A stretch of DNA of 64,000 bases, taken from positions 5,685 to 69,684 of the forward strand of contig CAYFQT010000026.1 of NCBI GenBank assembly GCA_964345445.1, given 5' to 3'. Numbering within the stretch: position 1 is the first letter of the stretch; every line of letters begins with the position of its first letter. Origin of the DNA: an uncultured Candidatus Saccharibacteria bacterium. Lineage in GTDB: Bacteria; Patescibacteriota; CPR2_A; CAYFQT01. Both the position numbers and the translations under genes were made by a program. Under the pieces are notes generated by a model. It worked only from the letters and a program-made list of their open reading frames with translations. It was not told the DNA's origin and searched no databases. This document shows, one piece after another, positions 1-64,000 of this stretch.

Positions 1-289
1 GACTGAGATTATTGTCCCAGATAAGTATTATCATGTGATGGGTGCAGTGGGGACAGCTTTGTTGGCCCAAGAAGAGATTACAGAGAGTGACCAAAAGACT
101 CAATTTCGAGGTTTTAAAACAGCAGAAGAGAATTTTGAAACATCCAGTTCTCATTGTAAAGGCTGCGAAAATAATTGTGAAATAGTAAAAACTGAGCTTG
201 AAGGAAAAACTCTAGCTTATTGGGGTAGCCGCTGTGGAAAATGGGAGGTGCAAAAAGTAGAGAAAGAAATAGAAAGAACTAAAGTTTAA
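1..289 (+). CDS. 3' end of a gene running in from upstream. Possible BadF/BadG/BcrA/BcrD-type ATPase (acyl-CoA dehydratase activase-like) C-terminus with a CxxCxxxC tail.
   Basis: The frame is open from base 2 (TEIIVPDKYYHVMGAVGTALLAQ...). The GAxGxALLA-like motif is typical of this ATPase family's C-terminus, and the CKGCENNCEIV cysteine cluster follows. Confidence 0.35.
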   Translation, partial: TEIIVPDKYYHVMGAVGTALLAQEEITESDQKTQFRGFKTAEENFETSSSHCKGCENNCEIVKTELEGKTLAYWGSRCGKWEVQKVEKEIERTKV

Positions 290-496
290 GAATATTACAA
301 TTTAAATTTTTAGGGAGCATATAATTAAGATTGGTATTATAACAATTACTTTTCTTTAATTCTATGCTCCTTTTATTTTTCAATTAAACTAATTCCTTAT
401 TCCTAATAACTTATAACTGATATCTCACTTGTGAAAGTATGTATTTTATGATAATATACTCTATACTGAATATATTTTTAAAAAAAGGACTAATTT

Positions 497-715
497 ATGG
501 ACAACATTTTAAATATAATTCAAGTAGTTGTTTCTGTTTTACTTATAGTTGTTATTTTAATTCAAGGAAAAGGTGCAGGTTTAGGAGCTGCTTTTGGAGG
601 CACTTCTAATGTTTACAGGACTAAAAGAGGAGCAGAGAAGTTTCTTCATATTTCTACAATAATTTTAGCTTTTATTTTTATAACTGTTGCTTTGATACAT
701 ATAATAATCAGATAA
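497..715 (+). CDS. secG: preprotein translocase subunit SecG
   Basis: 72 aa with two TM segments. Glycine-rich loop LIQGKGAGLGAAFGG..RTKRGAEKFL matches the SecG signature. Confidence 0.75.
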   Translation: MDNILNIIQVVVSVLLIVVILIQGKGAGLGAAFGGTSNVYRTKRGAEKFLHISTIILAFIFITVALIHIIIR

Positions 716-919
716 TTAAGATTTTACTTGGTTAAATTATTTATTTGTTGATATATTAAATAAATATATTATGTTGAGATTCCAAAATTGAGATATAATT
801 TTGATCTAAAAGAGGAATGTATAGTGTATCTGTTACAATTTAATCTCTTATTCTAAAAATAACTGCTTGATTTAAACATTAATGAAAGCAGGCTTTTTTA
901 GATTTAAAAAGGAGGTTTT

Positions 920-2749
920 TTGACAAGTGTAAAAGAAATAGAAAAATTTCTTAGAAAAATTTTAGCTGCAATAAAATTTTTCTTTCTTTTCCTATTCCGA
1001 TTAGTTTATGCTATATTTTCAGGTTTTTCAAATTGGTTTCGAATTTTAAGAAAAATTGAACTAAAAGATCGAAAAATATTTTTAGCAATTAAAATTTTTC
1101 AAAAATTCACTGCCTTAGAATTAATAATTATAAGTATACTTTTTTTAATTATTATGATCTGTTCTGGAATTTTGGTTTGGGAAAATTATATTCAATCCAC
1201 CTCTATAGTTCCGGCTAAAGGGGGCAGTTACATTGAAGGAATTGTAGGAGAGCCAAAATATGTAAATCCTCTTCTATCTTCTGGAAATGATACAGATATG
1301 GTTTTATGTTCTTTGGTTTTTTCTGGGCTTACTAAATATGATAAAAATGGAGAACTTGTTGGAGATCTTTCTGCAAAATGGGATGTTTCTTCTGACAATA
1401 AAACATATACTTTTTATTTACGCGATTCAGTCCTGTGGCACGACAAGCAACCGTTTAATGCTGATGATGTAGTTTATACTATTGAATATATTCAAAATCC
1501 AGATTTTACAGGAACTTTGTCTAGTATTTGGAATAATGTTAAAGTTGAAAAGATAGATGATTTAACAATTAAATTTACCCTGCCGAGTGTATATACAGAT
1601 TTTCTTTCTAATACTACTTTGGGGATTTTACCTAGGCATTATTTGCAGAATGTTCCCCCAGGCAACATTTGGGGAGCCGATTTTAATTTGCAGCCTGTTG
1701 GCACTGGTCCTTATAAATTTTCCGAGATCAAAAAAGATAAATTTGGGCATATAGAATCAATTACTTTAATGGTTAATAATGATTACTATATAAAAAGAGC
1801 TTATATTAACAGAATAACTTTTAAATTTTATTCTCATTATATGCAGGTTTTGGAAGCATATAGGAAAAAAGAGATTCAAGGGTTAGATTATATTTCTCCT
1901 GAAGATGTATCAAACGTTAATGATTGGAAGGGGGTAAATTTACATAAAGCCATTCTTCCTCAATATACAGCCGTATTTTTTAACGTTAAATCAAAAAGTC
2001 TCAAAGACAATAAGACAAGAAAAGCTTTAGCATATGCAGTAGATAAAGAAAAAATTCTAGAGGAGATATTACATGGTGAAGGTCAATTGGTAGATACGCC
2101 AATATTGCCAGGATTTTTAGGTCATAACCCAGATGTTAAAAAATATTCATTTAATTTAGAAGAAGCAAAAAAAATATTACAACAAGAAGGTTGGGAAGAT
2201 GTAGATGGTGATGGAATTTTAGAGAGAAATGACGTAAGATTAGAATTTAATTTATTAACAGTTGATAAATCTTTATATGGGAGAACTGCTCAGATTATAT
2301 CTGAGAGTTGGAATAGTATAGGAGCTCATGTAGAAGTTATAATTTATGATAGTAAAACTTTACAGCAGGATTATATTCATTCTAGGAATTATGACGCTTT
2401 GTTATATGGAGAAAATTTAGGGCATGATCCAGACCCATATCCTTATTGGCATTCTACCCAAGCTGAAGGATCTGGTTTAAATCTTTCTTCTTTTTCGGAA
2501 AGAAAAGTAGATGAAATTTTAGAAGAGGCTAGGCAATCAATAGATAGTGATTTCCGATCTTTAAAATATATAGAATTTCAAAATATTATTGCTGAGGAAT
2601 TACCGGCTATTTTCCTCTTCAATCCCAATTATATCTATGGAGTTTCTGAAAAAGTGAAAGGAATTGAACTTGGAAATATTGTTTTACCTTATGAGAGATT
2701 TTGGGGGGTGTCAGATTGGTATATAAAGACTAAAAGAGCGCCTAAATAA
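920..2749 (+). CDS. ABC transporter substrate-binding protein, family 5 (OppA/DppA-like), with N-terminal membrane anchor
   Basis: 609 aa. TTG start follows the AAAAGGAGG RBS at 909-916. Hydrophobic N-terminus, then family-5 SBP features such as LTKYDKNGELVGDLAKWDVS. Confidence 0.7.
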   Translation: MTSVKEIEKFLRKILAAIKFFFLFLFRLVYAIFSGFSNWFRILRKIELKDRKIFLAIKIFQKFTALELIIISILFLIIMICSGILVWENYIQSTSIVPAKGGSYIEGIVGEPKYVNPLLSSGNDTDMVLCSLVFSGLTKYDKNGELVGDLSAKWDVSSDNKTYTFYLRDSVLWHDKQPFNADDVVYTIEYIQNPDFTGTLSSIWNNVKVEKIDDLTIKFTLPSVYTDFLSNTTLGILPRHYLQNVPPGNIWGADFNLQPVGTGPYKFSEIKKDKFGHIESITLMVNNDYYIKRAYINRITFKFYSHYMQVLEAYRKKEIQGLDYISPEDVSNVNDWKGVNLHKAILPQYTAVFFNVKSKSLKDNKTRKALAYAVDKEKILEEILHGEGQLVDTPILPGFLGHNPDVKKYSFNLEEAKKILQQEGWEDVDGDGILERNDVRLEFNLLTVDKSLYGRTAQIISESWNSIGAHVEVIIYDSKTLQQDYIHSRNYDALLYGENLGHDPDPYPYWHSTQAEGSGLNLSSFSERKVDEILEEARQSIDSDFRSLKYIEFQNIIAEELPAIFLFNPNYIYGVSEKVKGIELGNIVLPYERFWGVSDWYIKTKRAPK

Positions 2750-2787
2750 TACTGGAAAAAATTTTCAATTTTTTTTCAACCCGCCGT

Positions 2788-2871
2788 GCCCTGGTGCTGA
2801 AACTGGTAGACAGGCGTGGTTCAGGACCACGTGCTCAAAAGAGCGTGAGAGTTCGAATCTCTCCCAGGGCA
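2788..2871 (+). tRNA. tRNA-Leu (anticodon CAG), type II with long variable arm
   Basis: Acceptor GCCCTGG/CCAGGGC with discriminator A. Anticodon loop ttCAGga, long variable arm, T-loop TTCGAAT. Confidence 0.8.
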
Positions 2872-2921
2872 TTTTGCCAAATGAAGCCAAAATAGTATAA
2901 TTGAACTAGTTCATTCAATTA

Positions 2922-3005
2922 GCCCCCGTGGCGGAACTGGCATACGCGACAGGTTGAGGGCCTGTGTCCTTTTAGGACGTACTGGTTCAAATCCAGTCGG
3001 GGGCA
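2922..3005 (+). tRNA. tRNA-Leu (anticodon GAG), type II
   Basis: Acceptor GCCCCCG/CGGGGGC with discriminator A. Anticodon loop ttGAGgg, variable-arm hairpin gtcct-ttt-aggac, T-loop TTCAAAT. Confidence 0.7.
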
Positions 3006-3043
3006 CTGCGTTAGAAGAAACCCTTCAATTATTTTATCTTTAA

Positions 3044-3117
3044 GGGTGCTTAGCTCAGTTGGTTAGAGTGACTGGTTTACATCCAGTAGGTCGGGGGTTC
3101 GAATCCCTCAGCACCCA
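3044..3117 (+). tRNA. tRNA-Val (anticodon TAC)
   Basis: GGGTGCTTAGCTCAGTTGG...cloverleaf. Anticodon loop ttTACat, T-arm GGGGGTTCGAATCCCTC, acceptor GGGTGCT/AGCACCC. Confidence 0.85.
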
Positions 3118-3137
3118 CGTCGAAACAAAATTTAAGC

Positions 3138-3165
3138 TTTCGCCCCGAAAGCTTTCGGGGCGAAA
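3138..3165. terminator. Perfect 28-nt palindrome (12-bp GC-rich stem, AGCT loop) between tRNA-Val and tRNA-Phe. Hairpin, possibly a terminator or processing site.
   Basis: TTTCGCCCCGAAAGCTTTCGGGGCGAAA equals its own reverse complement. Confidence 0.5.
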
Positions 3166-3186
3166 ATGAAAGGTTTGTTTGGACGC

Positions 3187-3262
3187 GCCGAGGTAGCTCA
3201 GGTAGTAGAGCACAGGTCTGAAAAACCTGGTGTCCCCAGTGCAAGTCTGGGCCTCGGCACCA
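3187..3262 (+). tRNA. tRNA-Phe (anticodon GAA), with encoded CCA
   Basis: Acceptor GCCGAGG/CCTCGGC + A + CCA. D-arm TAGCTCAGGTAGTAGAGC, anticodon loop ctGAAaa. The T-loop tgcaagt is atypical (G at position 55). Confidence 0.75.
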
Positions 3263-3562
3263 CGTCGAAGTTATTCCACTATACATCCTGCTTCAGCAGG
3301 CTGCACCGCTCCATAAACTTCTCCTCTTTCTACAAAATACTAAAGTATTTTGTCGAGTTGAAAAAATTCTAAAGAATTTTTGCGAAAAAGGAGCATTGCT
3401 GAAGATGGAAACAAAATTTTTGAAGAAAATTTTGTGGAATCGGAGGTTGAAAATTTTACCCGTAAAAATTCTTCAGAATTTTTACGGAAAAGGAGAAGTA
3501 AAGCGAAAATTGGAATGATTTCTTAGGAAGAAATCATAAAAATGGCAGCTTTACTTCGACGT

Positions 3563-3635
3563 GCGGGTGTAGCTCAGTTGATAGAGCATCTGCTTGCCAT
3601 GCAGAAGGTCGTGGGTTTAAGTCCCATCACCCGCT
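3563..3635 (+). tRNA. tRNA-Gly (anticodon GCC)
   Basis: GCGGGTGTAGCTCAGTTGATAGAGC. Anticodon loop ttGCCat, discriminator U as expected for Gly. The overlapping ORF 3542-3817 translates the tRNA (AGVAQLIEH... artefact). Confidence 0.85.
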
Positions 3636-3817
3636 TCGTCGGAATAAACTTCCAGCTTTTGCGAATTTGTTTTACAAATTTGCTACCACTTTCAGTTTAT
3701 TCCTCCTCTTTCGCAAAAAATCTGACGATTTTTTGCAAGACAAAAACATTAGGTGACCTATTTTTCCTGTTTATAAGCGGGGCAGGGTCCGCGGTCTGCC
3801 TGCCCGCCAAAGCCTAG

Positions 3818-3889
3818 GGCCTCGTGACCGAGTGGTTTAGGTAGCGGTCTGCAAAACCGCGTACGGCGGTTCAAATCCGCCCGAGGCCT
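3818..3889 (+). tRNA. tRNA-Cys (anticodon GCA)
   Basis: Acceptor GGCCTCG/CGAGGCC with discriminator U (Cys-typical). Anticodon loop ctGCAaa, T-arm GGCGGTTCAAATCCGCC. Confidence 0.8.
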
Positions 3890-3894
3890 CTGAC

Positions 3895-3990
3895 ACTGGC
3901 AGGCGGGCCTGCCCGCTAATGCAAGCATAGCGTTGCAGGCGGGCAAAACCGAGTACAGCATGCGAATCCGCTCCAGGCCTCCGTAATTAA
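3895..3990 (+). pseudogene. Degenerate tRNA-Cys-like 3' half (tRNA remnant) fused to a GC-rich dispersed motif
   Basis: gcaaaaccgagtacagcatgcgaatccgctccaggcctcc is about 70% identical to the 3' half of the upstream tRNA-Cys but does not form a cloverleaf. Confidence 0.4.
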
Positions 3991-4019
3991 CTCATCTAAG
4001 GCATAATCAGAAAAAATAA

Positions 4020-4103
4020 GGGCGAGTGGCGGAATTGGTATACGCGCGACACTTAAAATGTCGTCCTGTTTACAGGGTGAGGGTTCGAGTCCCTCCTTGC
4101 CCA
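4020..4103 (+). tRNA. tRNA-Leu (anticodon TAA), type II
   Basis: Acceptor GGGCGAG/CTTGCCC with discriminator A. Anticodon stem CGACA/TGTCG with loop ctTAAaa, long variable arm, T-arm GAGGGTTCGAGTCCCTC. Confidence 0.8.
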
Positions 4104-4368
4104 CGTCCAAATAAACTTTCAGTTTTCGCGATCTCACAAAGTGAAATCGCTGTCACTTACAGTTTATTCCTCCTCTTTCTTCAAAATACTAAAGTATTTT
4201 GACGAGTAAATATAATACTTCCGACTTTCATGATTTTGTAGAACAAAATCGTTCTTTTTTAAAAAATCCTTGATTTTTTGATTTATAAGACTTAAAATAA
4301 AATATCTATAAAGAACATTTACAATTAAATACAAGACGAAAATCAAAATTTTAAAGGAGTGATAGTTA

Positions 4369-5160
4369 ATGCTTAATCCGAAATTAACAACTGGAAGAGT
4401 TTTGGGGCATGAAAGTATAAAAAAAAGACTTTCTGGCCTTGAAGATTTGGGTATCAAAGAACCAGGTGTAAAAGTCTTAGAATTATGTAGGGAGAAAAAA
4501 CAACCTGAGGAATTAAAAATAGCCCGGGGATCGGGGAAGATTGTTGTTGATCCTCCTTATACTGAAAAAGATCTCAAAAAACTTCTGGGAAATGTTTCTC
4601 TTGATTTAGAACTTGGCAAAACTTTACGAATTCACACCAATCCCCATTCTCATCCTGTAAATCAAGGAGGAATGTTACAAGATCCTATAGTGGATCTTGA
4701 TGATAAAGATACTTTAAAACAAATTGAGAAACATGATGTTATTTTTGAACTTTCAGATGATAAGCCTTATATATTAACGCCAAGGTCTTTTGTTAAAGCA
4801 ATTACTCATCGAATCTATTGGCTACCTTATGATTTAGTGGGACTAATGGAAGGCAGGAGTAGAGTATGTCGTTGGGGAGTGGCAACGACGGTAAATGCAC
4901 CCAAAATCGATCCTGGTTTTTCAGGAGTAATAGTTTTAGAATTAACTAACTCAGGTGACTACCGATTTGCCCTTAGGAAAGGAATGGCAATCTCTCAAAT
5001 TATGTTTTTTCCTGTAGAAGGAAAAATCGGCAAACCTTATGATGAGACAGGGCGATTCGGAGGTCAAGATGATATCAGATATAGTTTCGCCCCAGATCCT
5101 TTATCAGATTTTTTTGAAATAACAAAACGTGACATTGTCCCTAAAGAAGATGAAAAATAA
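4369..5160 (+). CDS. dcd: dCTP deaminase family protein (dUTPase-fold), extended N-terminus
   Basis: RBS AAAGGAGTG. C-terminal half carries the KIDPGFSGVIVLELTN and GRFGGQ motifs of Dcd/dUTPase-like enzymes. Confidence 0.65.
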   Translation: MLNPKLTTGRVLGHESIKKRLSGLEDLGIKEPGVKVLELCREKKQPEELKIARGSGKIVVDPPYTEKDLKKLLGNVSLDLELGKTLRIHTNPHSHPVNQGGMLQDPIVDLDDKDTLKQIEKHDVIFELSDDKPYILTPRSFVKAITHRIYWLPYDLVGLMEGRSRVCRWGVATTVNAPKIDPGFSGVIVLELTNSGDYRFALRKGMAISQIMFFPVEGKIGKPYDETGRFGGQDDIRYSFAPDPLSDFFEITKRDIVPKEDEK

Positions 5161-5514
5161 TAGTAGAAAATTTTCCTACCCTTATATAGGTAAACCGTCA
5201 TTTAGTTGTTTTAAAAAAACATCTACTTGGCGGTTTTTTCTTTTGTCTAATTCTTAAATAATTTTTAGGCATAACACTTTTTAAGCCATGGCACAATAGT
5301 GTTATATTATAATTTGTTGCGAAATTCAGCTATGGCCTATTTTTGTTACAAAAAATAAAAGCCCACATTAAACTCATAAATATAAATGAGTAAAAGTGGG
5401 CTTTTTGTGTAATTATTTTATTAAACAAACAGAATAAAGATTATATTAGACTAATTTATTTTAAGATGGTAGAATAAGAATAAGATTTTTTGAAATTATA
5501 GACGGAGAGGAAGT

Positions 5515-6345
5515 TTGAAAAAATATTTACCAATTTTATTGATTGCATTAGTTATAATCACCGGCTATTTTACATATAGCTATTTGCCAAAAGAGGGAGG
5601 AACTTTTTTTGGCGGCAGCAAAGGAAATCAAGAGAATACTAAAGATTCTGATTTTTCTTTCATTGTTTGCGGGGATAGTCATACAAACGAAGAAGTGTAT
5701 CAGAAAATTATTCAAAAGGCCAATGAAAATCAAGTGAAATTTTTAGTTGATTTAGGAGATATAACTAGGGTTGGAGCCGAATCAGAATTTACAGATTTTA
5801 AATCTCTTGTAAACGGGCTGAAAATCCCTTATTATGTAGTTTGTGGAAACCATGATGTTCTAAATAGTGATTCATTTTTTAAAAAATATTTCGGTGATAC
5901 TTATTATTCCTGGAATTACAATGATGTTCATTTTATAGTTTTAGATGATACAACAGATGAGAATGTTTTTTCAGAAAAACAGCTTGGTTGGTTGGAAAAT
6001 GATTTACAGGATTATAAAGAAAAGTTAGTTTTTATTTTTGTTCACAAACCTCCAAAATGTCCTTTTGTTACCTCTGATTTATTGGAATTTGAAGGCAAAG
6101 AATCAGACCAAAGGATTGAAAGATTTTTAGATATAGCCAGGGAATATAAAATTGATAAAATATATTCAGGGCATATTCATAACCATTTAAGTTATTCTCA
6201 GGGAGGGATACCTATTACTATAACTGGGGGAGCAGGAGGACCAACTCACAGGATACCTGTTTTTGGCCAAGCAGATTTTCCTCATTTTTTGTTGGTAAAA
6301 ATTAAAGGAAAAGAGTATAATGAAGAAGTAGTAAGAGTAGAGTAA
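5515..6345 (+). CDS. calcineurin-like metallophosphoesterase with N-terminal TM anchor
   Basis: Motifs GDSH..., DLGD, GNHD and GHIHNH. TTG start with GGAGAGGAAG RBS. Confidence 0.75.
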   Translation: MKKYLPILLIALVIITGYFTYSYLPKEGGTFFGGSKGNQENTKDSDFSFIVCGDSHTNEEVYQKIIQKANENQVKFLVDLGDITRVGAESEFTDFKSLVNGLKIPYYVVCGNHDVLNSDSFFKKYFGDTYYSWNYNDVHFIVLDDTTDENVFSEKQLGWLENDLQDYKEKLVFIFVHKPPKCPFVTSDLLEFEGKESDQRIERFLDIAREYKIDKIYSGHIHNHLSYSQGGIPITITGGAGGPTHRIPVFGQADFPHFLLVKIKGKEYNEEVVRVE

Positions 6346-6400
6346 AGAGATAAGAGATAGGGGATAGGAATTAGTAAAAATAAGACTTATAACTCATAAC

Positions 6401-6432
6401 CCATAACTTCTGCCAGAGGCTGATCCGCCTCT
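6401..6432 (+). terminator. Rho-independent terminator-like hairpin after the phosphoesterase gene
   Basis: TCTGCCAGAGGC-tgatcc-GCCTCTGGCAGA, a 12-bp GC-rich stem followed by an A/T-rich run. Confidence 0.5.
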
Positions 6433-6464
6433 GGCAGAAATAACTAATAACTAAGGAGTGACAT

Positions 6465-6920
6465 ATGGAACCACAAAGCCAATTTGAAACTAAACCAAAG
6501 TTACCACCTAAACCTAGAAAATCAGGAATGAAAGGTCCAATTATTGCTGGATTGGTAGTAGGTGTAGTTATAGCTAGTATTTTTTGGTGGGTTGTTTTAA
6601 GAAAACAAACCAGCTCTGAAGTTAAAAGTCAACAAACAGAAACACAGGAACAAGAAACAGAATATAAGGATACAACTGATCAGGATACTTCAGGAGAAGT
6701 TACAGGAGAAACTTATATTGTTAAATCCGGTGATACTCTTTCTTCTATTGCAGTTAAATTTGATATAGAAGATTGGAGAGACTTAGCCCGAGCTAATAAT
6801 TTAGAAGAGCCATATTCTTTGAAAGTAGGAGATGAACTGATAATTCCTACGGGAGAAACAAAAGGAGAAAGTACAGGAGAGTATAAAGAATATGATGAGA
6901 AAGGAGAAGAAATACCTTAA
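6465..6920 (+). CDS. LysM domain protein with N-terminal TM
   Basis: LysM signature YIVKSGDTLSSIAVKF...LARANNL....LKVGDELIIP. RBS AAGGAGTG. Confidence 0.7.
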   Translation: MEPQSQFETKPKLPPKPRKSGMKGPIIAGLVVGVVIASIFWWVVLRKQTSSEVKSQQTETQEQETEYKDTTDQDTSGEVTGETYIVKSGDTLSSIAVKFDIEDWRDLARANNLEEPYSLKVGDELIIPTGETKGESTGEYKEYDEKGEEIP

Positions 6921-7013
6921 TTGAGATACTAAATAACTAAAGCACTAAAAAAAATGAACTAAAAACTAAGAACTAATTAAAGATATTAATATTAATTTTA
7001 GAGGAGGTAAATT

Positions 7014-7583
7014 ATGAATCTAACATGGGTGTTTTTGGGTATAATAGGAATTATTATACTCTGGGTTATTGCTATTTTTAACAGTTTAGTAACTTCAAAA
7101 AACCGAGTAAATGAGGCTTGGAGCGATATTGATGTTCAATTGAAACGTCGATATGATCTTATTCCTAATCTTATTGAAACAGTTAAAGGATATGCAGCGC
7201 ATGAAAAGGAGGTTTTTCAAAAAGTAACTGAGGCTAGAACAAAAGCTATTGCTGCGGGATCAGTCAAAGAACAAGGAGAAGCGGAGAATATGTTAGCTGG
7301 AGCTTTAAAATCAATTTTTGCTGTAGCTGAAAATTACCCTGAATTAAAAGCTAATGAAAATTTCTTAAGCCTGCAGACTGAACTCACTGACACAGAAAAT
7401 AAAATTCAAGCATCTCGAAGATTCTATAATGGAAATGTTAGAGATTACAACATTAAAATCGAGAAATTTCCTAACAACTTAATAGCAGGTGTGCTTAATT
7501 TTAAACATCGTGATTTATTCGAATTAGAAGAAGGGGAAAAAGAAAAAGTAAAAGAACCCCCCAAAGTAAAATTTGAAAAGTAA
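7014..7583 (+). CDS. lemA: LemA family protein
   Basis: N-terminal TM, then NSLVTSKNRVNEAWSDIDVQLKRRYDLIPNLIETVKGYAAHEKEVF..., typical of LemA. It precedes htpX, as is common. Confidence 0.8.
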   Translation: MNLTWVFLGIIGIIILWVIAIFNSLVTSKNRVNEAWSDIDVQLKRRYDLIPNLIETVKGYAAHEKEVFQKVTEARTKAIAAGSVKEQGEAENMLAGALKSIFAVAENYPELKANENFLSLQTELTDTENKIQASRRFYNGNVRDYNIKIEKFPNNLIAGVLNFKHRDLFELEEGEKEKVKEPPKVKFEK

Positions 7584-7618
7584 AAAAATAGGATTTAATA
7601 ATATATAAGGAGAGTGAT

Positions 7619-8323
7619 TTGGAGAATAATAACGATGTCAAATCTCCTGAAGTACCTCAACCTACTTATCGAACAAACCCCTTGGGCAATGTAGTTATAC
7701 ATTCTCTCAGAGAACCTGTAAATAAGAAATTGTTATTTTTTGTTATTGTAGGGATTTTAATTGGAGTTTTTTTCATTTACTGGCCTGGTCGAATGGTAAA
7801 GTATACAGATTCTGGAAGTAGATTTAGTTTTTATCACCCAGCCAACTGGAAGGAATTGAGTGATGAGGATTATGAGAAGGCTAAAGAAGTATTTGGCGAT
7901 ATTGTTGGAGAAATGTCAGGAATGAATATTTTAGTTATGATGGGTAGAGATGTTGATAGGAAAGAGAGTAAAAATGTTACTTTATTTATGATTACTAAGA
8001 CAGATATTCCTTCTGATTCACCTGTCACTTCTGCACAGGATGAAGAATTTAAAGAAGGAATGAATAAAGTCTTAGAATTTTTTGCCAAACAATATCCTGG
8101 ATTGAATGAAATAGAAAATAATGACATAGAAATTGATGGTATACCAGCCTGGAAAAAAATTATTACTTTTTCTGAGGAAGAACATAAGGCAAGAGTAGTC
8201 TGGATATATTTAATAAAAGAAAAAAAGATGTATTATTTTGCATTTGTTACTGATATTGAAGCTTCTTTAAAATTAATCAATACTGAAGATAAGGTAATTG
8301 AAAGTTTTAAATTTAAGGAGTAA
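7619..8323 (+). CDS. hypothetical membrane-anchored protein
   Basis: TTG start with AAGGAGAG RBS. Single TM (LLFFVIVGILIGVFFIYW). No family recognised. Confidence 0.45.
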   Translation: MENNNDVKSPEVPQPTYRTNPLGNVVIHSLREPVNKKLLFFVIVGILIGVFFIYWPGRMVKYTDSGSRFSFYHPANWKELSDEDYEKAKEVFGDIVGEMSGMNILVMMGRDVDRKESKNVTLFMITKTDIPSDSPVTSAQDEEFKEGMNKVLEFFAKQYPGLNEIENNDIEIDGIPAWKKIITFSEEEHKARVVWIYLIKEKKMYYFAFVTDIEASLKLINTEDKVIESFKFKE

Positions 8324-8326
8324 GAA

Positions 8327-9226
8327 TTGTATAACCAAATAGATTCTAATAAAAGAAAAACAATTATTTTAATTGGAATTTTTTTAATATTTATTATTGG
8401 AATAGCTTGGGTTTTTTCCCAAGCCTTAGATAATCCTTTTATTGTTCCAATTGCAGTCATATTCGCTATAGTAATGAGTATCTCTTCTTACTGGTATTCT
8501 GATAAGATTACCTTATTTATTTCTGGAGCAAAAGAAATTAAACATAGTGAGAACCCAGAGCTTTATCATATTGTAGAAAATCTATGTATCACTGCTGGGC
8601 TTCCTATACCTAGAATTTATATAATCTCCGATTCTGCACCTAATGCTTTTGCTACAGGAAGAGATCCCAAACACGCAGTAATTTGTGTAACTTCTGGACT
8701 TTTGCAAAAATTAGATAAGCCTGAACTGGAAGGAGTAATTGCTCATGAACTTTCTCATATCGGGAATTATGATATTAGATTAATGACCATTGTTGTTGTT
8801 TTGGTGGGAATAGTGGCATTGCTCTCTGATTTTTTCTTACGCTGGACTTGGTGGGGAAGAGGAGGAAGAGACAGTGAAGGTGCAGGACAACTGCGTATGA
8901 TATTATTTATTGTTGGATTAGTTTTAGCTATTTTATCTCCTATAATTGCTACTTTAATTCAATTGGCTATCTCTCGTAAAAGAGAATTTTTGGCTGATGC
9001 AAAAGGTGCTCTTTTAACTCGCTATCCTGAAGGATTAGCCAGGGCTTTAGAGAAAATATCTGGTGATACAGAACCACTTGAAGCAGCTAATAAAGCCACT
9101 GCTCATCTTTATATAACCAACCCTTTAAAAGAACATAAAGGAAAATCAAGAGGTTGGTTTGCTGGTTTATTTAACACTCATCCACCGGTTGAGGAAAGAA
9201 TTGCTAAACTTAGAGAAATGGCTTAA
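8327..9226 (+). CDS. htpX: zinc metalloprotease HtpX (M48 family)
   Basis: HELSH zinc motif at AHELSHIGNYD. Four TM helices and the typical HtpX N-terminus. Confidence 0.85.
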   Translation: MYNQIDSNKRKTIILIGIFLIFIIGIAWVFSQALDNPFIVPIAVIFAIVMSISSYWYSDKITLFISGAKEIKHSENPELYHIVENLCITAGLPIPRIYIISDSAPNAFATGRDPKHAVICVTSGLLQKLDKPELEGVIAHELSHIGNYDIRLMTIVVVLVGIVALLSDFFLRWTWWGRGGRDSEGAGQLRMILFIVGLVLAILSPIIATLIQLAISRKREFLADAKGALLTRYPEGLARALEKISGDTEPLEAANKATAHLYITNPLKEHKGKSRGWFAGLFNTHPPVEERIAKLREMA

Positions 9227-9242
9227 AAAGGAAAGAGTTTTT

Positions 9243-10733
9243 ATGCCCGAAAATGAAAATCAAAAATTATCCTCAGATCAAAAAAATATTGAAAAAACAG
9301 ACGCTGAGTGGCATATTAAAACAATAGTTCCTCCTGCGCACCTGATTAGAAAGTCTAAAATTTTAGCAGCCAGAAAAGATAGATTTTTCCGAAAAATTGC
9401 ACTTATTTTTCTTATATTTTTTTTACTTATAGCAGGTGGGGTGGCAGCAGCTACTATTGTAGAAGGTGATTTTTATTGGGCAAGAGACCTTTTGGGTTTA
9501 GGTTTGCCCAGAGATCCAGGGGAGGCTATAGAAAAGATTTATACCCAGATGGATAAACTAGAGGCAGTACATACCGAAATGGATATGGATTTGCTTTTAT
9601 CATCTGAAGGAATAAATATAAAAATTCCTATTGAGGCCTATGGCGATACTGTTTTTCCTGATAAACAAAGAGTAAAATTGACTGTTGATACAAAATTTTT
9701 AGTTTCTGCCTTAGGTTCACTTTTGCCTTCTGATATAGCTTCTGATTTAAAAGAAATAAAAATTGAATATATTACAGATGGTGAAGGTATTTATTATAAA
9801 ATTCCCCAAATTTTTGGGGAATTATGGATAGAAGATACCTATCAGCAGTTTTCTTCTGGTACTTCAAATTTTGAAGATTTTTCAGACTCTCAAGAAAATT
9901 TCCAAGAGGTAGAGAAATTACCATCAGAGACATTAAGCGGAGTAAGATGTTATCATTATAAAATAACTTTTGATACTAAAAAATTTCTGGAAGATCTAAC
10001 TGATGAAGACCTGACTTATGAAGAAGCTAGTCTTTTAAATAATTTAAAAATCGGAGGGGAGATTTGGGCTTCTAAAAAAGATTTTTTAATCCAGAGAATG
10101 AATATAAATATGTCTTTTACTTTCCCTTCTGATGTTATTGAACAAATAGCTTCCATTTTTGAAAAACATTTTTCTAGTTTTGCTCCTTATTTGCATTTTG
10201 ATCAAGTTTTAGGTACCTCACAAGATAAAAAAATAGAAGCTTATAAAAATCAAGATAAAATTAACATTTCTTTAGAAATCGTATATTCTAATTTTAATAA
10301 ACCTATTAATATTAAAAAACCTCAGGAAACTAAGAAAATTACTGATATTTCAGAAAGTGATATCATAGATTCTCCTTTAGGTCATCTTCTAAGTAGTACA
10401 ATTAGTGAAAGCGAATCAAGCATTAATGATATTCAAAGAAAAAGTGATTTATATCAGATTGGAGCTGCTTTGGAATTATATGCCGATGATAATTCAAGTC
10501 AATATCCTGCATTTTCCGGAATTATTAAAATAGATGGAAGTGATGAATTGTCTCAAGTATTAATAGGAGATTACCTGCCTTCTATGCCTCGTGATCCTAA
10601 ATTCCCTGAATATTATTATGAATATTTTTCTGACGGGACCAGTTATGAACTTATTTGTATTTTAGAAGATGAAACTGATCCTGAAGGAGAAAGAGTAGGA
10701 GATAGGTATATTTATAAACTTATCTCTGAATAA
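9243..10733 (+). CDS. hypothetical membrane protein with type IV pilin/pseudopilin (GspG-like) C-terminal domain
   Basis: ATG at 9243 follows the htpX stop and is preferred over the overlapping start at 9159. The TM segment IALIFLIFFLLIAGGVAAATIV and the C-terminus DLYQIGAALELYADDNSSQYP...PRDPKFPEYYYEY resemble pseudopilin globular domains. Confidence 0.45.
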   Translation: MPENENQKLSSDQKNIEKTDAEWHIKTIVPPAHLIRKSKILAARKDRFFRKIALIFLIFFLLIAGGVAAATIVEGDFYWARDLLGLGLPRDPGEAIEKIYTQMDKLEAVHTEMDMDLLLSSEGINIKIPIEAYGDTVFPDKQRVKLTVDTKFLVSALGSLLPSDIASDLKEIKIEYITDGEGIYYKIPQIFGELWIEDTYQQFSSGTSNFEDFSDSQENFQEVEKLPSETLSGVRCYHYKITFDTKKFLEDLTDEDLTYEEASLLNNLKIGGEIWASKKDFLIQRMNINMSFTFPSDVIEQIASIFEKHFSSFAPYLHFDQVLGTSQDKKIEAYKNQDKINISLEIVYSNFNKPINIKKPQETKKITDISESDIIDSPLGHLLSSTISESESSINDIQRKSDLYQIGAALELYADDNSSQYPAFSGIIKIDGSDELSQVLIGDYLPSMPRDPKFPEYYYEYFSDGTSYELICILEDETDPEGERVGDRYIYKLISE

Positions 10734-10774
10734 TTAAGTATAGATGATGTGAGGTTATTTGATATAATCGCTCA

Positions 10775-10890
10775 GGGAACGAAAATTTGCTTCTGCCCCG
10801 TAAAACGGGATAAACGGAGCTGTTTTTCGAACAGCTTACCCCGTAGGAGCGAAGCGACTTTCGGGGACCTCGTGCGCAAATTTTGTTCCC
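10775..10890 (+). ncRNA. Structured 5' leader upstream of ligA. A long-range stem encloses three hairpins. An extended -10 promoter (TGaTATAAT, 10761-10769) precedes it.
   Basis: GGGAACGAAAATTTGC (10775-10790) pairs with GCAAATTTTGTTCCC (10876-10890). Inner hairpins are CCCG-taaaa-CGGG, AGCTGTT-tttcg-AACAGCT and CCCCG...CGGGG. Confidence 0.35.
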
Positions 10891-11037
10891 TCTACTTAAA
10901 GAATTATTATTTATTGGACTTCCGGTAAATGCCCAAAAAAAGACTTTTTTTGGAGATGTCCTCAGACAAAAAATTCCAATTATTTTGTTAATGTTAAATT
11001 TCCGTTATAATAAAGGTGAGATTACTCACCTTTTTAA

Positions 11038-13059
<2,022 letters not shown>

Positions 13060-13318
13060 TCCCTATAATTAATTACAACAATAAATTACAAGACTAGTAG
13101 TTCAAGATCAGTAATTAAAGATTATTAATATAGTGTAGTTATATAGTTATAAGTTTTTACAACACTATTTTACGATCGGCCGAAAAGCGTTGTAAAAATT
13201 TAGTCCAATTTTTGTATAAATTTTATATATTTGTAAAATATCTGTACAATCTATCTCTTAATCTGCGTAAAAAAATCAGTGATATTATATCAAACACAAT
13301 TAGTATTATAAAAAAATA

Positions 13319-13351
13319 ACTGGGTCAGTGTTTTGGGTACCGACCCAGTTT
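13319..13351 (-). terminator. Rho-independent terminator for the minus-strand genes 13360-14067
   Basis: AACTGGGTC...GACCCAGTT forms a 9-bp stem. On the minus strand it is followed by ATTTTTTTAT. Confidence 0.6.
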
Positions 13352-13359
13352 TAGATATG

Positions 13360-13551
13360 TTATTTTTTTGGTTTTTTAAAAATCAAGATAATTGGAGTGA
13401 ATGTTGATTGTCTTATAAAATAAATTAATTCCCATTCTTTTTGGCCAAATTCGTTTAATTTCGATTCTAATTCTTTCTTGAAGTCTTTTTTTTCTTCTAG
13501 GTTTTTAATTTTGAAATAGCAAACTTTATATTTCCATTTCATCACCATCAC
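13360..13551 (-). CDS. small hypothetical protein (DUF4177-like?)
   Basis: 63-aa ORF MKWKYKVCYFKIKN...GQKEWELIYF, co-directional with the upstream Cys-rich gene and followed by the terminator. Confidence 0.35.
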   Translation of the reverse strand: MMVMKWKYKVCYFKIKNLEEKKDFKKELESKLNEFGQKEWELIYFIRQSTFTPIILIFKKPKK

Positions 13552-13614
13552 ATCTTTTTAAAGAATTTTTCTTGAACATATTCAATACTTGTTAAAATAT
13601 TTTTGTTTATCTGG

Positions 13615-14067
13615 TTATCCAATTAGATATCTACAGGAATCATCTGTCAGCGGTTTTTCCTTTTTTTCTGCTCCTATAGTTTGGAGATTATAGGGGTTTT
13701 CGCCTAAACGAGGTAAAATTTTGTATTTGCATTCCTCGCAAAATGTCCATCTTTCTTTTCTTAGATTTTCAGGAAACATATTATGGATGCGGAAAAGATA
13801 ATTAAATCCTTTTTCACATCCACACAAAGTACAAGTGCCTCCATCTGACTTTTTGCCCGCAAATAAAGATTTTAAATCATTATAACATTCAATACATAAT
13901 AGATATTTGTCGCTATAAGCTTCTCTATTTCCTCGACTTAAATAAATTTTTACAGCTTTTCCTGCAGCTTTTTTATGGTAGTTTAAACCCTCTACATCAG
14001 AGGTTCTTTCAATTATTTTTTCTTTTCCACATCCATCGCTATCACATCTGAGATCATAAATTGACAT
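13615..14067 (-). CDS. cysteine-rich (four CxxC pairs) putative zinc-binding protein
   Basis: RBS AAAGGAGTG upstream on the minus strand. Motifs CDSDGC, CIEC, CTLCGC and CEEC. Confidence 0.5.
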   Translation of the reverse strand: MSIYDLRCDSDGCGKEKIIERTSDVEGLNYHKKAAGKAVKIYLSRGNREAYSDKYLLCIECYNDLKSLFAGKKSDGGTCTLCGCEKGFNYLFRIHNMFPENLRKERWTFCEECKYKILPRLGENPYNLQTIGAEKKEKPLTDDSCRYLIG

Positions 14068-14237
14068 TTTCTTTCACTCCTTTTAGATAGATTAATATGT
14101 TGTTTTCAAAGGACAATATATTTTGATATCTTAATCTATCATACTAAAAATTCTTTGTCAAATATAATTTGAGATGTTATACTTTTAAATAGCACTTAGC
14201 GCATAGCTTTTAGCACTTAGCAAATAGTGAGGTTATT

Positions 14238-14537
14238 ATGGCATTAACTAAGAAGCAAATTGAACATATTGCTATGTTGGCTCGTTTAGGTTTGACAGAA
14301 AAAGAAAAGAAGAGGTTTGAAAGACAACTTTCTTCTGTTTTGGACTATGTAAATCAACTTAATAAAGTAAATACAAAAAATGTCCAGCCAATTGCCCAAA
14401 TAACAGGACTTAAAAATGTAATGGAGGAGGATAAAGTAAAAAGTGATAAGGAGAAGATATCAAAAGATAAATTGTTGAAGAATGCGCCAATGCAGGAAGA
14501 AGGGTGTGTGAAAGTGAAAGCGGTATTAGAAGAGTAA
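14238..14537 (+). CDS. gatC: Asp/Glu-tRNA(Asn/Gln) amidotransferase subunit C
   Basis: MALTKKQIEHIAMLARLGLTEKEKKRFERQLSSVLDYVNQL is a canonical GatC N-terminus. Promoter-like TTGTCA-17-TATACT lies at 14152-14187. Confidence 0.85.
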   Translation: MALTKKQIEHIAMLARLGLTEKEKKRFERQLSSVLDYVNQLNKVNTKNVQPIAQITGLKNVMEEDKVKSDKEKISKDKLLKNAPMQEEGCVKVKAVLEE

Positions 14538-14596
14538 AGGTTACTATGAGTTACTAGAAGTTACTAATGGTTACTAAGAAAGTTACTAGAGGTTAT

Positions 14597-14992
14597 ATGC
14601 AAGAGGAAGCTTATAAAAAATTATTAGTTTGGAAAAATATTTGTGAGTTAAGAAGACTGATTTATAAAATAACTGAGAGATTTGCTAAGACTCATCCAAG
14701 ATTAGCTGGACAAATGAGAGACGCTACAAGATCAGCAAAACAGAATTTTATAGAAGGATATAAACGAGATTCAATTGGATTATTTATTCAATCTGTTAAA
14801 GTTAGCCGAGGCTCTTTAGGAGAATTGGATGGTGATATTGATGATTGTTATGAAGATAATTTAATTACAAAATTGGAGTATACTAATTTAAGTAATTTGA
14901 GTAAAAAATCTTTATACTTAATTGATAGATATATAGATTCGTTATATAAAATGCAAAAAGAAAAAACTTGGAGAGTAAGGTGGCAAAAATAA
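14597..14992 (+). CDS. four-helix-bundle protein (TIGR02436-like), inserted between gatC and gatA
   Basis: ...LLVWKNICELRRLIYKITERFAKTHPRLAGQMRDATRSAKQNFIEGY is characteristic of this family. ATG at 14597 has a better RBS (AGAGG) than the ORF-track start at 14567. Inverted heptamer arrays flank the gene. Confidence 0.65.
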   Translation: MQEEAYKKLLVWKNICELRRLIYKITERFAKTHPRLAGQMRDATRSAKQNFIEGYKRDSIGLFIQSVKVSRGSLGELDGDIDDCYEDNLITKLEYTNLSNLSKKSLYLIDRYIDSLYKMQKEKTWRVRWQK

Positions 14993-15059
14993 TTTTGCAA
15001 CCTTTAGTAACTTATAGCAACTATTAGCAACTATTAGTAACTTATATTTACTAATTAAA

Positions 15060-16646
15060 ATGAATTTAGAAAATCTTACAATTTTACAAGCTCATAAGAA
15101 GCTGAAAAATAAAGAGACTTCATCGGTTGAATTAACCAAAGCAGTTTTGGATAGAATTAAAAAGACTGATAATAAGATTAATGCTTTTATTACAGTCACA
15201 GAAAAAGAAGCATTAAAACAAGCAGAAGAGGCTGACAAACGGATTAAAACTGGAAAGATGCTGAGTAAACTTGATGGAATTCCAGTGGCTCTAAAAGACA
15301 ATATGGCAACAGAAGGAATTTTAACAACAGCTGGTTCTAAGATTTTAGAGAATTTTAAACCGCCTTATGATGCTACAGTTGTTAAAAAAATAAAAGATGC
15401 TGGTGCTATTATTATTGGCAAAACCAATATGGATGAGTTTGCCATGGGTTCTTCTTGTGAAACTTCTTATTTTGGTCCTACGAAAAATCCTTGGGATACA
15501 TCCCGAGTTCCTGGTGGCTCTTCAGGAGGTTCTGCAGCGGCTGTTTCAGCTTCACAATGCATTTATGCCCTGGGTTCTGATACCGGTGGTTCTATTCGCC
15601 AACCAGCCTCTTTTTGTGGTTGTGTAGGCTTAAAACCTACTTATGGTCGAGTATCTCGATATGGTCTTTTGGCTATGGCCTCTTCTTTGGATCAAATTGG
15701 ACCACTTGTAAAAAATACAGAAGATGCAGCAGCAGTTTTGGAGGCTATTTCTGGATATGATGGGGAAGATAGCACAAGCGTAGACAAAAAGTTCAAAGTT
15801 CAAAGTTCAAAGTTCAAAGTTTTAAAAAATGTAAAAATTGGGATTGCTAAGGAGTATTTTAGGGAAGGTTTAGATAAAAAAGTTGAAGATAAGATAAAAT
15901 CAGCGATTAAAGTTTTAGAGTCAAGGGGAGCCAAGATTGAAAATGTTAGCTTACCTCATACTCAATATACCTTAGCTTGCTATTATATAATTATGCCTTC
16001 AGAAGCTTCCACTAATTTAGCCAGATATGATGGAATAAAATATGGATATTCAACCACTCAAATCTCAAATCTCAACTCTCAAAACTTATTAGATGTCTAT
16101 CTACAATCAAGGGCAGAAGGTTTTGGAGATGAGGTAAAAAGGCGAATAATGTTAGGAACTCATACATTATCTTCAGGTTATTATGATCAATATTACTTAA
16201 AAGCTGCTAAAGTTAGAACAAAAATAAAAGAAGATTTTGACAAAGCATTTTCTAAAGTGGATGTTTTAATAACTCCTACTTCACCAACTGTTGCTTTTCC
16301 ACTCGGGGAAAAGTTAGATGATCCATTGACTATGTATTTATCGGATATTTATACAGTACCGGTTAATTTAGCCGGAGTGCCGGCAATTTCTGTTCCTTGT
16401 GGACTAGTTAAAAAGGTTACTAAAAGTTACCAAAAGGATACTAAAAAGTTACTAAAGAGAGTTGATAAAAATACTTTTAGTAACAATTTGCAACCCCTAG
16501 TAACCCCTAGTAGCTCATTATTACCTGTAGGTTTACAAATAATAGGTCCTCAGTGGGGAGAAGAGAAAATTCTACAAACAGCTTATATCTATGAACAGGC
16601 AACAAAAGATGAGGGGTGGAGGAAATTAAAGCCAAGTATAAAGTAA
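15060..16646 (+). CDS. gatA: Glu-tRNA(Gln) amidotransferase subunit A, with in-frame repeat insertions
   Basis: Amidase signature [11 protein letters not shown], plus [10 protein letters not shown] and the catalytic Ser/Lys context. Three low-complexity inserts are encoded by short DNA repeats. Confidence 0.9.
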
Positions 16647-16746
16647 TAGTAATAAGTAATAAGGAATCAAGAATAAAGGGTTAGGAATTAGGAATAGGGA
16701 ATAAGTAGTACTCCTTATAACTAATAACGGATAACTAGGAGCACAT

Positions 16747-17601
16747 ATGGGTAAAGCAGCCAGAATTAGAAGATTAAGAGAATTAGAAAGACAGCAAAAA
16801 GAAGTAGAAAAAAAGGATAAAAAACAATTGACATTAAGAATTGTATTTTTATCTCTGGCTTCTGTTGGTTTAATTGTTGGAATAATTATTATGGTTGTGA
16901 AAATTAATAAGATAAAAAAACAGCCTAAATCTTATAAGACAGGGGAGAGGACCTATTCTCAAGCGCCGGATATGCAAATTGATACCCAAAAAAAGTATAC
17001 AGCTACAATTGAAACATCTTTGGGGAATATCAAAATAGAATTGTTTACCCAAGAAACTCTTAAAACTGTAAATAATTTTGTAGTTTTGGCTCGGGATGGA
17101 TATTATGATGGGTTAAAATTTCATAGAATAATAAAAGATTTTATGATCCAGGGGGGGTGCCCAAAGGGTGACGGCACAGGAGATCCTGGATATAAATTTG
17201 AAGATGAGCCGATAACTGAAAACAGAGATTATACCCCGGGGATTGTAGCTATGGCTAATTCCGGTCCTAACACCAATGGCAGCCAATTCTTTATTATGCA
17301 TGGGGATAAATCTGGTGGGGGTTTACCTAAAAATTATGTGATTTTTGGTCAAGTTTTAGAAGGGATGGAAATAGTAGATCAAATTGCCAATGTAGAGACA
17401 GAGGATAATGGACAAGGGGAAGTATCTCGCCCAAAAGAGGGTGTTTTAATTAATAAAGTCACAATTTCCGAGGAAGAAGTTCAAGTAGCACCTTCAGAAT
17501 TTCCTGGACCAGAAGGCCAACCTATTGATATTCCAACAGAAGATTTACCAATAGAAAGCCAACCGATTGAGATGCCTGTAGAGGTTCCTCAAGGAGAATA
17601 A
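16747..17601 (+). CDS. cyclophilin-type peptidyl-prolyl cis-trans isomerase with N-terminal TM and acidic C-terminal tail
   Basis: FHRIIKDFMIQGG...GYKFEDE...MANSGPNTNGSQFFI is a classic cyclophilin core. Confidence 0.85.
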   Translation: MGKAARIRRLRELERQQKEVEKKDKKQLTLRIVFLSLASVGLIVGIIIMVVKINKIKKQPKSYKTGERTYSQAPDMQIDTQKKYTATIETSLGNIKIELFTQETLKTVNNFVVLARDGYYDGLKFHRIIKDFMIQGGCPKGDGTGDPGYKFEDEPITENRDYTPGIVAMANSGPNTNGSQFFIMHGDKSGGGLPKNYVIFGQVLEGMEIVDQIANVETEDNGQGEVSRPKEGVLINKVTISEEEVQVAPSEFPGPEGQPIDIPTEDLPIESQPIEMPVEVPQGE

Positions 17602-17604
17602 AAT

Positions 17605-18051
17605 ATGGATTATATGATTTTATTGATTTTTGGAATAATTATTTTGTTGGGTGGGGTATTATTTATTTTTATAAATAAATCTTTACCTAAAGACGGTAAA
17701 AAGAACTTTCTTACACAATCAGAAAAAGAAATGGTCCAGAGGAAATGGCAAGAGATTCAGCAACTTTTGCAGCTTGAGGGAGAAAGCAGAAGCAAACAGG
17801 CTGTTTTAGAAGGGGATAAATTAGTCTATTTTGTTTTAAAAAAATTAGGATATTCTGGTGATAATATGGCTGATTGTATGAAAGCAGCAAAAGAAAGATT
17901 TTCTTCATATAAAATTTATTCGGAATTATGGAAAGCCCACAAATGCCGCAATAGAATAGTCCATGAGGTTGATAATGAATTATTACATCAAGAAGCCCAA
18001 AAAACCATCACAAGATTTGAAAGAGTTTTAAAGGATTTGGGAGTTTTATAA
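17605..18051 (+). CDS. hypothetical membrane-anchored protein
   Basis: N-terminal TM. Translationally coupled (ATGA overlap) with the downstream CYTH gene. Confidence 0.4.
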   Translation: MDYMILLIFGIIILLGGVLFIFINKSLPKDGKKNFLTQSEKEMVQRKWQEIQQLLQLEGESRSKQAVLEGDKLVYFVLKKLGYSGDNMADCMKAAKERFSSYKIYSELWKAHKCRNRIVHEVDNELLHQEAQKTITRFERVLKDLGVL

Positions 18052-18581
18052 TGTCTAATATTGAAGTTGAAGTGAGGAGTTTTATTTCTGAACATAAATA
18101 TAAACAATTAATAGAGATAATGAATCAACAAGGGGGTTTTATAGATGAAATAAATGAAGAGACTGTATATTTTTCTGGTGAAAAAGATTTACGAATTCGA
18201 AGAGACAACAAGAAAGCATATTTAATTCTAAAAGAAGGAAAAATTCATGATAAGCATAGAAAAGAGATAGAAATTGAGTGCCAAAGAAATGATTTTAGAA
18301 AATTAGAAGATTTGCTTATAAATTTGGGATTTGAAGTGAAAATTAGATGGTTTAGAAAAAGAAAAATATATAAATGGAATGATATAAAAGTTTTATTAGA
18401 TGATACAAAAGGCTATGGTTATATTGTTGAATTGGAAAAAATAGGTAATGAAGCAGATAAAGAAAAGATTTATAAAAAATTAGAACAAAATTTAAAAGGT
18501 TTAGAAGTACAAATTACCCCTAAAGAAAAATTTGATAAAAAATTTCAATATTATAAGGAAAATTGGAGAACTTTGGTCTAA
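18051..18581 (+). CDS. CYTH domain protein (class IV adenylate cyclase / triphosphatase-like)
   Basis: IEVEVRSF...start with an alternating acidic/basic beta-barrel pattern, typical of CYTH. Confidence 0.55.
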   Translation: MSNIEVEVRSFISEHKYKQLIEIMNQQGGFIDEINEETVYFSGEKDLRIRRDNKKAYLILKEGKIHDKHRKEIEIECQRNDFRKLEDLLINLGFEVKIRWFRKRKIYKWNDIKVLLDDTKGYGYIVELEKIGNEADKEKIYKKLEQNLKGLEVQITPKEKFDKKFQYYKENWRTLV

Positions 18582-18598
18582 AATATTGGAGTTGAAAT

Positions 18599-20131
18599 AT
18601 GGAATATCAGACAATAATTGGATTAGAAATCCATGTACAATTGAAGACAAAATCTAAAATGTTCTGCAGATGTGATAATTATTCAGTGGATGCCAAGCCA
18701 AATATTAATACCTGCCCAGTATGTATGGGAATGCCTGGAACTCTTCCAGTGATAAACCAGCAAGCTATAGAATGGGCAGAAAAGACCGCCTTGGCTTTAA
18801 ATTGTAAAATTTCCTCATTCACTAAATTTGATCGAAAAAGCTATTTCTATCCGGACTTACCCAAAGGATATCAGATATCCCAATATGATATGCCTTTAGC
18901 GGTAGGAGGATGGTTGGATATTGATGTGCCAGAGTCAAAAGTTCAAAGTTCAAAGTCTAAAGTCCAAAATAAGATGTATACTAGAAGAATTAAAATCACT
19001 AGGTTGCATATGGAAGAAGATGCAGCAAAGTTAATTCATTCCGTAAAGGGACGTGGTCCCTACGGGACTTTACGTCCAGAGGTGGCAGATTATAGTTTGG
19101 TTGATTTTAACCGTGCCGGAACTCCACTTATGGAAATTGTTACAGAACCTGACCTAAGCTCCCCACTTGAAGCAAAGATTTTTATGCAGGAGTTAAGAAG
19201 TATTTTGCGATATTTAGATGTTTCTGAAGCTGATATGGAGGAGGGAAATTTGAGATGTGATGCTAATATATCATTAAGTCCAAAGTCCAAAATCCAAAGT
19301 CCAAAGTTGGGGGAGAAGGTGGAAATTAAAAATATAAACTCTTTTAAGGCTGTAGAGAAAGCTTTAGCTTACGAAGTGGAAAGGCAAAAGGATATTTTAG
19401 AAAGTGGGGACAAGATAGTTCAAGAAACTAGAGGCTGGATGGAAGATAAAGGCAGAACAATCTCCCAGCGAGGCAAAGAAGAAGCAGAAGACTATCGTTA
19501 TTTTCCCGAACCAGACTTGCCACCATTGGAATTTGAAAAAAAACAAGTAAAAGAAATTCAATCGAAATTACCTGAATTGCCTAACCAGCGCCAAAGAAGA
19601 TTTGTTAAAGAATATGACCTGTCAATGTATGATGCTCAGGTTTTAACTTCTGAGAAAGAAACATCTGTCTTTTTTGAAGACACAGTTCAAAAAATATCCA
19701 AATTAAATCACGAAAAGGCCAAGAGGGCGTGCAACTGGATAACAACGGAATTGCAATATTTACTTAAGGATAAAGATATAGATATTAGCAAATGCAAAAT
19801 TAAACCAAAGGATTTAGCCGAGCTTATTGGATTAATTGACAAAGGAGAAATCTCAGGGAAAATAGCCAAAGATGTATTCGTAGAAATGTTTAATTCCGGA
19901 AAAGCCCCTTCGGAAATTGTGAGTAAAAAAGGATTAAGACAAGTTAGTGATGAAGGAGAATTAGAGAAAATTATAGATAAAATTATATCTCAAAATAAAC
20001 AAGCAGTTTCTGATTATAAAGAAGGAAAGGAAAATGCATTTAAGTTTTTAGTAGGGCAGACAATGGCTTCTACCCGCGGTCAAGCCAATCCTCAGATGGT
20101 TAATAAGATATTGAAGGAAAAATTGAAATAA
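18599..20131 (+). CDS. gatB: Asp/Glu-tRNA amidotransferase subunit B, with two in-frame repeat insertions
   Basis: MEYQTIIGLEIHVQLKTKSKMFC.C...GMPGTLP and DFNRAGTPLMEIVTEPD match GatB. It carries a C-terminal GatB/YqeY domain. Confidence 0.9.
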   Translation: MEYQTIIGLEIHVQLKTKSKMFCRCDNYSVDAKPNINTCPVCMGMPGTLPVINQQAIEWAEKTALALNCKISSFTKFDRKSYFYPDLPKGYQISQYDMPLAVGGWLDIDVPESKVQSSKSKVQNKMYTRRIKITRLHMEEDAAKLIHSVKGRGPYGTLRPEVADYSLVDFNRAGTPLMEIVTEPDLSSPLEAKIFMQELRSILRYLDVSEADMEEGNLRCDANISLSPKSKIQSPKLGEKVEIKNINSFKAVEKALAYEVERQKDILESGDKIVQETRGWMEDKGRTISQRGKEEAEDYRYFPEPDLPPLEFEKKQVKEIQSKLPELPNQRQRRFVKEYDLSMYDAQVLTSEKETSVFFEDTVQKISKLNHEKAKRACNWITTELQYLLKDKDIDISKCKIKPKDLAELIGLIDKGEISGKIAKDVFVEMFNSGKAPSEIVSKKGLRQVSDEGELEKIIDKIISQNKQAVSDYKEGKENAFKFLVGQTMASTRGQANPQMVNKILKEKLK

Positions 20132-20457
20132 TTCGAAGAATATTGAGAATTACTAATGAACAATTGCTAATTTCTAATCAAATCCCAATGACTAATAAAG
20201 AAACAAAATTCTAAATCCGAAATTCTAAATACTAAATCCTAAATCCCAACGGGATCCCTTCGGGACAATATCAAATGACCAAAATGCTACCACAGCCCCA
20301 CCCAACCACCCTTTTATTGTATAGATTATATAACAAAACAATATAAGTTTAGAACATTGGAAAATTTGAATTTTGAATTTATTTAGGATTTAGAAATTAG
20401 ATATTAGAAATTTTATAAGATAAGTTAATTGTGTTATATTAAAACCAAGGAAAAATA

Positions 20458-21099
20458 ATGCGAAGAAAAAGAAAAGCAAAAGTTACAATAGAAGAAGATG
20501 AAGAAGTTACAACGGGTTGGTCCAAAGTCCAGAAATATTTGGAAGAGAAGAATATCAATTCTTTTCTTTTAGCTGTTTTAGAAGCTGATAAATTATTAGC
20601 CAAGGCATTAAAAGATAAAGGTTATCCTGGCAAGACCACCCAGGAGAAGATTGGAGCAGCCAAGGAAAAATTTACCAATATCAATTTTCTTCTTGGTGCA
20701 AGAGATATACGAGATAAGATTATTAATAAAATAGATTATAATCTTTCTTCTTTGGATTTAGAAGATGCTATTTCTGCCTATAGGCAAGCCATAATTGATT
20801 TAGGAGAAGAATCAGAGAAATTACCTATTTCTGAAAGATTATTACTTCTTTTTCATTATTATTATCCTTCTAAAAAACAAGCACTTAAAAAAATTATTAT
20901 TTATATAGTTTTATTTTTTACAATAGTTTGGTTTTTGTCTCATACTTCACTAGGACAAAATATTGTTAATATTGTAGTAGGAGTAACCAATATTATTTTC
21001 AGTTGGGTTTTAGCAATAGTTTTGTTGGTTGTGGGAGTTATAATTACGGTGATTGCAAGTCTTTTGTATTTTGAGAAAAGAAGGAAGGAAAGAAGATGA
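20458..21099 (+). CDS. hypothetical membrane protein
   Basis: Charged N-terminus, then two to three TM segments (IIIYIVLFFTIVWFL..., IVLLVVGVIITVIASLLYF). Confidence 0.4.
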   Translation: MRRKRKAKVTIEEDEEVTTGWSKVQKYLEEKNINSFLLAVLEADKLLAKALKDKGYPGKTTQEKIGAAKEKFTNINFLLGARDIRDKIINKIDYNLSSLDLEDAISAYRQAIIDLGEESEKLPISERLLLLFHYYYPSKKQALKKIIIYIVLFFTIVWFLSHTSLGQNIVNIVVGVTNIIFSWVLAIVLLVVGVIITVIASLLYFEKRRKERR

Positions 21100-21258
21100 T
21101 GTAAAAATTCTAAATCCGAAATCCTAAACAATATCTAAATTCCAATGTTCAAAATTCTAAACATTATATTTGTTTTGGTCATTTGGATTTAGATATTAGG
21201 ATTTGTTTAGAAATTAGATATTAGAAATTAGGATTTTAATTTAAAGGGGTGAACAAAT

Positions 21259-24200
21259 ATGGCTAATTTTGTGCATCTACATACCCATAGCCATTTTAGT
21301 CTTTTAGATGGCTTAGGAAAAATAGATGATCTTTTAAATAGAGCCAAAGAGCTTGGAATGGATGCCTTGGCTTTGACTGATCATGGCGTAATGTATGGGG
21401 CTATAGAGTTTTATAATAAGGCTTGTAAAGTGGGAATTAAACCAATTATAGGTTGTGAGGTATATGTAGCTTCTAAAACACTTGATCAAAAAACTTCCAA
21501 ATTAGATACTAATTTCTATCATTTAACTTTACTTGCTAAAAACAAAGAAGGTTATTTAAATTTAATTAAACTTACTACAAAAGCTCATCTTGAAGGCTAT
21601 TATTATAAACCCCGAGTGGATAAAAATTTACTAAGGAAATATAAAAAAGGATTGATTGCTCTCTCTGGTTGTCTTCAAGGAGAGATATCCCAAGCAATTA
21701 TCTCAGATAATATTCAAGATGCTCAAAAAATAGCTTTAGAATATCAAGAAATTTTTGGCCCAGGAAATTTTTATTTAGAGGTAATGCATCACCCAAAAAT
21801 TCCTGATCAGAAAAAATCAACTCAAGGGATGATAGAGATAAATAAAAAAGTGGGCATTCCTTTGGTTGCTACCAATGATATTCATTATATAAGAAGTGAA
21901 GACGCCGAGGCTCATGATATTTTGCTTTGTGTTCAGACTGGAAAAACTGTGGATGAGAAAGAAAGATTGGATATGAAAGGTGGAGATTTTTCTATGAAAT
22001 CAAAAGATGAAATGATCTCAGCCTTCTCTGATATTCCTTCTGCTTGTGAAAATACAGTAAAAATTGCTAAAAGATGCAATTTGGGATTAGAATTAGGAAA
22101 AGTTTTATTACCTTATTTTGAAGTACCCAAAGGATATACAGATATTAGTTATTTAAGAAAATTGTGTTACCAAGGATTTATAGATAAATTTGGGAACAAA
22201 AAGACCAAAGAACAAAACAGCAAAATAGCCCTTCGACTTCGCTCAGGGCAAGTTAAACAGCAGTTGGAAAAAATTAATAAAGAAGCTTCTGGTCGTCTTG
22301 AATATGAACTTTCTGTTATTGAAAAGATGGGTTTTGCTTCTTATTTTTTAATTGTGGCTGATTTTGTTAATTATGCTAAAGACCAAGGTATTTTAGTGGG
22401 ACCCGGCCGTGGAAGTGCTGCTGGGAGTATGACTTCCTATGTTTTAAATATTACAGATTTGAATCCATTGGATTATAGTCTTCTTTTTGAAAGATTTTTA
22501 AATCCTGATCGCATATCTATGCCAGATTTTGATATAGATTTTGCTGATGATAGAAGAGGAGAGGTTATTGATTATGTAGCCCAAAAATATGGCATTGATC
22601 ATGTAGCTCAGATTGTTACTTTTGGAACTATGGCCGCTAGAAATGCTACCCGTGATGTAGGTAGAGCAATGGGTTTGAGCTATTCAGATGTAGATAGGAT
22701 TGCTAAATTAATTCCTTGGAATGTTTCTTTAAACCAAGCTTTATCTATGGTAGCTGAGTTAAGAGATTTAGCTGATTCTGATCCTCAAGTGGAGAAATTA
22801 ATTAAAATGGCTCGTAAATTAGAAGGAGTAGCTCGCCATGCTTCCACTCATGCTGCAGGCGTGGTTATTTCCAAAGAACCTTTAACTTATTATGTTCCTC
22901 TTCAAAAATCAACTAGGGGTGAGGTAACAGCCACCACTCAATATTCAATGTATGATATTGAGGAAATTGGGCTCTTAAAGATAGATCTTCTGGGACTTTC
23001 TAATCTTACTATTTTACAAAATGCTATTGCTATAATTGAAGAAACTCATAGAAAAAAGATTGATTTACAGAATATTCCTTTTGATGATGAAAAAACTTAC
23101 CAATTATTACAGAAAGGAGAAACTGTAGGAGTATTTCAGTTAGAGTCCGAAGGGATGACCCGTTATATCAAAGAACTTAAACCTGCTTGCTTTGATGATC
23201 TTATTGCTATAGTAGCTTTGTATCGTCCAGGTCCTTTAGGTAGTGGCATGGTGGAAGATTTTATAAATAGAAAACAAGGAAAATCAGAGATTAAATATCT
23301 TCATCTTGGATTAGAGCCAATTTTAAAAGATACCTACGGGGTAATAATTTATCAGGAACAAGTTATGCAAATAGCTACACAGTTGGCTGGTTATTCAGGT
23401 CCTGAGGCTGATACATTACGCAAGGCGGTAGGAAAAAAGTTGCCTCGAGAGATGAAGAGACAAAAAGAACATTTTATTTCTGGTTGTATTAAAAATGGAC
23501 TTTCACCAAAAATAGCCGAAAGGATTTTTGAATTAATAGAATTTTTTGCTGGGTATGGATTTAATAAATCTCATGCTACTTGTTATGCTCATATTGCCTA
23601 TCAAACTGCTTACCTGAAAGCTCATTTTCCAGCTTGCTTTATGGCAGCGCTCCTAACGGCTGATTGTGATGATATAGACAAGATAGCTAAAGAAGTTACA
23701 GAATGTGGAAGACTGGGGATTTCTGTTTTGCCCCCAGATGTTAATGAGAGTTTTGATTATTTTACAGTTTTAGATAACAGTCATATTCGTTTTGGATTGC
23801 AAGCTATAAAAAATGTAGGTCATGGAGCAATCCGAAGTATTGTTTCTGCAAGAGAAAAAGAAGGTCCATTTTCTTCTTTAGATGATTTTATAAAGAGAGT
23901 AGATCCCGGCCAAGTTAATAAAAAAGTCCTAGAGAGTTTGATAAAATCAGGGGCACAAGATCGTTTAGGCAAACGAGAAGAGATGTTAGCTGGAGTAGAT
24001 CAAATTATTGCCTATAGTCAGATGGTTCATAAAAATTTTAGAAATGGTCAAATGGATATGTTTGATATTCTCCAAGATGATCTTTTGCCAAAATTAAAGC
24101 TTCCTAAAATAGAAGAGGTATCTCAGAAACAAAGACTTGCTTGGGAAAAAGAACTTTTAGGACTTTATGTTTCTTCCCATCCTTTATCTTCTATAAAAGA

Positions 24201-24807
24201 ATATTTAAATCATAAAGCCATCTCTTTAGATAGTTTATCTTTTGATTGTGTGGGCAAAAAAGTAAAAATAGGGGGAATTATAACTGCTGTGCAGAAAGTT
24301 TTCACTCGAACTTCTGAACCTATGCTCTTTGTGACAATTGAAGATTTAACCGGGAGTGTAGAAGTTTTAGTCTTTCCTAAGCTGTTTAAAAAAACTTCCG
24401 GGGTTTGGCAGGAGGATAATGTTGTTTTAGTAGAAGGAGTAATTAATACTAAAGATAATCAGATTAAAATTCTGTGTAATGATGTTGTCGAAATTAATCA
24501 ACAAAAAGCTTCTAATTTTGAAAAAAGTTTAAAACTTTCTTCTGCTAAACAAAATGCAAAAGGTTTAATAAAGAAGAAAACAGTATTCATTAAATTTCCT
24601 GAAAATTCAGATATTAACTTATTAAAACAAATTCAAAAGATTTTAATTGAACGTAGAGGTAAGGACAAGGTAGTTTTATATATTCCTTCAAAAAGCAATA
24701 AATTACAAAGATTGGATATACCTTATAAAATAGATTATTCTGATGAATTAAAAGAACAACTAAGTTCAGTATTAAAAAATGGTAAAGTAGAAGTTGCAGA
24801 GACTTGA
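21259..24807 (+). CDS. dnaE: DNA polymerase III alpha subunit
   Basis: PHP domain (HLHTHSHFSLLDG), polymerase core motifs (GPGRGSAAGS, PDFDIDF) and an OB domain. 1182 aa. Confidence 0.9.
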   Translation: MANFVHLHTHSHFSLLDGLGKIDDLLNRAKELGMDALALTDHGVMYGAIEFYNKACKVGIKPIIGCEVYVASKTLDQKTSKLDTNFYHLTLLAKNKEGYLNLIKLTTKAHLEGYYYKPRVDKNLLRKYKKGLIALSGCLQGEISQAIISDNIQDAQKIALEYQEIFGPGNFYLEVMHHPKIPDQKKSTQGMIEINKKVGIPLVATNDIHYIRSEDAEAHDILLCVQTGKTVDEKERLDMKGGDFSMKSKDEMISAFSDIPSACENTVKIAKRCNLGLELGKVLLPYFEVPKGYTDISYLRKLCYQGFIDKFGNKKTKEQNSKIALRLRSGQVKQQLEKINKEASGRLEYELSVIEKMGFASYFLIVADFVNYAKDQGILVGPGRGSAAGSMTSYVLNITDLNPLDYSLLFERFLNPDRISMPDFDIDFADDRRGEVIDYVAQKYGIDHVAQIVTFGTMAARNATRDVGRAMGLSYSDVDRIAKLIPWNVSLNQALSMVAELRDLADSDPQVEKLIKMARKLEGVARHASTHAAGVVISKEPLTYYVPLQKSTRGEVTATTQYSMYDIEEIGLLKIDLLGLSNLTILQNAIAIIEETHRKKIDLQNIPFDDEKTYQLLQKGETVGVFQLESEGMTRYIKELKPACFDDLIAIVALYRPGPLGSGMVEDFINRKQGKSEIKYLHLGLEPILKDTYGVIIYQEQVMQIATQLAGYSGPEADTLRKAVGKKLPREMKRQKEHFISGCIKNGLSPKIAERIFELIEFFAGYGFNKSHATCYAHIAYQTAYLKAHFPACFMAALLTADCDDIDKIAKEVTECGRLGISVLPPDVNESFDYFTVLDNSHIRFGLQAIKNVGHGAIRSIVSAREKEGPFSSLDDFIKRVDPGQVNKKVLESLIKSGAQDRLGKREEMLAGVDQIIAYSQMVHKNFRNGQMDMFDILQDDLLPKLKLPKIEEVSQKQRLAWEKELLGLYVSSHPLSSIKEYLNHKAISLDSLSFDCVGKKVKIGGIITAVQKVFTRTSEPMLFVTIEDLTGSVEVLVFPKLFKKTSGVWQEDNVVLVEGVINTKDNQIKILCNDVVEINQQKASNFEKSLKLSSAKQNAKGLIKKKTVFIKFPENSDINLLKQIQKILIERRGKDKVVLYIPSKSNKLQRLDIPYKIDYSDELKEQLSSVLKNGKVEVAET

Positions 24808-24962
24808 CATTTGGTAAATGTTTAGATAATATATAAACAGAATAAAAAATAAAAGCAAAAATCGTAAATCGTAGGAAGTGTTCTTACGAGTATTTTTATT
24901 TTTTAAGTTCTTTGAAAATCTTTTAGTTTTGAATTTGGAACTTGGAAGGGAGAGATAGGAGG

Positions 24963-25163
24963 ATGGATGATTTATGTGATGGTTGTGAGAAAATAAAAGA
25001 AAGATTAAAAGAAGTGAAAAATAATATTTTAAAATTAACAGGAGAGGAATTAGAGAGGTTAAGCTCCATTATTGATTATCAAAGGAGGGATGATTTAGGT
25101 ATAGAGTGCATTAATTGTCCAGGAAGATATTCAGAAGATATTATTGTAGAGGTTGTTTCATAA
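24963..25163 (+). CDS. small zinc-ribbon-like protein (CxxC...CxxC)
   Basis: RBS GATAGGAGG. Sequence MDDLCDGCEK...CINCPG. First of three tandem Cys-rich genes. Confidence 0.35.
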   Translation: MDDLCDGCEKIKERLKEVKNNILKLTGEELERLSSIIDYQRRDDLGIECINCPGRYSEDIIVEVVS

Positions 25164-25173
25164 AAAAGGAGTG

Positions 25174-25371
25174 ATGTTGTTGTATGATCAAGGAGTGTGT
25201 AAAAAAAGAGTTGAGAAGTCAGAGCTATGTCTTGAAAATGGAGGTGATAAGAGCAAGATAATGGAAAGAGCTAAAGCATTTTTGAATTTGGTGGACTGTT
25301 CTTTATGTAATCACAATTTAGACTGTTGTCTAAGAATTAAGTTATATGAATATAGCTTAGGAAGGTGGTGA
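25174..25371 (+). CDS. small cysteine-rich protein
   Basis: RBS AAGGAG. Motifs CKK...C...CSLCNHNLDCC. Confidence 0.3.
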   Translation: MLLYDQGVCKKRVEKSELCLENGGDKSKIMERAKAFLNLVDCSLCNHNLDCCLRIKLYEYSLGRW

Positions 25372-25442
25372 AAAATGGAAAGGTTTACTTGCTTTTATTT
25401 GCAGTAAATTCGTAGAAAATTATAAAGAAAAGGAGTACAAAG

Positions 25443-26018
25443 ATGTGTGATAGAAGAAAAAGGATCTGGTCAGAAGATGTTAGAGAAAGTCTTTGTTTTC
25501 CTGTTTGCCAGAAAGAAATAAATGGAAATTTAAAATTTCTAAAAAAGGCAGTTGAAAATCTAAATATAGAAGGGAGTCGTTCTTTTTTATTAGAAAAAGG
25601 GATAAGATCTTTAAGTCCCACAGAGTTTAGTAATATTTTTAATTCAGTAGGTAGTTTTATGAAAGATAAGACAAAAGTGAAATTATGTGCTTCGTGTTCT
25701 CTTTTTCTTGAGGTTTCCCAAATAGAAGATATTCTTAATGATATCAAATGCGGTTTTTGTTTTCAACTTAGGGAAGAGAGAAAGAAATTTGATTTTATGG
25801 AACCAGGATATGAAGATAGTGTAGTCAAATGGAGTACTATAGCTCGAAGTTCGGATTGTGAACATTGTGAGTGCAATCCAACAGAACTTTTAGGAAGTAT
25901 AGTGGAAAAGGTTCTAAACGAGCAGTCCCCCAAGATATCAGAGAATTCTTTAATGAATTCTATGCTTGTTTCGTCAAAAGTTGATGTAACTCAGGTACAA
26001 AGGGGGAGATATTTTTAA
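25443..26018 (+). CDS. cysteine-rich protein with multiple CxxC motifs
   Basis: RBS AAGGAG before the ATG. Motifs CFPVC, CASC, CGFC and CEHCEC. 191 aa. Confidence 0.45.
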   Translation: MCDRRKRIWSEDVRESLCFPVCQKEINGNLKFLKKAVENLNIEGSRSFLLEKGIRSLSPTEFSNIFNSVGSFMKDKTKVKLCASCSLFLEVSQIEDILNDIKCGFCFQLREERKKFDFMEPGYEDSVVKWSTIARSSDCEHCECNPTELLGSIVEKVLNEQSPKISENSLMNSMLVSSKVDVTQVQRGRYF

Positions 26019-26197
26019 AGAAAAAGGATAGTAATTTTAGTATGATTTTGCCCCGCCTAAGGTAAATTTGTCAGTTTCTATTTTAAGAAAGGATGATGTA
26101 TAAAAAATAAATAAAAACTGAATAGTAATTAAAATGAGATTGAAAATTATCGGAAGTAAAATAGTAAATAAATTCTATTTGTCCATCCGTTTAATAT

Positions 26198-26250
26198 GCA
26201 GGGCTAAATAGAGCGCCCCCCGCTCATATTTTTACCCTGCTTTTTTTATT
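26198..26250 (+). terminator. terminator-like nested hairpin followed by a T-run
   Basis: GCAGGGC...GAGCG-ccccc-CGCTC...ACCCTGC followed by TTTTTTTAT. Confidence 0.5.
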
Positions 26251-26384
26251 GATTTTTTATTGCCTAATTCATTTTTTTGTGGTATAAAATATAGAGTACA
26301 ATAACTAATTTATTCTTCGAGCTATCCCGATGTCCATCGGGGAAGTCGAGAAGTACATTTTCTTCTACAATATAGAGGTTAAAA

Positions 26385-27007
26385 TGGATCTATTAGAGAT
26401 TTTTGAAAAAGAGCAAATAAAAAATAAACCCCTTCAAATAAATCCTGGAGATAAAATTAAAGTTTACCAGAAAATTCAAGAAGGGGGGAAGACTCGAACC
26501 CAAAGTTTTGAGGGTATTGTTATTCGGAAAAGAGTAATGAAGACAGCTAGGGCTAATTTTACTGTGCGGAAGATCGTTTCAGGCATTGGTGTAGAAAAAA
26601 CATTTTTTATTCATTCTCCTAATATTACTAAGATTAAAATTACAAAAAAAGGAAAGACAAGAAGAGCTAAACTTTATTATATTAGAGAAAGGCGGGGTAG
26701 AGCTGCAAAAATGAGAGAAAAAGAGGGGGAATTAAGTGAGTGGGAAATTGCAACAACAGAGCCGGCAAAACAGCCCACTGAAACGCCAAAAGAGAAAATT
26801 GAAGAAAAACCAGAAGTTAAGGAAAAATCCCAAAAACCCTTCTCCACTAAAACTTCAGAGGGCAGGGTAGAAAAGGAAGGGTCAAAAGAGAAGAAAAAAG
26901 AAGAGATTAAGGATGAAAAGAAAGAATCAAAACAAAAAGAGACAAAAACATCCTCTTCTGCTGATATAACTTCAAAGGATAAAAAGAAAAGAAAGGAAAA
27001 ATCCTAA
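26385..27007 (+). CDS. rplS: 50S ribosomal protein L19 with long K/E-rich C-terminal extension
   Basis: The L19 core (...GDKIKVYQKIQEGGKTRTQSFEGIVIRKR...FTVRKI..GIGVEKTF..HSP.I..I) ends near R134 and about 90 aa of KE-rich tail follow. Start ATG 26385 with GAGG RBS. A TTGCCT-17-TATAAA promoter lies at 26263-26295. Confidence 0.85.
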
Positions 27008-27210
27008 CAGGACTAAAAATAAATCTGACATATAAAATGGCTCAATGGAGCCATTTTATTTTATATTATATTTTATTTCAAAAAAAGTATTGACAGTGGG
27101 AAAAGTTCTTTGTTAGTATATAATCTCTGGTTACTTTTTTAAGTAACTAACTATAGTGTTGTACTTTTATAATTTAATATTTATTTGGAAAAGAGGTGTA
27201 AAAGAAAGTA

Positions 27211-28278
27211 ATGAAATCTAAAAATTCAGTATTTGAACCTTCTGTTGGTATTGTTATTCCTGCCTATAATGAAGAAAAGACTATTGCTACTGTTTTAGAA
27301 AGCATATTCAGTCAAACTAGATTACCTGATCAAATAATTGTGGTTGATGATTGTTCAGAAGATATGACAGGAAAAATAGCCAAGAGTTATAAAGGAGTTG
27401 AGGTAATTCGACCTGAGGTCAATCAAGGAACTAAAGCCCAAGCTCAGAATATTGCTTTGCCTTATGTTAAGACAGAAATTGTTATTACTATTGATGGTGA
27501 TACTATTCTAGCCCTTAATGCTATAGAAGAAATTCTTAATGCTTTTAAAGGTGAAAAACCCGCAGTCGCAGCTTGTGGTTTTATTGTTCCTAAGAAGATT
27601 AGAACTGTTTGGGAAAAGGGGCGGTTTATAGAATATCTTTTTGGTATAACACTTTATAAGAATATTCAAAAAGAATATAATGCAATAATGGTTTGTTCTG
27701 GTTGTTTTTCAGCTTTTAATACTAAAAAATTAATAGATCATGGAGGTTTTCAAAAGAGAACAATGGCTGAAGATATGGATCTTACTTGGGGTTATTTGGC
27801 AAGAAAAGAGAAAGTAGCATATGTTCCTAATGCTATTTGTTATCCTATAGAGCCAGAAACTTTTCCAATTTTTAAAGCTCAAATTCGAAGATGGTATCGG
27901 TCTTTCTTTCAAAATATTGCCATTCACAAAAGGAATATTTTTACTTTTAAAAATCCTGTTCTTAGTCTAATTATTTTAACAGGATTATTGGATGGAACGA
28001 TTTTTCCTTTAATGTTTGGAACTTCTATTTATTTCTCTATTCACTCAAAATCTTTTATGGTCAAATTGATTTGTATATGGATACTTTTTGATTTAATAGT
28101 TGTTCTAATTCCCATACTGATAAAAGGGTATAAAATTAAGAAATTAAAAGTTGCAGTATTATCTATTCCTTTTTTCCTTTTTGTCACCAGATGGGTAAAT
28201 TCTTTTTTCTTTTTTGAATCATTTATAAAGGAATGGATTTTAAAAAAACGTTTAAGTGTTTGGGAAAAAGGACATTGA
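27211..28278 (+). CDS. family 2 glycosyltransferase (membrane)
   Basis: GT-A motifs VIPAYNEE, VVDDCS and DGD. C-terminal TM helices. Confidence 0.75.
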   Translation: MKSKNSVFEPSVGIVIPAYNEEKTIATVLESIFSQTRLPDQIIVVDDCSEDMTGKIAKSYKGVEVIRPEVNQGTKAQAQNIALPYVKTEIVITIDGDTILALNAIEEILNAFKGEKPAVAACGFIVPKKIRTVWEKGRFIEYLFGITLYKNIQKEYNAIMVCSGCFSAFNTKKLIDHGGFQKRTMAEDMDLTWGYLARKEKVAYVPNAICYPIEPETFPIFKAQIRRWYRSFFQNIAIHKRNIFTFKNPVLSLIILTGLLDGTIFPLMFGTSIYFSIHSKSFMVKLICIWILFDLIVVLIPILIKGYKIKKLKVAVLSIPFFLFVTRWVNSFFFFESFIKEWILKKRLSVWEKGH

Positions 28279-28987
28279 TATTAGAGGAGGGGTAGGAGAT
28301 TTGAAAGATTATAAAAAGAGATTTTCTGAATTGGATACACTAAAAAAGATAATCTATCTTTTTGGTTTGTTTGTAATAATATTAAGTTTTGGTTTTTTGG
28401 CAACTGGTGGCTATTTGTTCTATAAATATCCTTATCAGAATTACCTAGTCAGTAAAAGGAATGAGAGATCTTTAAAAAAATTTAATGAGGGCCTTCAGAA
28501 CAAAACTGTTAAGGGAATTAATGAATTTAGAATAATAAAAAAGAAAAAGATTTCTCTTCAATTTCCCTACAAGATGGAGATTCCGAAGATTAATCTTAAT
28601 TGGTTGGTTTATCCTACAGAATATGAAGAAAAATTCCCTTATGGTATTAATAAAAAGTATTTGGATTCATATGGCGCTTGTCACTATCCTGAAACTTGTT
28701 TACCTGGTGAGACTGGAGTTTGTGCTATAGCTGGTCATCGGACAACTTATGGTTCACCCTTTCGTAATATTGACAAATTGGTGAAAGGGGACAAAGTCAT
28801 CTTAAGCAAAGAATCAATTGTTTATACTTATAAAGTTTTGGAGGTAAAGATTATTTCGGCTGATTATATAAAGATTTTAGATCCACCTGAAGAAGAAAAA
28901 TCCTTTCTTGTTTTAACTACATGTCATCCTCCTGGTTCAGCCAAAAAACGTATTGTTGTAATAGCTGTAATGGAAGGAGATGGGTGA
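28256..28987 (+). CDS. sortase (transpeptidase)
   Basis: N-terminal TM anchor. Catalytic His in AIAGHRTTYG, TLxTC-type Cys in LVLTTCHPPGS, and the downstream Arg. The true start may be the TTG at 28301 (AGGAGG RBS). Confidence 0.8.
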   Translation: MFGKKDIDIRGGVGDLKDYKKRFSELDTLKKIIYLFGLFVIILSFGFLATGGYLFYKYPYQNYLVSKRNERSLKKFNEGLQNKTVKGINEFRIIKKKKISLQFPYKMEIPKINLNWLVYPTEYEEKFPYGINKKYLDSYGACHYPETCLPGETGVCAIAGHRTTYGSPFRNIDKLVKGDKVILSKESIVYTYKVLEVKIISADYIKILDPPEEEKSFLVLTTCHPPGSAKKRIVVIAVMEGDG

Positions 28988-28989
28988 GT

Positions 28990-30177
28990 ATGGAAAAGAT
29001 TTCCCGTAGGAATTTGTTGATTTTTATTGTTGCTTTTCTTTTACTAACTTTTGTATTAGCAATAGTAGGGTTGTATTATTTTGTAGGTAATTCAAAAAAA
29101 TCATCTACAAAAATTGACTCAAAATCAGAAGATAATTTAGACAAAGAAGCTTGGGAAAGATTACCAGCTCCAAAGGTGATTTTAGGTCGTTCAAAAATTA
29201 TAGTGCCAAAGAAAGCACAAGTGGTAACCCAAGTGGATAGAGTATTAAGAGATGTTAATTGGAAAGATTCGCCTTTTAACCAAGAAGTGTCTGTTGATAC
29301 TCGGCCAGAATCTCCTGATCAAATAGTTCCTTATATGGAGGGAGCAAGAATAAAGGAGTTGATGAAATATTCTCAAATTGAGGTGATACCGCTTGGTAAC
29401 ACTAAAGCAGTTAAAATTGATGAAGATTATTATGCTGCTGATGCCGAAAGTGACTATAAGTTTAAAATTGACCCTTCTAAATTAGACTATCCTTCAGTAA
29501 TCAAAGAAGATAATTCAGTAATTTTACCTGATACTCATGGTTTTAATTCTATAGCTGGTTTGACAGCAGGACTTCAACCTAAACCTTATTTGGCAGTTGC
29601 TTGTATGGATTTGCCTTCTAAAGCTGATGCTACTTTATATTTAGCTGAAAGAGGTATTAATTGCTATGCTCCTTGTGATCGTTTTGGATCTCAAATCTTA
29701 GGTTACAATAATAATTATGAAATTAAAGGTACTATTATTGGTACTGCTCCAGTAAAAAAGCATAAAGAAGAGGCAGTAATTGGCGACCAACCTTTAGCAT
29801 TTTCTACTTCGGAGTCTATCTGTGTTCAATATACTGATAAAGGTTATCCAGATCAATATTGTGATACTCCTTGGCGTTATTTTGAAGCTTTGAATAAGAA
29901 ATATAAGCTAGATTTGGATTTGATTAAAGTTAATGCCAATGTTGGAGAAGCAGACAAAGTTGTAAAAAAGGCTAAAAAAAACAAAATCAATACTATTGCT
30001 GTTAGAGTTTCTGAAGAAGAAGATGCTAAAGCGGTCAGAAAATGGCTTAAGGAAAATGATTATCATAAAGCTATTCTTTTTCATTCAGCTCCTTATGAAC
30101 CTGGATATAAATTATTTTTTGAATTTCCTGAAAAGGTGACATTTGGAGATTTAGATCCTCAAGTTATACCGGAATAA
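28990..30177 (+). CDS. secreted/membrane-anchored protein, candidate sortase substrate. Its sorting signal is displaced to the next frame.
   Basis: RBS GGAAGGAG before ATG 28990. N-terminal signal/TM (LLIFIVAFLLLTFVLAIVGLYYF). It ends ...DPQVIPE* directly upstream of the LPITG mini-ORF. Confidence 0.55.
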   Translation: MEKISRRNLLIFIVAFLLLTFVLAIVGLYYFVGNSKKSSTKIDSKSEDNLDKEAWERLPAPKVILGRSKIIVPKKAQVVTQVDRVLRDVNWKDSPFNQEVSVDTRPESPDQIVPYMEGARIKELMKYSQIEVIPLGNTKAVKIDEDYYAADAESDYKFKIDPSKLDYPSVIKEDNSVILPDTHGFNSIAGLTAGLQPKPYLAVACMDLPSKADATLYLAERGINCYAPCDRFGSQILGYNNNYEIKGTIIGTAPVKKHKEEAVIGDQPLAFSTSESICVQYTDKGYPDQYCDTPWRYFEALNKKYKLDLDLIKVNANVGEADKVVKKAKKNKINTIAVRVSEEEDAKAVRKWLKENDYHKAILFHSAPYEPGYKLFFEFPEKVTFGDLDPQVIPE

Positions 30178-30191
30178 AGGAGGTGCAGAAA

Positions 30192-30314
30192 GTGGATCGT
30201 TTACCCATAACTGGTGGTTTTTCTGTTGGTAGTTTGATTATTGTAGCAATACTTGGAATAGGAGCTCTATGTATAGCCGCAGGGCGTAGATTGAGAGCTT
30301 TTGCTAAAAAATAA
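30192..30314 (+). pseudogene. Orphan LPXTG cell-wall sorting signal (LPITG + hydrophobic segment + RRLR tail). Probably the frameshifted C-terminus of 28990-30177.
   Basis: Translation VDRLPITGGFSVGSLIIVAILGIGALCIAAGRRLRAFAKK*. The -1 frame is open from 30132 across the A4 run at 30131-30134. An AGGAGG-8nt-GTG context is also present. Confidence 0.55.
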
Positions 30315-30339
30315 AGAAAACTGAATAATATTTATCGTA

Positions 30340-30425
30340 AAGAACGTGGAATTTCGCATCAAAGTAGAAAGTTTTAAATCTCACTCGAGGTTTTCTACTA
30401 ATACTTTGATGCGCCATGTTCTTTT
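30340..30425 (+). terminator. long imperfect hairpin with T-run (rho-independent terminator)
   Basis: GAACGTGGAATTTCGCATCAAAGTAGAAA...TTTCTACTAATACTTTGATGCGCCATGTTC followed by TTTTTATATAT. Confidence 0.55.
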
Positions 30426-30541
30426 TATATATTTTTATAAATTAAATTTGACAAATCAAACTGAGCTTGACAAACAATTCTTGATATAATATATTTAGAT
30501 ATCCTGATAAAATTTGGGAAAATTTGCACTTTAAAAAGGTG

Positions 30542-30721
30542 ATGAAAAAAATGAGTCAGAAAAAGTCAAAAGAAGAAGAAATTTGCCCAACTTGCAGAGG
30601 TAAAGGAAAAATTAATATTGGAATTGGTAGAATTCCTGGACATACCCATTTTCATTCTATAGGTACTAAAGAATGTCCTGATTGTAAAGGTACAGGAAAA
30701 GTGCAAAAAGAGAAATCTTAA
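30542..30721 (+). CDS. mini DnaJ-type zinc-finger protein (two CxxCxGxG repeats)
   Basis: CPTCRGKGKI and CPDCKGTGKV. Start uncertain (30524, 30542 or 30551). Confidence 0.4.
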   Translation: MKKMSQKKSKEEEICPTCRGKGKINIGIGRIPGHTHFHSIGTKECPDCKGTGKVQKEKS

Positions 30722-30725
30722 GAAG

Positions 30726-30956
30726 TTGAAGAATATGACAACAATAGATTCTTATTCTAGTCCTAATACTAAATGTTCTTATCTATATTGTAGTCGTGAG
30801 TTTAAAAATGGTGAGAGAATTCTACTTTCAGAAGATGGAGAAACTTTTTGCTTTGATAGAATATGTGGCAATCTTCAATCAGTAAAGGAGTCAAAAACAG
30901 TACATATAGATAGAGTAAGATTTTTTCAGGAAAATATTGAGAAAGGAATGATTTAA
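30726..30956 (+). CDS. small zinc-ribbon-like protein
   Basis: C..YC...(24 aa)...C....C spacing. 76 aa. Tightly packed with neighbours. Confidence 0.3.
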   Translation: MKNMTTIDSYSSPNTKCSYLYCSREFKNGERILLSEDGETFCFDRICGNLQSVKESKTVHIDRVRFFQENIEKGMI

Positions 30957-30957
30957 A

Positions 30958-31311
30958 ATGAAAGATGGTTGTGAGAAAGGATATGGAAAGCATTGTTTTA
31001 AATGTAATTCAAAAAATCGTCTGTTTTCTTTAGTAAATACAGGGGCAGGGATGGATACAGAAATGTTAGAAGATTTTGGTAAGAGACAAATTGCAATAAA
31101 TTGTTCGTGTCTTGAAGGTTATTTAGTTTTAGAACTAAATAAGAAAGAAATTTATAAATTAAGTAATAGTAAAGTAAGGGAGTTAAGTGAAGAGATAGTT
31201 AATAATAAATTAATAAAAGCAGACGATGTTCAGTCATACCTTGATAAATATGGAGATAAGGTATCAATTGAGGTTCTGCAGCCTTGTAGAATCTTTCCAC
31301 CTTATCCCTAG
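30958..31311 (+). CDS. small cysteine-containing hypothetical protein
   Basis: MKDGCEKGYGKHCFKCNS...INCSC. 117 aa. Start overlaps the previous stop (ATAA...ATG). A terminator hairpin at 31338-31389 (GAGACCC...GGGTCTC + T6) follows. Confidence 0.35.
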   Translation: MKDGCEKGYGKHCFKCNSKNRLFSLVNTGAGMDTEMLEDFGKRQIAINCSCLEGYLVLELNKKEIYKLSNSKVRELSEEIVNNKLIKADDVQSYLDKYGDKVSIEVLQPCRIFPPYP

Positions 31312-31628
31312 TGAAAAATATTGAGAATTTTGGGTGTGGAGACCCCGGTGCTTTGCACTGATATACACTATAAAGGGTCTCTTTTTTGTTTAATTATATT
31401 AAGTACCCAAAATATCTAGTAGTTAGTGTTATAATATTTTTTTATCTTTTAATTTAAAATAAATAACATTAGATCACAAAATTCAGCTATCGCATATTTT
31501 TGTGACAATGGAAGTTGTATAACCGAAGATTATTGGATTATTAGTATCTAAAATTATCCAAGAGTGTTATAATATTTTTAGAATATATTTTTTATAAAGA
31601 TTAAAATTAGCACCTTTGGTGTAGAATT

Positions 31629-32264
31629 ATGAAAAAAATTATTCCTCATACAAAACAAGAAAGAAATCTTATATCCTGTGGCTATAATATTATAGCTGGA
31701 GTTGATGAAGTGGGGAGAGGTTCTTGGGCAGGACCTTTGGTGGCTGCAGCAGTGATATTACCAATGGATAGAAGATTATACAAAATAAGAGATTCTAAAA
31801 GACTAAATTTTAAAATACGAGAAGAAATGTATAAAAAAATAAAACAGGGAGCTAAATCTATTGGTATTGGGCAAACAACGGAAGAAGAAATTGACGAATT
31901 GGGTTTATCTCAGGCTATAAAATTGACAGGAGCAAGAGCTTTGGAAGATTTAGATATCCAGCCTGATTTTGTTTTATTAGATGGTAATTGGAATTATTTA
32001 AAAGAAAGAGTAGAATGTCAGGTTGTTACAGGAGGAGACAGTTTATGTTTGTCTATTGCCTGTGCTTCGATTATTGCCAAAGTAACTAGAGATAGATTAC
32101 TTATTGCCTATCATAGCAAATATCCTCAATATGATTTTAAAAACAATAAAGGATATCCTGCACCAAAACATAAAGAGGCTTTAAAAAAAATAGGACCATG
32201 TAAGATTCATAGAAAATCTTATGCTCCCATTAAAATATTAATAGGGAATAAATATGATAGATAA
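31629..32264 (+). CDS. rnhB: ribonuclease HII
   Basis: Active-site region AGVDEVGRGSWAGPLVAAAV and DSK motif. 211 aa. Confidence 0.85.
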   Translation: MKKIIPHTKQERNLISCGYNIIAGVDEVGRGSWAGPLVAAAVILPMDRRLYKIRDSKRLNFKIREEMYKKIKQGAKSIGIGQTTEEEIDELGLSQAIKLTGARALEDLDIQPDFVLLDGNWNYLKERVECQVVTGGDSLCLSIACASIIAKVTRDRLLIAYHSKYPQYDFKNNKGYPAPKHKEALKKIGPCKIHRKSYAPIKILIGNKYDR

Positions 32265-32628
32265 AAGATTATTAGGGCAGGAAGTTGAAGAAAAAGCTAC
32301 AGAATATTTAAAAAATCAAGATTATGAAATTATTGATAGAAATTTTCAATGTAAAATTGGAGAAATTGATATCATAGCCCGTCAAGGCAAAACTATTATT
32401 TTTATAGAAGTAAAGTCAAAAACAGGTTCAGGATTTGGTTCACCTGAGGAAATGGTTACAGAACGTAAACAACATAAAATAATTAGAACAGCAGAATATT
32501 ACTTAAAACAGAAAGAGCAAGAAGATACATCTTGGAGGATTGATGTAATTGCAGTAGAATTAGGTATAAAAGGAGAGATAAAAAGAATAGAATTAATTAA
32601 GAATGCTGTGCATAGGAATTCCTCTTGA
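32254..32628 (+). CDS. yraN: YraN/UPF0102 family endonuclease-like protein
   Basis: GQEVEEKATEYLKNQDYEIIDRNFQCKIGEIDIIARQG..IIFIEVKSK matches UPF0102. It overlaps the rnhB stop, as is common. Confidence 0.7.
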   Translation: MIDKRLLGQEVEEKATEYLKNQDYEIIDRNFQCKIGEIDIIARQGKTIIFIEVKSKTGSGFGSPEEMVTERKQHKIIRTAEYYLKQKEQEDTSWRIDVIAVELGIKGEIKRIELIKNAVHRNSS

Positions 32629-32715
32629 CATTTGGTTTTTAGAATGCTATGTTTGATATAGAATGGTTTATGAAAAAGTGGGTTTTGGCCCACTTTGTTT
32701 TGACTTAAGAGGCCT

Positions 32716-32775
32716 ATTTCCAGTCGCTTGCAGCGACTGGAACGGCCCATTCACCCTGCTGAGCAGGGTGAAATA
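32716..32775 (+). promoter_or_regulatory. two strong GC-rich hairpins in the nusA leader
   Basis: CCAGTCGC-ttgc-AGCGACTGG and TCACCCTGC-tga-GCAGGGTGA, immediately before the nusA RBS. Confidence 0.4.
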
Positions 32776-32786
32776 GGGGAAAATAT

Positions 32787-33965
32787 ATGATTCAAACAAA
32801 ATTTATGGCTGCTATCAATCAAATTTGTGATGAAAAGGACTTACCAAAAGATGTTGTAATTTCTACTGTAGAGGCAGCTTTAGCGGCTGCTTATAGAAAA
32901 GATTATGGAAAAAAGAATCAGGAAGTTGAAGTAAAAATTAATGAAAAAACAGGTAATGTTTCAGTATTTGTCATTAAAGAAGTAGTAGATGAGGTAGAAG
33001 ATCCTTTTATTCAAATTTCTTTATCTGAGGCTAAGAAAAATAAAAAAAATGTCAAAATAGAGGATAAAATAAAAATTGAACAGACCCCATCCGATTATGG
33101 AAGAATAGCTGCTCAGACAGCTAAACAGGTTATTATTCAAAGAATCCGAGAGGCTGAGCGTGATTTGATATACAATGAATATAAAGATAAAGAAAATACT
33201 CTTTTAACTGGTATGGTTCAAAGAATGGAAGGTAGAAATGTTATAGTAGATATTGGAAGAACATACGGGATAATTTTTCCTTCTGAGCAGATTCCTGGCG
33301 AAAAATATTATATCGGTGAAAGAATTAAAGTTTATGTTTTAGGTGTAGAACAATCTAATAAAGGTTCACAAATTACTTTATCTCGTGCTCATCCTGGATT
33401 TATTAGAAGATTATTTGAATTGGAAGTTCCTGAAATTTTAGCTGGTGCAGTAGAGATAAAATCTATTGCTCGAGAGGCAGGATCTCGCTCTAAAGTAGCC
33501 GTAACTTCTTCTCGCGAAGGGGTTGATCCAGTAGGTTCTTGTGTAGGTCAGAGAGGAACTAGAGCCCAGGCCATTATAGCTGAATTAGGCAATGAGAAAG
33601 TTGATATAGTTTTATGGGACTCTGATCTAACTAAATATATAGCCAATGCTCTATCACCAGCTAAAGTTTCTGATATAAAAATTAATAAACAGAAAAAAGA
33701 AGCTAAGATAATTGTACCTGCTGATCAACTTTCTTTGGCTATCGGAAGAGAAGGGCAGAATGTTCGTTTGGCTGCTAGACTTACAGGTTGGAAGATTGAT
33801 ATCAAGGGAGCTGAGGAGGAAGCTGCAACCGCCCCGAAAGAAACAGAGCCGGCAAAGACGCAAAGAGATTCTAAAGATGTAAAAAATCAAAAGAAAGAAC
33901 CGAAAGAGCCTACAAGTAAAAAGAAAGAAGAATCTAAGGAGACTAAAGAAGAGGGAAAGAAATAA
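32787..33965 (+). CDS. nusA: transcription termination/antitermination factor NusA with K/E-rich C-terminal tail
   Basis: N-terminal domain, S1 domain and KH1/KH2 (GxxG: IGREGQNVRLA). 392 aa. Confidence 0.9.
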   Translation: MIQTKFMAAINQICDEKDLPKDVVISTVEAALAAAYRKDYGKKNQEVEVKINEKTGNVSVFVIKEVVDEVEDPFIQISLSEAKKNKKNVKIEDKIKIEQTPSDYGRIAAQTAKQVIIQRIREAERDLIYNEYKDKENTLLTGMVQRMEGRNVIVDIGRTYGIIFPSEQIPGEKYYIGERIKVYVLGVEQSNKGSQITLSRAHPGFIRRLFELEVPEILAGAVEIKSIAREAGSRSKVAVTSSREGVDPVGSCVGQRGTRAQAIIAELGNEKVDIVLWDSDLTKYIANALSPAKVSDIKINKQKKEAKIIVPADQLSLAIGREGQNVRLAARLTGWKIDIKGAEEEAATAPKETEPAKTQRDSKDVKNQKKEPKEPTSKKKEESKETKEEGKK

Positions 33966-33991
33966 CTAATAACTAATTAAGGGGGTTTAAT

Positions 33992-36514
33992 ATGGATTCT
34001 AAAAATTATAAACAATTTGATAAATTTACTACAAATGCTAAAAAAGCTTTAATTGCTGCTCAAAAAGAAGCCAAAAAATTAGGTAATTCTTATATAGGCA
34101 CAGAGCATTTACTTTTGGGCATTCTTCTTCAAAGAAGAAGTTTGGGAGCAGATATATTAGGTAGTTTCGGGGTAGATTTAGAAAAACTTTATTTGGTTTT
34201 AGATTTTACTCCAGGAGGAATTGTTGAGACAAAGACAGAAAAAGGTCTTTCTTTACATGCTAAAAGAGCTATTGAAATTGCTGTGGATATGGCTAGAAAA
34301 TATAATCATTTTTATATAGGCACAGAGCATTTACTTTTAGGATTACTATCTCAAAAAAATTCTGCCTGTTATGTAATTTTAAAAAGCATTAAAGTTAATC
34401 CAGAAAAAATTAAATCATCCATAGAAGGTTTATTTAAAAGATCAGCCTCAGAAGATCAGTTTCAGCTAGAGGAGAAAATGATTCCTGCGGGAATGAAATT
34501 TCCATCTCCACCCATAAAAAGCAGAAAAAAGACCCCTGCTTTAGATTATTTTAGTACTGATTTAGTAAAACAGGCCAAATCTGGCGAATTGGATCCTACA
34601 ATTGGAAGAGAAAAGGAAATTGAGCGAGTAATTCAAATTTTAAATCGTCGAACTAAAAATAACCCTGTTCTTTTAGGTGAACCAGGGGTAGGTAAGACAG
34701 CTATTGTAGAAGGTTTAGCCCAAAGAATTATAGAAGGTAATGTACCTGATAATTTGCTTGGAAAAAGAATATTAGTTTTAGATTTAGCTTCTATGATTGC
34801 GGGAACTAAATATCGAGGAGAATTTGAGGAGAGGATTAGAAAAGTGATTGAAGAAGTTAAAAAATCAAACGATGTAATCTTATTTATTGATGAAGTACAT
34901 ACAGTTGTTGGTGCTGGTGCTGCTGAGGGAGCATTAGATGCGGCTAATATTTTAAAACCATCTCTGGCTCGAGGAGAATTGCAATGTATTGGTGCAACAA
35001 CACAAGATGAATATAGAAAGTATATTGAAAAAGACGCAGCTTTAGAACGAAGATTCCAACCAGTAGTTGTGGAAGAAAATACAGTTGAAGAGACTATTTC
35101 TATATTAAAAGGGATTAGGAAAAATTATGAGGACTTTCATAAAATTATCATTACAGATAGTGCTATTGAATCTGCGGCTAAGTTTTCCAAAAGGTATATT
35201 TCAGATAGATTCTTGCCAGACAAAGCAGTGGATTTAATAGATGAGGCCGCTTCGAAAGTTCGGGCTAAGCTCAAACACCCTTCTAAACAAATTAAAGAAT
35301 TACAGGGAAAAATTAAAAAAATAGCTTCCAAAAAAGAACAAGCTGTATCAGAGCAAAATTATGAAGAAGCAGCAAAACTTAGAGATTATGAGGAGAGATT
35401 AAAAGCTGAATCCAAACGACTACGTCTAGGAAAGACTAAAGAAAAAGAGAGTAAGAAAATTGAAATTACTGCTGAGGATATAGCAGAGGTAGTTTCTTCT
35501 TGGACAGGAATTCCTATAACTCGACTTATAAAAACTGAAATGGAAAATCTACTCAAATTAGAAAAAATTTTGAAACAAAGAATTATTGGTCAGGATAAAG
35601 CAGTAGAAACTGTGGCTAAATGTGTCAGAAGAGGAAGAATAGGTATCTCTGATCCTAAACGTCCTTTGGGCTCTTTTATCTTTTTAGGGCCTACAGGGGT
35701 AGGGAAGACTGAACTGGCTAAAACTTTAGCTTCTAAGATTTTTGAATCAGAAGATGCTTTAGTAAAAATCGATATGTCTGAATTTATGGAAAAACATAAT
35801 GTTTCCAGGCTTGTTGGTGCTCCCCCAGGGTATGTAGGATATGAAGAAAGTGGAAAATTAACTGAAGCAGTAAGGCGTAAACCATATTCAGTAATATTGT
35901 TGGATGAGATAGAAAAGGCTCATCCTGATGTATTTAATATACTCCTGCAGATTTTAGAAGATGGATGTTTAACTGATGCTAAAGGTAAAAAAGTTGATTT
36001 TAAAAATACAGTAATTATTATGACTTCCAATATAGGTATAAAAGAGTTAAATCGGGAAGCTAAGGTAGGATTTCAGGCAACAGAAAAGAACCAAAAGGAA
36101 GAAATAGAGAAAAGTTATCATAGAATAAAAGAAAAAGTATTAACAGAGGTTAAGGATGTTTTTAGACCAGAGTTTCTAAATCGAGTAGATAAAGTTATTG
36201 TTTTTAAACCACTAGATCAAAAAGCTATTAGGCAAATTGTTAGTCTTCAACTTTATGATTTGCAAAAAAGATTAGAAGAAAAGAAAATAACTTTGCAATT
36301 TTCTCCTAAGGCTAAAAATCTGTTGGCCGAGCGTGGTTTTGATTCAGAAAATGGTGCTAGGCCTCTGCGTAGAGTAATTCAAGTTTTAATAGAAGATCCT
36401 TTAGCTGAAGGGTTGCTATCTGGTGAATTTTCAGAAAGAGAAACTGTCAAAGTAACAAGAGATAAAGATAATATAAAATTAAAACCAATAAAGAAAAAGA
36501 TAGCTGTTAAATAA
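33992..36514 (+). CDS. clpC: ATP-dependent Clp protease ATP-binding subunit ClpC (class III stress response-type)
   Basis: Two Clp_N repeats, Walker A GEPGVGKT and [11 protein letters not shown]-like linker ([14 protein letters not shown]) and ClpB-D2 small domain. Confidence 0.85.
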
Positions 36515-36520
36515 ACTATT

Positions 36521-37978
36521 ATGGTTAAAAATGTAATTTATATATGTGAGGAATGTGGGGGTTCTTTTCCTAAATGGATGGGGAAATGTCCTGAGTGTGG
36601 CAGGTGGAATAGTTTAGTAGAAACGATAACCCCCACTAGAAGGAAAAAATCAAGAGGTCAAGATTTAAAAAAAATAACTGTTGCAGAAAGACTGGATAAG
36701 ATTTCCACTTTAAAATTTGGAAGAGTTTCAACAGGTATTTTTGAGTTTGATAGAGTATTAGGAGGTGAAGGAACAAATCAGGGAATTGTGCCTGGATCAG
36801 TAGTTTTATTGGCTGGTGAACCAGGAATTGGAAAATCTACATTGCTATTACAAGTTTGTGGCAAGCTTGTAGAGAATAATCTAAGAGAAAAACACATAAC
36901 TCATAACAACACATCTCGGCAAAAGGCCAATCCCTCCCAGCCGGCAGGTGTGGCGCCTCTGGCGGGAACTCATGTCCTATATGTCTCTGGTGAGGAATCA
37001 TCTGGTCAGGTTAAACTTAGAGCAGACAGACTAGGCATTTCCTCCGGTAATCTTTTTATATTACCAGAAACAAATATTGATCAAATAATTTATACAATAG
37101 AAAAACAAAATCCTGCTTTAATTATTATTGATTCTATTCAGGCACTATATTCTCAGGAGATTGTTTCTCAAGCAGGGGCAATTCCTCAAGTTTATTTTTG
37201 CTCTTTGAGATTAAAAGATACAGCCAAAGAAAAGAAAATCCCTGTTTTTTTAATTGGCCATGTGACTAAAGCAGGAAGTATTGCTGGCCCTAAAGTTTTG
37301 GAACATTTGGTTGATGTTGTTTTATATTTAGAAGGAGAGAAATATCATACATATCGGATGCTTAGAAATATTAAAAATCGTTTTGGGCCCACCTCAGAAG
37401 TTGGTATTTTTGAAATGAAAGACAAAGGATTCTGCGAGGTAGAAAATCCATCAAAAGTTTTACTAGAAGAAAAATCTTCTACCGCTGGATCTGTTACTGT
37501 AGCTAGTTTGGAAGGAACTAGACCTATGTTGATAGAATTGCAGGCTTTGACATCAGCCACTTCTTTTGGTTATCCAAAAAGAACAGCTTCAGGTATAGAT
37601 TTTAATCGTCTCCAACTTCTTTTAGCTGTTCTTACAAAGAGAGCAGGACTTAGGCTTTTAAATCAAGATGTTTATTGTAATATTGTAGGTGGTTTTAAAA
37701 TTTCAGAACCAGCTTTAGATTTGGGAATTTGTTTGGCAGTAGCTTCTGCTTATAAAAACAAACCCGTTGATTCTAAGCTAGTTACATTTGGAGAAGTTGG
37801 TTTATCTGGTGATTTAAAAACAGTTTTTCATTCAGATGTAAGAATTTTTGAAGCAGAAAAATTAGGTTTTAAAAAAGCCCTAGTTCCTCAAAGTACTAGA
37901 TTAGAAGATTCAAAAAGAAAGATTAAAATATTAAGAGCTGGTGATATATCTCAAGCAATTAAAATAGCCCTTTTATAA
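36521..37978 (+). CDS. radA: DNA repair protein RadA (Sms), with a GC-rich in-frame insertion
   Basis: C4 zinc finger CEECGGSFPKWMGKCPECGRW, Walker A GEPGIGKST, KNRFG motif and a Lon-like C-terminal domain. Confidence 0.9.
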   Translation: MVKNVIYICEECGGSFPKWMGKCPECGRWNSLVETITPTRRKKSRGQDLKKITVAERLDKISTLKFGRVSTGIFEFDRVLGGEGTNQGIVPGSVVLLAGEPGIGKSTLLLQVCGKLVENNLREKHITHNNTSRQKANPSQPAGVAPLAGTHVLYVSGEESSGQVKLRADRLGISSGNLFILPETNIDQIIYTIEKQNPALIIIDSIQALYSQEIVSQAGAIPQVYFCSLRLKDTAKEKKIPVFLIGHVTKAGSIAGPKVLEHLVDVVLYLEGEKYHTYRMLRNIKNRFGPTSEVGIFEMKDKGFCEVENPSKVLLEEKSSTAGSVTVASLEGTRPMLIELQALTSATSFGYPKRTASGIDFNRLQLLLAVLTKRAGLRLLNQDVYCNIVGGFKISEPALDLGICLAVASAYKNKPVDSKLVTFGEVGLSGDLKTVFHSDVRIFEAEKLGFKKALVPQSTRLEDSKRKIKILRAGDISQAIKIALL

Positions 37979-38286
37979 TAAAATCAAAAATCAAAATTCA
38001 AAAATCAAAATGACAGATTAAAGTTTAAATTCAAGTAAAATTTTACATTTTGATATGTAATTTTGTCCCAAAGATGTCCAAGCTTGCTTGGTTACATCTT
38101 AGAGATCCCGTTAATTCAAAATCGTTTTATATTGTAGAGAAACGTTTATTGAGATACCCGTTTGGACATAAAGGGATCACTTAAAATTTACAAAATCAAA
38201 GATTTTGAATTTTTCGGGATACTTTACATTTTAAATTTTCATTTATTATATCTTTATCATATTTATTATTTGAAAGGAGAGTTTTT

Positions 38287-39243
38287 ATGTCTTTTATTTA
38301 TTATCTAATTGGTGCAATTATCCTTTGTGTTATCGTTGTTCTTTATTTTACTAAAAAATTAGTTCAGGTTTCCCTGGGCACTTTCTTTGCTGTTTTAACC
38401 GGAGTAATTTTAGGACTTTTAGTAGGAGCTTTATTTAGTATTCCTTTATCTAGGCTTCCTGGTAATTTAGGACAGTGGCTTCCTTTAGTGGTTAGTATTC
38501 TTCTTGCAATTGCCGGAGCTACTTTATTTATTTCTAAAAAACGAACAATCTATTCTGTTTTTCATAATTTTTTCTCGGGAGTTATAGAATTTGGTGAAAG
38601 GTTTAAAAAAGACAAAGAAAAAACAAAGCAGGAAGAGATGGGAGTTATTGTGGATACTAGTGTTTTAATTGATGGTCGAATTGAAGATATTGCTAAAATA
38701 GGATTTATTTCTGAGAGATTAATTATTCCTAGATTTGTTTTAGAAGAACTGCAAAAAATTGCTGATTCTGGGGAACCTTTAAGACGTAATAGAGGAAGAA
38801 GAGGATTGGAGATTTTAAATACTTTATCCAAAAAGTCTGATGTAGAAGTTCAGATTATAGATGATGATTTTCCCAAAATCTCTAAAGTAGATACTAAGTT
38901 AGTTAAATTAGCTAAAAAAAGAGGAGGGAAGATTTTAACTACTGATTATAATTTAAATAGGGTCGCTGAAATTCAAAAAGTGAAAGTATTAAATATTAAT
39001 GAGTTGAGCAATGCTATCAAAACTGTAGTTTTGCCAGGTGAAAAATTAGAAGTAAAAGTTATTCAGGAAGGAAAAGAAAAAGGACAAGGAGTAGGATACC
39101 TAGAAGATGGAACAATGATCGTTGTTGAAGGAGGAGATAAATATATTGGAGACACAGTGAAATGTGAAGTAACTAGAATTTTCCAGACTGTCGCGGGCAA
39201 AATGGTCTTTACAGATCCAAAAGGAGTAGTAAATAAAAAATAA
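38287..39243 (+). CDS. yacL: PIN/TRAM domain protein (YacL-like)
   Basis: N-terminal TM helices, PIN domain (VDTSVLIDGRI...), C-terminal TRAM. The clpC-radA-yacL order matches that known in low-GC Gram-positives. Confidence 0.7.
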   Translation: MSFIYYLIGAIILCVIVVLYFTKKLVQVSLGTFFAVLTGVILGLLVGALFSIPLSRLPGNLGQWLPLVVSILLAIAGATLFISKKRTIYSVFHNFFSGVIEFGERFKKDKEKTKQEEMGVIVDTSVLIDGRIEDIAKIGFISERLIIPRFVLEELQKIADSGEPLRRNRGRRGLEILNTLSKKSDVEVQIIDDDFPKISKVDTKLVKLAKKRGGKILTTDYNLNRVAEIQKVKVLNINELSNAIKTVVLPGEKLEVKVIQEGKEKGQGVGYLEDGTMIVVEGGDKYIGDTVKCEVTRIFQTVAGKMVFTDPKGVVNKK

Positions 39244-39399
39244 AAATGTTAGATACCCGTTCTCTAACAAGGTTGAGTCTTCGGACAAGGTTAATAGAGG
39301 TCTTCTATTAATTAATTCTTAAATTTTCTTTTATTCCCAGATCACAAAAAAATGCGATCGCACATCTTTGTGACGGAATTAAATTATATAAATTATAAA

Positions 39400-39440
39400 A
39401 GAAATTATCAAAAGTGAGTCAAAAGACTCACTTTTTGTTT
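39400..39440 (+). terminator. rho-independent terminator
   Basis: AAAAGTGAGTC-aaaa-GACTCACTTTT followed by TGTTTTGTT. Confidence 0.6.
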
Positions 39441-39587
39441 TGTTATAATATAATTACTCCTAAAGTTTTTCAAAATGGGGATTTGGTGGGAACCTAACAC
39501 ACACCGAATGTTTGCAAGTTATGAAATTTAACTTGATGAAAATTGGAAAACGGGGTATTTTTAGTATAGAGATAGAAAGGAGATAAT

Positions 39588-39713
39588 ATGGTTTGTAAAT
39601 CTATTATTAAAAATGAAAAATTGGATAAATTTTTGAATAAGGTTTTTTGGGTAGTGTTAGTGGTAGGAAGCGCAGCAATTGTAGGACTTTTGTGTTATAT
39701 TTATTGTATGTAA
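39588..39713 (+). CDS. 41-aa single-TM hydrophobic peptide (possible small membrane protein or toxin-like peptide)
   Basis: Strong RBS AAAGGAGATAAT-ATG. MVCKSIIKNEKLDKFLNKVFWVVLVVGSAAIVGLLCYIYCM*. Confidence 0.3.
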   Translation: MVCKSIIKNEKLDKFLNKVFWVVLVVGSAAIVGLLCYIYCM

Positions 39714-39923
39714 GAATATGGTTAAAACAGAATTTTTAAGCGGCCTTTCAGGTCGCTTTATAATATAATAAAAGATTTATAATTTAAATTAGTAGGGTCT
39801 ATTGAATACCCCGGCCGTCAGATCAAATAAACCTTTAATTATTTACTCAGTTTTTTATTTAAATAAAAATAAATATTTTGTCTCAGCAATCTACATTGCT
39901 GAAGTGAAGTTTAGGAAGATGAA

Positions 39924-40625
39924 ATGAGATTTAAGAAACTTTCCAGAAATTTTTATAATAGAAATACTTTAAGTATTGCTCAGGAGCTTTTGGGGAAATA
40001 TTTGGTAAGGCAAATAGGGCAGGAAGGTCAGGCAGGAAGGATTGTGGAGACAGAAGCCTATATTGGTCAGGATGATGATGCTTGTCACGCATCTCGTGGC
40101 AAGACAAGACGAAACGAAGTGATGTTTGGCTCTGCGGGCCATGCCTATGTTTATATGATTTATGGAATATATTGGTGTTTGAATATTGTAACAGAGAAAA
40201 AAAGATTTCCCGCTGCTGTTTTGATCCGTGCCTTAGAACCAGTAGAAAGTAGAAGGAATAGGGAATTAGAAATAAGTAATAAGGAATTAGTGATTAGGAA
40301 TAAGAAGCTTTTGAAAAATACGGGACAAGTAGGAATGAGTAGAATTAAGACAGATTCCATATTCCTTGGAACTAATACTTATACTCTCACTAATGGGCCA
40401 GGAAAGTTATGCCGGTGGATGAAAATTACCAAAGAATTAAATGGTGAAGATTTAGTAAATTCTGATAGATTATGGGTTGAAGATAGGAGAGAGAAAATTT
40501 TTAAAAAAGATATCATAAAAACCACCAGAGTAGGTGTTGACTATGCCCAAAATTCCAAAGGCCACCCCTGGCGGTTTTATATAAAGAACAGTCCTTTTGT
40601 TTCCAAAAAGATGAAATTTTTTTAA
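39924..40625 (+). CDS. mpg: DNA-3-methyladenine glycosylase (Mpg/AAG family) with an in-frame repeat-derived insertion
   Basis: IAQELLGKYLVR...GRIVETEAYIGQDD.ACHASRG.T.RN.VMFG.AGHAYVYMIYG...LN is canonical. An insert of about 35 aa precedes LTNGPGKLC. Confidence 0.8.
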   Translation: MRFKKLSRNFYNRNTLSIAQELLGKYLVRQIGQEGQAGRIVETEAYIGQDDDACHASRGKTRRNEVMFGSAGHAYVYMIYGIYWCLNIVTEKKRFPAAVLIRALEPVESRRNRELEISNKELVIRNKKLLKNTGQVGMSRIKTDSIFLGTNTYTLTNGPGKLCRWMKITKELNGEDLVNSDRLWVEDRREKIFKKDIIKTTRVGVDYAQNSKGHPWRFYIKNSPFVSKKMKFF

Positions 40626-41036
40626 AGAATATTTACCGATTTCTTAAATCATAGTAGTATTTTCAGTAAATATTTTTATAACGCTTTTCTGGCGACCGTC
40701 CCGATTTTCATCATTAAAGTTTGTAAATAAAAGTAATCGAGGATCCTGACTTCCTTAAATTAAAAAGTATAAAGTCGGGACAATATATTTTTGTAATTTT
40801 AAATACCCCACTTTTCATGCCATGGCAAAATAGTTTGGTAAATTCTCATATTTCACTTTTTAAGCCATGGCACAATAGTGTTATATAGAAAACATATAAA
40901 AAAAGACCGAAGCTGTGAATATATAATAAATAACTTCGGTCCCCAACCTCTCCTGCATATTATAATCAATAATAAGTGCGGGGGATTTTTCATATAGAAG
41001 AGGTTGGGGTTTGTTCGGAATAAGATCACTTCTGTT

Positions 41037-41204
41037 CTCGCCAATATATCTCTTGTTTGTTCTGCTCAAGTTCGTTGAGTTTTTTTACACGAGACTTATC
41101 CTTAGTATCAGGATTTTTTAAATCATGATCTTCGAAGGTTAGTAAAACAACTCCTGTTCCAGGATCTATTTCTCGGTCGGTAATGGTTTCCATTTCTCCG
41201 TGCC
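41037..41204 (-). CDS. possible 55-aa small ORF downstream of the minus-strand promoter
   Basis: GGAGG 10 nt before the ATG. METITDREIDPGTGVVLLTFEDHDLKNPDTKDKSRVKKLNELEQNKQEIYWREQK. Not in the ORF track (<60 aa). Confidence 0.25.
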
Positions 41205-41344
41205 CCTCCTGACTGGGTAGTAGATTAGTACAAAGATTCTAAAGGTCTCGCAAAGTTCTGGCATTAAATCTGTCCCTCTAAACCTCACCTCCTTCTGTAT
41301 AGTAGTTTTCAGGTTGAAAAATGTTAAATTTTCAAAGAATAAAA

Positions 41345-41375
41345 CATTATAGCAAACAAAAAAGCAAAAGTCAAG
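41345..41375 (-). promoter_or_regulatory. near-consensus sigma70-type promoter on the minus strand (TTGACT-17-TATAAT)
   Basis: Reverse complement reads cTTGACTtttgcttttttgtttgcTATAATg. It lies downstream of the PBP1A terminator hairpin at 41395-41440. Confidence 0.45.
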
Positions 41376-41460
41376 GATTTTGTAAAAAAAAATAAAAAAC
41401 CACCTAGAAAAGTTTGGGTTAGGTGGTTTTATTTAATAGAAATTACATTTTGTTTTTCAA

Positions 41461-44265
41461 TTATGGGAAAGTGGTGTCGGTGGCAGAGGGGGAATAGGAA
41501 CTGTTGTTTCCAGCAGCATCATAGGCTCTCACCCGGTACCAATATTGAGTATTATTAAAAAGACCAGAATTTGGATATGAAGTACCTAAAGTAGTGTCAA
41601 TTTGTGTCCAAGGGCCACCTGCGCCTGTCATTGATCTTTCAATTATATACCCATCTACTGCAACATCATCAGTGGAAGCTCCCCAAGATAAATTAATCTG
41701 CACTTGACTTACTGCAGTTGCTGTAAGCCAAGCAGGAGCAGAAGTATCAGCGGAAACTTTAACTTTTATTTTATCTTCTGCTGAATAATTCCCTTTGTCA
41801 TATACTCGAGCTGTAAGATTATGAATTCCTGTTGCTGTAGTTGTATAAGTAGCCCCATAAGGGGAATTATAATCAGTAGCTATTGGAGTACTATCAAAAT
41901 AAAATTCTACTCTTGCAACTCCTAAAGGAGCATTCACACTAGCAGTAATTGTAATTGGATTACTTACAGTAGTTCCATTGGCAGGTGAAGTAATGGAAAT
42001 AGTAGGTTTATTGCCGCCTGTGTGAATGTCACAATCTTCTTCTGGAGCATAATTGCCCCCTCCATGACTGTAACCCCAAGACTTTACTGGTTTCTCCCAA
42101 TTATTATATTGGGGATCATCCTGGGGATTTTTGGGTATAGGGCCTAAAGGATTTTCTATATCAACATAATGCAGAATGCAATGGGCTTCAGAGAATTCTT
42201 TTTCTTGGACAACCTCAGAAGGACATTGATCTGTTGCTTTTTTGCCAGATGTTGTGCAGATTTTAATTTTTTCACCCTGAGCGCCAGTTTTCCCTTTAAT
42301 AACTTTTTTGTCACTTGTACTTCCTTTTAATTTATAAGACTTATTGAAACTTTCTGAAGGCATTCCGGATAAAGCTTTTTCCATATATTCATGCCAAGCA
42401 GGAGCAGCAGCATAAATCCCTGCGGCTCCTTTCCTCATTACAGAATTGTCATTATTGCCTGCCCAAACTCCACAGGATAGATTGGGGGTATAACCAACAG
42501 TCCAAGCATCTCTATATTCTTCAGTGGTTCCTGTTTTGGCAGCAGCTTCTCGAGACAATCTCAAAGATGATGAAGAACCAAAAGCAGGTGCTCTAGCATT
42601 ATTGTCCGAAAGAACATCATTTATGGCCCGGGCAACATTTTCATCTAAAACTTTTTCTCCTCTGTCTTTATATTCTTCTATAATCTTACCATTGGGATCT
42701 TCAATTTTTAAAATAGGTGTTTTTTGGTGTTTTATACCTTCTGTAGCAAAGGTGGACATTGAAGCAGTATGATCTAGAAGTTTAACTTCACCGCCGCCTA
42801 AAACCAAAGAAAGTCCATAGCGGGAAGGCTCTCCTAGTGTGGTGATTCCCATTTTATGGGCTGTTGATAAAGCATCCTCCATTCCTACTAAATATAAAGT
42901 TTTTACAGCAGGTATGTTTAAAGAACGGGCTAGAGCATCTTTCATTGAAACTGGTCCTGACTGGCTTAGGTCATAATTTTTTGGTTTATAATTGTTGCCA
43001 AAATCAGTATTTAAGTCAAATAATGTTGTATCAGGCGTATATCCTTTTTCAAATGCTGCAGCATATATATAGGGTTTCATAGATGAACCTGGCTGGCGAT
43101 CACGAGTAGTAACATTAACATTGCCGTCAATATCTTTATTCCAATAATCTCGGGAGCCAATCATAGCTAAAATTTGACCAGTTTTGGGGTCAGTGGATAC
43201 CAAAGCAGTATTGGAAGCCCCCCAAGAGGAGGCATTTTTGTTTCCATATTTGGTTACAACTTCTTCAGCTATAGCTTGTTTTTGAGGGTCTAATGTGGTT
43301 GTTACTTTCAGTCCCCCTTCTTCCACCATTTTTTCTCCATATTTTTCTACTAATATTTCCCTTACATACATTACAAAATGGGGGGATGATATACTTTCTC
43401 TTTGTTCTGAAAAAACTATTTTTGTTGCTTTTGCTCCCTCGGCCTCCTCACGGGTTATATACCCTTGCTCTACCATTTTGTCTAAGATGATATTTTTTCT
43501 TGCTTCCAGTTCATCAGTATGAGTGCCATAAGGAGAATAATAAGTGGGTGCTTTTGGTAAGGCAGCAAGTAAAGTACATTCAGGGAGATTTAAATTTTGG
43601 GCTTTCTTTCCAAAGAAAGTTTGAGCAGCTGCCTCAACCCCATAAGCACTGGAGCCATAAGGAATTTCATTAAGATACATTTTCAGAATATCATCTTTAG
43701 AATATATCATTTCAATTTCAATAGAGAGAATTAATTCTTTGATTTTTCTGGAGAAAGTTCTTTCAGGAGTTAAGATAGCATTTTTCACAAACTGTTGGGT
43801 GATGGTACTTCCACCCTGCATTTTTTGTTTATGGGTGATGTTGTATAAACCCGCTCGGGCAATCCCCCTGATATCAAAACCATGATGTCGATAAAAATCC
43901 TTATCTTCAATAGCCACAGTAGCATCTTTGATATATTGAGGCATTTGGTCAAAATCAATTAAAGTTCTTTTTTTATCCCCGTGAATTTCATATAAGAGAT
44001 TTCCCTCACGATCAAAGATTTGGGTTGATTGAGCAATAGTTCGGGCATTAATTTTATTAGGAGAAGGAAGATCTTTAGCAAACCAGGCAAAGAGCAGAAT
44101 TATAAGCAATAAAAGACCAACCCCAGAATACAAAACAACTCTTTTGAAATTTCTCCAGGTAAGATATCTCCTGAAGTTTTTTAAAGCCCCAGCCTTTTTG
44201 CTCACCTTAAGTTGGCTTAATTTTGCCAATGCTTTGGATTTTTTGTAATCTGACATATTGTTCAC
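41461..44265 (-). CDS. class A penicillin-binding protein (PBP1A: transglycosylase + transpeptidase) with C-terminal Big/FN3-like domains
   Basis: GT51 motifs (EDKDFYRHHG, GGSTITQQ). Transpeptidase motifs SSMKP, SLN and KTGT. C-terminal beta-sandwich repeats. N-terminal TM. Confidence 0.9.
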   Translation of the reverse strand: MNNMSDYKKSKALAKLSQLKVSKKAGALKNFRRYLTWRNFKRVVLYSGVGLLLLIILLFAWFAKDLPSPNKINARTIAQSTQIFDREGNLLYEIHGDKKRTLIDFDQMPQYIKDATVAIEDKDFYRHHGFDIRGIARAGLYNITHKQKMQGGSTITQQFVKNAILTPERTFSRKIKELILSIEIEMIYSKDDILKMYLNEIPYGSSAYGVEAAAQTFFGKKAQNLNLPECTLLAALPKAPTYYSPYGTHTDELEARKNIILDKMVEQGYITREEAEGAKATKIVFSEQRESISSPHFVMYVREILVEKYGEKMVEEGGLKVTTTLDPQKQAIAEEVVTKYGNKNASSWGASNTALVSTDPKTGQILAMIGSRDYWNKDIDGNVNVTTRDRQPGSSMKPYIYAAAFEKGYTPDTTLFDLNTDFGNNYKPKNYDLSQSGPVSMKDALARSLNIPAVKTLYLVGMEDALSTAHKMGITTLGEPSRYGLSLVLGGGEVKLLDHTASMSTFATEGIKHQKTPILKIEDPNGKIIEEYKDRGEKVLDENVARAINDVLSDNNARAPAFGSSSSLRLSREAAAKTGTTEEYRDAWTVGYTPNLSCGVWAGNNDNSVMRKGAAGIYAAAPAWHEYMEKALSGMPSESFNKSYKLKGSTSDKKVIKGKTGAQGEKIKICTTSGKKATDQCPSEVVQEKEFSEAHCILHYVDIENPLGPIPKNPQDDPQYNNWEKPVKSWGYSHGGGNYAPEEDCDIHTGGNKPTISITSPANGTTVSNPITITASVNAPLGVARVEFYFDSTPIATDYNSPYGATYTTTATGIHNLTARVYDKGNYSAEDKIKVKVSADTSAPAWLTATAVSQVQINLSWGASTDDVAVDGYIIERSMTGAGGPWTQIDTTLGTSYPNSGLFNNTQYWYRVRAYDAAGNNSSYSPSATDTTFP

Positions 44266-44516
44266 CTTGTGTTAAGTCAACCTAAATTATATCAAAAATG
44301 TGAGAATGTTCAAGATGTTGGAAAAAAGACACGAATGTCACACGAATAAGATAGCACGAGTTTAACACGAATCTAGAAAGTTGTTCAAGTTGTTCAAATT
44401 GTTCTATCCTCCACCCTCGATAAACTCGGAGTCAATTGTTCAATTGGTCTCTGGTCTTGTTTTATTTGTAATTAATTCGTAACTAATGATATACTAAAGA
44501 AAGGAGGGAGTTTGTT

Positions 44517-45707
44517 ATGTCTTCTAACATCAAAGAACTTTTAACTAGAGGAGTAGAGGAAGTAATTGTCAGTAAAGATTTGGAAAAGAAATTAAAATCA
44601 GGAAAAAAATTACGGGTGAAATTTGGAATTGATCCCACTTCTCCTTATATTCATTTAGGTACATCAGTGCCTTTGTGGAAATTGAAGGAATTTCAGGACT
44701 TGGGTCATCAAATTATTTTGATTATTGGTGATTTTACAGGTCAAATAGGTGATACTTCAGATAAACTGGCTGAAAGAAGACAGCTTTCTAAAAAAGAAGT
44801 AGATAGAAACATGAAGACCTATAAAGAACAAATAGGCAAAATTTTAGATATTAACAAGACAGAATTTTTATATAATAGTTCATGGTTTTCTTCCATGTCT
44901 TTTTCTGAAGTATTAAAATTAGCTTCTTTATTTACAGTTGCTAAGATGATAGAAAGAGAAAATTTTAAAGATAGATTTAAAAAAGAAAAAACAATTGGCC
45001 TTCAAGAATTTATCTATCCTTTAATGCAAGGATATGATTCAGTAGTTGTAAAGGCAGATGTAGAAATAGGAGGGACTGACCAAACATTTAACATGTTAGC
45101 AGGTAGAACCGTTCAACAGGCTTATGGGCAAAAACCTCAACAGGTTGTAATTTTGACTTTAATTGAAGGAACAGATGGCGAGAAAATGAGCAAAACTTTA
45201 AACAATGTGATTAATATTAAGGAAAAACCAGATCAAATGTATGGCAAATTAATGTCTATTCGGGATGAATTGATCATAAAATATTTAACTTTATGCACTA
45301 GAGTTTCTACGGGCCAAATTACCAGAATTGAAAATGGACTGAAAAAAGGAAAAAATCCTCGTGATGCTAAAGCAAAGTTAGCTTATGAAATTGTTAAACT
45401 TTATCAAGGGGAAAAGAAAGCTTTAGAAGCTCAAAAAGAATTTGACAAAGTCTTTGCCAAAAAAGAAAAACCAAGTAAAATTCCCGAAGTGGAGGTACCC
45501 AAAAAGTGTGACGAGCTTATAGATTTACTTACAATTTGCAAATTAGCTTCTTCCAAATCAGAAGCACGGAGATTGATTCAGCAGGGCGGAGTGAAAGTTG
45601 ATAATGCAAAGATTGTTGATACTAAAGCCAAAATCTGTCTCCATGAAGGTATGATTATTCAAGTAGGGAAGAGAAAATTTGTGAAGATAAAGATAACCAA
45701 TAGATAA
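44517..45707 (+). CDS. tyrS: tyrosyl-tRNA synthetase
   Basis: HIGH-like HLGT, KMSKT motif and a C-terminal S4 domain (SKSEARRLIQQGGVKVDN). Confidence 0.85.
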   Translation: MSSNIKELLTRGVEEVIVSKDLEKKLKSGKKLRVKFGIDPTSPYIHLGTSVPLWKLKEFQDLGHQIILIIGDFTGQIGDTSDKLAERRQLSKKEVDRNMKTYKEQIGKILDINKTEFLYNSSWFSSMSFSEVLKLASLFTVAKMIERENFKDRFKKEKTIGLQEFIYPLMQGYDSVVVKADVEIGGTDQTFNMLAGRTVQQAYGQKPQQVVILTLIEGTDGEKMSKTLNNVINIKEKPDQMYGKLMSIRDELIIKYLTLCTRVSTGQITRIENGLKKGKNPRDAKAKLAYEIVKLYQGEKKALEAQKEFDKVFAKKEKPSKIPEVEVPKKCDELIDLLTICKLASSKSEARRLIQQGGVKVDNAKIVDTKAKICLHEGMIIQVGKRKFVKIKITNR

Positions 45708-45846
45708 ACGGTTAGGGTTACGGTTACGAAGTTGGTATCGAAATTCGGTTAAGGTTACGTGAATTTTTTGTAGACGAACTTCGTAACCCTCAGACGATAC
45801 GCACTTCCTAACCGTAACCGAAAGACGTAACCTTAATATTAATACT

Positions 45847-48066
45847 ATGAAACTTTCTACTCCTGTTTTCAAGCTCACTGGAGTAGGTGAGAAATATTTA
45901 GAGAAATTGCACAACCTGGGCATAAAAAGAGTCGAGGATCTTCTTTTTTATTTCCCTAGAAAATATAATGATTTCAGCCAAATTATTCCTATTAATAAAA
46001 TACAATTAAAAGAGATAGCTACAGTTTGTGGAACTATTTGGGAAATTAAAAATCAAAGAACATATAAAAAGAAAATGATGATTACCACAGCAACCATAGC
46101 AGATAATTCCGGAACCATAAAAGCTATTTGGTATAGACAGCCTTATTTGACTAATAGTCTTAAACAAGGTTATGAAGTTATATTTTCTGGAAAAGTAGAA
46201 GAGGATAAGGGAAAACTAATTTTTCAAAATCCAATTTATGAAGTTGTTAAAGATGTTCAAAATGTTAGCAAAAAACAATTACAGCAAGCTTGCCCCTATA
46301 TCCATCGGGACAAGCAATCGAACAAACATAGTGATCGAACAAGCTTGCCCCAAAAACCTTCGGAGTGGGCGATTGAACAACTTACTCATGTTGGCAGAAT
46401 TGTTCCTTCCTATTCGGAAACAGAGGGTTTAACTTCCCGTTGGCTTCGATATAAAATTAAGCCTCTTTTATATTTAGTAGAACAAATAGAAGACTATTTA
46501 CCTTCTGAAGTTAAAAAAAATCAGAATCTAATAGATTTATCGCAGGCGATAAAACAGATTCATTTTCCGGAAAATCATAATTTACTTAAAAAGGCTAAAA
46601 AAAGACTTAGTTTTGACGAGCTTTTTTTAATTCAAGTAAATAATTTGAAACAAAAGATTAATTGGCAAAAGGAAAAAGGCGTGGCTTGTAAATTTGATGA
46701 AAGGCTAACTCGAAAATTTGTTTTAAGCCTGCCTTTTGATTTGACTTTAGATCAAAAAAAAGCAGCTTGGGAAATTCTCCGTGATTTACAGAAATCAATT
46801 CCTTCAAACAGACTTTTGGAAGGAGAAGTAGGCTCAGGAAAAACTGTTGTAGCAGTTATTGCTATGCTTTCAGTAATTAAAAATGGAATGCAAGTAGCCT
46901 TTATGGCTCCCACAGAAATTTTAGCTCAGCAACATTACAAAAAAATCAGTTCTTATCTTGCTCCTTTTAGAATAAAAATTGCTTTACTTTTAGGAAGCAC
47001 TAAAAAGAAAGAAAAAGAAAAAATCCGAAAGCAGATTGAAAAAGGCAAGGTAGATTTAGTTATAGGAACTCATGCTTTGATTCAAGACTACAACCCACCC
47101 ACCACATCCTCCCGTCCCGACAAATCGGGACGGGCCCCTAAAATTAATTTTAAAAACTTAGCTTTGGCTATAATTGATGAACAACATCGTTTTGGTGTTG
47201 CCCAAAGAGCTGCTCTGCGGGAAAAGTCAGGTGATAAGCATAGTCCTCATCTTTTGACTATGACAGCCACTCCTATTCCTCGCACACTAGCTTTGGCTTT
47301 ATATGGTGATTTAGATTTGTCTATAATTTCTGAACTTCCTCCGGGGCGACAGAAAGTTATCACCCAACTGGTTAAACCTCAACAAAGAGAAAAAGCCTAT
47401 AAGTTTGTCAAAGACCAGATAAGGAGAGGAAGACAGGCTTTTGTTATTTGTCCTTTAATTGAAGAATCAGATAAATTGGGAGTGAAATCAGTAACTTTAG
47501 AATATGAAAAGTTGTCTAAGAAAATTTTCCCTGATTTAAATATTAGAATGTTACATGGTAAGCTTAGATCAAAAGAAAAAGAAAAGATAATGGGCGATTT
47601 TGTCCGGGGTGAAATAAATATTTTAGTTTCTACTTCTGTTGTGGAAGTAGGAATTGATGTGCCAAATGCTACAGTTATGGTTATTGAAGGGGCAGAAAGA
47701 TTTGGCTTGGCTCAATTACATCAATTCAGAGGACGAGTAGGACGAAGTAAATTTAAATCCTATTGTTTTTTGTTTACTGAATCAAAAACTAAGAAAATTT
47801 TTGCTCGACTTTATACATTAGTTAAGTCTTATGATGGATTTAGACTAGCTGAAGCAGATCTGAGAATTAGAGGACCGGGAGAAATTTACGGTATGAGACA
47901 ACATGGTATTCCAGACTTGAGAATGGCTTCTTTACAAGATGTAGATTTGATTAAAAAAGCAAGGGAAGAAGCAGAGAAATTATTAGGGGAGGACCCCCAA
48001 CTTGAAAAACATCCAAAATTGATTTCAGAAATAGAAAAGTTTGTAACAATTAGGCATCTGGAATAG
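45847..48066 (+). CDS. recG: ATP-dependent DNA helicase RecG, with two in-frame repeat/hairpin insertions
   Basis: Wedge/OB domain and helicase motifs (GEVGSGKT, DEQHRFG, TATPIPRT, QLHQFRGRVGR). 739 aa. Confidence 0.9.
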   Translation: MKLSTPVFKLTGVGEKYLEKLHNLGIKRVEDLLFYFPRKYNDFSQIIPINKIQLKEIATVCGTIWEIKNQRTYKKKMMITTATIADNSGTIKAIWYRQPYLTNSLKQGYEVIFSGKVEEDKGKLIFQNPIYEVVKDVQNVSKKQLQQACPYIHRDKQSNKHSDRTSLPQKPSEWAIEQLTHVGRIVPSYSETEGLTSRWLRYKIKPLLYLVEQIEDYLPSEVKKNQNLIDLSQAIKQIHFPENHNLLKKAKKRLSFDELFLIQVNNLKQKINWQKEKGVACKFDERLTRKFVLSLPFDLTLDQKKAAWEILRDLQKSIPSNRLLEGEVGSGKTVVAVIAMLSVIKNGMQVAFMAPTEILAQQHYKKISSYLAPFRIKIALLLGSTKKKEKEKIRKQIEKGKVDLVIGTHALIQDYNPPTTSSRPDKSGRAPKINFKNLALAIIDEQHRFGVAQRAALREKSGDKHSPHLLTMTATPIPRTLALALYGDLDLSIISELPPGRQKVITQLVKPQQREKAYKFVKDQIRRGRQAFVICPLIEESDKLGVKSVTLEYEKLSKKIFPDLNIRMLHGKLRSKEKEKIMGDFVRGEINILVSTSVVEVGIDVPNATVMVIEGAERFGLAQLHQFRGRVGRSKFKSYCFLFTESKTKKIFARLYTLVKSYDGFRLAEADLRIRGPGEIYGMRQHGIPDLRMASLQDVDLIKKAREEAEKLLGEDPQLEKHPKLISEIEKFVTIRHLE

Positions 48067-48076
48067 GAGGATATTT

Positions 48077-48574
48077 ATGGTTAATTCAGAAAAAGGGGAA
48101 AGAATAGTTATCCCTTATGAAATTAAACAACAGATTTTTTCTCATTTAAGTCCAAAAATTAAAAACAATACAGTTTTAGATATTTACTCTGATGGATCAT
48201 TAGGAATTGCCAGTTTAAATAAAGGAGCCCAAAAAGTAGAGTTTGTAGAGTCTGATCCTCAAAAGTGTAATTTAATTAGAAAAAAAATAAGTCAATTGAA
48301 TTTTTTGGGAACATCCAGAGTTTTTGAAGTTACAGCCTATGAATTTTCTGAGGTTGTAACATCTAAATATGATTTAATATTTGCTTTTTTACCTAAAGGA
48401 GAGTTAAATTTAGATATAATTAAAAAATTAGCTAAGGTATTGAAGAAAAATGGGCTTTTGGTTTATAGCTGTTCTTTAGAAAGAAGTTTTCCAGATAATT
48501 TTGATCATACAAGAAGTATAAAAAAAATAAATTTTGGAAATATGAAAGTGATTTTTATCCATAAATATCAATAG
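48077..48574 (+). CDS. RsmD-like RNA methyltransferase (class I SAM MTase fold)
   Basis: VLDIYSDGSLGIASLNKGAQKVEFVESD resembles the RsmD motif I/II region. 165 aa. Confidence 0.5.
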   Translation: MVNSEKGERIVIPYEIKQQIFSHLSPKIKNNTVLDIYSDGSLGIASLNKGAQKVEFVESDPQKCNLIRKKISQLNFLGTSRVFEVTAYEFSEVVTSKYDLIFAFLPKGELNLDIIKKLAKVLKKNGLLVYSCSLERSFPDNFDHTRSIKKINFGNMKVIFIHKYQ

Positions 48575-48753
48575 TTACGAAAAACGTTTGACTTTATAGG
48601 AAATACGTTAGGATATAGGAAACTCATTTATCGTCTTTAGAAAAACATAAGGAAGCAGGAAACTGGAATGTGAATTTTTTCAAGTTTCTATGTACAATTA
48701 TCTAAGTCGTTTTTTGTCAAACGGACAACGAGTTTCTTTTTTAAAAATCTGTT

Positions 48754-49365
48754 TTGTTGAATTACTACAATTGTATATTTGAAGGAATTTTTATGTATTT
48801 TATTCAAAAGTTTATCCAAAAATATCAAACTCAAATAGGAATTTTTTTGATAATCTTGATAGCAATAGGTGGGGGAATAATTTTATTTTCTTATCAAAGA
48901 CCTGAACCTGTTGAGATTAAAGAAGCTGAAAGCAGTCAAGAAATTAAAGTAGATATAGAAGGAGCAGTGGAACATCCAGGTGTCTATACTTTCTATCAAG
49001 GAGATAGAGTAGAGGATGCTATCTTTGCTGCTGGTCCAAAAGAAGATGCTGATTTATCCAAAGTAGAGATGAGTTTAGCAGCAAAACTTATAGATGGGCA
49101 AAGGATAATTGTACCCAGTCGAGAAGAGGTAGCAGGTATTACAACAAGTTCTTCAGTAAGTTCCTCGGAAGGAAAAATTAATATTAATACTGCTTCTTTG
49201 GGTGAGTTAGATACTCTGCCTGGAATAGGGGAGAAGACAGCACAAAAGATTATTGACTGGCGGGATACTTATGGAGGATTTAGAACTATCGAGGATATTA
49301 AAGATGTTAAAGGAATAGGAGATAAGAAATTTGAAGATATGAAAGATTATATAACTGTGTATTAG
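48754..49365 (+). CDS. comEA: ComEA-like competence protein (SLBB + tandem helix-hairpin-helix)
   Basis: N-terminal TM. INTASLGELDTLPGIGEKTAQKIIDWRDTYGGFRTIEDIKDVKGIGDKKFEDMK is the HhH DNA-binding module. Confidence 0.7.
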   Translation: MLNYYNCIFEGIFMYFIQKFIQKYQTQIGIFLIILIAIGGGIILFSYQRPEPVEIKEAESSQEIKVDIEGAVEHPGVYTFYQGDRVEDAIFAAGPKEDADLSKVEMSLAAKLIDGQRIIVPSREEVAGITTSSSVSSSEGKININTASLGELDTLPGIGEKTAQKIIDWRDTYGGFRTIEDIKDVKGIGDKKFEDMKDYITVY

Positions 49366-49394
49366 CGATTAGCACATAGCGAATAGCAATTTTA

Positions 49395-49506
49395 TTCTTC
49401 GGGGTGAAATTGGAAGCCAATGCGACATGGGCGGGTGGCGACAATTTTATAAATTGGATCGTAGCCGAAGGCGGAGATCAGTTTGGTAGACATGTCCCGA
49501 AGATGT
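49395..49506 (+). ncRNA. GC-rich structured RNA domain immediately 5' of tRNA-Leu(TAG). Function unknown.
   Basis: The closing helix UCUUCGGG (49395-49403) pairs with CCCGAAGA (49496-49503). The interior is GC-rich in an AT-rich genome. A tmRNA-like 5' motif GGGG...CGAC-A-GGG is also present. Confidence 0.3.
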
Positions 49507-49596
49507 GCGGGCGTGGCGGAATTTGGAAGACGCGCGTGGCTTAGGACCACGTTCCCATTTATGGGATTGGAGGTTCAAGTCCTCCCGCCCGCACCA
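49507..49596 (+). tRNA. tRNA-Leu (anticodon TAG), type II, with encoded CCA
   Basis: Acceptor GCGGGCG/CGCCCGC + A + CCA. Anticodon stem CGTGG/CCACG with loop ctTAGga, variable hairpin CCCAT-tt-ATGGG, T-loop TTCAAGT. Confidence 0.85.
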
Positions 49597-49644
49597 TTGG
49601 GATACCCAAAAGGCATAGAGGTTCAAATCCTCTCACCGGCACCA
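49597..49644 (+). other. tRNA 3' fragment (variable-arm hairpin + T-arm + acceptor 3' strand + CCA) abutting tRNA-Leu
   Basis: TTGGG-ata-CCCAA, then AGAGGTTCAAATCCTCT, then CACCGGC-A-CCA. No matching 5' acceptor strand was found. A terminator hairpin GACC..GGTC + T7 follows at 49663-49686. Confidence 0.4.
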
Positions 49645-49727
49645 TAAAAATATAATTTAAAATGACCTAAGCGGTCTTTTTTTATTCCTAAAATCCTTGA
49701 CAAATAACCTATTTTAGGATATAATTA

Positions 49728-49867
49728 AGTAATTACATTTGAAAATATAATCAAAGATTACTTAATTACGCTTAAGCTGTGCGAAAGCACTAATTAGATA
49801 ATTACATTTGAAAATATAATCAAAAATTACTTAATTACGCTGGATTAAAATGTAAGCACTAATTGGG
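49728..49867. repeat. tandem direct repeat of about 70 bp (2 copies) containing TAATTAC/GTAATTA motifs
   Basis: TAATTACATTTGAAAATATAATCAAAGATTACTTAATTACGC...AGCACTAATT recurs at 49800 with one mismatch in the first 42 bp. Confidence 0.7.
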
Positions 49868-50035
49868 TAATTAAGTTCAAATTGTTCAATCGCTCGTTTC
49901 ACTTGTTGTTCAAAATGTTAACCAATAACATCAGCGCAAATCCGCGGCATAAAAATCCGCGTAAATCAGCTTTTTGTAATATCAGCGTAATCTGTGTTAT
50001 ACAAAAATAAACATCAAAAATAAAGGAAAAACAAA

Positions 50036-50932
50036 ATGCCTTGGTATATATTTGGATTTTTATCTGCTTTATTTATAGGTTTGAGATTTGTAACAACAAA
50101 AAAAGTTCTCTTCCACGAACATTCTGCTGAATTTTTAGCGATTTTAGCTATTATAAATTTTATATTGGTTTCGCCTTTAGTTTTTGCTATCAAGTTAGTT
50201 TCGGTTAAAATATTAGGTTTAATTTTTATTGAAGCTTTAGTTTTAACGGCTGCTTTTTTATTTGAAATCAAATCATTTAGAGAATTTAGAATTTCTACTG
50301 TAGCCCCACTTTTGAATTTAAGTCCTTTATTTTTGGTTATCTTAGCTTATATCTTTTTGGGTGAACATCTTAATACTTTTCAATTTATAGGGATTATTAT
50401 TTTAATAGGTGGAGCTTATCTCCTAGAACCAATAAGTTTAAATCATAACAATAATTATAGCAATAAGAAGAAAAAGAAGAATAATAATCATCCTTTGGCT
50501 AATTTATTTTCTTCCCGACACTCCTTTTATTTATTTTCTGCTTTGATACTTTTAAGTGTGGTAGCGCTTTTAGATAAAGTAATTTTAGGAATGATAGATG
50601 TTTTTAATCTTATTTTTTATTCCCGAATGTTTTTTGCTTTAGATTCTTTTATTTTTTTATGTATATTTTACGATGGAGCCAAGGGTGTAAAAAATGGGTT
50701 TTCCAAAGTAGGGATTTGGATTTTTATTGTAGCCCTTTTTATGGTTTTGGGAGATTTGAGTTTTTTTAAAGCGGTAAGTTTAACTTATGTTTCTTTGGTA
50801 ATTCCTATAAGAAGACTTGCTACTTTATTTGCGGCTTTGGTAGGAGGAAAATTATTTAAAGAGGAGGGAATTTTTCGCAAGGCCATTGCCTGTATAATTA
50901 TGATTGGTGGTGCAATACTAATTGTTTTGTAG
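50036..50932 (+). CDS. multi-pass membrane protein, probably DMT/EamA-like transporter, with a low-complexity N/K loop
   Basis: About 10 predicted TM helices. Two similar halves. The NHNNNYSNKKKKKNNNH loop is encoded by an A-rich repeat. Confidence 0.5.
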   Translation: MPWYIFGFLSALFIGLRFVTTKKVLFHEHSAEFLAILAIINFILVSPLVFAIKLVSVKILGLIFIEALVLTAAFLFEIKSFREFRISTVAPLLNLSPLFLVILAYIFLGEHLNTFQFIGIIILIGGAYLLEPISLNHNNNYSNKKKKKNNNHPLANLFSSRHSFYLFSALILLSVVALLDKVILGMIDVFNLIFYSRMFFALDSFIFLCIFYDGAKGVKNGFSKVGIWIFIVALFMVLGDLSFFKAVSLTYVSLVIPIRRLATLFAALVGGKLFKEEGIFRKAIACIIMIGGAILIVL

Positions 50933-51094
50933 AAAATATTTTTTAATTTTAATAATTTAAATAGAGAGCAGATATTGCTGCTCTTTTTGTAATTTTACTA
51001 ATTACTAATAACTTATTACTCATAACTAACTATCATCTTGATAGCTGATTTTGAAAGTGGTAGAATAGAATTCAGTTAGGAATATTTTTATATT

Positions 51095-52396
51095 ATGAAA
51101 GTAGAAAAAGAAAAATTACCTAAAAGTCAAATAAAATTAACCATTAAGGTTCCTGTACATGATGTGAATAATTTTTTAGACCAAGCTTATAGACGCTTGG
51201 CTGAAAAAGTGAAAATTCCTGGTTTTCGTCCTGGAAAAGCTCCTCGTTTTATGATAGATCAAGAGGTAGGTACAGACAAAGTTCAGGAACAGACTTTAGA
51301 AATTGCTGTATCTCAAACATATTTTCAAGCAGTATCTTCTGAGAAAATTGTTCCAATTGCCAAACCAGAAGTGAAAATTTTAAAATTTGCCAAAGGCAAT
51401 TCCTTAGTATATGAGGCGATAGTTCCAATAATGCCTGAGGTTATCTTAGACGACTACAAGAAGAAAGTTGGTTCTTTATCTTTAAAACCTGAAAAAATTT
51501 CAGTTGGTCAAAAAGATATAGATGAGGCTCTTTTAGGTCTGCAAAAAAGTAAAGCAGAATTTATTTCAACATCTCGATCCGCTCGTAAAGGCGATAGAGT
51601 AGAGATTGATTTTGATGCTTCAATTAATAGGGTCCCTTTGGAAAAAGGCAAAAGCAGGAATCACCCACTTATAATTGGAGATGGAATGTTTGTTCCAGGA
51701 TTTGAAGATAATTTAATTGGAATGAAAAAAAATGAGAAAAAAGAATTTTCCATTGTTTTTCCTAAAGATTATCTCAAGAGAGAATTGGCAGGTGAAAAAG
51801 TAGATTTTAAAGTTCTCCTAAAAGATATTCGAGAAGTTAAATTACCTCCTTTGAATGATAAGTTTGCAAAAGAAGTAACCAAAATAGATTCTCTTTCGGA
51901 ACTTAAAGAAGATATTAAAAAAAGATTGCAAATAGAGAAAGAAAAAAGACAAAAAATAGAGTTTGAATCAAAAATAATAGAAGAAGTTGTGAATTGTGCC
52001 CGTACAGAGACACCGGAGATTTTAGTAGAAGAAGAAATTAAATCAATGATTTCCGAATTAAAAAATCGATTAGAAAATCAAGGATTAAAATTGGAACAAT
52101 ATTTAAAAAATATTAAAAAGAAGGAGGAAGATTTAAAACAAGAATATAAAAAAGAGGCGGAAAAAAGAATTAAAACTGCGTTAGTATTGAATAAAATAGC
52201 CCTTAAAGAGAAAATTAAAGTTACAGATAAAGATGTACAAAATGAGTTTGATAGGATGATTAAAGCTTATCCTCAAGAGGTAGATAAGATAAAAGAAAAA
52301 CTTTCTTCTGATAAAGATAAGCAGTATGTAAGAAATATCTTGCGGAATCAAAAAACAATAAAAAGATTAATGGAATTAGCAAATAGAAATGACTAA
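51095..52396 (+). CDS. tig: trigger factor
   Basis: N-terminal ribosome-binding domain (GFRPGKAPR), FKBP-like PPIase middle domain, C-terminal helical arms. 433 aa. Confidence 0.85.
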   Translation: MKVEKEKLPKSQIKLTIKVPVHDVNNFLDQAYRRLAEKVKIPGFRPGKAPRFMIDQEVGTDKVQEQTLEIAVSQTYFQAVSSEKIVPIAKPEVKILKFAKGNSLVYEAIVPIMPEVILDDYKKKVGSLSLKPEKISVGQKDIDEALLGLQKSKAEFISTSRSARKGDRVEIDFDASINRVPLEKGKSRNHPLIIGDGMFVPGFEDNLIGMKKNEKKEFSIVFPKDYLKRELAGEKVDFKVLLKDIREVKLPPLNDKFAKEVTKIDSLSELKEDIKKRLQIEKEKRQKIEFESKIIEEVVNCARTETPEILVEEEIKSMISELKNRLENQGLKLEQYLKNIKKKEEDLKQEYKKEAEKRIKTALVLNKIALKEKIKVTDKDVQNEFDRMIKAYPQEVDKIKEKLSSDKDKQYVRNILRNQKTIKRLMELANRND

Positions 52397-52724
52397 TGAC
52401 CAATTACTAATTCTTAATCAAATCCTAATGATAAATAAAAATGTCAAATGACTAATTTTAAAATACCAAATAAAATCCAAATGGCTAATGACAAAATATT
52501 TAGAAATTTAATAATTTATTTATTGATTTGGCATTTGGATTTTGATATTAGACATTAATTAGACTTACTTTGACTTGCCGAAGGCGAGGCAGGCATTAGG
52601 TCAACCTGTGACTAATGCAAGCATAGTGTTGCAGGCGGGTTAGAAATTAGAAATTTTACATATATGCTATCAATTATTATTTGTATAAAGTTTAGCGTTA
52701 TTTTGTGTTTAAAAGGAGGGAGAT

Positions 52725-53336
52725 ATGCAATCTAAAAAAATTAAACCAACAAATCAACTTATTCCATTAGTTGTTGAGAAGACACCAGTGGGGGAAAGAG
52801 CCTATGATATTTTTTCCAGGTTACTAAAAGAGAGAATTATATTTTTAGGAATGCCTATTACTGATGATATAGCTAATTTAATAATAGCTCAACTTTTGTT
52901 TTTAGAAAGCGAAGATGATAAAAAAGATATTTCCGTTTATATTAATACCCCTGGAGGAGTGGCAACTTCGGCTTTGGCTATTTATGATACTATACAATAT
53001 ATCAAACCTGATGTTTCTACAATTTGTGTGGGAATGGCTGCTTCAGCAGGAGCTGTACTCCTAGCTACTGGTGCCAAAGGCAAACGTTATGCCTTACCTA
53101 CTGCCAGGATAATGCTTCACCAAGCAATGGGCGCCGCTGAAGGTCCAGCAAAGGATGTAGAAATTCGGACAAAGGAATTAGTAAGAATAAAAAATATTGT
53201 TGATAAAATTTTAGCCAAACATACAGGACAGTCTTTAGGTAGGATTCAAAAAGATACTGATCGAGATTTCTTTATGTCTACTGAGGAAGCTAAAAAATAT
53301 GGTATTATTGATGATATAATCGTTTCCAAGAAATAA
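52725..53336 (+). CDS. clpP: ATP-dependent Clp protease proteolytic subunit
   Basis: Catalytic triad context [11 protein letters not shown] (Ser), MLHQAMG (His) and D. RBS AAAGGAGGGAG. Confidence 0.9.
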
Positions 53337-53456
53337 TAATATATTTACGAGAAATTATTTTTATAAAAAAATGCACATGCTATAAAAACAAGGGGTTAAA
53401 CATCATCAGGCCCTGCAATATTTATTTATATTTTACTTAATAAATAGGCAGTTATT

Positions 53457-54161
53457 ATGTTTCTTACCGATTATACTTTTGAAGATGTGGAGAAATATCT
53501 TAAAAAACGACAAGATATTATTATTCCCTTTGGCTCAATAGAAGCCCATGGACCTCATTTGCCATTAGGTTGTGATACCTATATCATTGATGCTATATTA
53601 AAAGAAGTTTCTAAAAAATCAGAAATTATGATTGCTCCAACAACCCCTTTTACTTTGGTGCGAGTTTTAGATTATATGCCCGGGTCAGTAAATATGGATT
53701 TTTCTGCTTGCAAAAAATATTATAAAAGTATTTTTAATTCATTTATTGATAAAGGATTTAGAAAAATTATTATTGTTTCTTATCATGCAGATACTGTAAA
53801 TATGGTTTCTACTCGAGAAGCTGCTTATGAGATTTTAAAAGTAAAAAAGGATACGCAGTTTAAAAGAATTAAAATTTGGGGATTAATAGAAAAGGCCGCT
53901 TGTAAGAAAAAAATTATTAAAGAGGAAGATCAAATTCATGCTGGAGAATCAGAGACTTCCTTGATGGTATATATAAATTCTAAATTAGTTAAGAAAAATA
54001 AAATTAAAGATTCAAAAGTTCAATATGATGAGTCATCTTTATTATATCCTTTAGGAAAGCCTAAATCCGGGGTTTTTGGCAGCCCTTCCTTGGCTTCTAA
54101 AGAAAAAGGAAAAAACTTATTTAAAATAGGGGTGGAAGAAATTTTGAAAATATTAAAATAA
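53457..54161 (+). CDS. creatininase (creatinine amidohydrolase) family protein
   Basis: IIPFGSIEAHGPHLPLGCDTYI matches the creatininase-family metal-binding N-terminal motif. Confidence 0.65.
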   Translation: MFLTDYTFEDVEKYLKKRQDIIIPFGSIEAHGPHLPLGCDTYIIDAILKEVSKKSEIMIAPTTPFTLVRVLDYMPGSVNMDFSACKKYYKSIFNSFIDKGFRKIIIVSYHADTVNMVSTREAAYEILKVKKDTQFKRIKIWGLIEKAACKKKIIKEEDQIHAGESETSLMVYINSKLVKKNKIKDSKVQYDESSLLYPLGKPKSGVFGSPSLASKEKGKNLFKIGVEEILKILK

Positions 54162-54270
54162 TTTAAAAAAATTCATAATCTATTTATTTACTTGCGAAAA
54201 TTTTCAATTTTCGCAAAAGAGGAGAAGTAAACTGAAAACGAAGGCAATTCTTTGTAAAAGGACTGCCGAA

Positions 54271-55260
54271 GTGGAAGGTTTACTTGGACGAATGAAAGCA
54301 ATTGATATCTACAAATTAGCAATTAAAATGGGTATTGATACTGACCCTAGAGGCAAAAAAGAAATTGAAAAACAAACTAAGCGATTAAAGAATAAGTATA
54401 AGAAACTAGAAAAAGAACAAAAAGAAGAATTTGATAAAGAAAGATTTACTAATCCTTATTCTGACACTCGATTTCTAACCGGTAATTTAGGTAAAGAAGT
54501 TAAAACAGTTTTAGTAGGAATTGATATAAATCCTTCAGAGATTATTTTAGCTGACAGATTAGCTGAAAAAGGTAAAAAAATTGATTTAATTATTTCTCAT
54601 CATCCTTCAGGAAAGGCCTTAGCTGGTTTGGATGAGGTTGTACATCTTCAAGAGGATTTAATGAATAAATATGGTGTTCCTATAAATGTGGCAGAAGACC
54701 TGTTGGCAAAAAGAATTGCGGAAGTATCAAGAACTATAGCCCCTGTGAATCATAATAGAACTTTAGATACAGCGAAGCTTTTAGGATATTCTTTAATGTG
54801 TATTCATACCCCAGCTGATAATTTAGTTTATGATTTTGTCCAGCTTTTTCTTGATAAGAAGAAACCAGGAAAAGTAGGTGAATTGGTGAAATTATTAAAA
54901 ACTATTCCAGAATACAAAGAGGCCACAAAAATTAAAGCTGGACCAAGGATTTTTGTAGGAGACGAAGAAAGGAGAACAGGAAAAATTGCTGTAACGGAAA
55001 TGACAGGTGGCACAGAAGGAGCTAAAGAAATATATGAGAAATTGTCCATTGCCGGAGTGGGAACTATTGTGGGTATGCATATGGCTGAAGAGAACAAAGA
55101 AGAAGCGGAGAAAAACCATATAAATGTTGTTATTGCAGGACATATCGCTTCTGATTCTTTAGGAATGAATTTATTTTTAGATAAACTAGAAGCAAAAGGT
55201 ATTAAAATTATTCCTTGTGCTGGATTAATTAGAATAAATAGAGTCAAAAAGAAAAGATAA
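54271..55260 (+). CDS. Nif3-like dinuclear metal centre protein with K/E-rich N-terminal extension
   Basis: DLIISHHP... and a C-terminal His cluster (HMAEE...AGHIASD) consistent with NIF3/YqfO. Confidence 0.5.
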   Translation: MEGLLGRMKAIDIYKLAIKMGIDTDPRGKKEIEKQTKRLKNKYKKLEKEQKEEFDKERFTNPYSDTRFLTGNLGKEVKTVLVGIDINPSEIILADRLAEKGKKIDLIISHHPSGKALAGLDEVVHLQEDLMNKYGVPINVAEDLLAKRIAEVSRTIAPVNHNRTLDTAKLLGYSLMCIHTPADNLVYDFVQLFLDKKKPGKVGELVKLLKTIPEYKEATKIKAGPRIFVGDEERRTGKIAVTEMTGGTEGAKEIYEKLSIAGVGTIVGMHMAEENKEEAEKNHINVVIAGHIASDSLGMNLFLDKLEAKGIKIIPCAGLIRINRVKKKR

Positions 55261-55812
55261 AAGTTACAGAAGAACAAAATAACAAGAGAACTGAAGAACC
55301 AAATAGCCAACAAACAAAAAATATAATTGTTATTCTGTTAGTGAGTTATTTAGTTATTAAGTTTATTGAAGCTTGACTTTTCTATTGGGTATGTTATTTT
55401 TAAATATCCCATTTTTTTGTTCTTTAAAAAGCAATATTGGAAGAGGATTTGTAAAGACAAAATCAAACCTTATTTAGGAGGTTGAGTGAAATGAGTAAAG
55501 AAAAACTTTCAAATAATGAAATAGCAGAGTAAGTAGGCAAGCGAGCTAGATTTGTTTTATAATGTCCATATACAGAAACTATTACTAACTGTGGTGGTTT
55601 GCCATTTTTTCCTTGTAATCATCCAAAGTCAGCATTATATTTTGGTAAAGATGAAGGTGAATCAATTTGTGTAATATATGAAATGGTTATGGGTAGTAAT
55701 AGAGGCGATTTTGGAGTTGGACAATGTCGTATTAAAGATGACTAGTTTTTTTCTAGTCGCTACTGTTCAAGAAAGATATAGTTTGAGAATTTTATTTAGG
55801 AGGGATGAAATA

Positions 55813-56187
55813 ATGAAAGCAGAAACCCGTATTCGTAAAGATGAAGTAATAGTAGAAAATGCTTGTAAAGCAGTATTAAATGGTTTGAGCTCTATAACTA
55901 TATGGGATTTTCCCAGTAGTAATGTTCAAGAAGTTCATATTGATAGTTCTTTATGTTTTGGAATTACCTTAAAAAGTGGTTATAGAGTTTTCTTTAAACG
56001 AGAAAAAAGGTCCAGAAATTTTGTAGTATCGCGATGCGGTGCTTCAGATTCTGATTTTGCTTGGGCATGTCTTTCAAAAGACGAAAAATGGGTACCTATT
56101 AAACATTTCGATGACAAGATACCAAAGAATGCTCTAAGAATTCCAGTTTTTGGACTGGAAAGAGTAACAGAAGAGATAGCCAGCTGA
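55813..56187 (+). CDS. hypothetical protein, paralog 1 of a tandem pair
   Basis: RBS AGGAGGG 8 nt before the ATG. The C-terminus ...NALRIPVFGLERVTEEIAS is shared with the next gene. Confidence 0.45.
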   Translation: MKAETRIRKDEVIVENACKAVLNGLSSITIWDFPSSNVQEVHIDSSLCFGITLKSGYRVFFKREKRSRNFVVSRCGASDSDFAWACLSKDEKWVPIKHFDDKIPKNALRIPVFGLERVTEEIAS

Positions 56188-56211
56188 TATTTAGAATATA
56201 ATTTAGGAGGG

Positions 56212-56646
56212 ATGGAAATGAAGGCAAAGGTTCAAACAGGGTATTTTCATGGAAAAGTCTCAGTGAATCATAGCCAAGTAGGTGAAACTGAGATAAGCGG
56301 TGAGAGAAATTTTTACACTATATTTACTGATATTGGAAGCAAAACAGGTGAGATAATTAAAGAAGTCCAAGTTGATCTTGATGATCCTGTGAAGTTCGCA
56401 ATTGAAAGAAAAGATGGATATATTATTTATATTGAACAAGAAATCAGTAATAGCAATCCAGAAAATATCATTATTACGAGATGTCGCAGCAAAAAAGATG
56501 GAAGCCTAGATTTGGATAGTGCTGAATATCTATCACAGCGAAGAGAATGGATCAAGAAACCAGAAGGCTATGGTCGGTTGCCAGACAATACTTTGAGGAT
56601 TCCGTTGTTATTATTGGAAAAAGTGCCAGAAGAAGTGAAAAATTAG
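56212..56646 (+). CDS. hypothetical protein, paralog 2 of a tandem pair
   Basis: Identical RBS context TTTAGGAGGGATGGAAATG. C-terminus ...NTLRIPLLLLEKVPEEVKN. A long imperfect hairpin + T-run terminator follows at 56660-56730. Confidence 0.45.
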   Translation: MEMKAKVQTGYFHGKVSVNHSQVGETEISGERNFYTIFTDIGSKTGEIIKEVQVDLDDPVKFAIERKDGYIIYIEQEISNSNPENIIITRCRSKKDGSLDLDSAEYLSQRREWIKKPEGYGRLPDNTLRIPLLLLEKVPEEVKN

Positions 56647-57283
56647 TTTAAAAATTTCAGGGTCAATTCGGTGAGATTTTGTTTATATATGTTGAAATAA
56701 GCTGAAATCTTGCAGTCTTGACCCTCTTTTTTATATTAATTCTATTTACAAATATACGCGATCGCGGTATATTGTTAATGATTATTAATAAGAAATGTTA
56801 TTTTTGTTGCCTTTGTTACTTTTGTTACATCTGTTATTTCACCCCTTGCATTGCTTTTTCTTTTTGTGTATAGTAAAATATGTTATAATAAAGATAGTTC
56901 AAATTGTTCAATCGTTTGTTTTACTCACTTATTCAGAATGTTCAAATTGTTGTCATGAATTTCTCTCGAATTATATCGAATTAAATCCCGAATTTGAACA
57001 CGAATAGAATATTCGAGTATTATTTGTGTAGATATTCGCATACTATTGGAGAATGATTCGTGAAATTTCCTTAATTGACATTATTTTTAGATATATGTTA
57101 GACTAAAAAAGGTGGGTTTTATTCTAAGAGACAAGTAATTGAATATTTTTATATAACCTCGTTTTTTCTTTGATTATAAGGGAAGAGAAGGAGGGATATT
57201 TTCTATTTGTTAGTTAGATTAATATTAATATTGAAAAGTAAAGTGTAACCAATTTATAAAACAATAAATGAGGGAAATAAATT

Positions 57284-60200
57284 ATGAGAAAGGATTTTAC
57301 CAAGACTAAAGAAATTTTTCCTTTACCTAACTTAATTTCCATTCAGATTAACTCTTATAATTGGTTTTTATCTGAAGGTCTTCGTGAATTATTTGACGAA
57401 GTTACTCCTATAAAAGATGCTAAAGATAATTTAGAGTTACATATTTTGGACTATTTTTTACAAGAACCTGAATTTGACGATGAGACAGCGCGCAGACGGA
57501 ATATAACCTATGAAGCTCCTTTAAAGGTAAAGGTACGTCTTATAAATAAAAGGACTAAGGAGACCAAGGAACAGGAGGTATTTTTTGGTGATTTTCCCAA
57601 AATGACTTCCAAAGGAACTTTTGTAATTAATGGAATAGAAAGATTGGTGGTTTCTCAATTAGTTCGTTCTCCAGGAGTATTTTTTACTTCTGAACCAGGA
57701 CCTTTAAGAGAACTATTTGGAGCTAAAATTATCCCTATTCGAGGAGATTGGTTTGAGATAGATACTAATTCCAAAGGGGTTATTTCAGCAAGAATAAATA
57801 GAGGCCGAAAAATTCCTATAACGACATTATTAAGAGCTTTAGGTTTTAGTACAGACCAACAAATTTTTGACCTCTTTCGTGATGTGAATACAGATCCAGA
57901 AAGAGATTATATCAAAGCAACTATAGAAAAAGATCCTGCTAAATCAGTTGATGAAGGATTAGTGGAAGTATATAAGCGAATTCGTCCTGGTGAGTTAGCT
58001 ACCCCTGATAATGCTCGTCAACTTATCCAATCTAGATTTTTTAATTTTAGACAGTATGATTTAGGAAAGGTGGGTCGATATAAAATCAACAAAAGACTTG
58101 GACTTTCATTTCCTTGCGATTTTAAACACAGGCTATTACAGAAAGAAGATTTAGTTGCTATAATTTCCGAACTTATTCAATTAAATAATGGTATAGGTGA
58201 AGCTGATGATATTGATCATTTGGGTAACAGAAGAGTGAGAACAGTGGGAGAACTTATTCAGAAAAATTTCAGAGTGGGGATTCTAAGAATAGAGCGGATT
58301 ATTAAAGATAGAATGAGTGTTTCTGACCTAGAGACTGTAACCCCCGCTCAGCTTATTAATGTTCGTCCTATTATTGCTGCAATACAAGAGTTTTTTGCTT
58401 CTTCTCAACTTTCTCAATTTATGGATCAGACTAATCCTTTATCGGAATTAGGGCATAAAAGACGATTGTCAGCTATGGGCCCTGGAGGGCTTTCGCGAGA
58501 GCGAGCTAGTTTTGAAGTCCGAGATGTACATCGTTCTCACTATGGTCGTATTTGTCCTATTGAAACTCCAGAAGGTCCTAATATTGGATTAGTAAATTCT
58601 TTAGCTTGTTATGCCAAAATTAATGAATATGGATTCATTGAAACCCCTTATAGAAAAGTTTTAAATAAAGTTAAAAATGATTCCAAACATACAACAGGTC
58701 ATATAGCTTGGAAGTCAATTTCCGATCCTAAAACTGGAAAGGGAATATTAAAAGCAGGGCAGAAAATAACTACTCAAATAGCTAAAAGAATAGCCAAACT
58801 CCCTATTCCCGAAATTCTTATAAAGACCAAGGTTACTTCAGAAGTAGTTTATTTAGACGCTGATGAAGAAGACAAAGTAATTATTGCTCAAGCTAATGCT
58901 CGATTAGACTCAGAAGGATACTTTTTGGATGATAAGGTTTCAGTAAGAAGATATGGGCAGCCAGATATAGAATCAGTGGGAAGGATAGATTATATGGATG
59001 TTTCTTCTAAACAAATTGCTTCTATAACTACAGCCATGATTCCTTTCTTGGGGCATGATGACGGATCAAGAGCTCAGATGGGTTCTAATATGATGAGGCA
59101 AGCAGTGCCACTGGTAAAATCTGAATCTCCTCTTGTTGGAACTGGTATAGAAAAAAGAGTTGCTTTAGATTCAGGACAAGTAGTTATTTGCAAACGGGAT
59201 GGTAAAGTCCAAGATGCTAATACTTTACAGATTGTAGTTTCTAAAAAAGGTAAAAAAGATATTTATTCTCTTTCTAAATTTGTTAGATCCAATCAAGGTA
59301 CTTGTATTAATCAAAATCCAATAGTTTCTGAAGGTCAAAAAGTGAAGAAAGGAGATATATTAGCAGACAGTTTTTCCACCGATTGTGGAGAAATTGCTTT
59401 AGGGAAAAATATTTTTGTAGCCTTTATGCCTTGGGGTGGAGGTAATTTTGAAGATGCTATTTTAATTTCTGAGAGATTAGTAAAAGAAGACTTATATACC
59501 TCTATTCACATTGAAAGATTTTCTATAGAGGTTAGAGATACTAAATTAGGACCTGAGGTTATAACTTGTGATATTCCTAATGTAGGTGAAGAAAGTCTTA
59601 AAGATTTAGATTCAGAAGGTATAATCCGTATTGGTGCAGAAGTTAACCCTAATGATATATTAGTAGGTAAAATTACCCCGAAGGGGGAGACCGAACTTAC
59701 TGCTGAGGAAAGATTACTCCGGGCTATTTTTGGAGAAAAAGCTCGAGATGTGAAAGATACTTCCCTACGTCTTCCTCATGGAGAAAGGGGTAAGGTAGTA
59801 GACATTAAGATTTTTTCTAAAGATAAAGGTGATAATCTTCCGGTAGGAGTTAGTAAGTTAATTGAAGTTTCTGTGGCCCAAATGCGAAAAATTACTGTTG
59901 GTGATAAAATGGCTGGTCGTCATGGGAATAAAGGGGTTATTTCTAGAATTTTACCTGAGGAAGATATGCCATATTTAGAAGACGGAACCCCTGTGGATAT
60001 TATTTTAAATCCTTTAGGAGTAACTTCTCGAATGAACATTGGACAAATTTTAGAAACCCATCTGGGATGGGCAGCTAAATTATTAGGATATAAAGTTGCT
60101 ATTCCTACTTTAGGTGGATTGAAAGAAGATTTTGTTAAAGGTGAGCTTGAAAAAGCTAATTTACCTTCTTCTGGCAAAGTACAACTTTATGATGGAAGAA

Positions 60201-60658
60201 CAGGAGATCCTTTTGATCAAAAGACTACTGTGGGTTACATTTATATGATGAAACTTCACCATTTAGTGGAGGATAAAGTTCATGCTCGATCAATAGGTCC
60301 TTATTCTTTGGTTACTCAGCAACCATTAGGAGGAAAAGCTCAATTTGGCGGTCAGCGTTTTGGAGAAATGGAAGTTTGGGCATTAGAAGCTTATGGAGTA
60401 GCTAATACTTTACAAGAAATGTTAACTGTAAAATCTGATGATGTTGTGGGGAGGTCTAAAACTTATGAAGCAATTATAAAAGGTGAGAAGATTAAAAAAC
60501 CTCATACTCCAGAATCATTTAATGTTTTAGTAAAAGAGCTACAGAGTTTAGGTTTAAAGGTAGATTTAATTTCTAAATTAGAAGATAGGAAAAAAGAAAC
60601 AAAAGAAGTTGTAGAAGTATCAAAAAAGATTTCTGAGAAGCTGGGAGTTAAGAAGTAA
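57284..60658 (+). CDS. rpoB: DNA-directed RNA polymerase subunit beta
   Basis: Canonical rpoB blocks (rifampicin cluster region [42 protein letters not shown]). 1124 aa. Confidence 0.95.
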
Positions 60659-60829
60659 GCAGCTTCGTCTGTTCAGATTGTTTAATCTTTCGTTTCACTC
60701 ACTTGTTCAAATTGTTCAAATTGAACAAGCGACTCCGATAAATATCGGAGGAGCGATTGAACAAACGAAGTCTCGCTGAGCGAGACGAAGTGATTGAACA
60801 TATTAACGTAACTAAAAGGAGCAAATTGA

Positions 60830-63800
60830 ATGGAAAGTATAATAAAAACTACAGATTTTGATGCTATAAGAATTTCTATAGCCTCACCAGAGGAGATTCT
60901 TTCCTGGTCGAATGGAGAAGTTTTAAAACCAGAGACAATCAATTATAGAACTCAAAAACCAGAAAAAGATGGACTTTTCTGTGAAAGAATTTTTGGTCCA
61001 ACCAAAGATTGGGAATGTTATTGTGGAAAATATAAACGTATTCGATATAAAGGTATTATTTGTGATAAATGTGGTGTAGAAGTAACTCGTTCTATTGTTA
61101 GGCGAGAAAGAATGGGGCATATAAAATTAGCCACCCCTGTTTCTCATATTTGGTACTTAAGGAGTACTCCTTCAAGAATAGGTCTTCTTTTGGATATATC
61201 CCAGAGGGATTTAGAGAGGGTGATTTATTTTGCTAATTTTATTATTATTTCTGTAGATGATAAAGCTAAGCAAAAATTAATTGCTGATTTAAAAAAGGAA
61301 TTTCAAAAAAAATCTGATGATAAAAAAGAAGAACTTAATAAAAAATTACAACAAATTAAAAAAGAAAGAACAGCAGGTCTTAAATCAAAAAAAGCTAAAG
61401 ATAAAAAAGAAATAATTAAGAAATATGATCAAGAGATTTCAGCATTTAATCAACAATTAGATATAGAACTGGAAGAGTTAGAAAGTGCAAAAGAAATTGC
61501 TCTTGAAGAATTAAATTATATTCAACCTTTGAAAATTATTTCTGAAAATCAGTATAGAGAATGGAAACAAAAATATGGGAAAGTATTTTATGCTGGAATT
61601 GGAACAGAAGCTATTTATGAAATTGCTAAAAAAATTGATTTACAGAAATTGTCTTCTGATATTAAAAAGAAGGCAAATGAATTCTCTGGTCAGAAAAGAA
61701 GAAAGGCTTTAACTCGTCTGAGATTAGTTTCTAGTTTTATAAAAGCTAAAATTAAACCGGAATGGATGTTACCAACTGTTATTCCTGTTATTCCTCCTGA
61801 TCTTCGTCCTATGGTTCAATTAGATGGAGGAAGATTTGCCACCTCAGATTTAAATGATCTTTATCGTAGAGTAATTAATAGAAATAATCGCCTAAAAAGA
61901 TTAATTAATATAGGAGCTCCAGAAGTAATCTGTCGAAATGAAAAAAGAATGTTACAAGAAGCAGTAGATGCTCTGATTGATAATGAAGCTCGACGAGGAA
62001 AAGCAATAACTGTAAGCATCAGTAGAAGAAAACCCAAGTCTTTATCCGATATATTAAGAGGTAAGCAAGGAAGATTTAGACAAAATCTCCTAGGTAAGAG
62101 GGTAGATTATTCAGGTAGATCAGTTATTGTAATAGGTCCAGACCTAAAATTACATCAGTGTGGACTCCCTAAGAAGATGGCTTTAGAATTGTTCAAGCCT
62201 TTTGTAATCAGTAGATTAATTCAAGAAGGATATGCTCATAATGTTAAAATTGCTGGTCGTATGATAGAAAAAGCACTACCTGAGGTTTGGGATATGTTAG
62301 AAAAAGTAATTTCCCAATATTATGTTCTTTTAAATCGAGCTCCTACTTTACATAGATTGGGAATTCAAGCTTTCCAGCCTGTATTAATTGAAGGAGATGC
62401 TATACAGATTCATCCTTTAGTTTGTGCAGCATTTAATGCTGATTTTGATGGAGATCAAATGGCAGTGCATGTGCCACTTTCAATTTTAGCTCAAAAAGAA
62501 GCAAAAGAAGTTATGCTTTCTTCAAAAAATCTCCTAAAACCTGGTAGTGGTGACCCAGTTGTTATTCCTACGCAGGATATGATTTTAGGATGTTATTATA
62601 TTACTTTAATTCGACAAGGTACCCCTGGAGAAGGCAAGATATTTTCCAATCCTGATGAAGCTATTTTAGCTTATCAAATAGGTGATTTACATATTCAAGC
62701 TAAGATTAAAGTAAAAGTTAAAAATAAAATACTAGAAACTACTGTAGGAAGAATCATTTTTAATGAGGCATTGCCTTCTGGAATAGAATTTCAAAATAAA
62801 GTTATGGATAATAAGGCTTTGAAGGAATTAATAGGAGAATGTTTCCGCAGGTTAGGTACTTTAAAAACAGCTAAATTTGTAGATAGAATTAAAGAAATAG
62901 GTTTTGATTTTGCCACTAAATCAGGAATGAGTATTTCTATAGATGATATCCAAATACCTTCCAAAAAGCAAGAATTGATTAAAGATACTGAACAAAAGGG
63001 CCAGGAAATTAGAACTCAATATAGAAAAGGATTAATTACTGATTATGAAAGATATACCAAAATTGTAGAATTGTGGACTCGGGTCAAAGATGAGATAGAG
63101 GATGAGATGATGGAAGGATTGAATAAATATGGTTCTATATTTTCTATGGTTTCTTCTGGAGCTCGAGGAAATAGAAAACAGATAGTACAGCTAGGAGGGA
63201 TGAAAGGATTAGTAGTAAACCCTGCCGGCCAAACTATTGAACTTCCTATTAAAGCTAATTTTAGAGAAGGTTTTTCAGTATTGGAATATTTTATTTCTAC
63301 TCACGGAGCTCGCAAAGGAAAATCAGATACTGCTTTAAAAACCTCTGATTCAGGCTATCTAACTCGCAGGTTAGTAGATGTAGCTCAAGATATAATTGTT
63401 TCTCAAGAAGATTGTGGTGACCATGAAGGTATTTCTATAACTCGGCAAGAGAGTAAAGAATTAGGTTTACCTTTTAGTGATCTTATTGTTGGTAGATTCA
63501 CGACGGAAAATATAATAAATCCAAAAAATAAAAAAATTTTTATAAAAGCCAACTGTGAGATTACTGAAGATTTAGCTTTTGAAATAGAAAATTCAGAAAT
63601 ACAATCTGTTAATGTTCGATCTGTAATTTCTTGCAGGAGTTCCTGGGGAGTTTGTCAAAAATGTTATGGGAGAGATCTAGGTCGAGGTAAAGTGGTAGAT
63701 TTAGGAGAAGCAGTGGGAGTGATAGCTGCACAATCAATTGGAGAGCCAGGAACCCAGTTAACTATGCGGACATTTCACACTGGAGGAATAGCTGAAGAAG

Positions 63801-64000
63801 ATATTACTCAAGGACTTCCTAGAGTGGAGGAGCTTTTTGAAGCCAGAAGCCCCAGAGGAGAGGCAGTAATATCAGAAATTTCCGGTAAAGCAAGTATTAG
63901 TCAAAAAGATAATAAAAAGATTGTAACTGTTACTCCAGAAGATATAAATGTTAAAGAATATTCAATAAAAAGAGGATATAAAGTAAAAGTTAAAAATGGA
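60830..64000 (+). CDS. rpoC: DNA-directed RNA polymerase subunit beta' (5' partial; continues beyond window end)
   Basis: RBS AAAAGGAG. Zn-binding [37 protein letters not shown] catalytic loop, and a second Zn cluster. The frame is open to base 64000. Confidence 0.95.

Follow-up and report, generated by a model that had tools for sequence, protein, structure and literature searches.

A tRNA-Leu(UAG) gene nested in the remains of another tRNA-Leu gene downstream of comEA: probable gene replacement by insertion in a Patescibacteria genome

Downstream of comEA in the window (the whole 64-kb stretch of DNA analyzed here), an intact tRNA-Leu(UAG) gene lies between the remains of another tRNA-Leu gene. 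We consider it likely that the locus arose by tRNA gene replacement, through insertion into an older resident tRNA-Leu gene. Fragments homologous to parts of a tRNA-Leu gene flank the intact gene on both sides and stand in collinear order, and the gene from which they derive is unable to fold as a tRNA. The same architecture is present in relatives at earlier and later stages of decay, the locus in the window itself being at a later stage. Among the readings offered in a preliminary description of this DNA, a scar left by integration at a tRNA 3' end came closest, in that the locus is a scar. It lacks, however, an attR-type duplicate, and its gene-in-gene arrangement combines fragments of a different allele with collinear 5' pieces.

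An intact tRNA gene between two sets of remnants

The left neighbor of the locus, used as synteny anchor, is comEA (ORF at 48793-49365, forward strand), encoding an SLBB and helix-hairpin-helix competence protein; its homologues contain Pfam SLBB/HHH_3 domains, and part of them are named ComEA by JGI. The comEA stop is at 49365, and 3' of it four features follow in series on the same strand between 49395 and 49683: a GC-rich leader of 112 nt (49395-49506), the intact or inner tRNA-Leu(UAG) gene (49507-49596), a trailer of 48 nt (49597-49644) and a weak terminator-like hairpin (49664-49683). The host genome is low in GC (~32%). Within about 3 kb of the locus the ORFs are recG, an rsmD-like methyltransferase gene, comEA and genes for an EamA transporter, trigger factor and ClpP, and the ORFs of the window include no recombinase or integrase near the locus. 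Full-length relatives of ComEA, RecG and the neighboring proteins of the window are from Patescibacteria/Microgenomates metagenome bins.

The inner tRNA gene, recognized earlier as tRNA-Leu(TAG), is real. ARAGORN calls it as Leu(tag), and it scores 53.6 bits against the Rfam tRNA family RF00005, which has a gathering score of 29. It is intact with an encoded CCA and is the functional gene of the locus. Comparison with relatives distinguishes two types of tRNA-Leu(UAG). Genes of type A, to which those of the window, L086 and L088 belong, pair GCGGGCG with CGCCCGC in the acceptor stem and read CAUGG or GUGGC in the anticodon stem; the inner tRNA of L091 is close to this type. In genes of type B, namely those of L081 and L084 and the inner one of L092, the acceptor pair is GCCGCGG or GCCGAGG, CUAGG forms the anticodon stem, and in the T-stem CCUCU faces AGAGG or GGAGG. 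No long identical stretches are common to types A and B. The inner gene of the window is type A from end to end, with the acceptor 3' strand CGCCCGC and the T-stem GGAGG/CCUCC, and its 5' 43 nt are 93-95% identical to the type-A tRNAs of L088 and L086.

Directly abutting the CCA of the inner gene, the 48-nt trailer (TTGGGATACCCAAAAGGCATAGAGGTTCAAATCCTCTCACCGGCACCA) had been noticed as a piece resembling the 3' part of another tRNA with a long variable arm. We confirm it as the 3' part of a second tRNA gene of the Leu type, here called the outer gene. A profile made from three type-B tRNA-Leu(UAG) genes of relatives and run with nhmmer against the full 64-kb window matches at 49608-49643 with an E-value of 2.4e-4, and the Rfam tRNA model, applied to the trailer alone, gives a 5'-truncated match of 19 bits (E 0.056), which is under the gathering score. 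By alignment, 49603-49644 comprises the variable region, T-arm, acceptor strand and CCA of the outer gene, with a 5-bp T-stem (AGAGG/CCUCU), the T-loop UUCAAAU and the 7-nt acceptor 3' strand CACCGGC, followed by ACCA. The variable region is preceded by a remnant of the 3' strand of the anticodon stem, UGGGA (49598-49602). Over 17 nt the trailer shares 94% identity with the 3' remnant of the outer gene in L103. Identity between the trailer and the inner tRNA is limited to the T-loop region (15 nt, 93%); three of the seven acceptor positions differ (CACCGGC versus CGCCCGC), and in the T-stem (AGAGG/CCUCU versus GGAGG/CCUCC) both strands are changed with the pair kept. Because one T-stem pair is changed on both strands, the trailer stems from another functional gene and did not arise by copying of its neighbor.

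No usable 5' acceptor partner for CACCGGC exists in the window, as had been noted. The pattern G[CU][CU]GGUG occurs at 14 sites; one of them is the trailer's own strand read on the minus strand, and inspection of the context of the two other exact GCCGGTG sites in the 64 kb revealed a D-arm after neither. At the position expected for the outer 5' acceptor strand the leader reads UUCUUCG, which is not complementary to CACCGGC. This place is occupied by the 5' strand, UCUUCGGG, of a helix that closes the leader and that likewise is not complementary to the trailer's acceptor strand.

The 5' part of the outer gene is found within the leader in two pieces. The first, CGGGGTGAAATTGGAAGCCA (49400-49419), comprises the tail of the acceptor strand and the D-arm according to the type-B alignment: set against positions 5-25 of L081's intact type-B tRNA, 18 of 21 columns are identical (shuffle p about 0.003), including an 11-nt exact match, GGTGAAATTGG, to type-B positions 9-19. 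This remnant is short, and searched alone with an HMM against the whole window it was not significant (E 27), so that its identification is supported by its position and by the shuffle test. The second piece, TTTGGTAGACATG (49482-49494), contains the 3' part of the D-loop and the 3' strand of the D-stem. Exact matches of 10 nt link it with positions 16-26 in tRNAs of both types, A and B, as well as with the L118 outer gene. The two D-arm remnants are separated by 62 nt of GC-rich filler within the outer D-loop (ins1, 49420-49481), which gave no Rfam match and no similarity to the leaders of other loci. A marginal inverted match was seen between about 49449-49470 of ins1 and the anticodon/variable region of the inner tRNA (shuffle p 0.02-0.04). 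A candidate third nested layer, with GGGCGGGTGGCGACAATTT in the leader as a 5' piece of type A, was rejected as not significant against shuffles.

Next to the second D-arm piece, UCCCG (49495-49499) lies at the exact place of the 5' strand of the outer anticodon stem, as does UGGGA in the trailer for the 3' strand, and between them stand AAGAUGU and the inner tRNA. Since the two anticodon-stem strands flank the inner gene, the inner gene lies in the former anticodon loop of the outer gene. Aligned in this way, the outer gene keeps the order D-arm, anticodon-stem strands, variable region, T-arm and acceptor strand. With this collinear similarity and with no cloverleaf, it is a tRNA pseudogene or remnant, and it is dead, because the anticodon loop has been lost and UUCUUCG is unable to pair with CACCGGC. 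Its own anticodon being lost, it is labeled a UAG isoacceptor by analogy with the relatives.

The preliminary description had also noted a GC-rich segment of roughly 110 nt upstream of the tRNA, closed by an 8-bp helix. Both are present: UCUUCGGG (49396-49403) pairs with CCCGAAGA (49496-49503) in eight Watson-Crick pairs, and the leader has a minimum free energy of -38.9 kcal/mol compared with -27.4 kcal/mol for shuffles (z -3.5). The letters of the tmRNA-like motif reported at its start are there as well, but the resemblance found no support, as ARAGORN, whose models include tmRNA, reported none and Rfam found none in the leader at E<=10. No Rfam family of any kind matched the leader even at this threshold, and SRP RNA, 5S RNA, 6S RNA, riboswitches and ribozymes were rejected as candidates for it on these grounds. 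The segment UCCCGAAGA (49495-49503) has two mutually exclusive partners for its CCCGA, namely the 5' end of the leader or the trailer. In the second case UGUCCCGA (49493-49500) pairs with UUGGGAUA (49597-49604), giving eight pairs of which two are G-U.

The comEA locus and nested tRNA genes in relatives

The order rsmD-like methyltransferase gene, comEA, tRNA-Leu(UAG) is kept in all relatives whose sequence 3' of comEA was recovered. Upstream of rsmD, recG is found in the window as well as in L081-L084, the nearer relatives, and in L093 and L094 a small dodecin gene stands between comEA and the tRNA. Intact single genes occupy the syntenic position in several relatives, type B in L081 and L084 and type A in L086 and L088. 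Intact counterparts of the outer gene are thus found after comEA in L081 and L084, and L091 has a nearly intact outer type-B gene. No close relative yielded an intact pre-insertion allele ending in ...CACCGGCACCA or ...AAAGGCATAGAGGTTCAAATCCTCTCACCGGCACCA. The leader is missing from L081 (ComEA 77% identical), the nearest relative with the intergenic region recovered, and from the 80 nt that remain after comEA in L085 (ComEA 79% identical). The non-tRNA parts of the leaders have no sequence in common between loci, and a permissive Rfam scan of nine related loci yielded only tRNAs.

Nesting of one tRNA-Leu gene in another was observed at four further loci, L091, L092, L103 and L118. In L091, GCCGCGGTGGTGAAAT (type-B positions 1-16) leads into a structured insert of 64 nt, after which come a complete type-A-like tRNA, 11 nt and the type-B rest, CACGCTAGGCTTAGGACCTAG...CCGCGGCACCA, of a tRNA-Leu(tag) with CCA end. 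The type-A tRNA therefore sits in the D-loop of an otherwise intact type-B gene, and when the insert was deleted in silico ARAGORN again found a tRNA-Leu(tag) for 99 of 112 choices of junction. L092 is the reverse, with type-A ends of 10 nt (5') and 19 nt (3') around an intact type-B tRNA; the 19-nt 3' end is 100% identical to that of the intact gene of its sister L088, and the same GGTTCGAATCCTG follows it. In L103 and L118, which are from the same sample, an intact inner tRNA is preceded by outer GCGCGGGTGGTGAAATTGGTAGACACG... and followed by what is left of the outer variable region, T-loop and acceptor strand. There the inner tRNA is situated in the anticodon region of a decaying outer gene and is bracketed by a long helix. 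Each of the two has a private extra palindromic insertion, an extra hairpin insert in the case of L118, and the outer gene of L103 is without the 3' strand of its T-stem. The sister pairs L088/L092 and L104/L105 each show an empty and a filled site. The nested architecture recurs in independent NCBI, JGI and ENA assemblies.

The locus is clearly a hot spot of rearrangement and recombination. The right-hand neighbor of the tRNA differs in every relative; the EamA-tig-clpP block, which in the window lies 3' of the tRNA, is found elsewhere in a relative at 77% identity, with no tRNA upstream of it, and in L088 a large serine recombinase gene adjoins the tRNA, with an abutting T-loop fragment. L081 repeats 45 nt of its own tRNA, at 93% identity, 22 nt beyond the gene. 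In L084 and L105 the tRNA is preceded by a 16-nt duplicate of its 5' part, the sister locus of L105, L104, having the empty site, and tRNA pieces in inverted orientation are present in L084 and L092. At other Patescibacteria loci, perfect repeats of 16-19 nt from the tRNA 3' end were found 120-250 nt downstream. A survey of flank self-similarity covered 73 tRNAs of related loci and served only for picking examples, its null being contaminated by related loci.

Beyond these relatives, a scan of genome contigs with ComEA returned distant homologues (<=50% identity), and no tRNA was found downstream in these 14 loci (11 from Patescibacteria and 3 from others). Comparison of viral contigs with the type-A tRNA, the type-B tRNA and the trailer fragment gave either no match or unrelated GC-rich phage tRNA arrays. 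A prophage- or ICE-sized element reaching from the tRNA cluster at 2787-4104 to the trailer was also considered and rejected, because the 25-nt 3' end of the trailer occurs a single time in the window and none of the tRNA-Leu genes of the cluster has the trailer's acceptor strand.

Proposed replacement and its alternatives

The absence of the leader from the closest relatives makes the locus best read as a replacement by insertion, with the halves of the old gene transcribed as precursor flanks. According to this proposal, an older tRNA-Leu gene resembling the type-B tRNA-Leu(UAG) genes found at the same position in relatives would have resided 3' of comEA, and a DNA segment with a complete type-A tRNA-Leu(UAG) would have interrupted it in the anticodon region. 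The incoming gene would then have taken over decoding, leaving the interrupted gene to decay. The outer 5' part would now be represented in the leader by the D-arm pieces at 49400-49419 and 49482-49494, split by the 62-nt GC-rich insert, which would be a second insertion, borne by the outer D-loop. The 3' part (variable region, T-arm, acceptor strand and CCA) would be the 48-nt trailer abutting the CCA of the new gene. The segment could have come from foreign or paralogous DNA captured at a break, or from an integrative element that bore an entire tRNA and has since decayed. Template-switch events are an alternative route, suggested by the inverted tRNA pieces in L084 and L092. Selection would keep only those insertions that bring a working cognate tRNA.

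One alternative is a classical integrase scar, in which the displaced 3' part of the host gene was left as an attR-type fragment and the element was later deleted. In its favor, integration often targets tRNA genes, and fragments of the attR type are widespread (PMC9897764); the right flank varies in every relative, L088 has its serine recombinase beside the abutting T-loop fragment, and other Patescibacteria loci have the perfect 3'-end repeats. We nevertheless regard such a scar as unlikely, because the trailer does not repeat the adjacent 3' end, with three of seven acceptor positions and one T-stem pair differing. A hybrid of host 5' and element 3' parts would need matching acceptor strands, and the intact gene is type A throughout. 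The upstream 5' remnants would be left unexplained, as would L091 and L092, where both outer halves surround a whole inner gene. The spacer between tRNA and trailer is 0 nt, and the window locus has no integrase. Of the hallmarks of attR formation, the direct repeat and an intervening integrase element are thus missing, and an insertion hot spot in relatives is present. A purely local origin, in which two or three tandem paralogous tRNA-Leu genes were reduced by deletion or template switch and nothing was inserted, would account for the same-type partial copies near the tRNA in L081, L084 and L105, for the inverted pieces in L084 and L092 and for the presence in the window of a tandem degenerate copy of tRNA-Cys. 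This origin is distinctly improbable in our estimation, given that the outer halves of L091 rejoin to a complete tRNA, for which a tandem origin would need two precisely placed deletions. The sister pairs L088/L092 and L104/L105, with their empty and filled sites, also argue against it, and no relative has intact tandem A and B genes at the comEA locus.

It is very improbable that the locus encodes a functional composite RNA, with the leader acting as a cis-element or small RNA, or with the outer halves joined by the leader-trailer helix into a two-piece tRNA-like molecule. The leader does fold better than its shuffles (z -3.5), a leader-trailer helix of 7 to about 20 bp surrounds the inner tRNA in all four nested loci, and the trailer keeps a clean T-arm and CCA. 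The outer gene, however, is without an anticodon loop, its acceptor strand has neither a 5' complement at the locus nor a matching partner in the rest of the window, and neither Rfam nor the tmRNA searches gave a match. The leader is absent from the nearest relatives and unrelated to other leaders, and the outer defects differ between loci and are progressive, with the T-stem 3' strand lost in L103, an extra hairpin insert in L118 and only 10 and 19 nt left in L092. The earlier suggestion of an unrecognized small RNA is accordingly not supported, there being no covariance-model match and no such leader in L081 or in the 80 nt of L085. Hardly credible, finally, is a chance resemblance to tRNA or an assembly artifact, such as a chimeric contig joined at a conserved tRNA k-mer. 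In favor of this, the sequence appears to come from a metagenome-assembled genome, and the 5' remnant alone is not significant; against this, the trailer is significant, the architecture recurs in independent NCBI, JGI and ENA assemblies, L103 and L118 share it and yet differ by private insertions, and types A and B are without the long identical stretches that could seed a chimera.

Replacement by insertion may itself be an instance of something more specific. It is conceivable, although we hold it to be fairly unlikely, that the nested genes are the footprint of a self-compensating tRNA cassette that targets its cognate gene in Patescibacteria. Such a cassette, a tRNA flanked by an inverted repeat, would be a short unit of DNA whose insertion sites are loops in the resident gene of that same tRNA. 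It would be tolerated because it replaces the function that it destroys, with the consequence that alleles A and B would overwrite each other in both directions. In a weaker form, recurrent breaks in tRNA genes could be repaired with tRNA-bearing DNA from relatives.

Helices, transcription and relation to known systems

Both 8-bp helices are most simply explained as by-products of insertion into a stem-loop and of GC-rich tRNA debris. The inner tRNA is bracketed by such leader-trailer helices in all four nested loci, and their recurrence is partly explained by insertion into a stem-loop. The helices may also insulate the inner tRNA or aid its independent folding. A perfect 8-bp leader helix at the place of the acceptor 5' strand is not explained by simple decay, and the z-score of -3.5 leaves room for a selected structure in the leader.

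An intrinsic terminator had been proposed behind the tRNA. A hairpin followed by U7 is indeed present and plausible as such, but it is weak and under the threshold of the scanning tool. Its stem has 4 bp (GACC at 49664-49667 and GGUC at 49673-49676; -6.4 kcal/mol, z -2.5), and a scan with a consensus terminator did not call the hairpin at 49664-49683. Probably it is the original terminator of the outer gene, taken over by the inner one. A search of the interval from comEA to the tRNA gave no sigma-70-like promoter. From the sequence, we infer that the flanks are a pre-tRNA leader and trailer removed in maturation, the inner gene using the transcription signals of the old one. This reading of the flanks draws on the absence of the leader in L081 and L085, the lack of shared non-tRNA sequence and the finding of only tRNAs by Rfam. 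The inner gene would be transcribed by read-through from comEA or from the promoter of the old gene and would end at the old weak terminator; the leader would then be cut off by RNase P and the trailer by 3'-end processing.

The best-known partial tRNA genes are those left by integrative elements. There, the 3' end of the restored tRNA recurs in the attR fragment, and the element usually lies between the restored gene and the duplicated 3' end. The window locus resembles this arrangement in having a CCA-ended partial 3' piece beside an intact tRNA and a hypervariable downstream flank, the piece being non-functional and apt to mislead annotation. It differs in that the fragment is of the other allele and follows with no spacer, in that a 5' remnant lies on the other side, and in that a whole cognate tRNA stands within the old gene. 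The integration of elements is well known to leave attR-type tRNA gene fragments (Reiter 1989 and Williams 2002, cited in PMC9897764).

Interrupted tRNA genes need not be dead, as functional split, permuted and multi-intron tRNA genes occur in Archaea and red algae (PMC3218864, PMC4033280). As in these, a tRNA gene is interrupted here in the D-loop or anticodon region, and a leader-trailer helix joins the flanks. Those genes are functional, however, and matured by a splicing endonuclease specific for the bulge-helix-bulge (BHB) motif and a ligase, whereas the outer gene of the window is bacterial, has neither an acceptor 5' strand nor an anticodon loop and shows lineage-specific decay, which makes it a pseudogene. 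The BHB splicing endonuclease and its ligase are archaeal or eukaryal enzymes. The proposal of a functional split or permuted tRNA is therefore not supported: the acceptor strands do not pair, and AAGAUGU and the inner tRNA stand in place of an anticodon stem-loop.

Group I introns in anticodon loops of Patescibacteria tRNAs have recently been described (PMC13011429). The phylum is the same, as is the class of insertion site, the anticodon loop, in the window and in L103 and L118. The nested insert differs from such introns, since it is about 100-200 nt long and is mostly a complete tRNA, and the outer exons are not conserved. Intron_gpI was not found in the window at the gathering score, in the locus at E<=10 or in the nine related loci at E<=1.

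A tmRNA is defined by paired 5' and 3' acceptor strands with G3-U70 and by a tag reading frame. A GC-rich structured segment together with a T-arm, an acceptor 3' strand and CCA gives the window locus some likeness to a tmRNA, but it has no paired acceptor stem, no G3-U70 and no tag reading frame. ARAGORN found only tRNAs at the locus, the Rfam tmRNA clan gave nothing at E<=10, and the 5' strand G-C/U-C/U-G-G-U-G required by CACCGGC is absent nearby. The possibility that one covariance model might explain the whole region as a known RNA such as tmRNA was thus not borne out, as ARAGORN and Rfam explain the inner tRNA and not the flanks.

The locus is an evolutionary scar of gene-in-gene replacement and no new RNA class. 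It should be annotated as one tRNA-Leu(UAG) gene with pseudogene debris, and not as a tmRNA-like or new small RNA. We found no description of a cognate tRNA nested in a tRNA remnant in the open-access full-text literature. Based on five loci (that of the window included), both allelic directions and different stages of decay, single-copy tRNA genes in the reduced genomes of Patescibacteria appear to turn over by being overwritten from within. The interest of the locus rests on this recurrence of nesting and on the occurrence of both A/B directions in Patescibacteria. If the insertions are targeted, and not merely filtered by selection, they would be a new way of horizontal replacement for an essential RNA gene. 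The locus is also a test case for the processing of a pre-tRNA with tRNA-like flanks in organisms with few RNases.

The window contains a second tRNA pseudogene, a degenerate copy of tRNA-Cys at about 3905-3982. A nested arrangement was considered for it too and rejected, as the alignment shows a tandem degenerate copy instead. The presence of this second pseudogene in the window indicates turnover of tRNA genes in the host genome.

Insert-plus-repeat units and the tRNA-Leu hot spot

Contigs from other Patescibacteria contain tRNA-Lys(CUU) and tRNA-Cys genes with a structured insert, about 115-240 nt long, on their 3' side and a repeat of the tRNA 3' end after it. The repeat beyond the insert is perfect and comprises 16-19 nt of the 3' end of the same tRNA, from the T-loop onward. 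Such loci, each consisting of tRNA, insert and 3'-end repeat, are located at L117 6529-6674, L106 2023-2275 and L109 6823-6958 (L numbers denote comparison loci or contigs). The inserts of L117 and L109 have ...GGTCGCG... in common and both terminate in TGTGACC; the L106 insert resembles them at its start, but differs at its end. An element of these inserts, ...GGTCGCGAAAA...TTATTTGTGACC, is also present downstream of tRNA-Leu(UAG) in L097 and L109. The insert-plus-repeat units of L117, L106 and L109, and the element after tRNA-Leu(UAG) in L097 and L109, look like miniature integrative elements or their relics.

In L088 (3204-4641), and also in its sister locus L092 (2928-2940), the type-A tRNA-Leu is directly adjoined by GGTTCGAATCCTGCCTCCCCAGCCA, which is the T-loop-to-CCA end of a further, different tRNA. 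The next gene in L088, on the opposite strand, encodes a large serine recombinase (Resolvase/Recombinase/Zn_ribbon_recom). An element has probably integrated here at the same hot spot, the position after comEA that is occupied by tRNA-Leu(UAG).

Outer tRNA debris and a phage tRNA-Leu

A comparison of the sister loci L103 and L118, from the same sample, identified private, GC-rich and perfectly palindromic insertions within the decaying outer tRNA, positioned in the D-loop of the outer gene in L103 (CCTGCCGGCAGG...) and in its T-arm in L118 (CCCACACACTAAAATAGTTTAGTGTGTGGG). The outer-tRNA debris of these loci seems to accumulate small hairpin insertions.

A tRNA-Leu(CAG) in a GC-rich tRNA array of the IMG/VR phage contigs L123 and L125 has a 3' part, AAAGGCCATAGAGGTTCGAATCCTCTCACCGGCACCA, that is nearly identical to the 48-nt trailer of the window (49597-49644). 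The acceptor end of the trailer therefore does occur in intact class II tRNA-Leu genes; the likeness implies no relationship between the two.

Further observations in the window

In the spacers (3118-4200) of the tRNA cluster (Leu, Leu, Val, Phe, Gly, Cys, Leu), motifs such as CACGTCGAA and CGTCGGAATAAAC recur directly 3' of the tRNAs, and AT-rich hairpins (caaaatactaaagtattttg, gcaaaaaatctgacgattttttgc) are repeated. These may act in processing or termination, or may belong to a small family of repeats. Within this cluster, tRNA-Cys(GCA) (3818-3890) is followed in the region 3891-3985 by a degenerate, almost full-length second copy (about 3905-3982), which retains the GCA anticodon context and still forms six of the seven acceptor pairs; neither ARAGORN nor Rfam called this copy. 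A 9-nt anticodon-stem piece, GCGGTCTGC, is located in the upstream flank of tRNA-Cys(GCA) (about 3788-3800).

Weak tRNA-Leu profile matches at 26485-26511 on the minus strand (TTTGGGTTCGAGTCTTCCCC, E 1.1) and 2084-2101 on the plus strand (CAATTGGTAGATACGCCA, E 1.9) may be more tRNA debris, or chance.

A sigma-70 promoter of perfect consensus (TTGACA-17-TATAAT) is positioned at 49697-49725, with two copies of an approximately 45-nt repeat, taattacatttgaaaatataatcaaa.attacttaattacgct, about 70 nt apart downstream of it (49697-49850 overall), all within the 390-nt region 5' of the EamA transporter gene.

Follow-up and report, generated by a model that had tools for sequence, protein, structure and literature searches.

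The stretch of DNA analysed here (the window; 64 kb, 32.8% G+C) holds almost all of its genes on the + strand and encodes ordinary housekeeping proteins: PBP1A, TyrS, RecG, an RsmD-like and a ComEA-like protein, an EamA transporter, trigger factor, ClpP, RpoB, RpoC, GatCAB, DnaE, LigA, NusA and a ClpC-like protein. The two open reading frames immediately 5' of rpoB are not rplJ/rplL and gave no significant Pfam match. Among the proteins of the 64-kb window, none showed a transposase, RAYT or integrase domain, and we saw no candidate regulator gene adjoining any of the motif sites described below.

In a GTDB set with one genome per species, the best RpoB match was a single-cell genome of Patescibacteria with 65% identity. 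A large protein collection yielded one closer relative (RpoB 90%, TyrS 84% and GatA 73% identical), whose syntenic pieces L082, L206 and L208, about 66 kb together, were retrieved for comparison. From the source population itself, the metagenome scan returned a single 9-kb contig, L081, which is 99.75% identical to the window and extends it through rpoC-rpsL-rpsG-fusA; a second, short contig, L205, is 100% identical. The repeat-copy counts given here for the source species cover the 64-kb window, out of about 69 kb of the species that are readable altogether.

The motif found in this window belongs to a repeat unit of about 54 nt, in which degenerate 9-nt words (GTTCAAATT) flank a non-repetitive core (TCGTTTCACTCAC). 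That several sites share it, as the original prediction held, is real and far above chance. The 18-mer GTTCAAATTGTTCAATCG is exact at 49875-49892 and 56897-56914 and recurs with 2-3 mismatches at 44392, 60671, 60705 and 60714, giving 6 matches vs 0.16 expected, a number that 0/100 shuffles reached. The shorter 8-mer TTGTTCAA occurs 14 times in the window, with 5.6 occurrences expected. It is neither equally frequent inside genes nor randomly oriented: its density is 0.83/kb in intergenic DNA vs 0.08/kb in coding DNA, a difference of about tenfold, and the + strand carries 8 of its 10 intergenic occurrences.

An HMM was made from the three long copies and the window was searched with it using nhmmer, which found exactly three full units of about 54 nt, scoring 46-51 bits and all in sense orientation. 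Copy A (49875-49927, +; 46.2 bits) lies 5' of the EamA/DMT transporter gene and directly 3' of a 69-nt tandem repeat (49722-49873). Copy B (56897-56950, +; 49.8 bits) stands at the start of a variable block of about 179 nt located 5' of rpoB, and copy C (60671-60725, +; 51.0 bits) forms the left arm of a hairpin in the rpoB-rpoC spacer. The three units have a sharp left border and flanks that are unrelated to one another; no flanking duplication common to the copies was seen and no target-site duplication was identified. Over 53 nt, non-repetitive core included, they are 62-85% identical, with 85% for copy C vs copy B. The search also matched an inverted partial copy at 60709-60764 and a short array at 44381-44402, and the degenerate copies that had been reported within recG turned out to be at chance level (E 3.5 and 7.3). 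Arrays in L081 and L205 are identical to those of the window, which is a weak test of copy-number variation since both contigs come from the same population.

The short array, in the divergent region between PBP1A and tyrS (44381-44443, +), consists of the words TTGTTCAAG TTGTTCAAA TTGTTCTAT at 44381-44409 plus TTGTTCAA at 44436, and its 9.1 bits in nhmmer come from the word part only. TRF assigned a period of 9 to 3.0 copies at 44378-44404 and to 2.3 copies at 60703-60723. Adjoining the array, the CACGAAT x3 array of the original prediction is present as well (44330-44372, +, with words at 44330, 44341 and 44366); the rpoB leader block has the same word again at 56999 and, in reverse, at 57056. 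A GTTCAA at 44308 was rejected as a further repeat copy, since it is the reverse complement of the -35 element TTGAAC of the PBP1A promoter-like site (44286-44313, - strand), for which the relative has TTGAAA at the same place; it is therefore a promoter element.

One may ask whether these sites are related at all, or whether each arose locally when an AT-rich word slipped during replication, their likeness being convergent or a matter of chance and low complexity. The genome, with its low G+C content, is rich in short-period arrays, and slippage-prone repeats of 5-11 nt, heptamers above all, are described for prokaryotes (Mrazek 2007, as cited in PMC4679880). The GTTCAA family has a period of 9 and is no heptamer; the heptamer signal of this genome stems from other families. 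Against slippage stand the two exact 18-mers, the identity over 53 nt with its non-repetitive core, and the excess of matches over the shuffles. The exact 18-mers and the core identity make convergence impossible for the three full units, so that slippage is refuted for them and could account only for the short 44381 array. As an explanation of the sites as a whole, we regard it as very improbable.

Promoter-like matches overall are as frequent in shuffled sequence as in the window (68 vs 68), and we therefore relied only on strong or conserved promoters. The sole 12/12 match, TTGACA-17-TATAAT at 49697-49725, lies about 150 nt 5' of copy A, which would occupy about +143 to +196. Upstream of rpoB, the extended -10 element TGTTATAAT (56881-56889, +), conserved in L082, marks a putative promoter, P1, just 5' of copy B; the copy starts 8 nt past this element, at +1 to +54 of P1. 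A second putative and likewise conserved promoter, P2 (TTGACA-18-TAGACT with TG; 57075-57104, +), is found directly 3' of the variable block. Copy B ends about 125 nt before it, at about -214 to -160 of P2. At tyrS, the promoter-like site TTGTAA-18-TATACT (44466-44495) implies a start site relative to which the 44381 array lies at about -121 to -59, and copy C is intercistronic, between rpoB and rpoC. A promoter within the unit itself was rejected, as inspection of either strand showed no correctly spaced -35/-10 pair. The sites hence share no common geometry with respect to the -35 and -10 elements, and they can be called promoter-proximal only in a loose sense, because their placement varies from site to site.

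This variability bears on the proposal that the motif is a global regulator binding site, that is, GTTCAAA direct repeats at 9-bp spacing through which a lineage-specific DNA-binding protein would co-regulate rpoB, rpoC, tyrS/PBP1A and the EamA transporter. The strong restriction to non-coding DNA with one favoured orientation is consistent with such a site, as is the occurrence of the words in 2-3 tandem copies. Moreover, the centre of the array at 44432-44447 falls about 63 nt 5' of the start site inferred for tyrS, and copy B sits right next to the extended -10 of rpoB. Direct repeats are recognised by some response regulators and LexA variants, and the motif bears a partial likeness to the CtsR box (GGTCAAA-N3-GGTCAAA, with heptad direct repeats) and to LexA-type motifs (GTTC-N-GTTC or TGTTC-N4-GAACA). 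However, the 9-nt spacing matches none of these boxes, and no motif lies 5' of clpP or clpC in the window. On inspection we rejected the CtsR and LexA boxes together with the DnaA box (TTATCCACA) and the parS half-site GTTTCAC, since the likeness is partial, either the spacing or the setting does not suit these boxes, and the genes downstream include no dnaA, clp or SOS gene. The distance to the promoter is different at every site and one site is intercistronic, which argues against an operator, and a conserved unit of 54 nt that includes non-word sequence fits a copied element better. Many other word families in this genome also behave in this way.

The comparison with the closest relative carries the most weight here. 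On the 5' side of rpoB, the segment with the preceding gene's terminator, a palindrome-bearing promoter-like site and the extended -10 is 87% identical to L082, and the segment from P2 to the rpoB start codon is 78% identical, with alignment z values of 27.7 and 18.7. Between the two conserved promoter-like regions lies the variable block (56894-57072, +), in which arrays of CGAAT / ATTCG words come after the GTTCAA unit, and its alignment with L082 9655-9791 is at the shuffled level (z -0.5). The rpoB-rpoC spacers of the two species are unalignable as well (z -0.9). Given that 61.5% of the 4-fold degenerate sites in rpoB are still identical, both of these stretches have been replaced or evolve much faster than by neutral point substitution. 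Other intergenic regions are conserved between the two genomes, namely rpsG-fusA (z 18.7), the region downstream of clpP (z 8.1) and EamA-tig (z 6.0).

Upstream of PBP1A, the relative keeps the PBP1A promoter and has neither GTTCAA nor CACGAAT words. Tandem GTTCAA pairs were found neither in its pieces L082, L206 and L207 nor in 81 more distant rpoB loci, and none was seen in the intergenic regions of L208, judged by eye. The motif is thus missing at the orthologous rpoB and PBP1A upstream regions despite conserved promoters, and from about 66 kb of the relative. Its absence from the same promoters in the closest relative indicates that it is most likely no global regulator site, and we consider co-regulation of these genes by a dedicated DNA-binding protein quite unlikely. 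The GTTCAA motif is a genuine non-coding feature and not a conserved operator.

The sites flanking rpoB are not empty in the relative, which carries a different element at both of them. Its rpoB leader block and its rpoB-rpoC spacer share an element of their own starting ATAATAAAAAATAGTAAATAGT, with about 63% of the aligned columns identical and 22 identical bases at the 5' end, and the leader and spacer elements both fold (z -3.7 and -2.3). The spacer measures 158 nt in L082 and 171 nt in the window, where rpoC starts at ATG 60830. In five other Patescibacteria loci, that is, L084 (RpoB 73% identical) and four more distant ones, it measures 3-78 nt, which argues that the long spacer is a gain in the source genus. 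We also observed that in both species the regions on either side of rpoB hold the two members of a species-specific paralogous pair.

Some repeat families are present in both genomes, at non-orthologous sites. The 69-nt repeat near copy A matches the relative's intergenic region 3' of PBP1A in opposite orientation, with 84% identity over 121 nt. The AATGACCAATTA...TAATCAAAT family is found after gatB and tig in the window, and after tyrS and rpoC in the relative.

Inverted arms accompany the spacer copy only, the copies at 49875 and 56897 being solo left arms. The three palindromes described for the rpoB-rpoC spacer are all there: TTGTTCAA-A-TTGAACAA at 60712-60728, CTCCGATAAATATCGGAG at 60733-60750 and GTCTCGC-TGA-GCGAGAC at 60770-60786. 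Facing copy C, the right arm (60726-60800, +) consists of inverted partial unit copies (GAGCGATTGAACAA, GTGATTGAACA) and two inner palindromes. For the region 60656-60815 the predicted fold has -52.9 kcal/mol (z -5.37), which 0/200 shuffles equalled. The predicted hairpin, of about 130 nt (60679-60800), has >30 near-continuous base pairs and two inner hairpins. The solo copies fold no better than shuffles (copy A, z -0.33; copy B, z -0.39), and the 44381 array site gave no fold better than shuffles either.

A known RNA family or riboswitch was rejected with Rfam 15, in which only tRNAs reached the gathering score and nothing appeared at the motif sites with E up to 1. Likewise, we rejected an intrinsic terminator or attenuator in the spacer. 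On the + strand, no U-tract follows the hairpin and neither the spacer nor the leaders showed a terminator-like site; the single terminator-like match in the spacer is on the - strand (60786-60770). Given the position of the spacer between rpoB and rpoC and this lack of a + strand terminator, co-transcription of the hairpin is likely. Across 18 intergenic elements, fold energies and G-U counts showed no consistent asymmetry between the + and - strands, and RNA-specific selection on the hairpins was rejected on these grounds. Equal fold energies on both strands point to inverted repeats at the DNA level rather than to selected RNA structures.

The GTTCAA family is set in a wider landscape of repeats. 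Most intergenic regions of the window hold degenerate tandem words of 7-10 nt, the word differing from region to region; examples are TTAGTAACT at 14994, TAGGAAT at 16647, TTCTAAATCC at 20205, AAATCAA at 37979, GGTTACG and its complement at 45708, TTACTAA at 50995 and TTTGTTAC at 56803. In intergenic DNA, self-matches of 5-mers are most frequent at period 7 (11.4/kb vs 3.2/kb in coding DNA), and TRF reported many arrays of period 7 to period 10 in intergenic regions. A perfect AAAGTTC x4.9 array lies in gatA. Many arrays are followed by an inverted counterpart, forming long hairpins (z -2 to -5). One such hairpin family, TTCTAAAT, occurs at 20132-20457, at 21100-21258 and in both regions flanking rpsL (rpoC-rpsL and rpsL-rpsG), where its two copies share 87% identity across 151 nt. 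Other dispersed families are those at 5161/40626/31312 and 2750/52397. With several dispersed intergenic families in the genome, the GTTCAA family is one among several and no special signal. TAACT-type words were also observed just 5' of several Shine-Dalgarno sites in the source genome.

These neighbouring families help to weigh the idea that the copies around rpoB form a functional RNA module coupling rpoB and rpoC, in which the leader and spacer paralogues would pair with each other or bind one trans-acting RNA or protein and evolve in concert within each species. In favour of such a module, leader and spacer share a species-specific element in both species (85% over 53 nt in the source species; about 63% in L082), and all full copies are sense-oriented and located in leaders or spacers. 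The computed pairing of the spacer right arm reaches -32.6 kcal/mol with the leader copy. The same arm gives -34.9 kcal/mol with the EamA copy, which is unconnected to RNA polymerase, and -37.4 kcal/mol with its local arm, so that the local hairpin is more stable, and it would be kinetically favoured. Pairing potential follows automatically from paralogy, however, and the sense strand shows no excess of G-U pairs or of stability. In addition, the tyrS array sits 5' of its promoter, and adjacent regions share families around non-regulatory genes too, as seen around rpsL and around the gene for a 213-aa protein (20458-21099). This last finding makes local copying or gene conversion the simplest explanation for the rpoB pair.

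We therefore hold the RNA module to be unlikely. A bolder version starts from the modules bracketing rpoB being alike within each of the two genomes and unrelated between them; if selection and not local copying lies behind this, they would act as a functional pair, either as a long-range leader-spacer RNA bridge or as a shared target of a trans-acting factor setting the beta:beta-prime ratio; a streamlined CPR genome would then have put to use the hairpin modules of 7-9-nt words that colonised its rpoB-rpoC-rpsL-rpsG spacers. To this version we attach little probability.

The account that we favour is that of a repeat. The GTTCAA motif is a repeat family, restricted to non-coding DNA and specific to its species, with replacement between conserved flanks and a strong predicted hairpin in the spacer; it is probably a lineage-specific member of the fast-turnover, small dispersed intergenic repeats, like BOX, ERIC or Correia elements. 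The dispersed repeat family, which the original prediction had offered as the alternative to a regulator site, is thus borne out by the unit of about 54 nt with its non-repetitive core, by the unrelated flanks and by the presence of other dispersed families. The unit has been copied into three places, the leaders of rpoB and of EamA and the spacer between rpoB and rpoC, and a short array stands 5' of tyrS; the process could be duplication, gene conversion or transposition. Such elements turn over quickly, and the relative has unrelated ones at the orthologous sites. The copies are presumably co-transcribed with the flanking genes, and any effect would be on the RNA and confined to the one copy that has two arms, the rpoB-rpoC hairpin. 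If it acts at all, this hairpin probably does so as an intercistronic stem in the RNA that influences its processing or stability: it may be a site where an RNase III-type enzyme cuts, or a barrier to decay, uncoupling the fates of the rpoB and rpoC parts of the mRNA. The solo copies, which stand in the leaders of rpoB and EamA, are probably half-elements with no effect.

Several observations weigh against the repeat reading. The window holds no transposase or RAYT and no identifiable target-site duplication, only one copy has both arms, and the fold energies do not differ between the strands. Furthermore, all full copies are in sense orientation and a shared family flanks rpoB in both species; a selfish or neutral model predicts neither, unless spread is mainly local. 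The 17-nt pattern with which viral contigs were scanned for a phage or mobile-element origin was too loose to tell, returning only chance matches of seed length (10-16 bits vs 46-51 bits for the true copies).

Recognising the motif as a copied repeat removes a false lead, as a conspicuous motif located 5' of RNA polymerase genes is no regulon signal; repeats of this kind would mislead motif-based regulon prediction in uncultivated lineages. Patescibacteria are usually seen as having compact, repeat-poor genomes, and our analysis documents abundant, quickly replaced intergenic repeat families in a member of this group. Such repeats place long hairpins in core operons. They probably also break up metagenome assemblies, and the public collections that we searched hold only small pieces of the source genome.

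The family is new in sequence and restricted to a single species, while its kind is already known, from BOX and Correia/ERIC elements (PMC3049150, PMC2229807) and from arrays of short tandem units (PMC4679880). We found no description of such elements in Patescibacteria in the literature. Small interspersed intergenic repeats also include the RPE family, and the STRR of cyanobacteria are short tandem repeat arrays of like kind. [quoted passage not shown] What the motif shares with CtsR and LexA operators is a word like GTTCAAA that is repeated near promoters, directly or inverted; unlike them, it has a deviating spacing, an inconsistent promoter position and no conservation in the relative, and in the window it is not placed 5' of clp/SOS-type genes.

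Heptamer arrays of TAACTGA are known from Beggiatoaceae, Cyanobacteria and Bacteroidetes (MacGregor 2015, PMC4679880), and long simple sequence repeats from Mrazek 2007, as cited there. Like these arrays, the words described here are short tandem units in the 5-11-nt range that are found mostly between genes, often just 5' of start codons, in sense orientation and of sporadic phylogeny. The GTTCAA words differ in having a period of 9 and 2-3 words per array, inside a 54-nt unit that is copied whole, and the source genome has many coexisting words instead of one dominant heptamer.

The likeness to BOX, RUP and SPRITE of Streptococcus pneumoniae is closer. These small interspersed elements are non-coding and largely restricted to a single species and the one closest to it. 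They are modular, the number of sub-units being variable, occupy intergenic regions as well as the spacers of operons, and are rich in secondary structure (PMC3049150). Croucher et al. (2011) expected them to affect co-transcribed genes and judged them parasitic rather than dedicated regulatory sites (PMC3049150); for BOX elements, an action as a stem within the transcript has been proposed (PMC3049150). The GTTCAA unit has no sequence similarity to them, is built of degenerate 9-nt words and has both arms in one copy only.

Correia/NEMIS elements of Neisseria and ERIC/IRU elements of enterobacteria lie in intergenic DNA that is transcribed, each being an imperfect palindrome, about 100-200 nt in length, that forms a long stem-loop (PMC2229807); among the GTTCAA copies, the one in the spacer alone qualifies as such a palindrome. 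Correia and ERIC elements number tens to hundreds of copies and have defined inverted repeats at their ends as well as TA target duplications, none of which was seen for the GTTCAA unit in the window. Both have reported effects on the flanking mRNA, through RNase III for Correia and through RNase E or stability for ERIC (PMC2229807), and we take this mode of action as the working model for the copy in the rpoB-rpoC spacer.

As operator candidates, ATATACGCGATCGCGGTATAT and the GCGATCGC-centred palindromes are better than the GTTCAA motif (the ~54-nt dispersed intergenic repeat of degenerate 9-nt words). We found the palindrome ATATACGCGATCGCGGTATAT within the spacer of a promoter-like site, TTTACA-17-TATATT, located 5' of rpoB (56745-56782), and it is conserved in the closest relative (RpoB 90% identical). 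A small dispersed family is formed by further palindromes centred on GCGATCGC, at 5314, 31471 and 39339, with CACAAAA / TTTGTGAC on their flanks.

The rpoB leader located 3' of P2, the putative conserved promoter (TTGACA-18-TAGACT, 57075-57104), is also well conserved between the window (57105-57283) and the rpoB locus of the relative (L082, 9820-10000), the conserved sequences being GTGGGTTTTATT, TATAACCTCGTTTTT and AAGGAGGGAnATTTTCTATTTGT. Within this segment, a Shine-Dalgarno-like GGAGGG lies ~95 nt 5' of the rpoB start. Such conservation could reflect a structured leader or, alternatively, a short ORF ahead of rpoB.

Directly 5' of motif copy A (49875-49927, upstream of the EamA/DMT gene), we observed a 69-nt tandem repeat of 2.2 copies (49722-49873), which shares four bases (49722-49725) with a -10 hexamer, that of the region's strongest promoter match. 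A related copy of this repeat is found in the relative, in the opposite orientation and in a non-orthologous intergenic region. Features linked to tRNAs are located at 49507-49650, 3818-3990 and 52560-52640: in the window, part of a tRNA 3' half is repeated after tRNA-Leu, a degenerate tRNA-like copy comes after tRNA-Cys, and the 28-nt segment CTAATGCAAGCATAGYGTTGCAGGCGGG is common to 3916 and 52612. The relative likewise has a partial copy after its tRNA-Leu, and genes that the window does not have come next. The tRNA-Leu region beside motif copy A has the appearance of an integration hot spot.

A dispersed hairpin family is also found around rpsL. In L081, a contig of the window's own population (99.75% identical), rpsL is bracketed by two copies of one ~150-nt hairpin element, 87% identical to each other, in the rpoC-rpsL (4730-4893 of the L081 reverse strand) and rpsL-rpsG (5305-5454 of that strand) spacers. 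The same spacers are occupied by unrelated elements in the relative and measure 71 and 9 nt, respectively, in a more distant one (RpoB 73% identical). Further members of the hairpin family are present in the window at 20132 and 21100. In this region (20132-21258), inverted copies of the TTCTAAAT word family (arms 20148-20195 and 21189-21236) flank a 213-residue ORF (20458-21099), for which we found no Pfam family, the only match being a weak one to an LPXTG anchor. Upstream of the ORF, the orthologous region of the relative (L208, 15459-15642) conserves both ends but lacks, between them, ~150 nt of arrays.

Heptamer arrays are also present inside gatA and gatB, two essential coding genes, and are translated in frame in both. 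The perfect AAAGTTC array of gatA (15788-15821, 4.9 copies) encodes a 14-residue stretch, and the CCAAAGT (18929-18968, 5.7 copies) and AAGTCCA (19276-19307, 4.6 copies) arrays of gatB encode similar K/S/Q-rich stretches. The word of the gatA array is GTTCAAA, as in the GTTCAA motif family, but with a period of 7. The encoded GatA stretch is a native variable loop, and in the relative, too, this loop has a 7-residue period.

Between gatC and gatA, a 23S-rRNA-intervening-sequence-protein gene (PF05635, 14567-14992) is bordered on both sides by word arrays (GTTACTA / TAGTAAC), inverted relative to each other and with 81% complementarity. The relative has a gatC-gatA gap of only 40 nt, without this gene. 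The gene and its bounding arrays (14535-15059) look like an inserted gene cassette.

Furthermore, the 3' part of gatA carries a 36-residue insertion (16409-16516) that neither the relative nor most homologues share. The word arrays encoding it are of the GTTACT / TAGTAAC type and similar to those of the intergenic region immediately 5' of gatA (14994-15053). The insertion looks like an intergenic repeat inserted in frame into the gene, an event reported for Rickettsia palindromic elements. Finally, TAACT-type heptamer words, including AATAACT, TAGTAACT and ATAACTA, are located directly 5' of Shine-Dalgarno sites (6439-6464, 14994-15059, 16711-16746, 33961-33977 and 50995-51031). They recall the TAACTGA repeats described in Beggiatoaceae, Cyanobacteria and Bacteroidetes, which lie 5' of start codons (PMC4679880).
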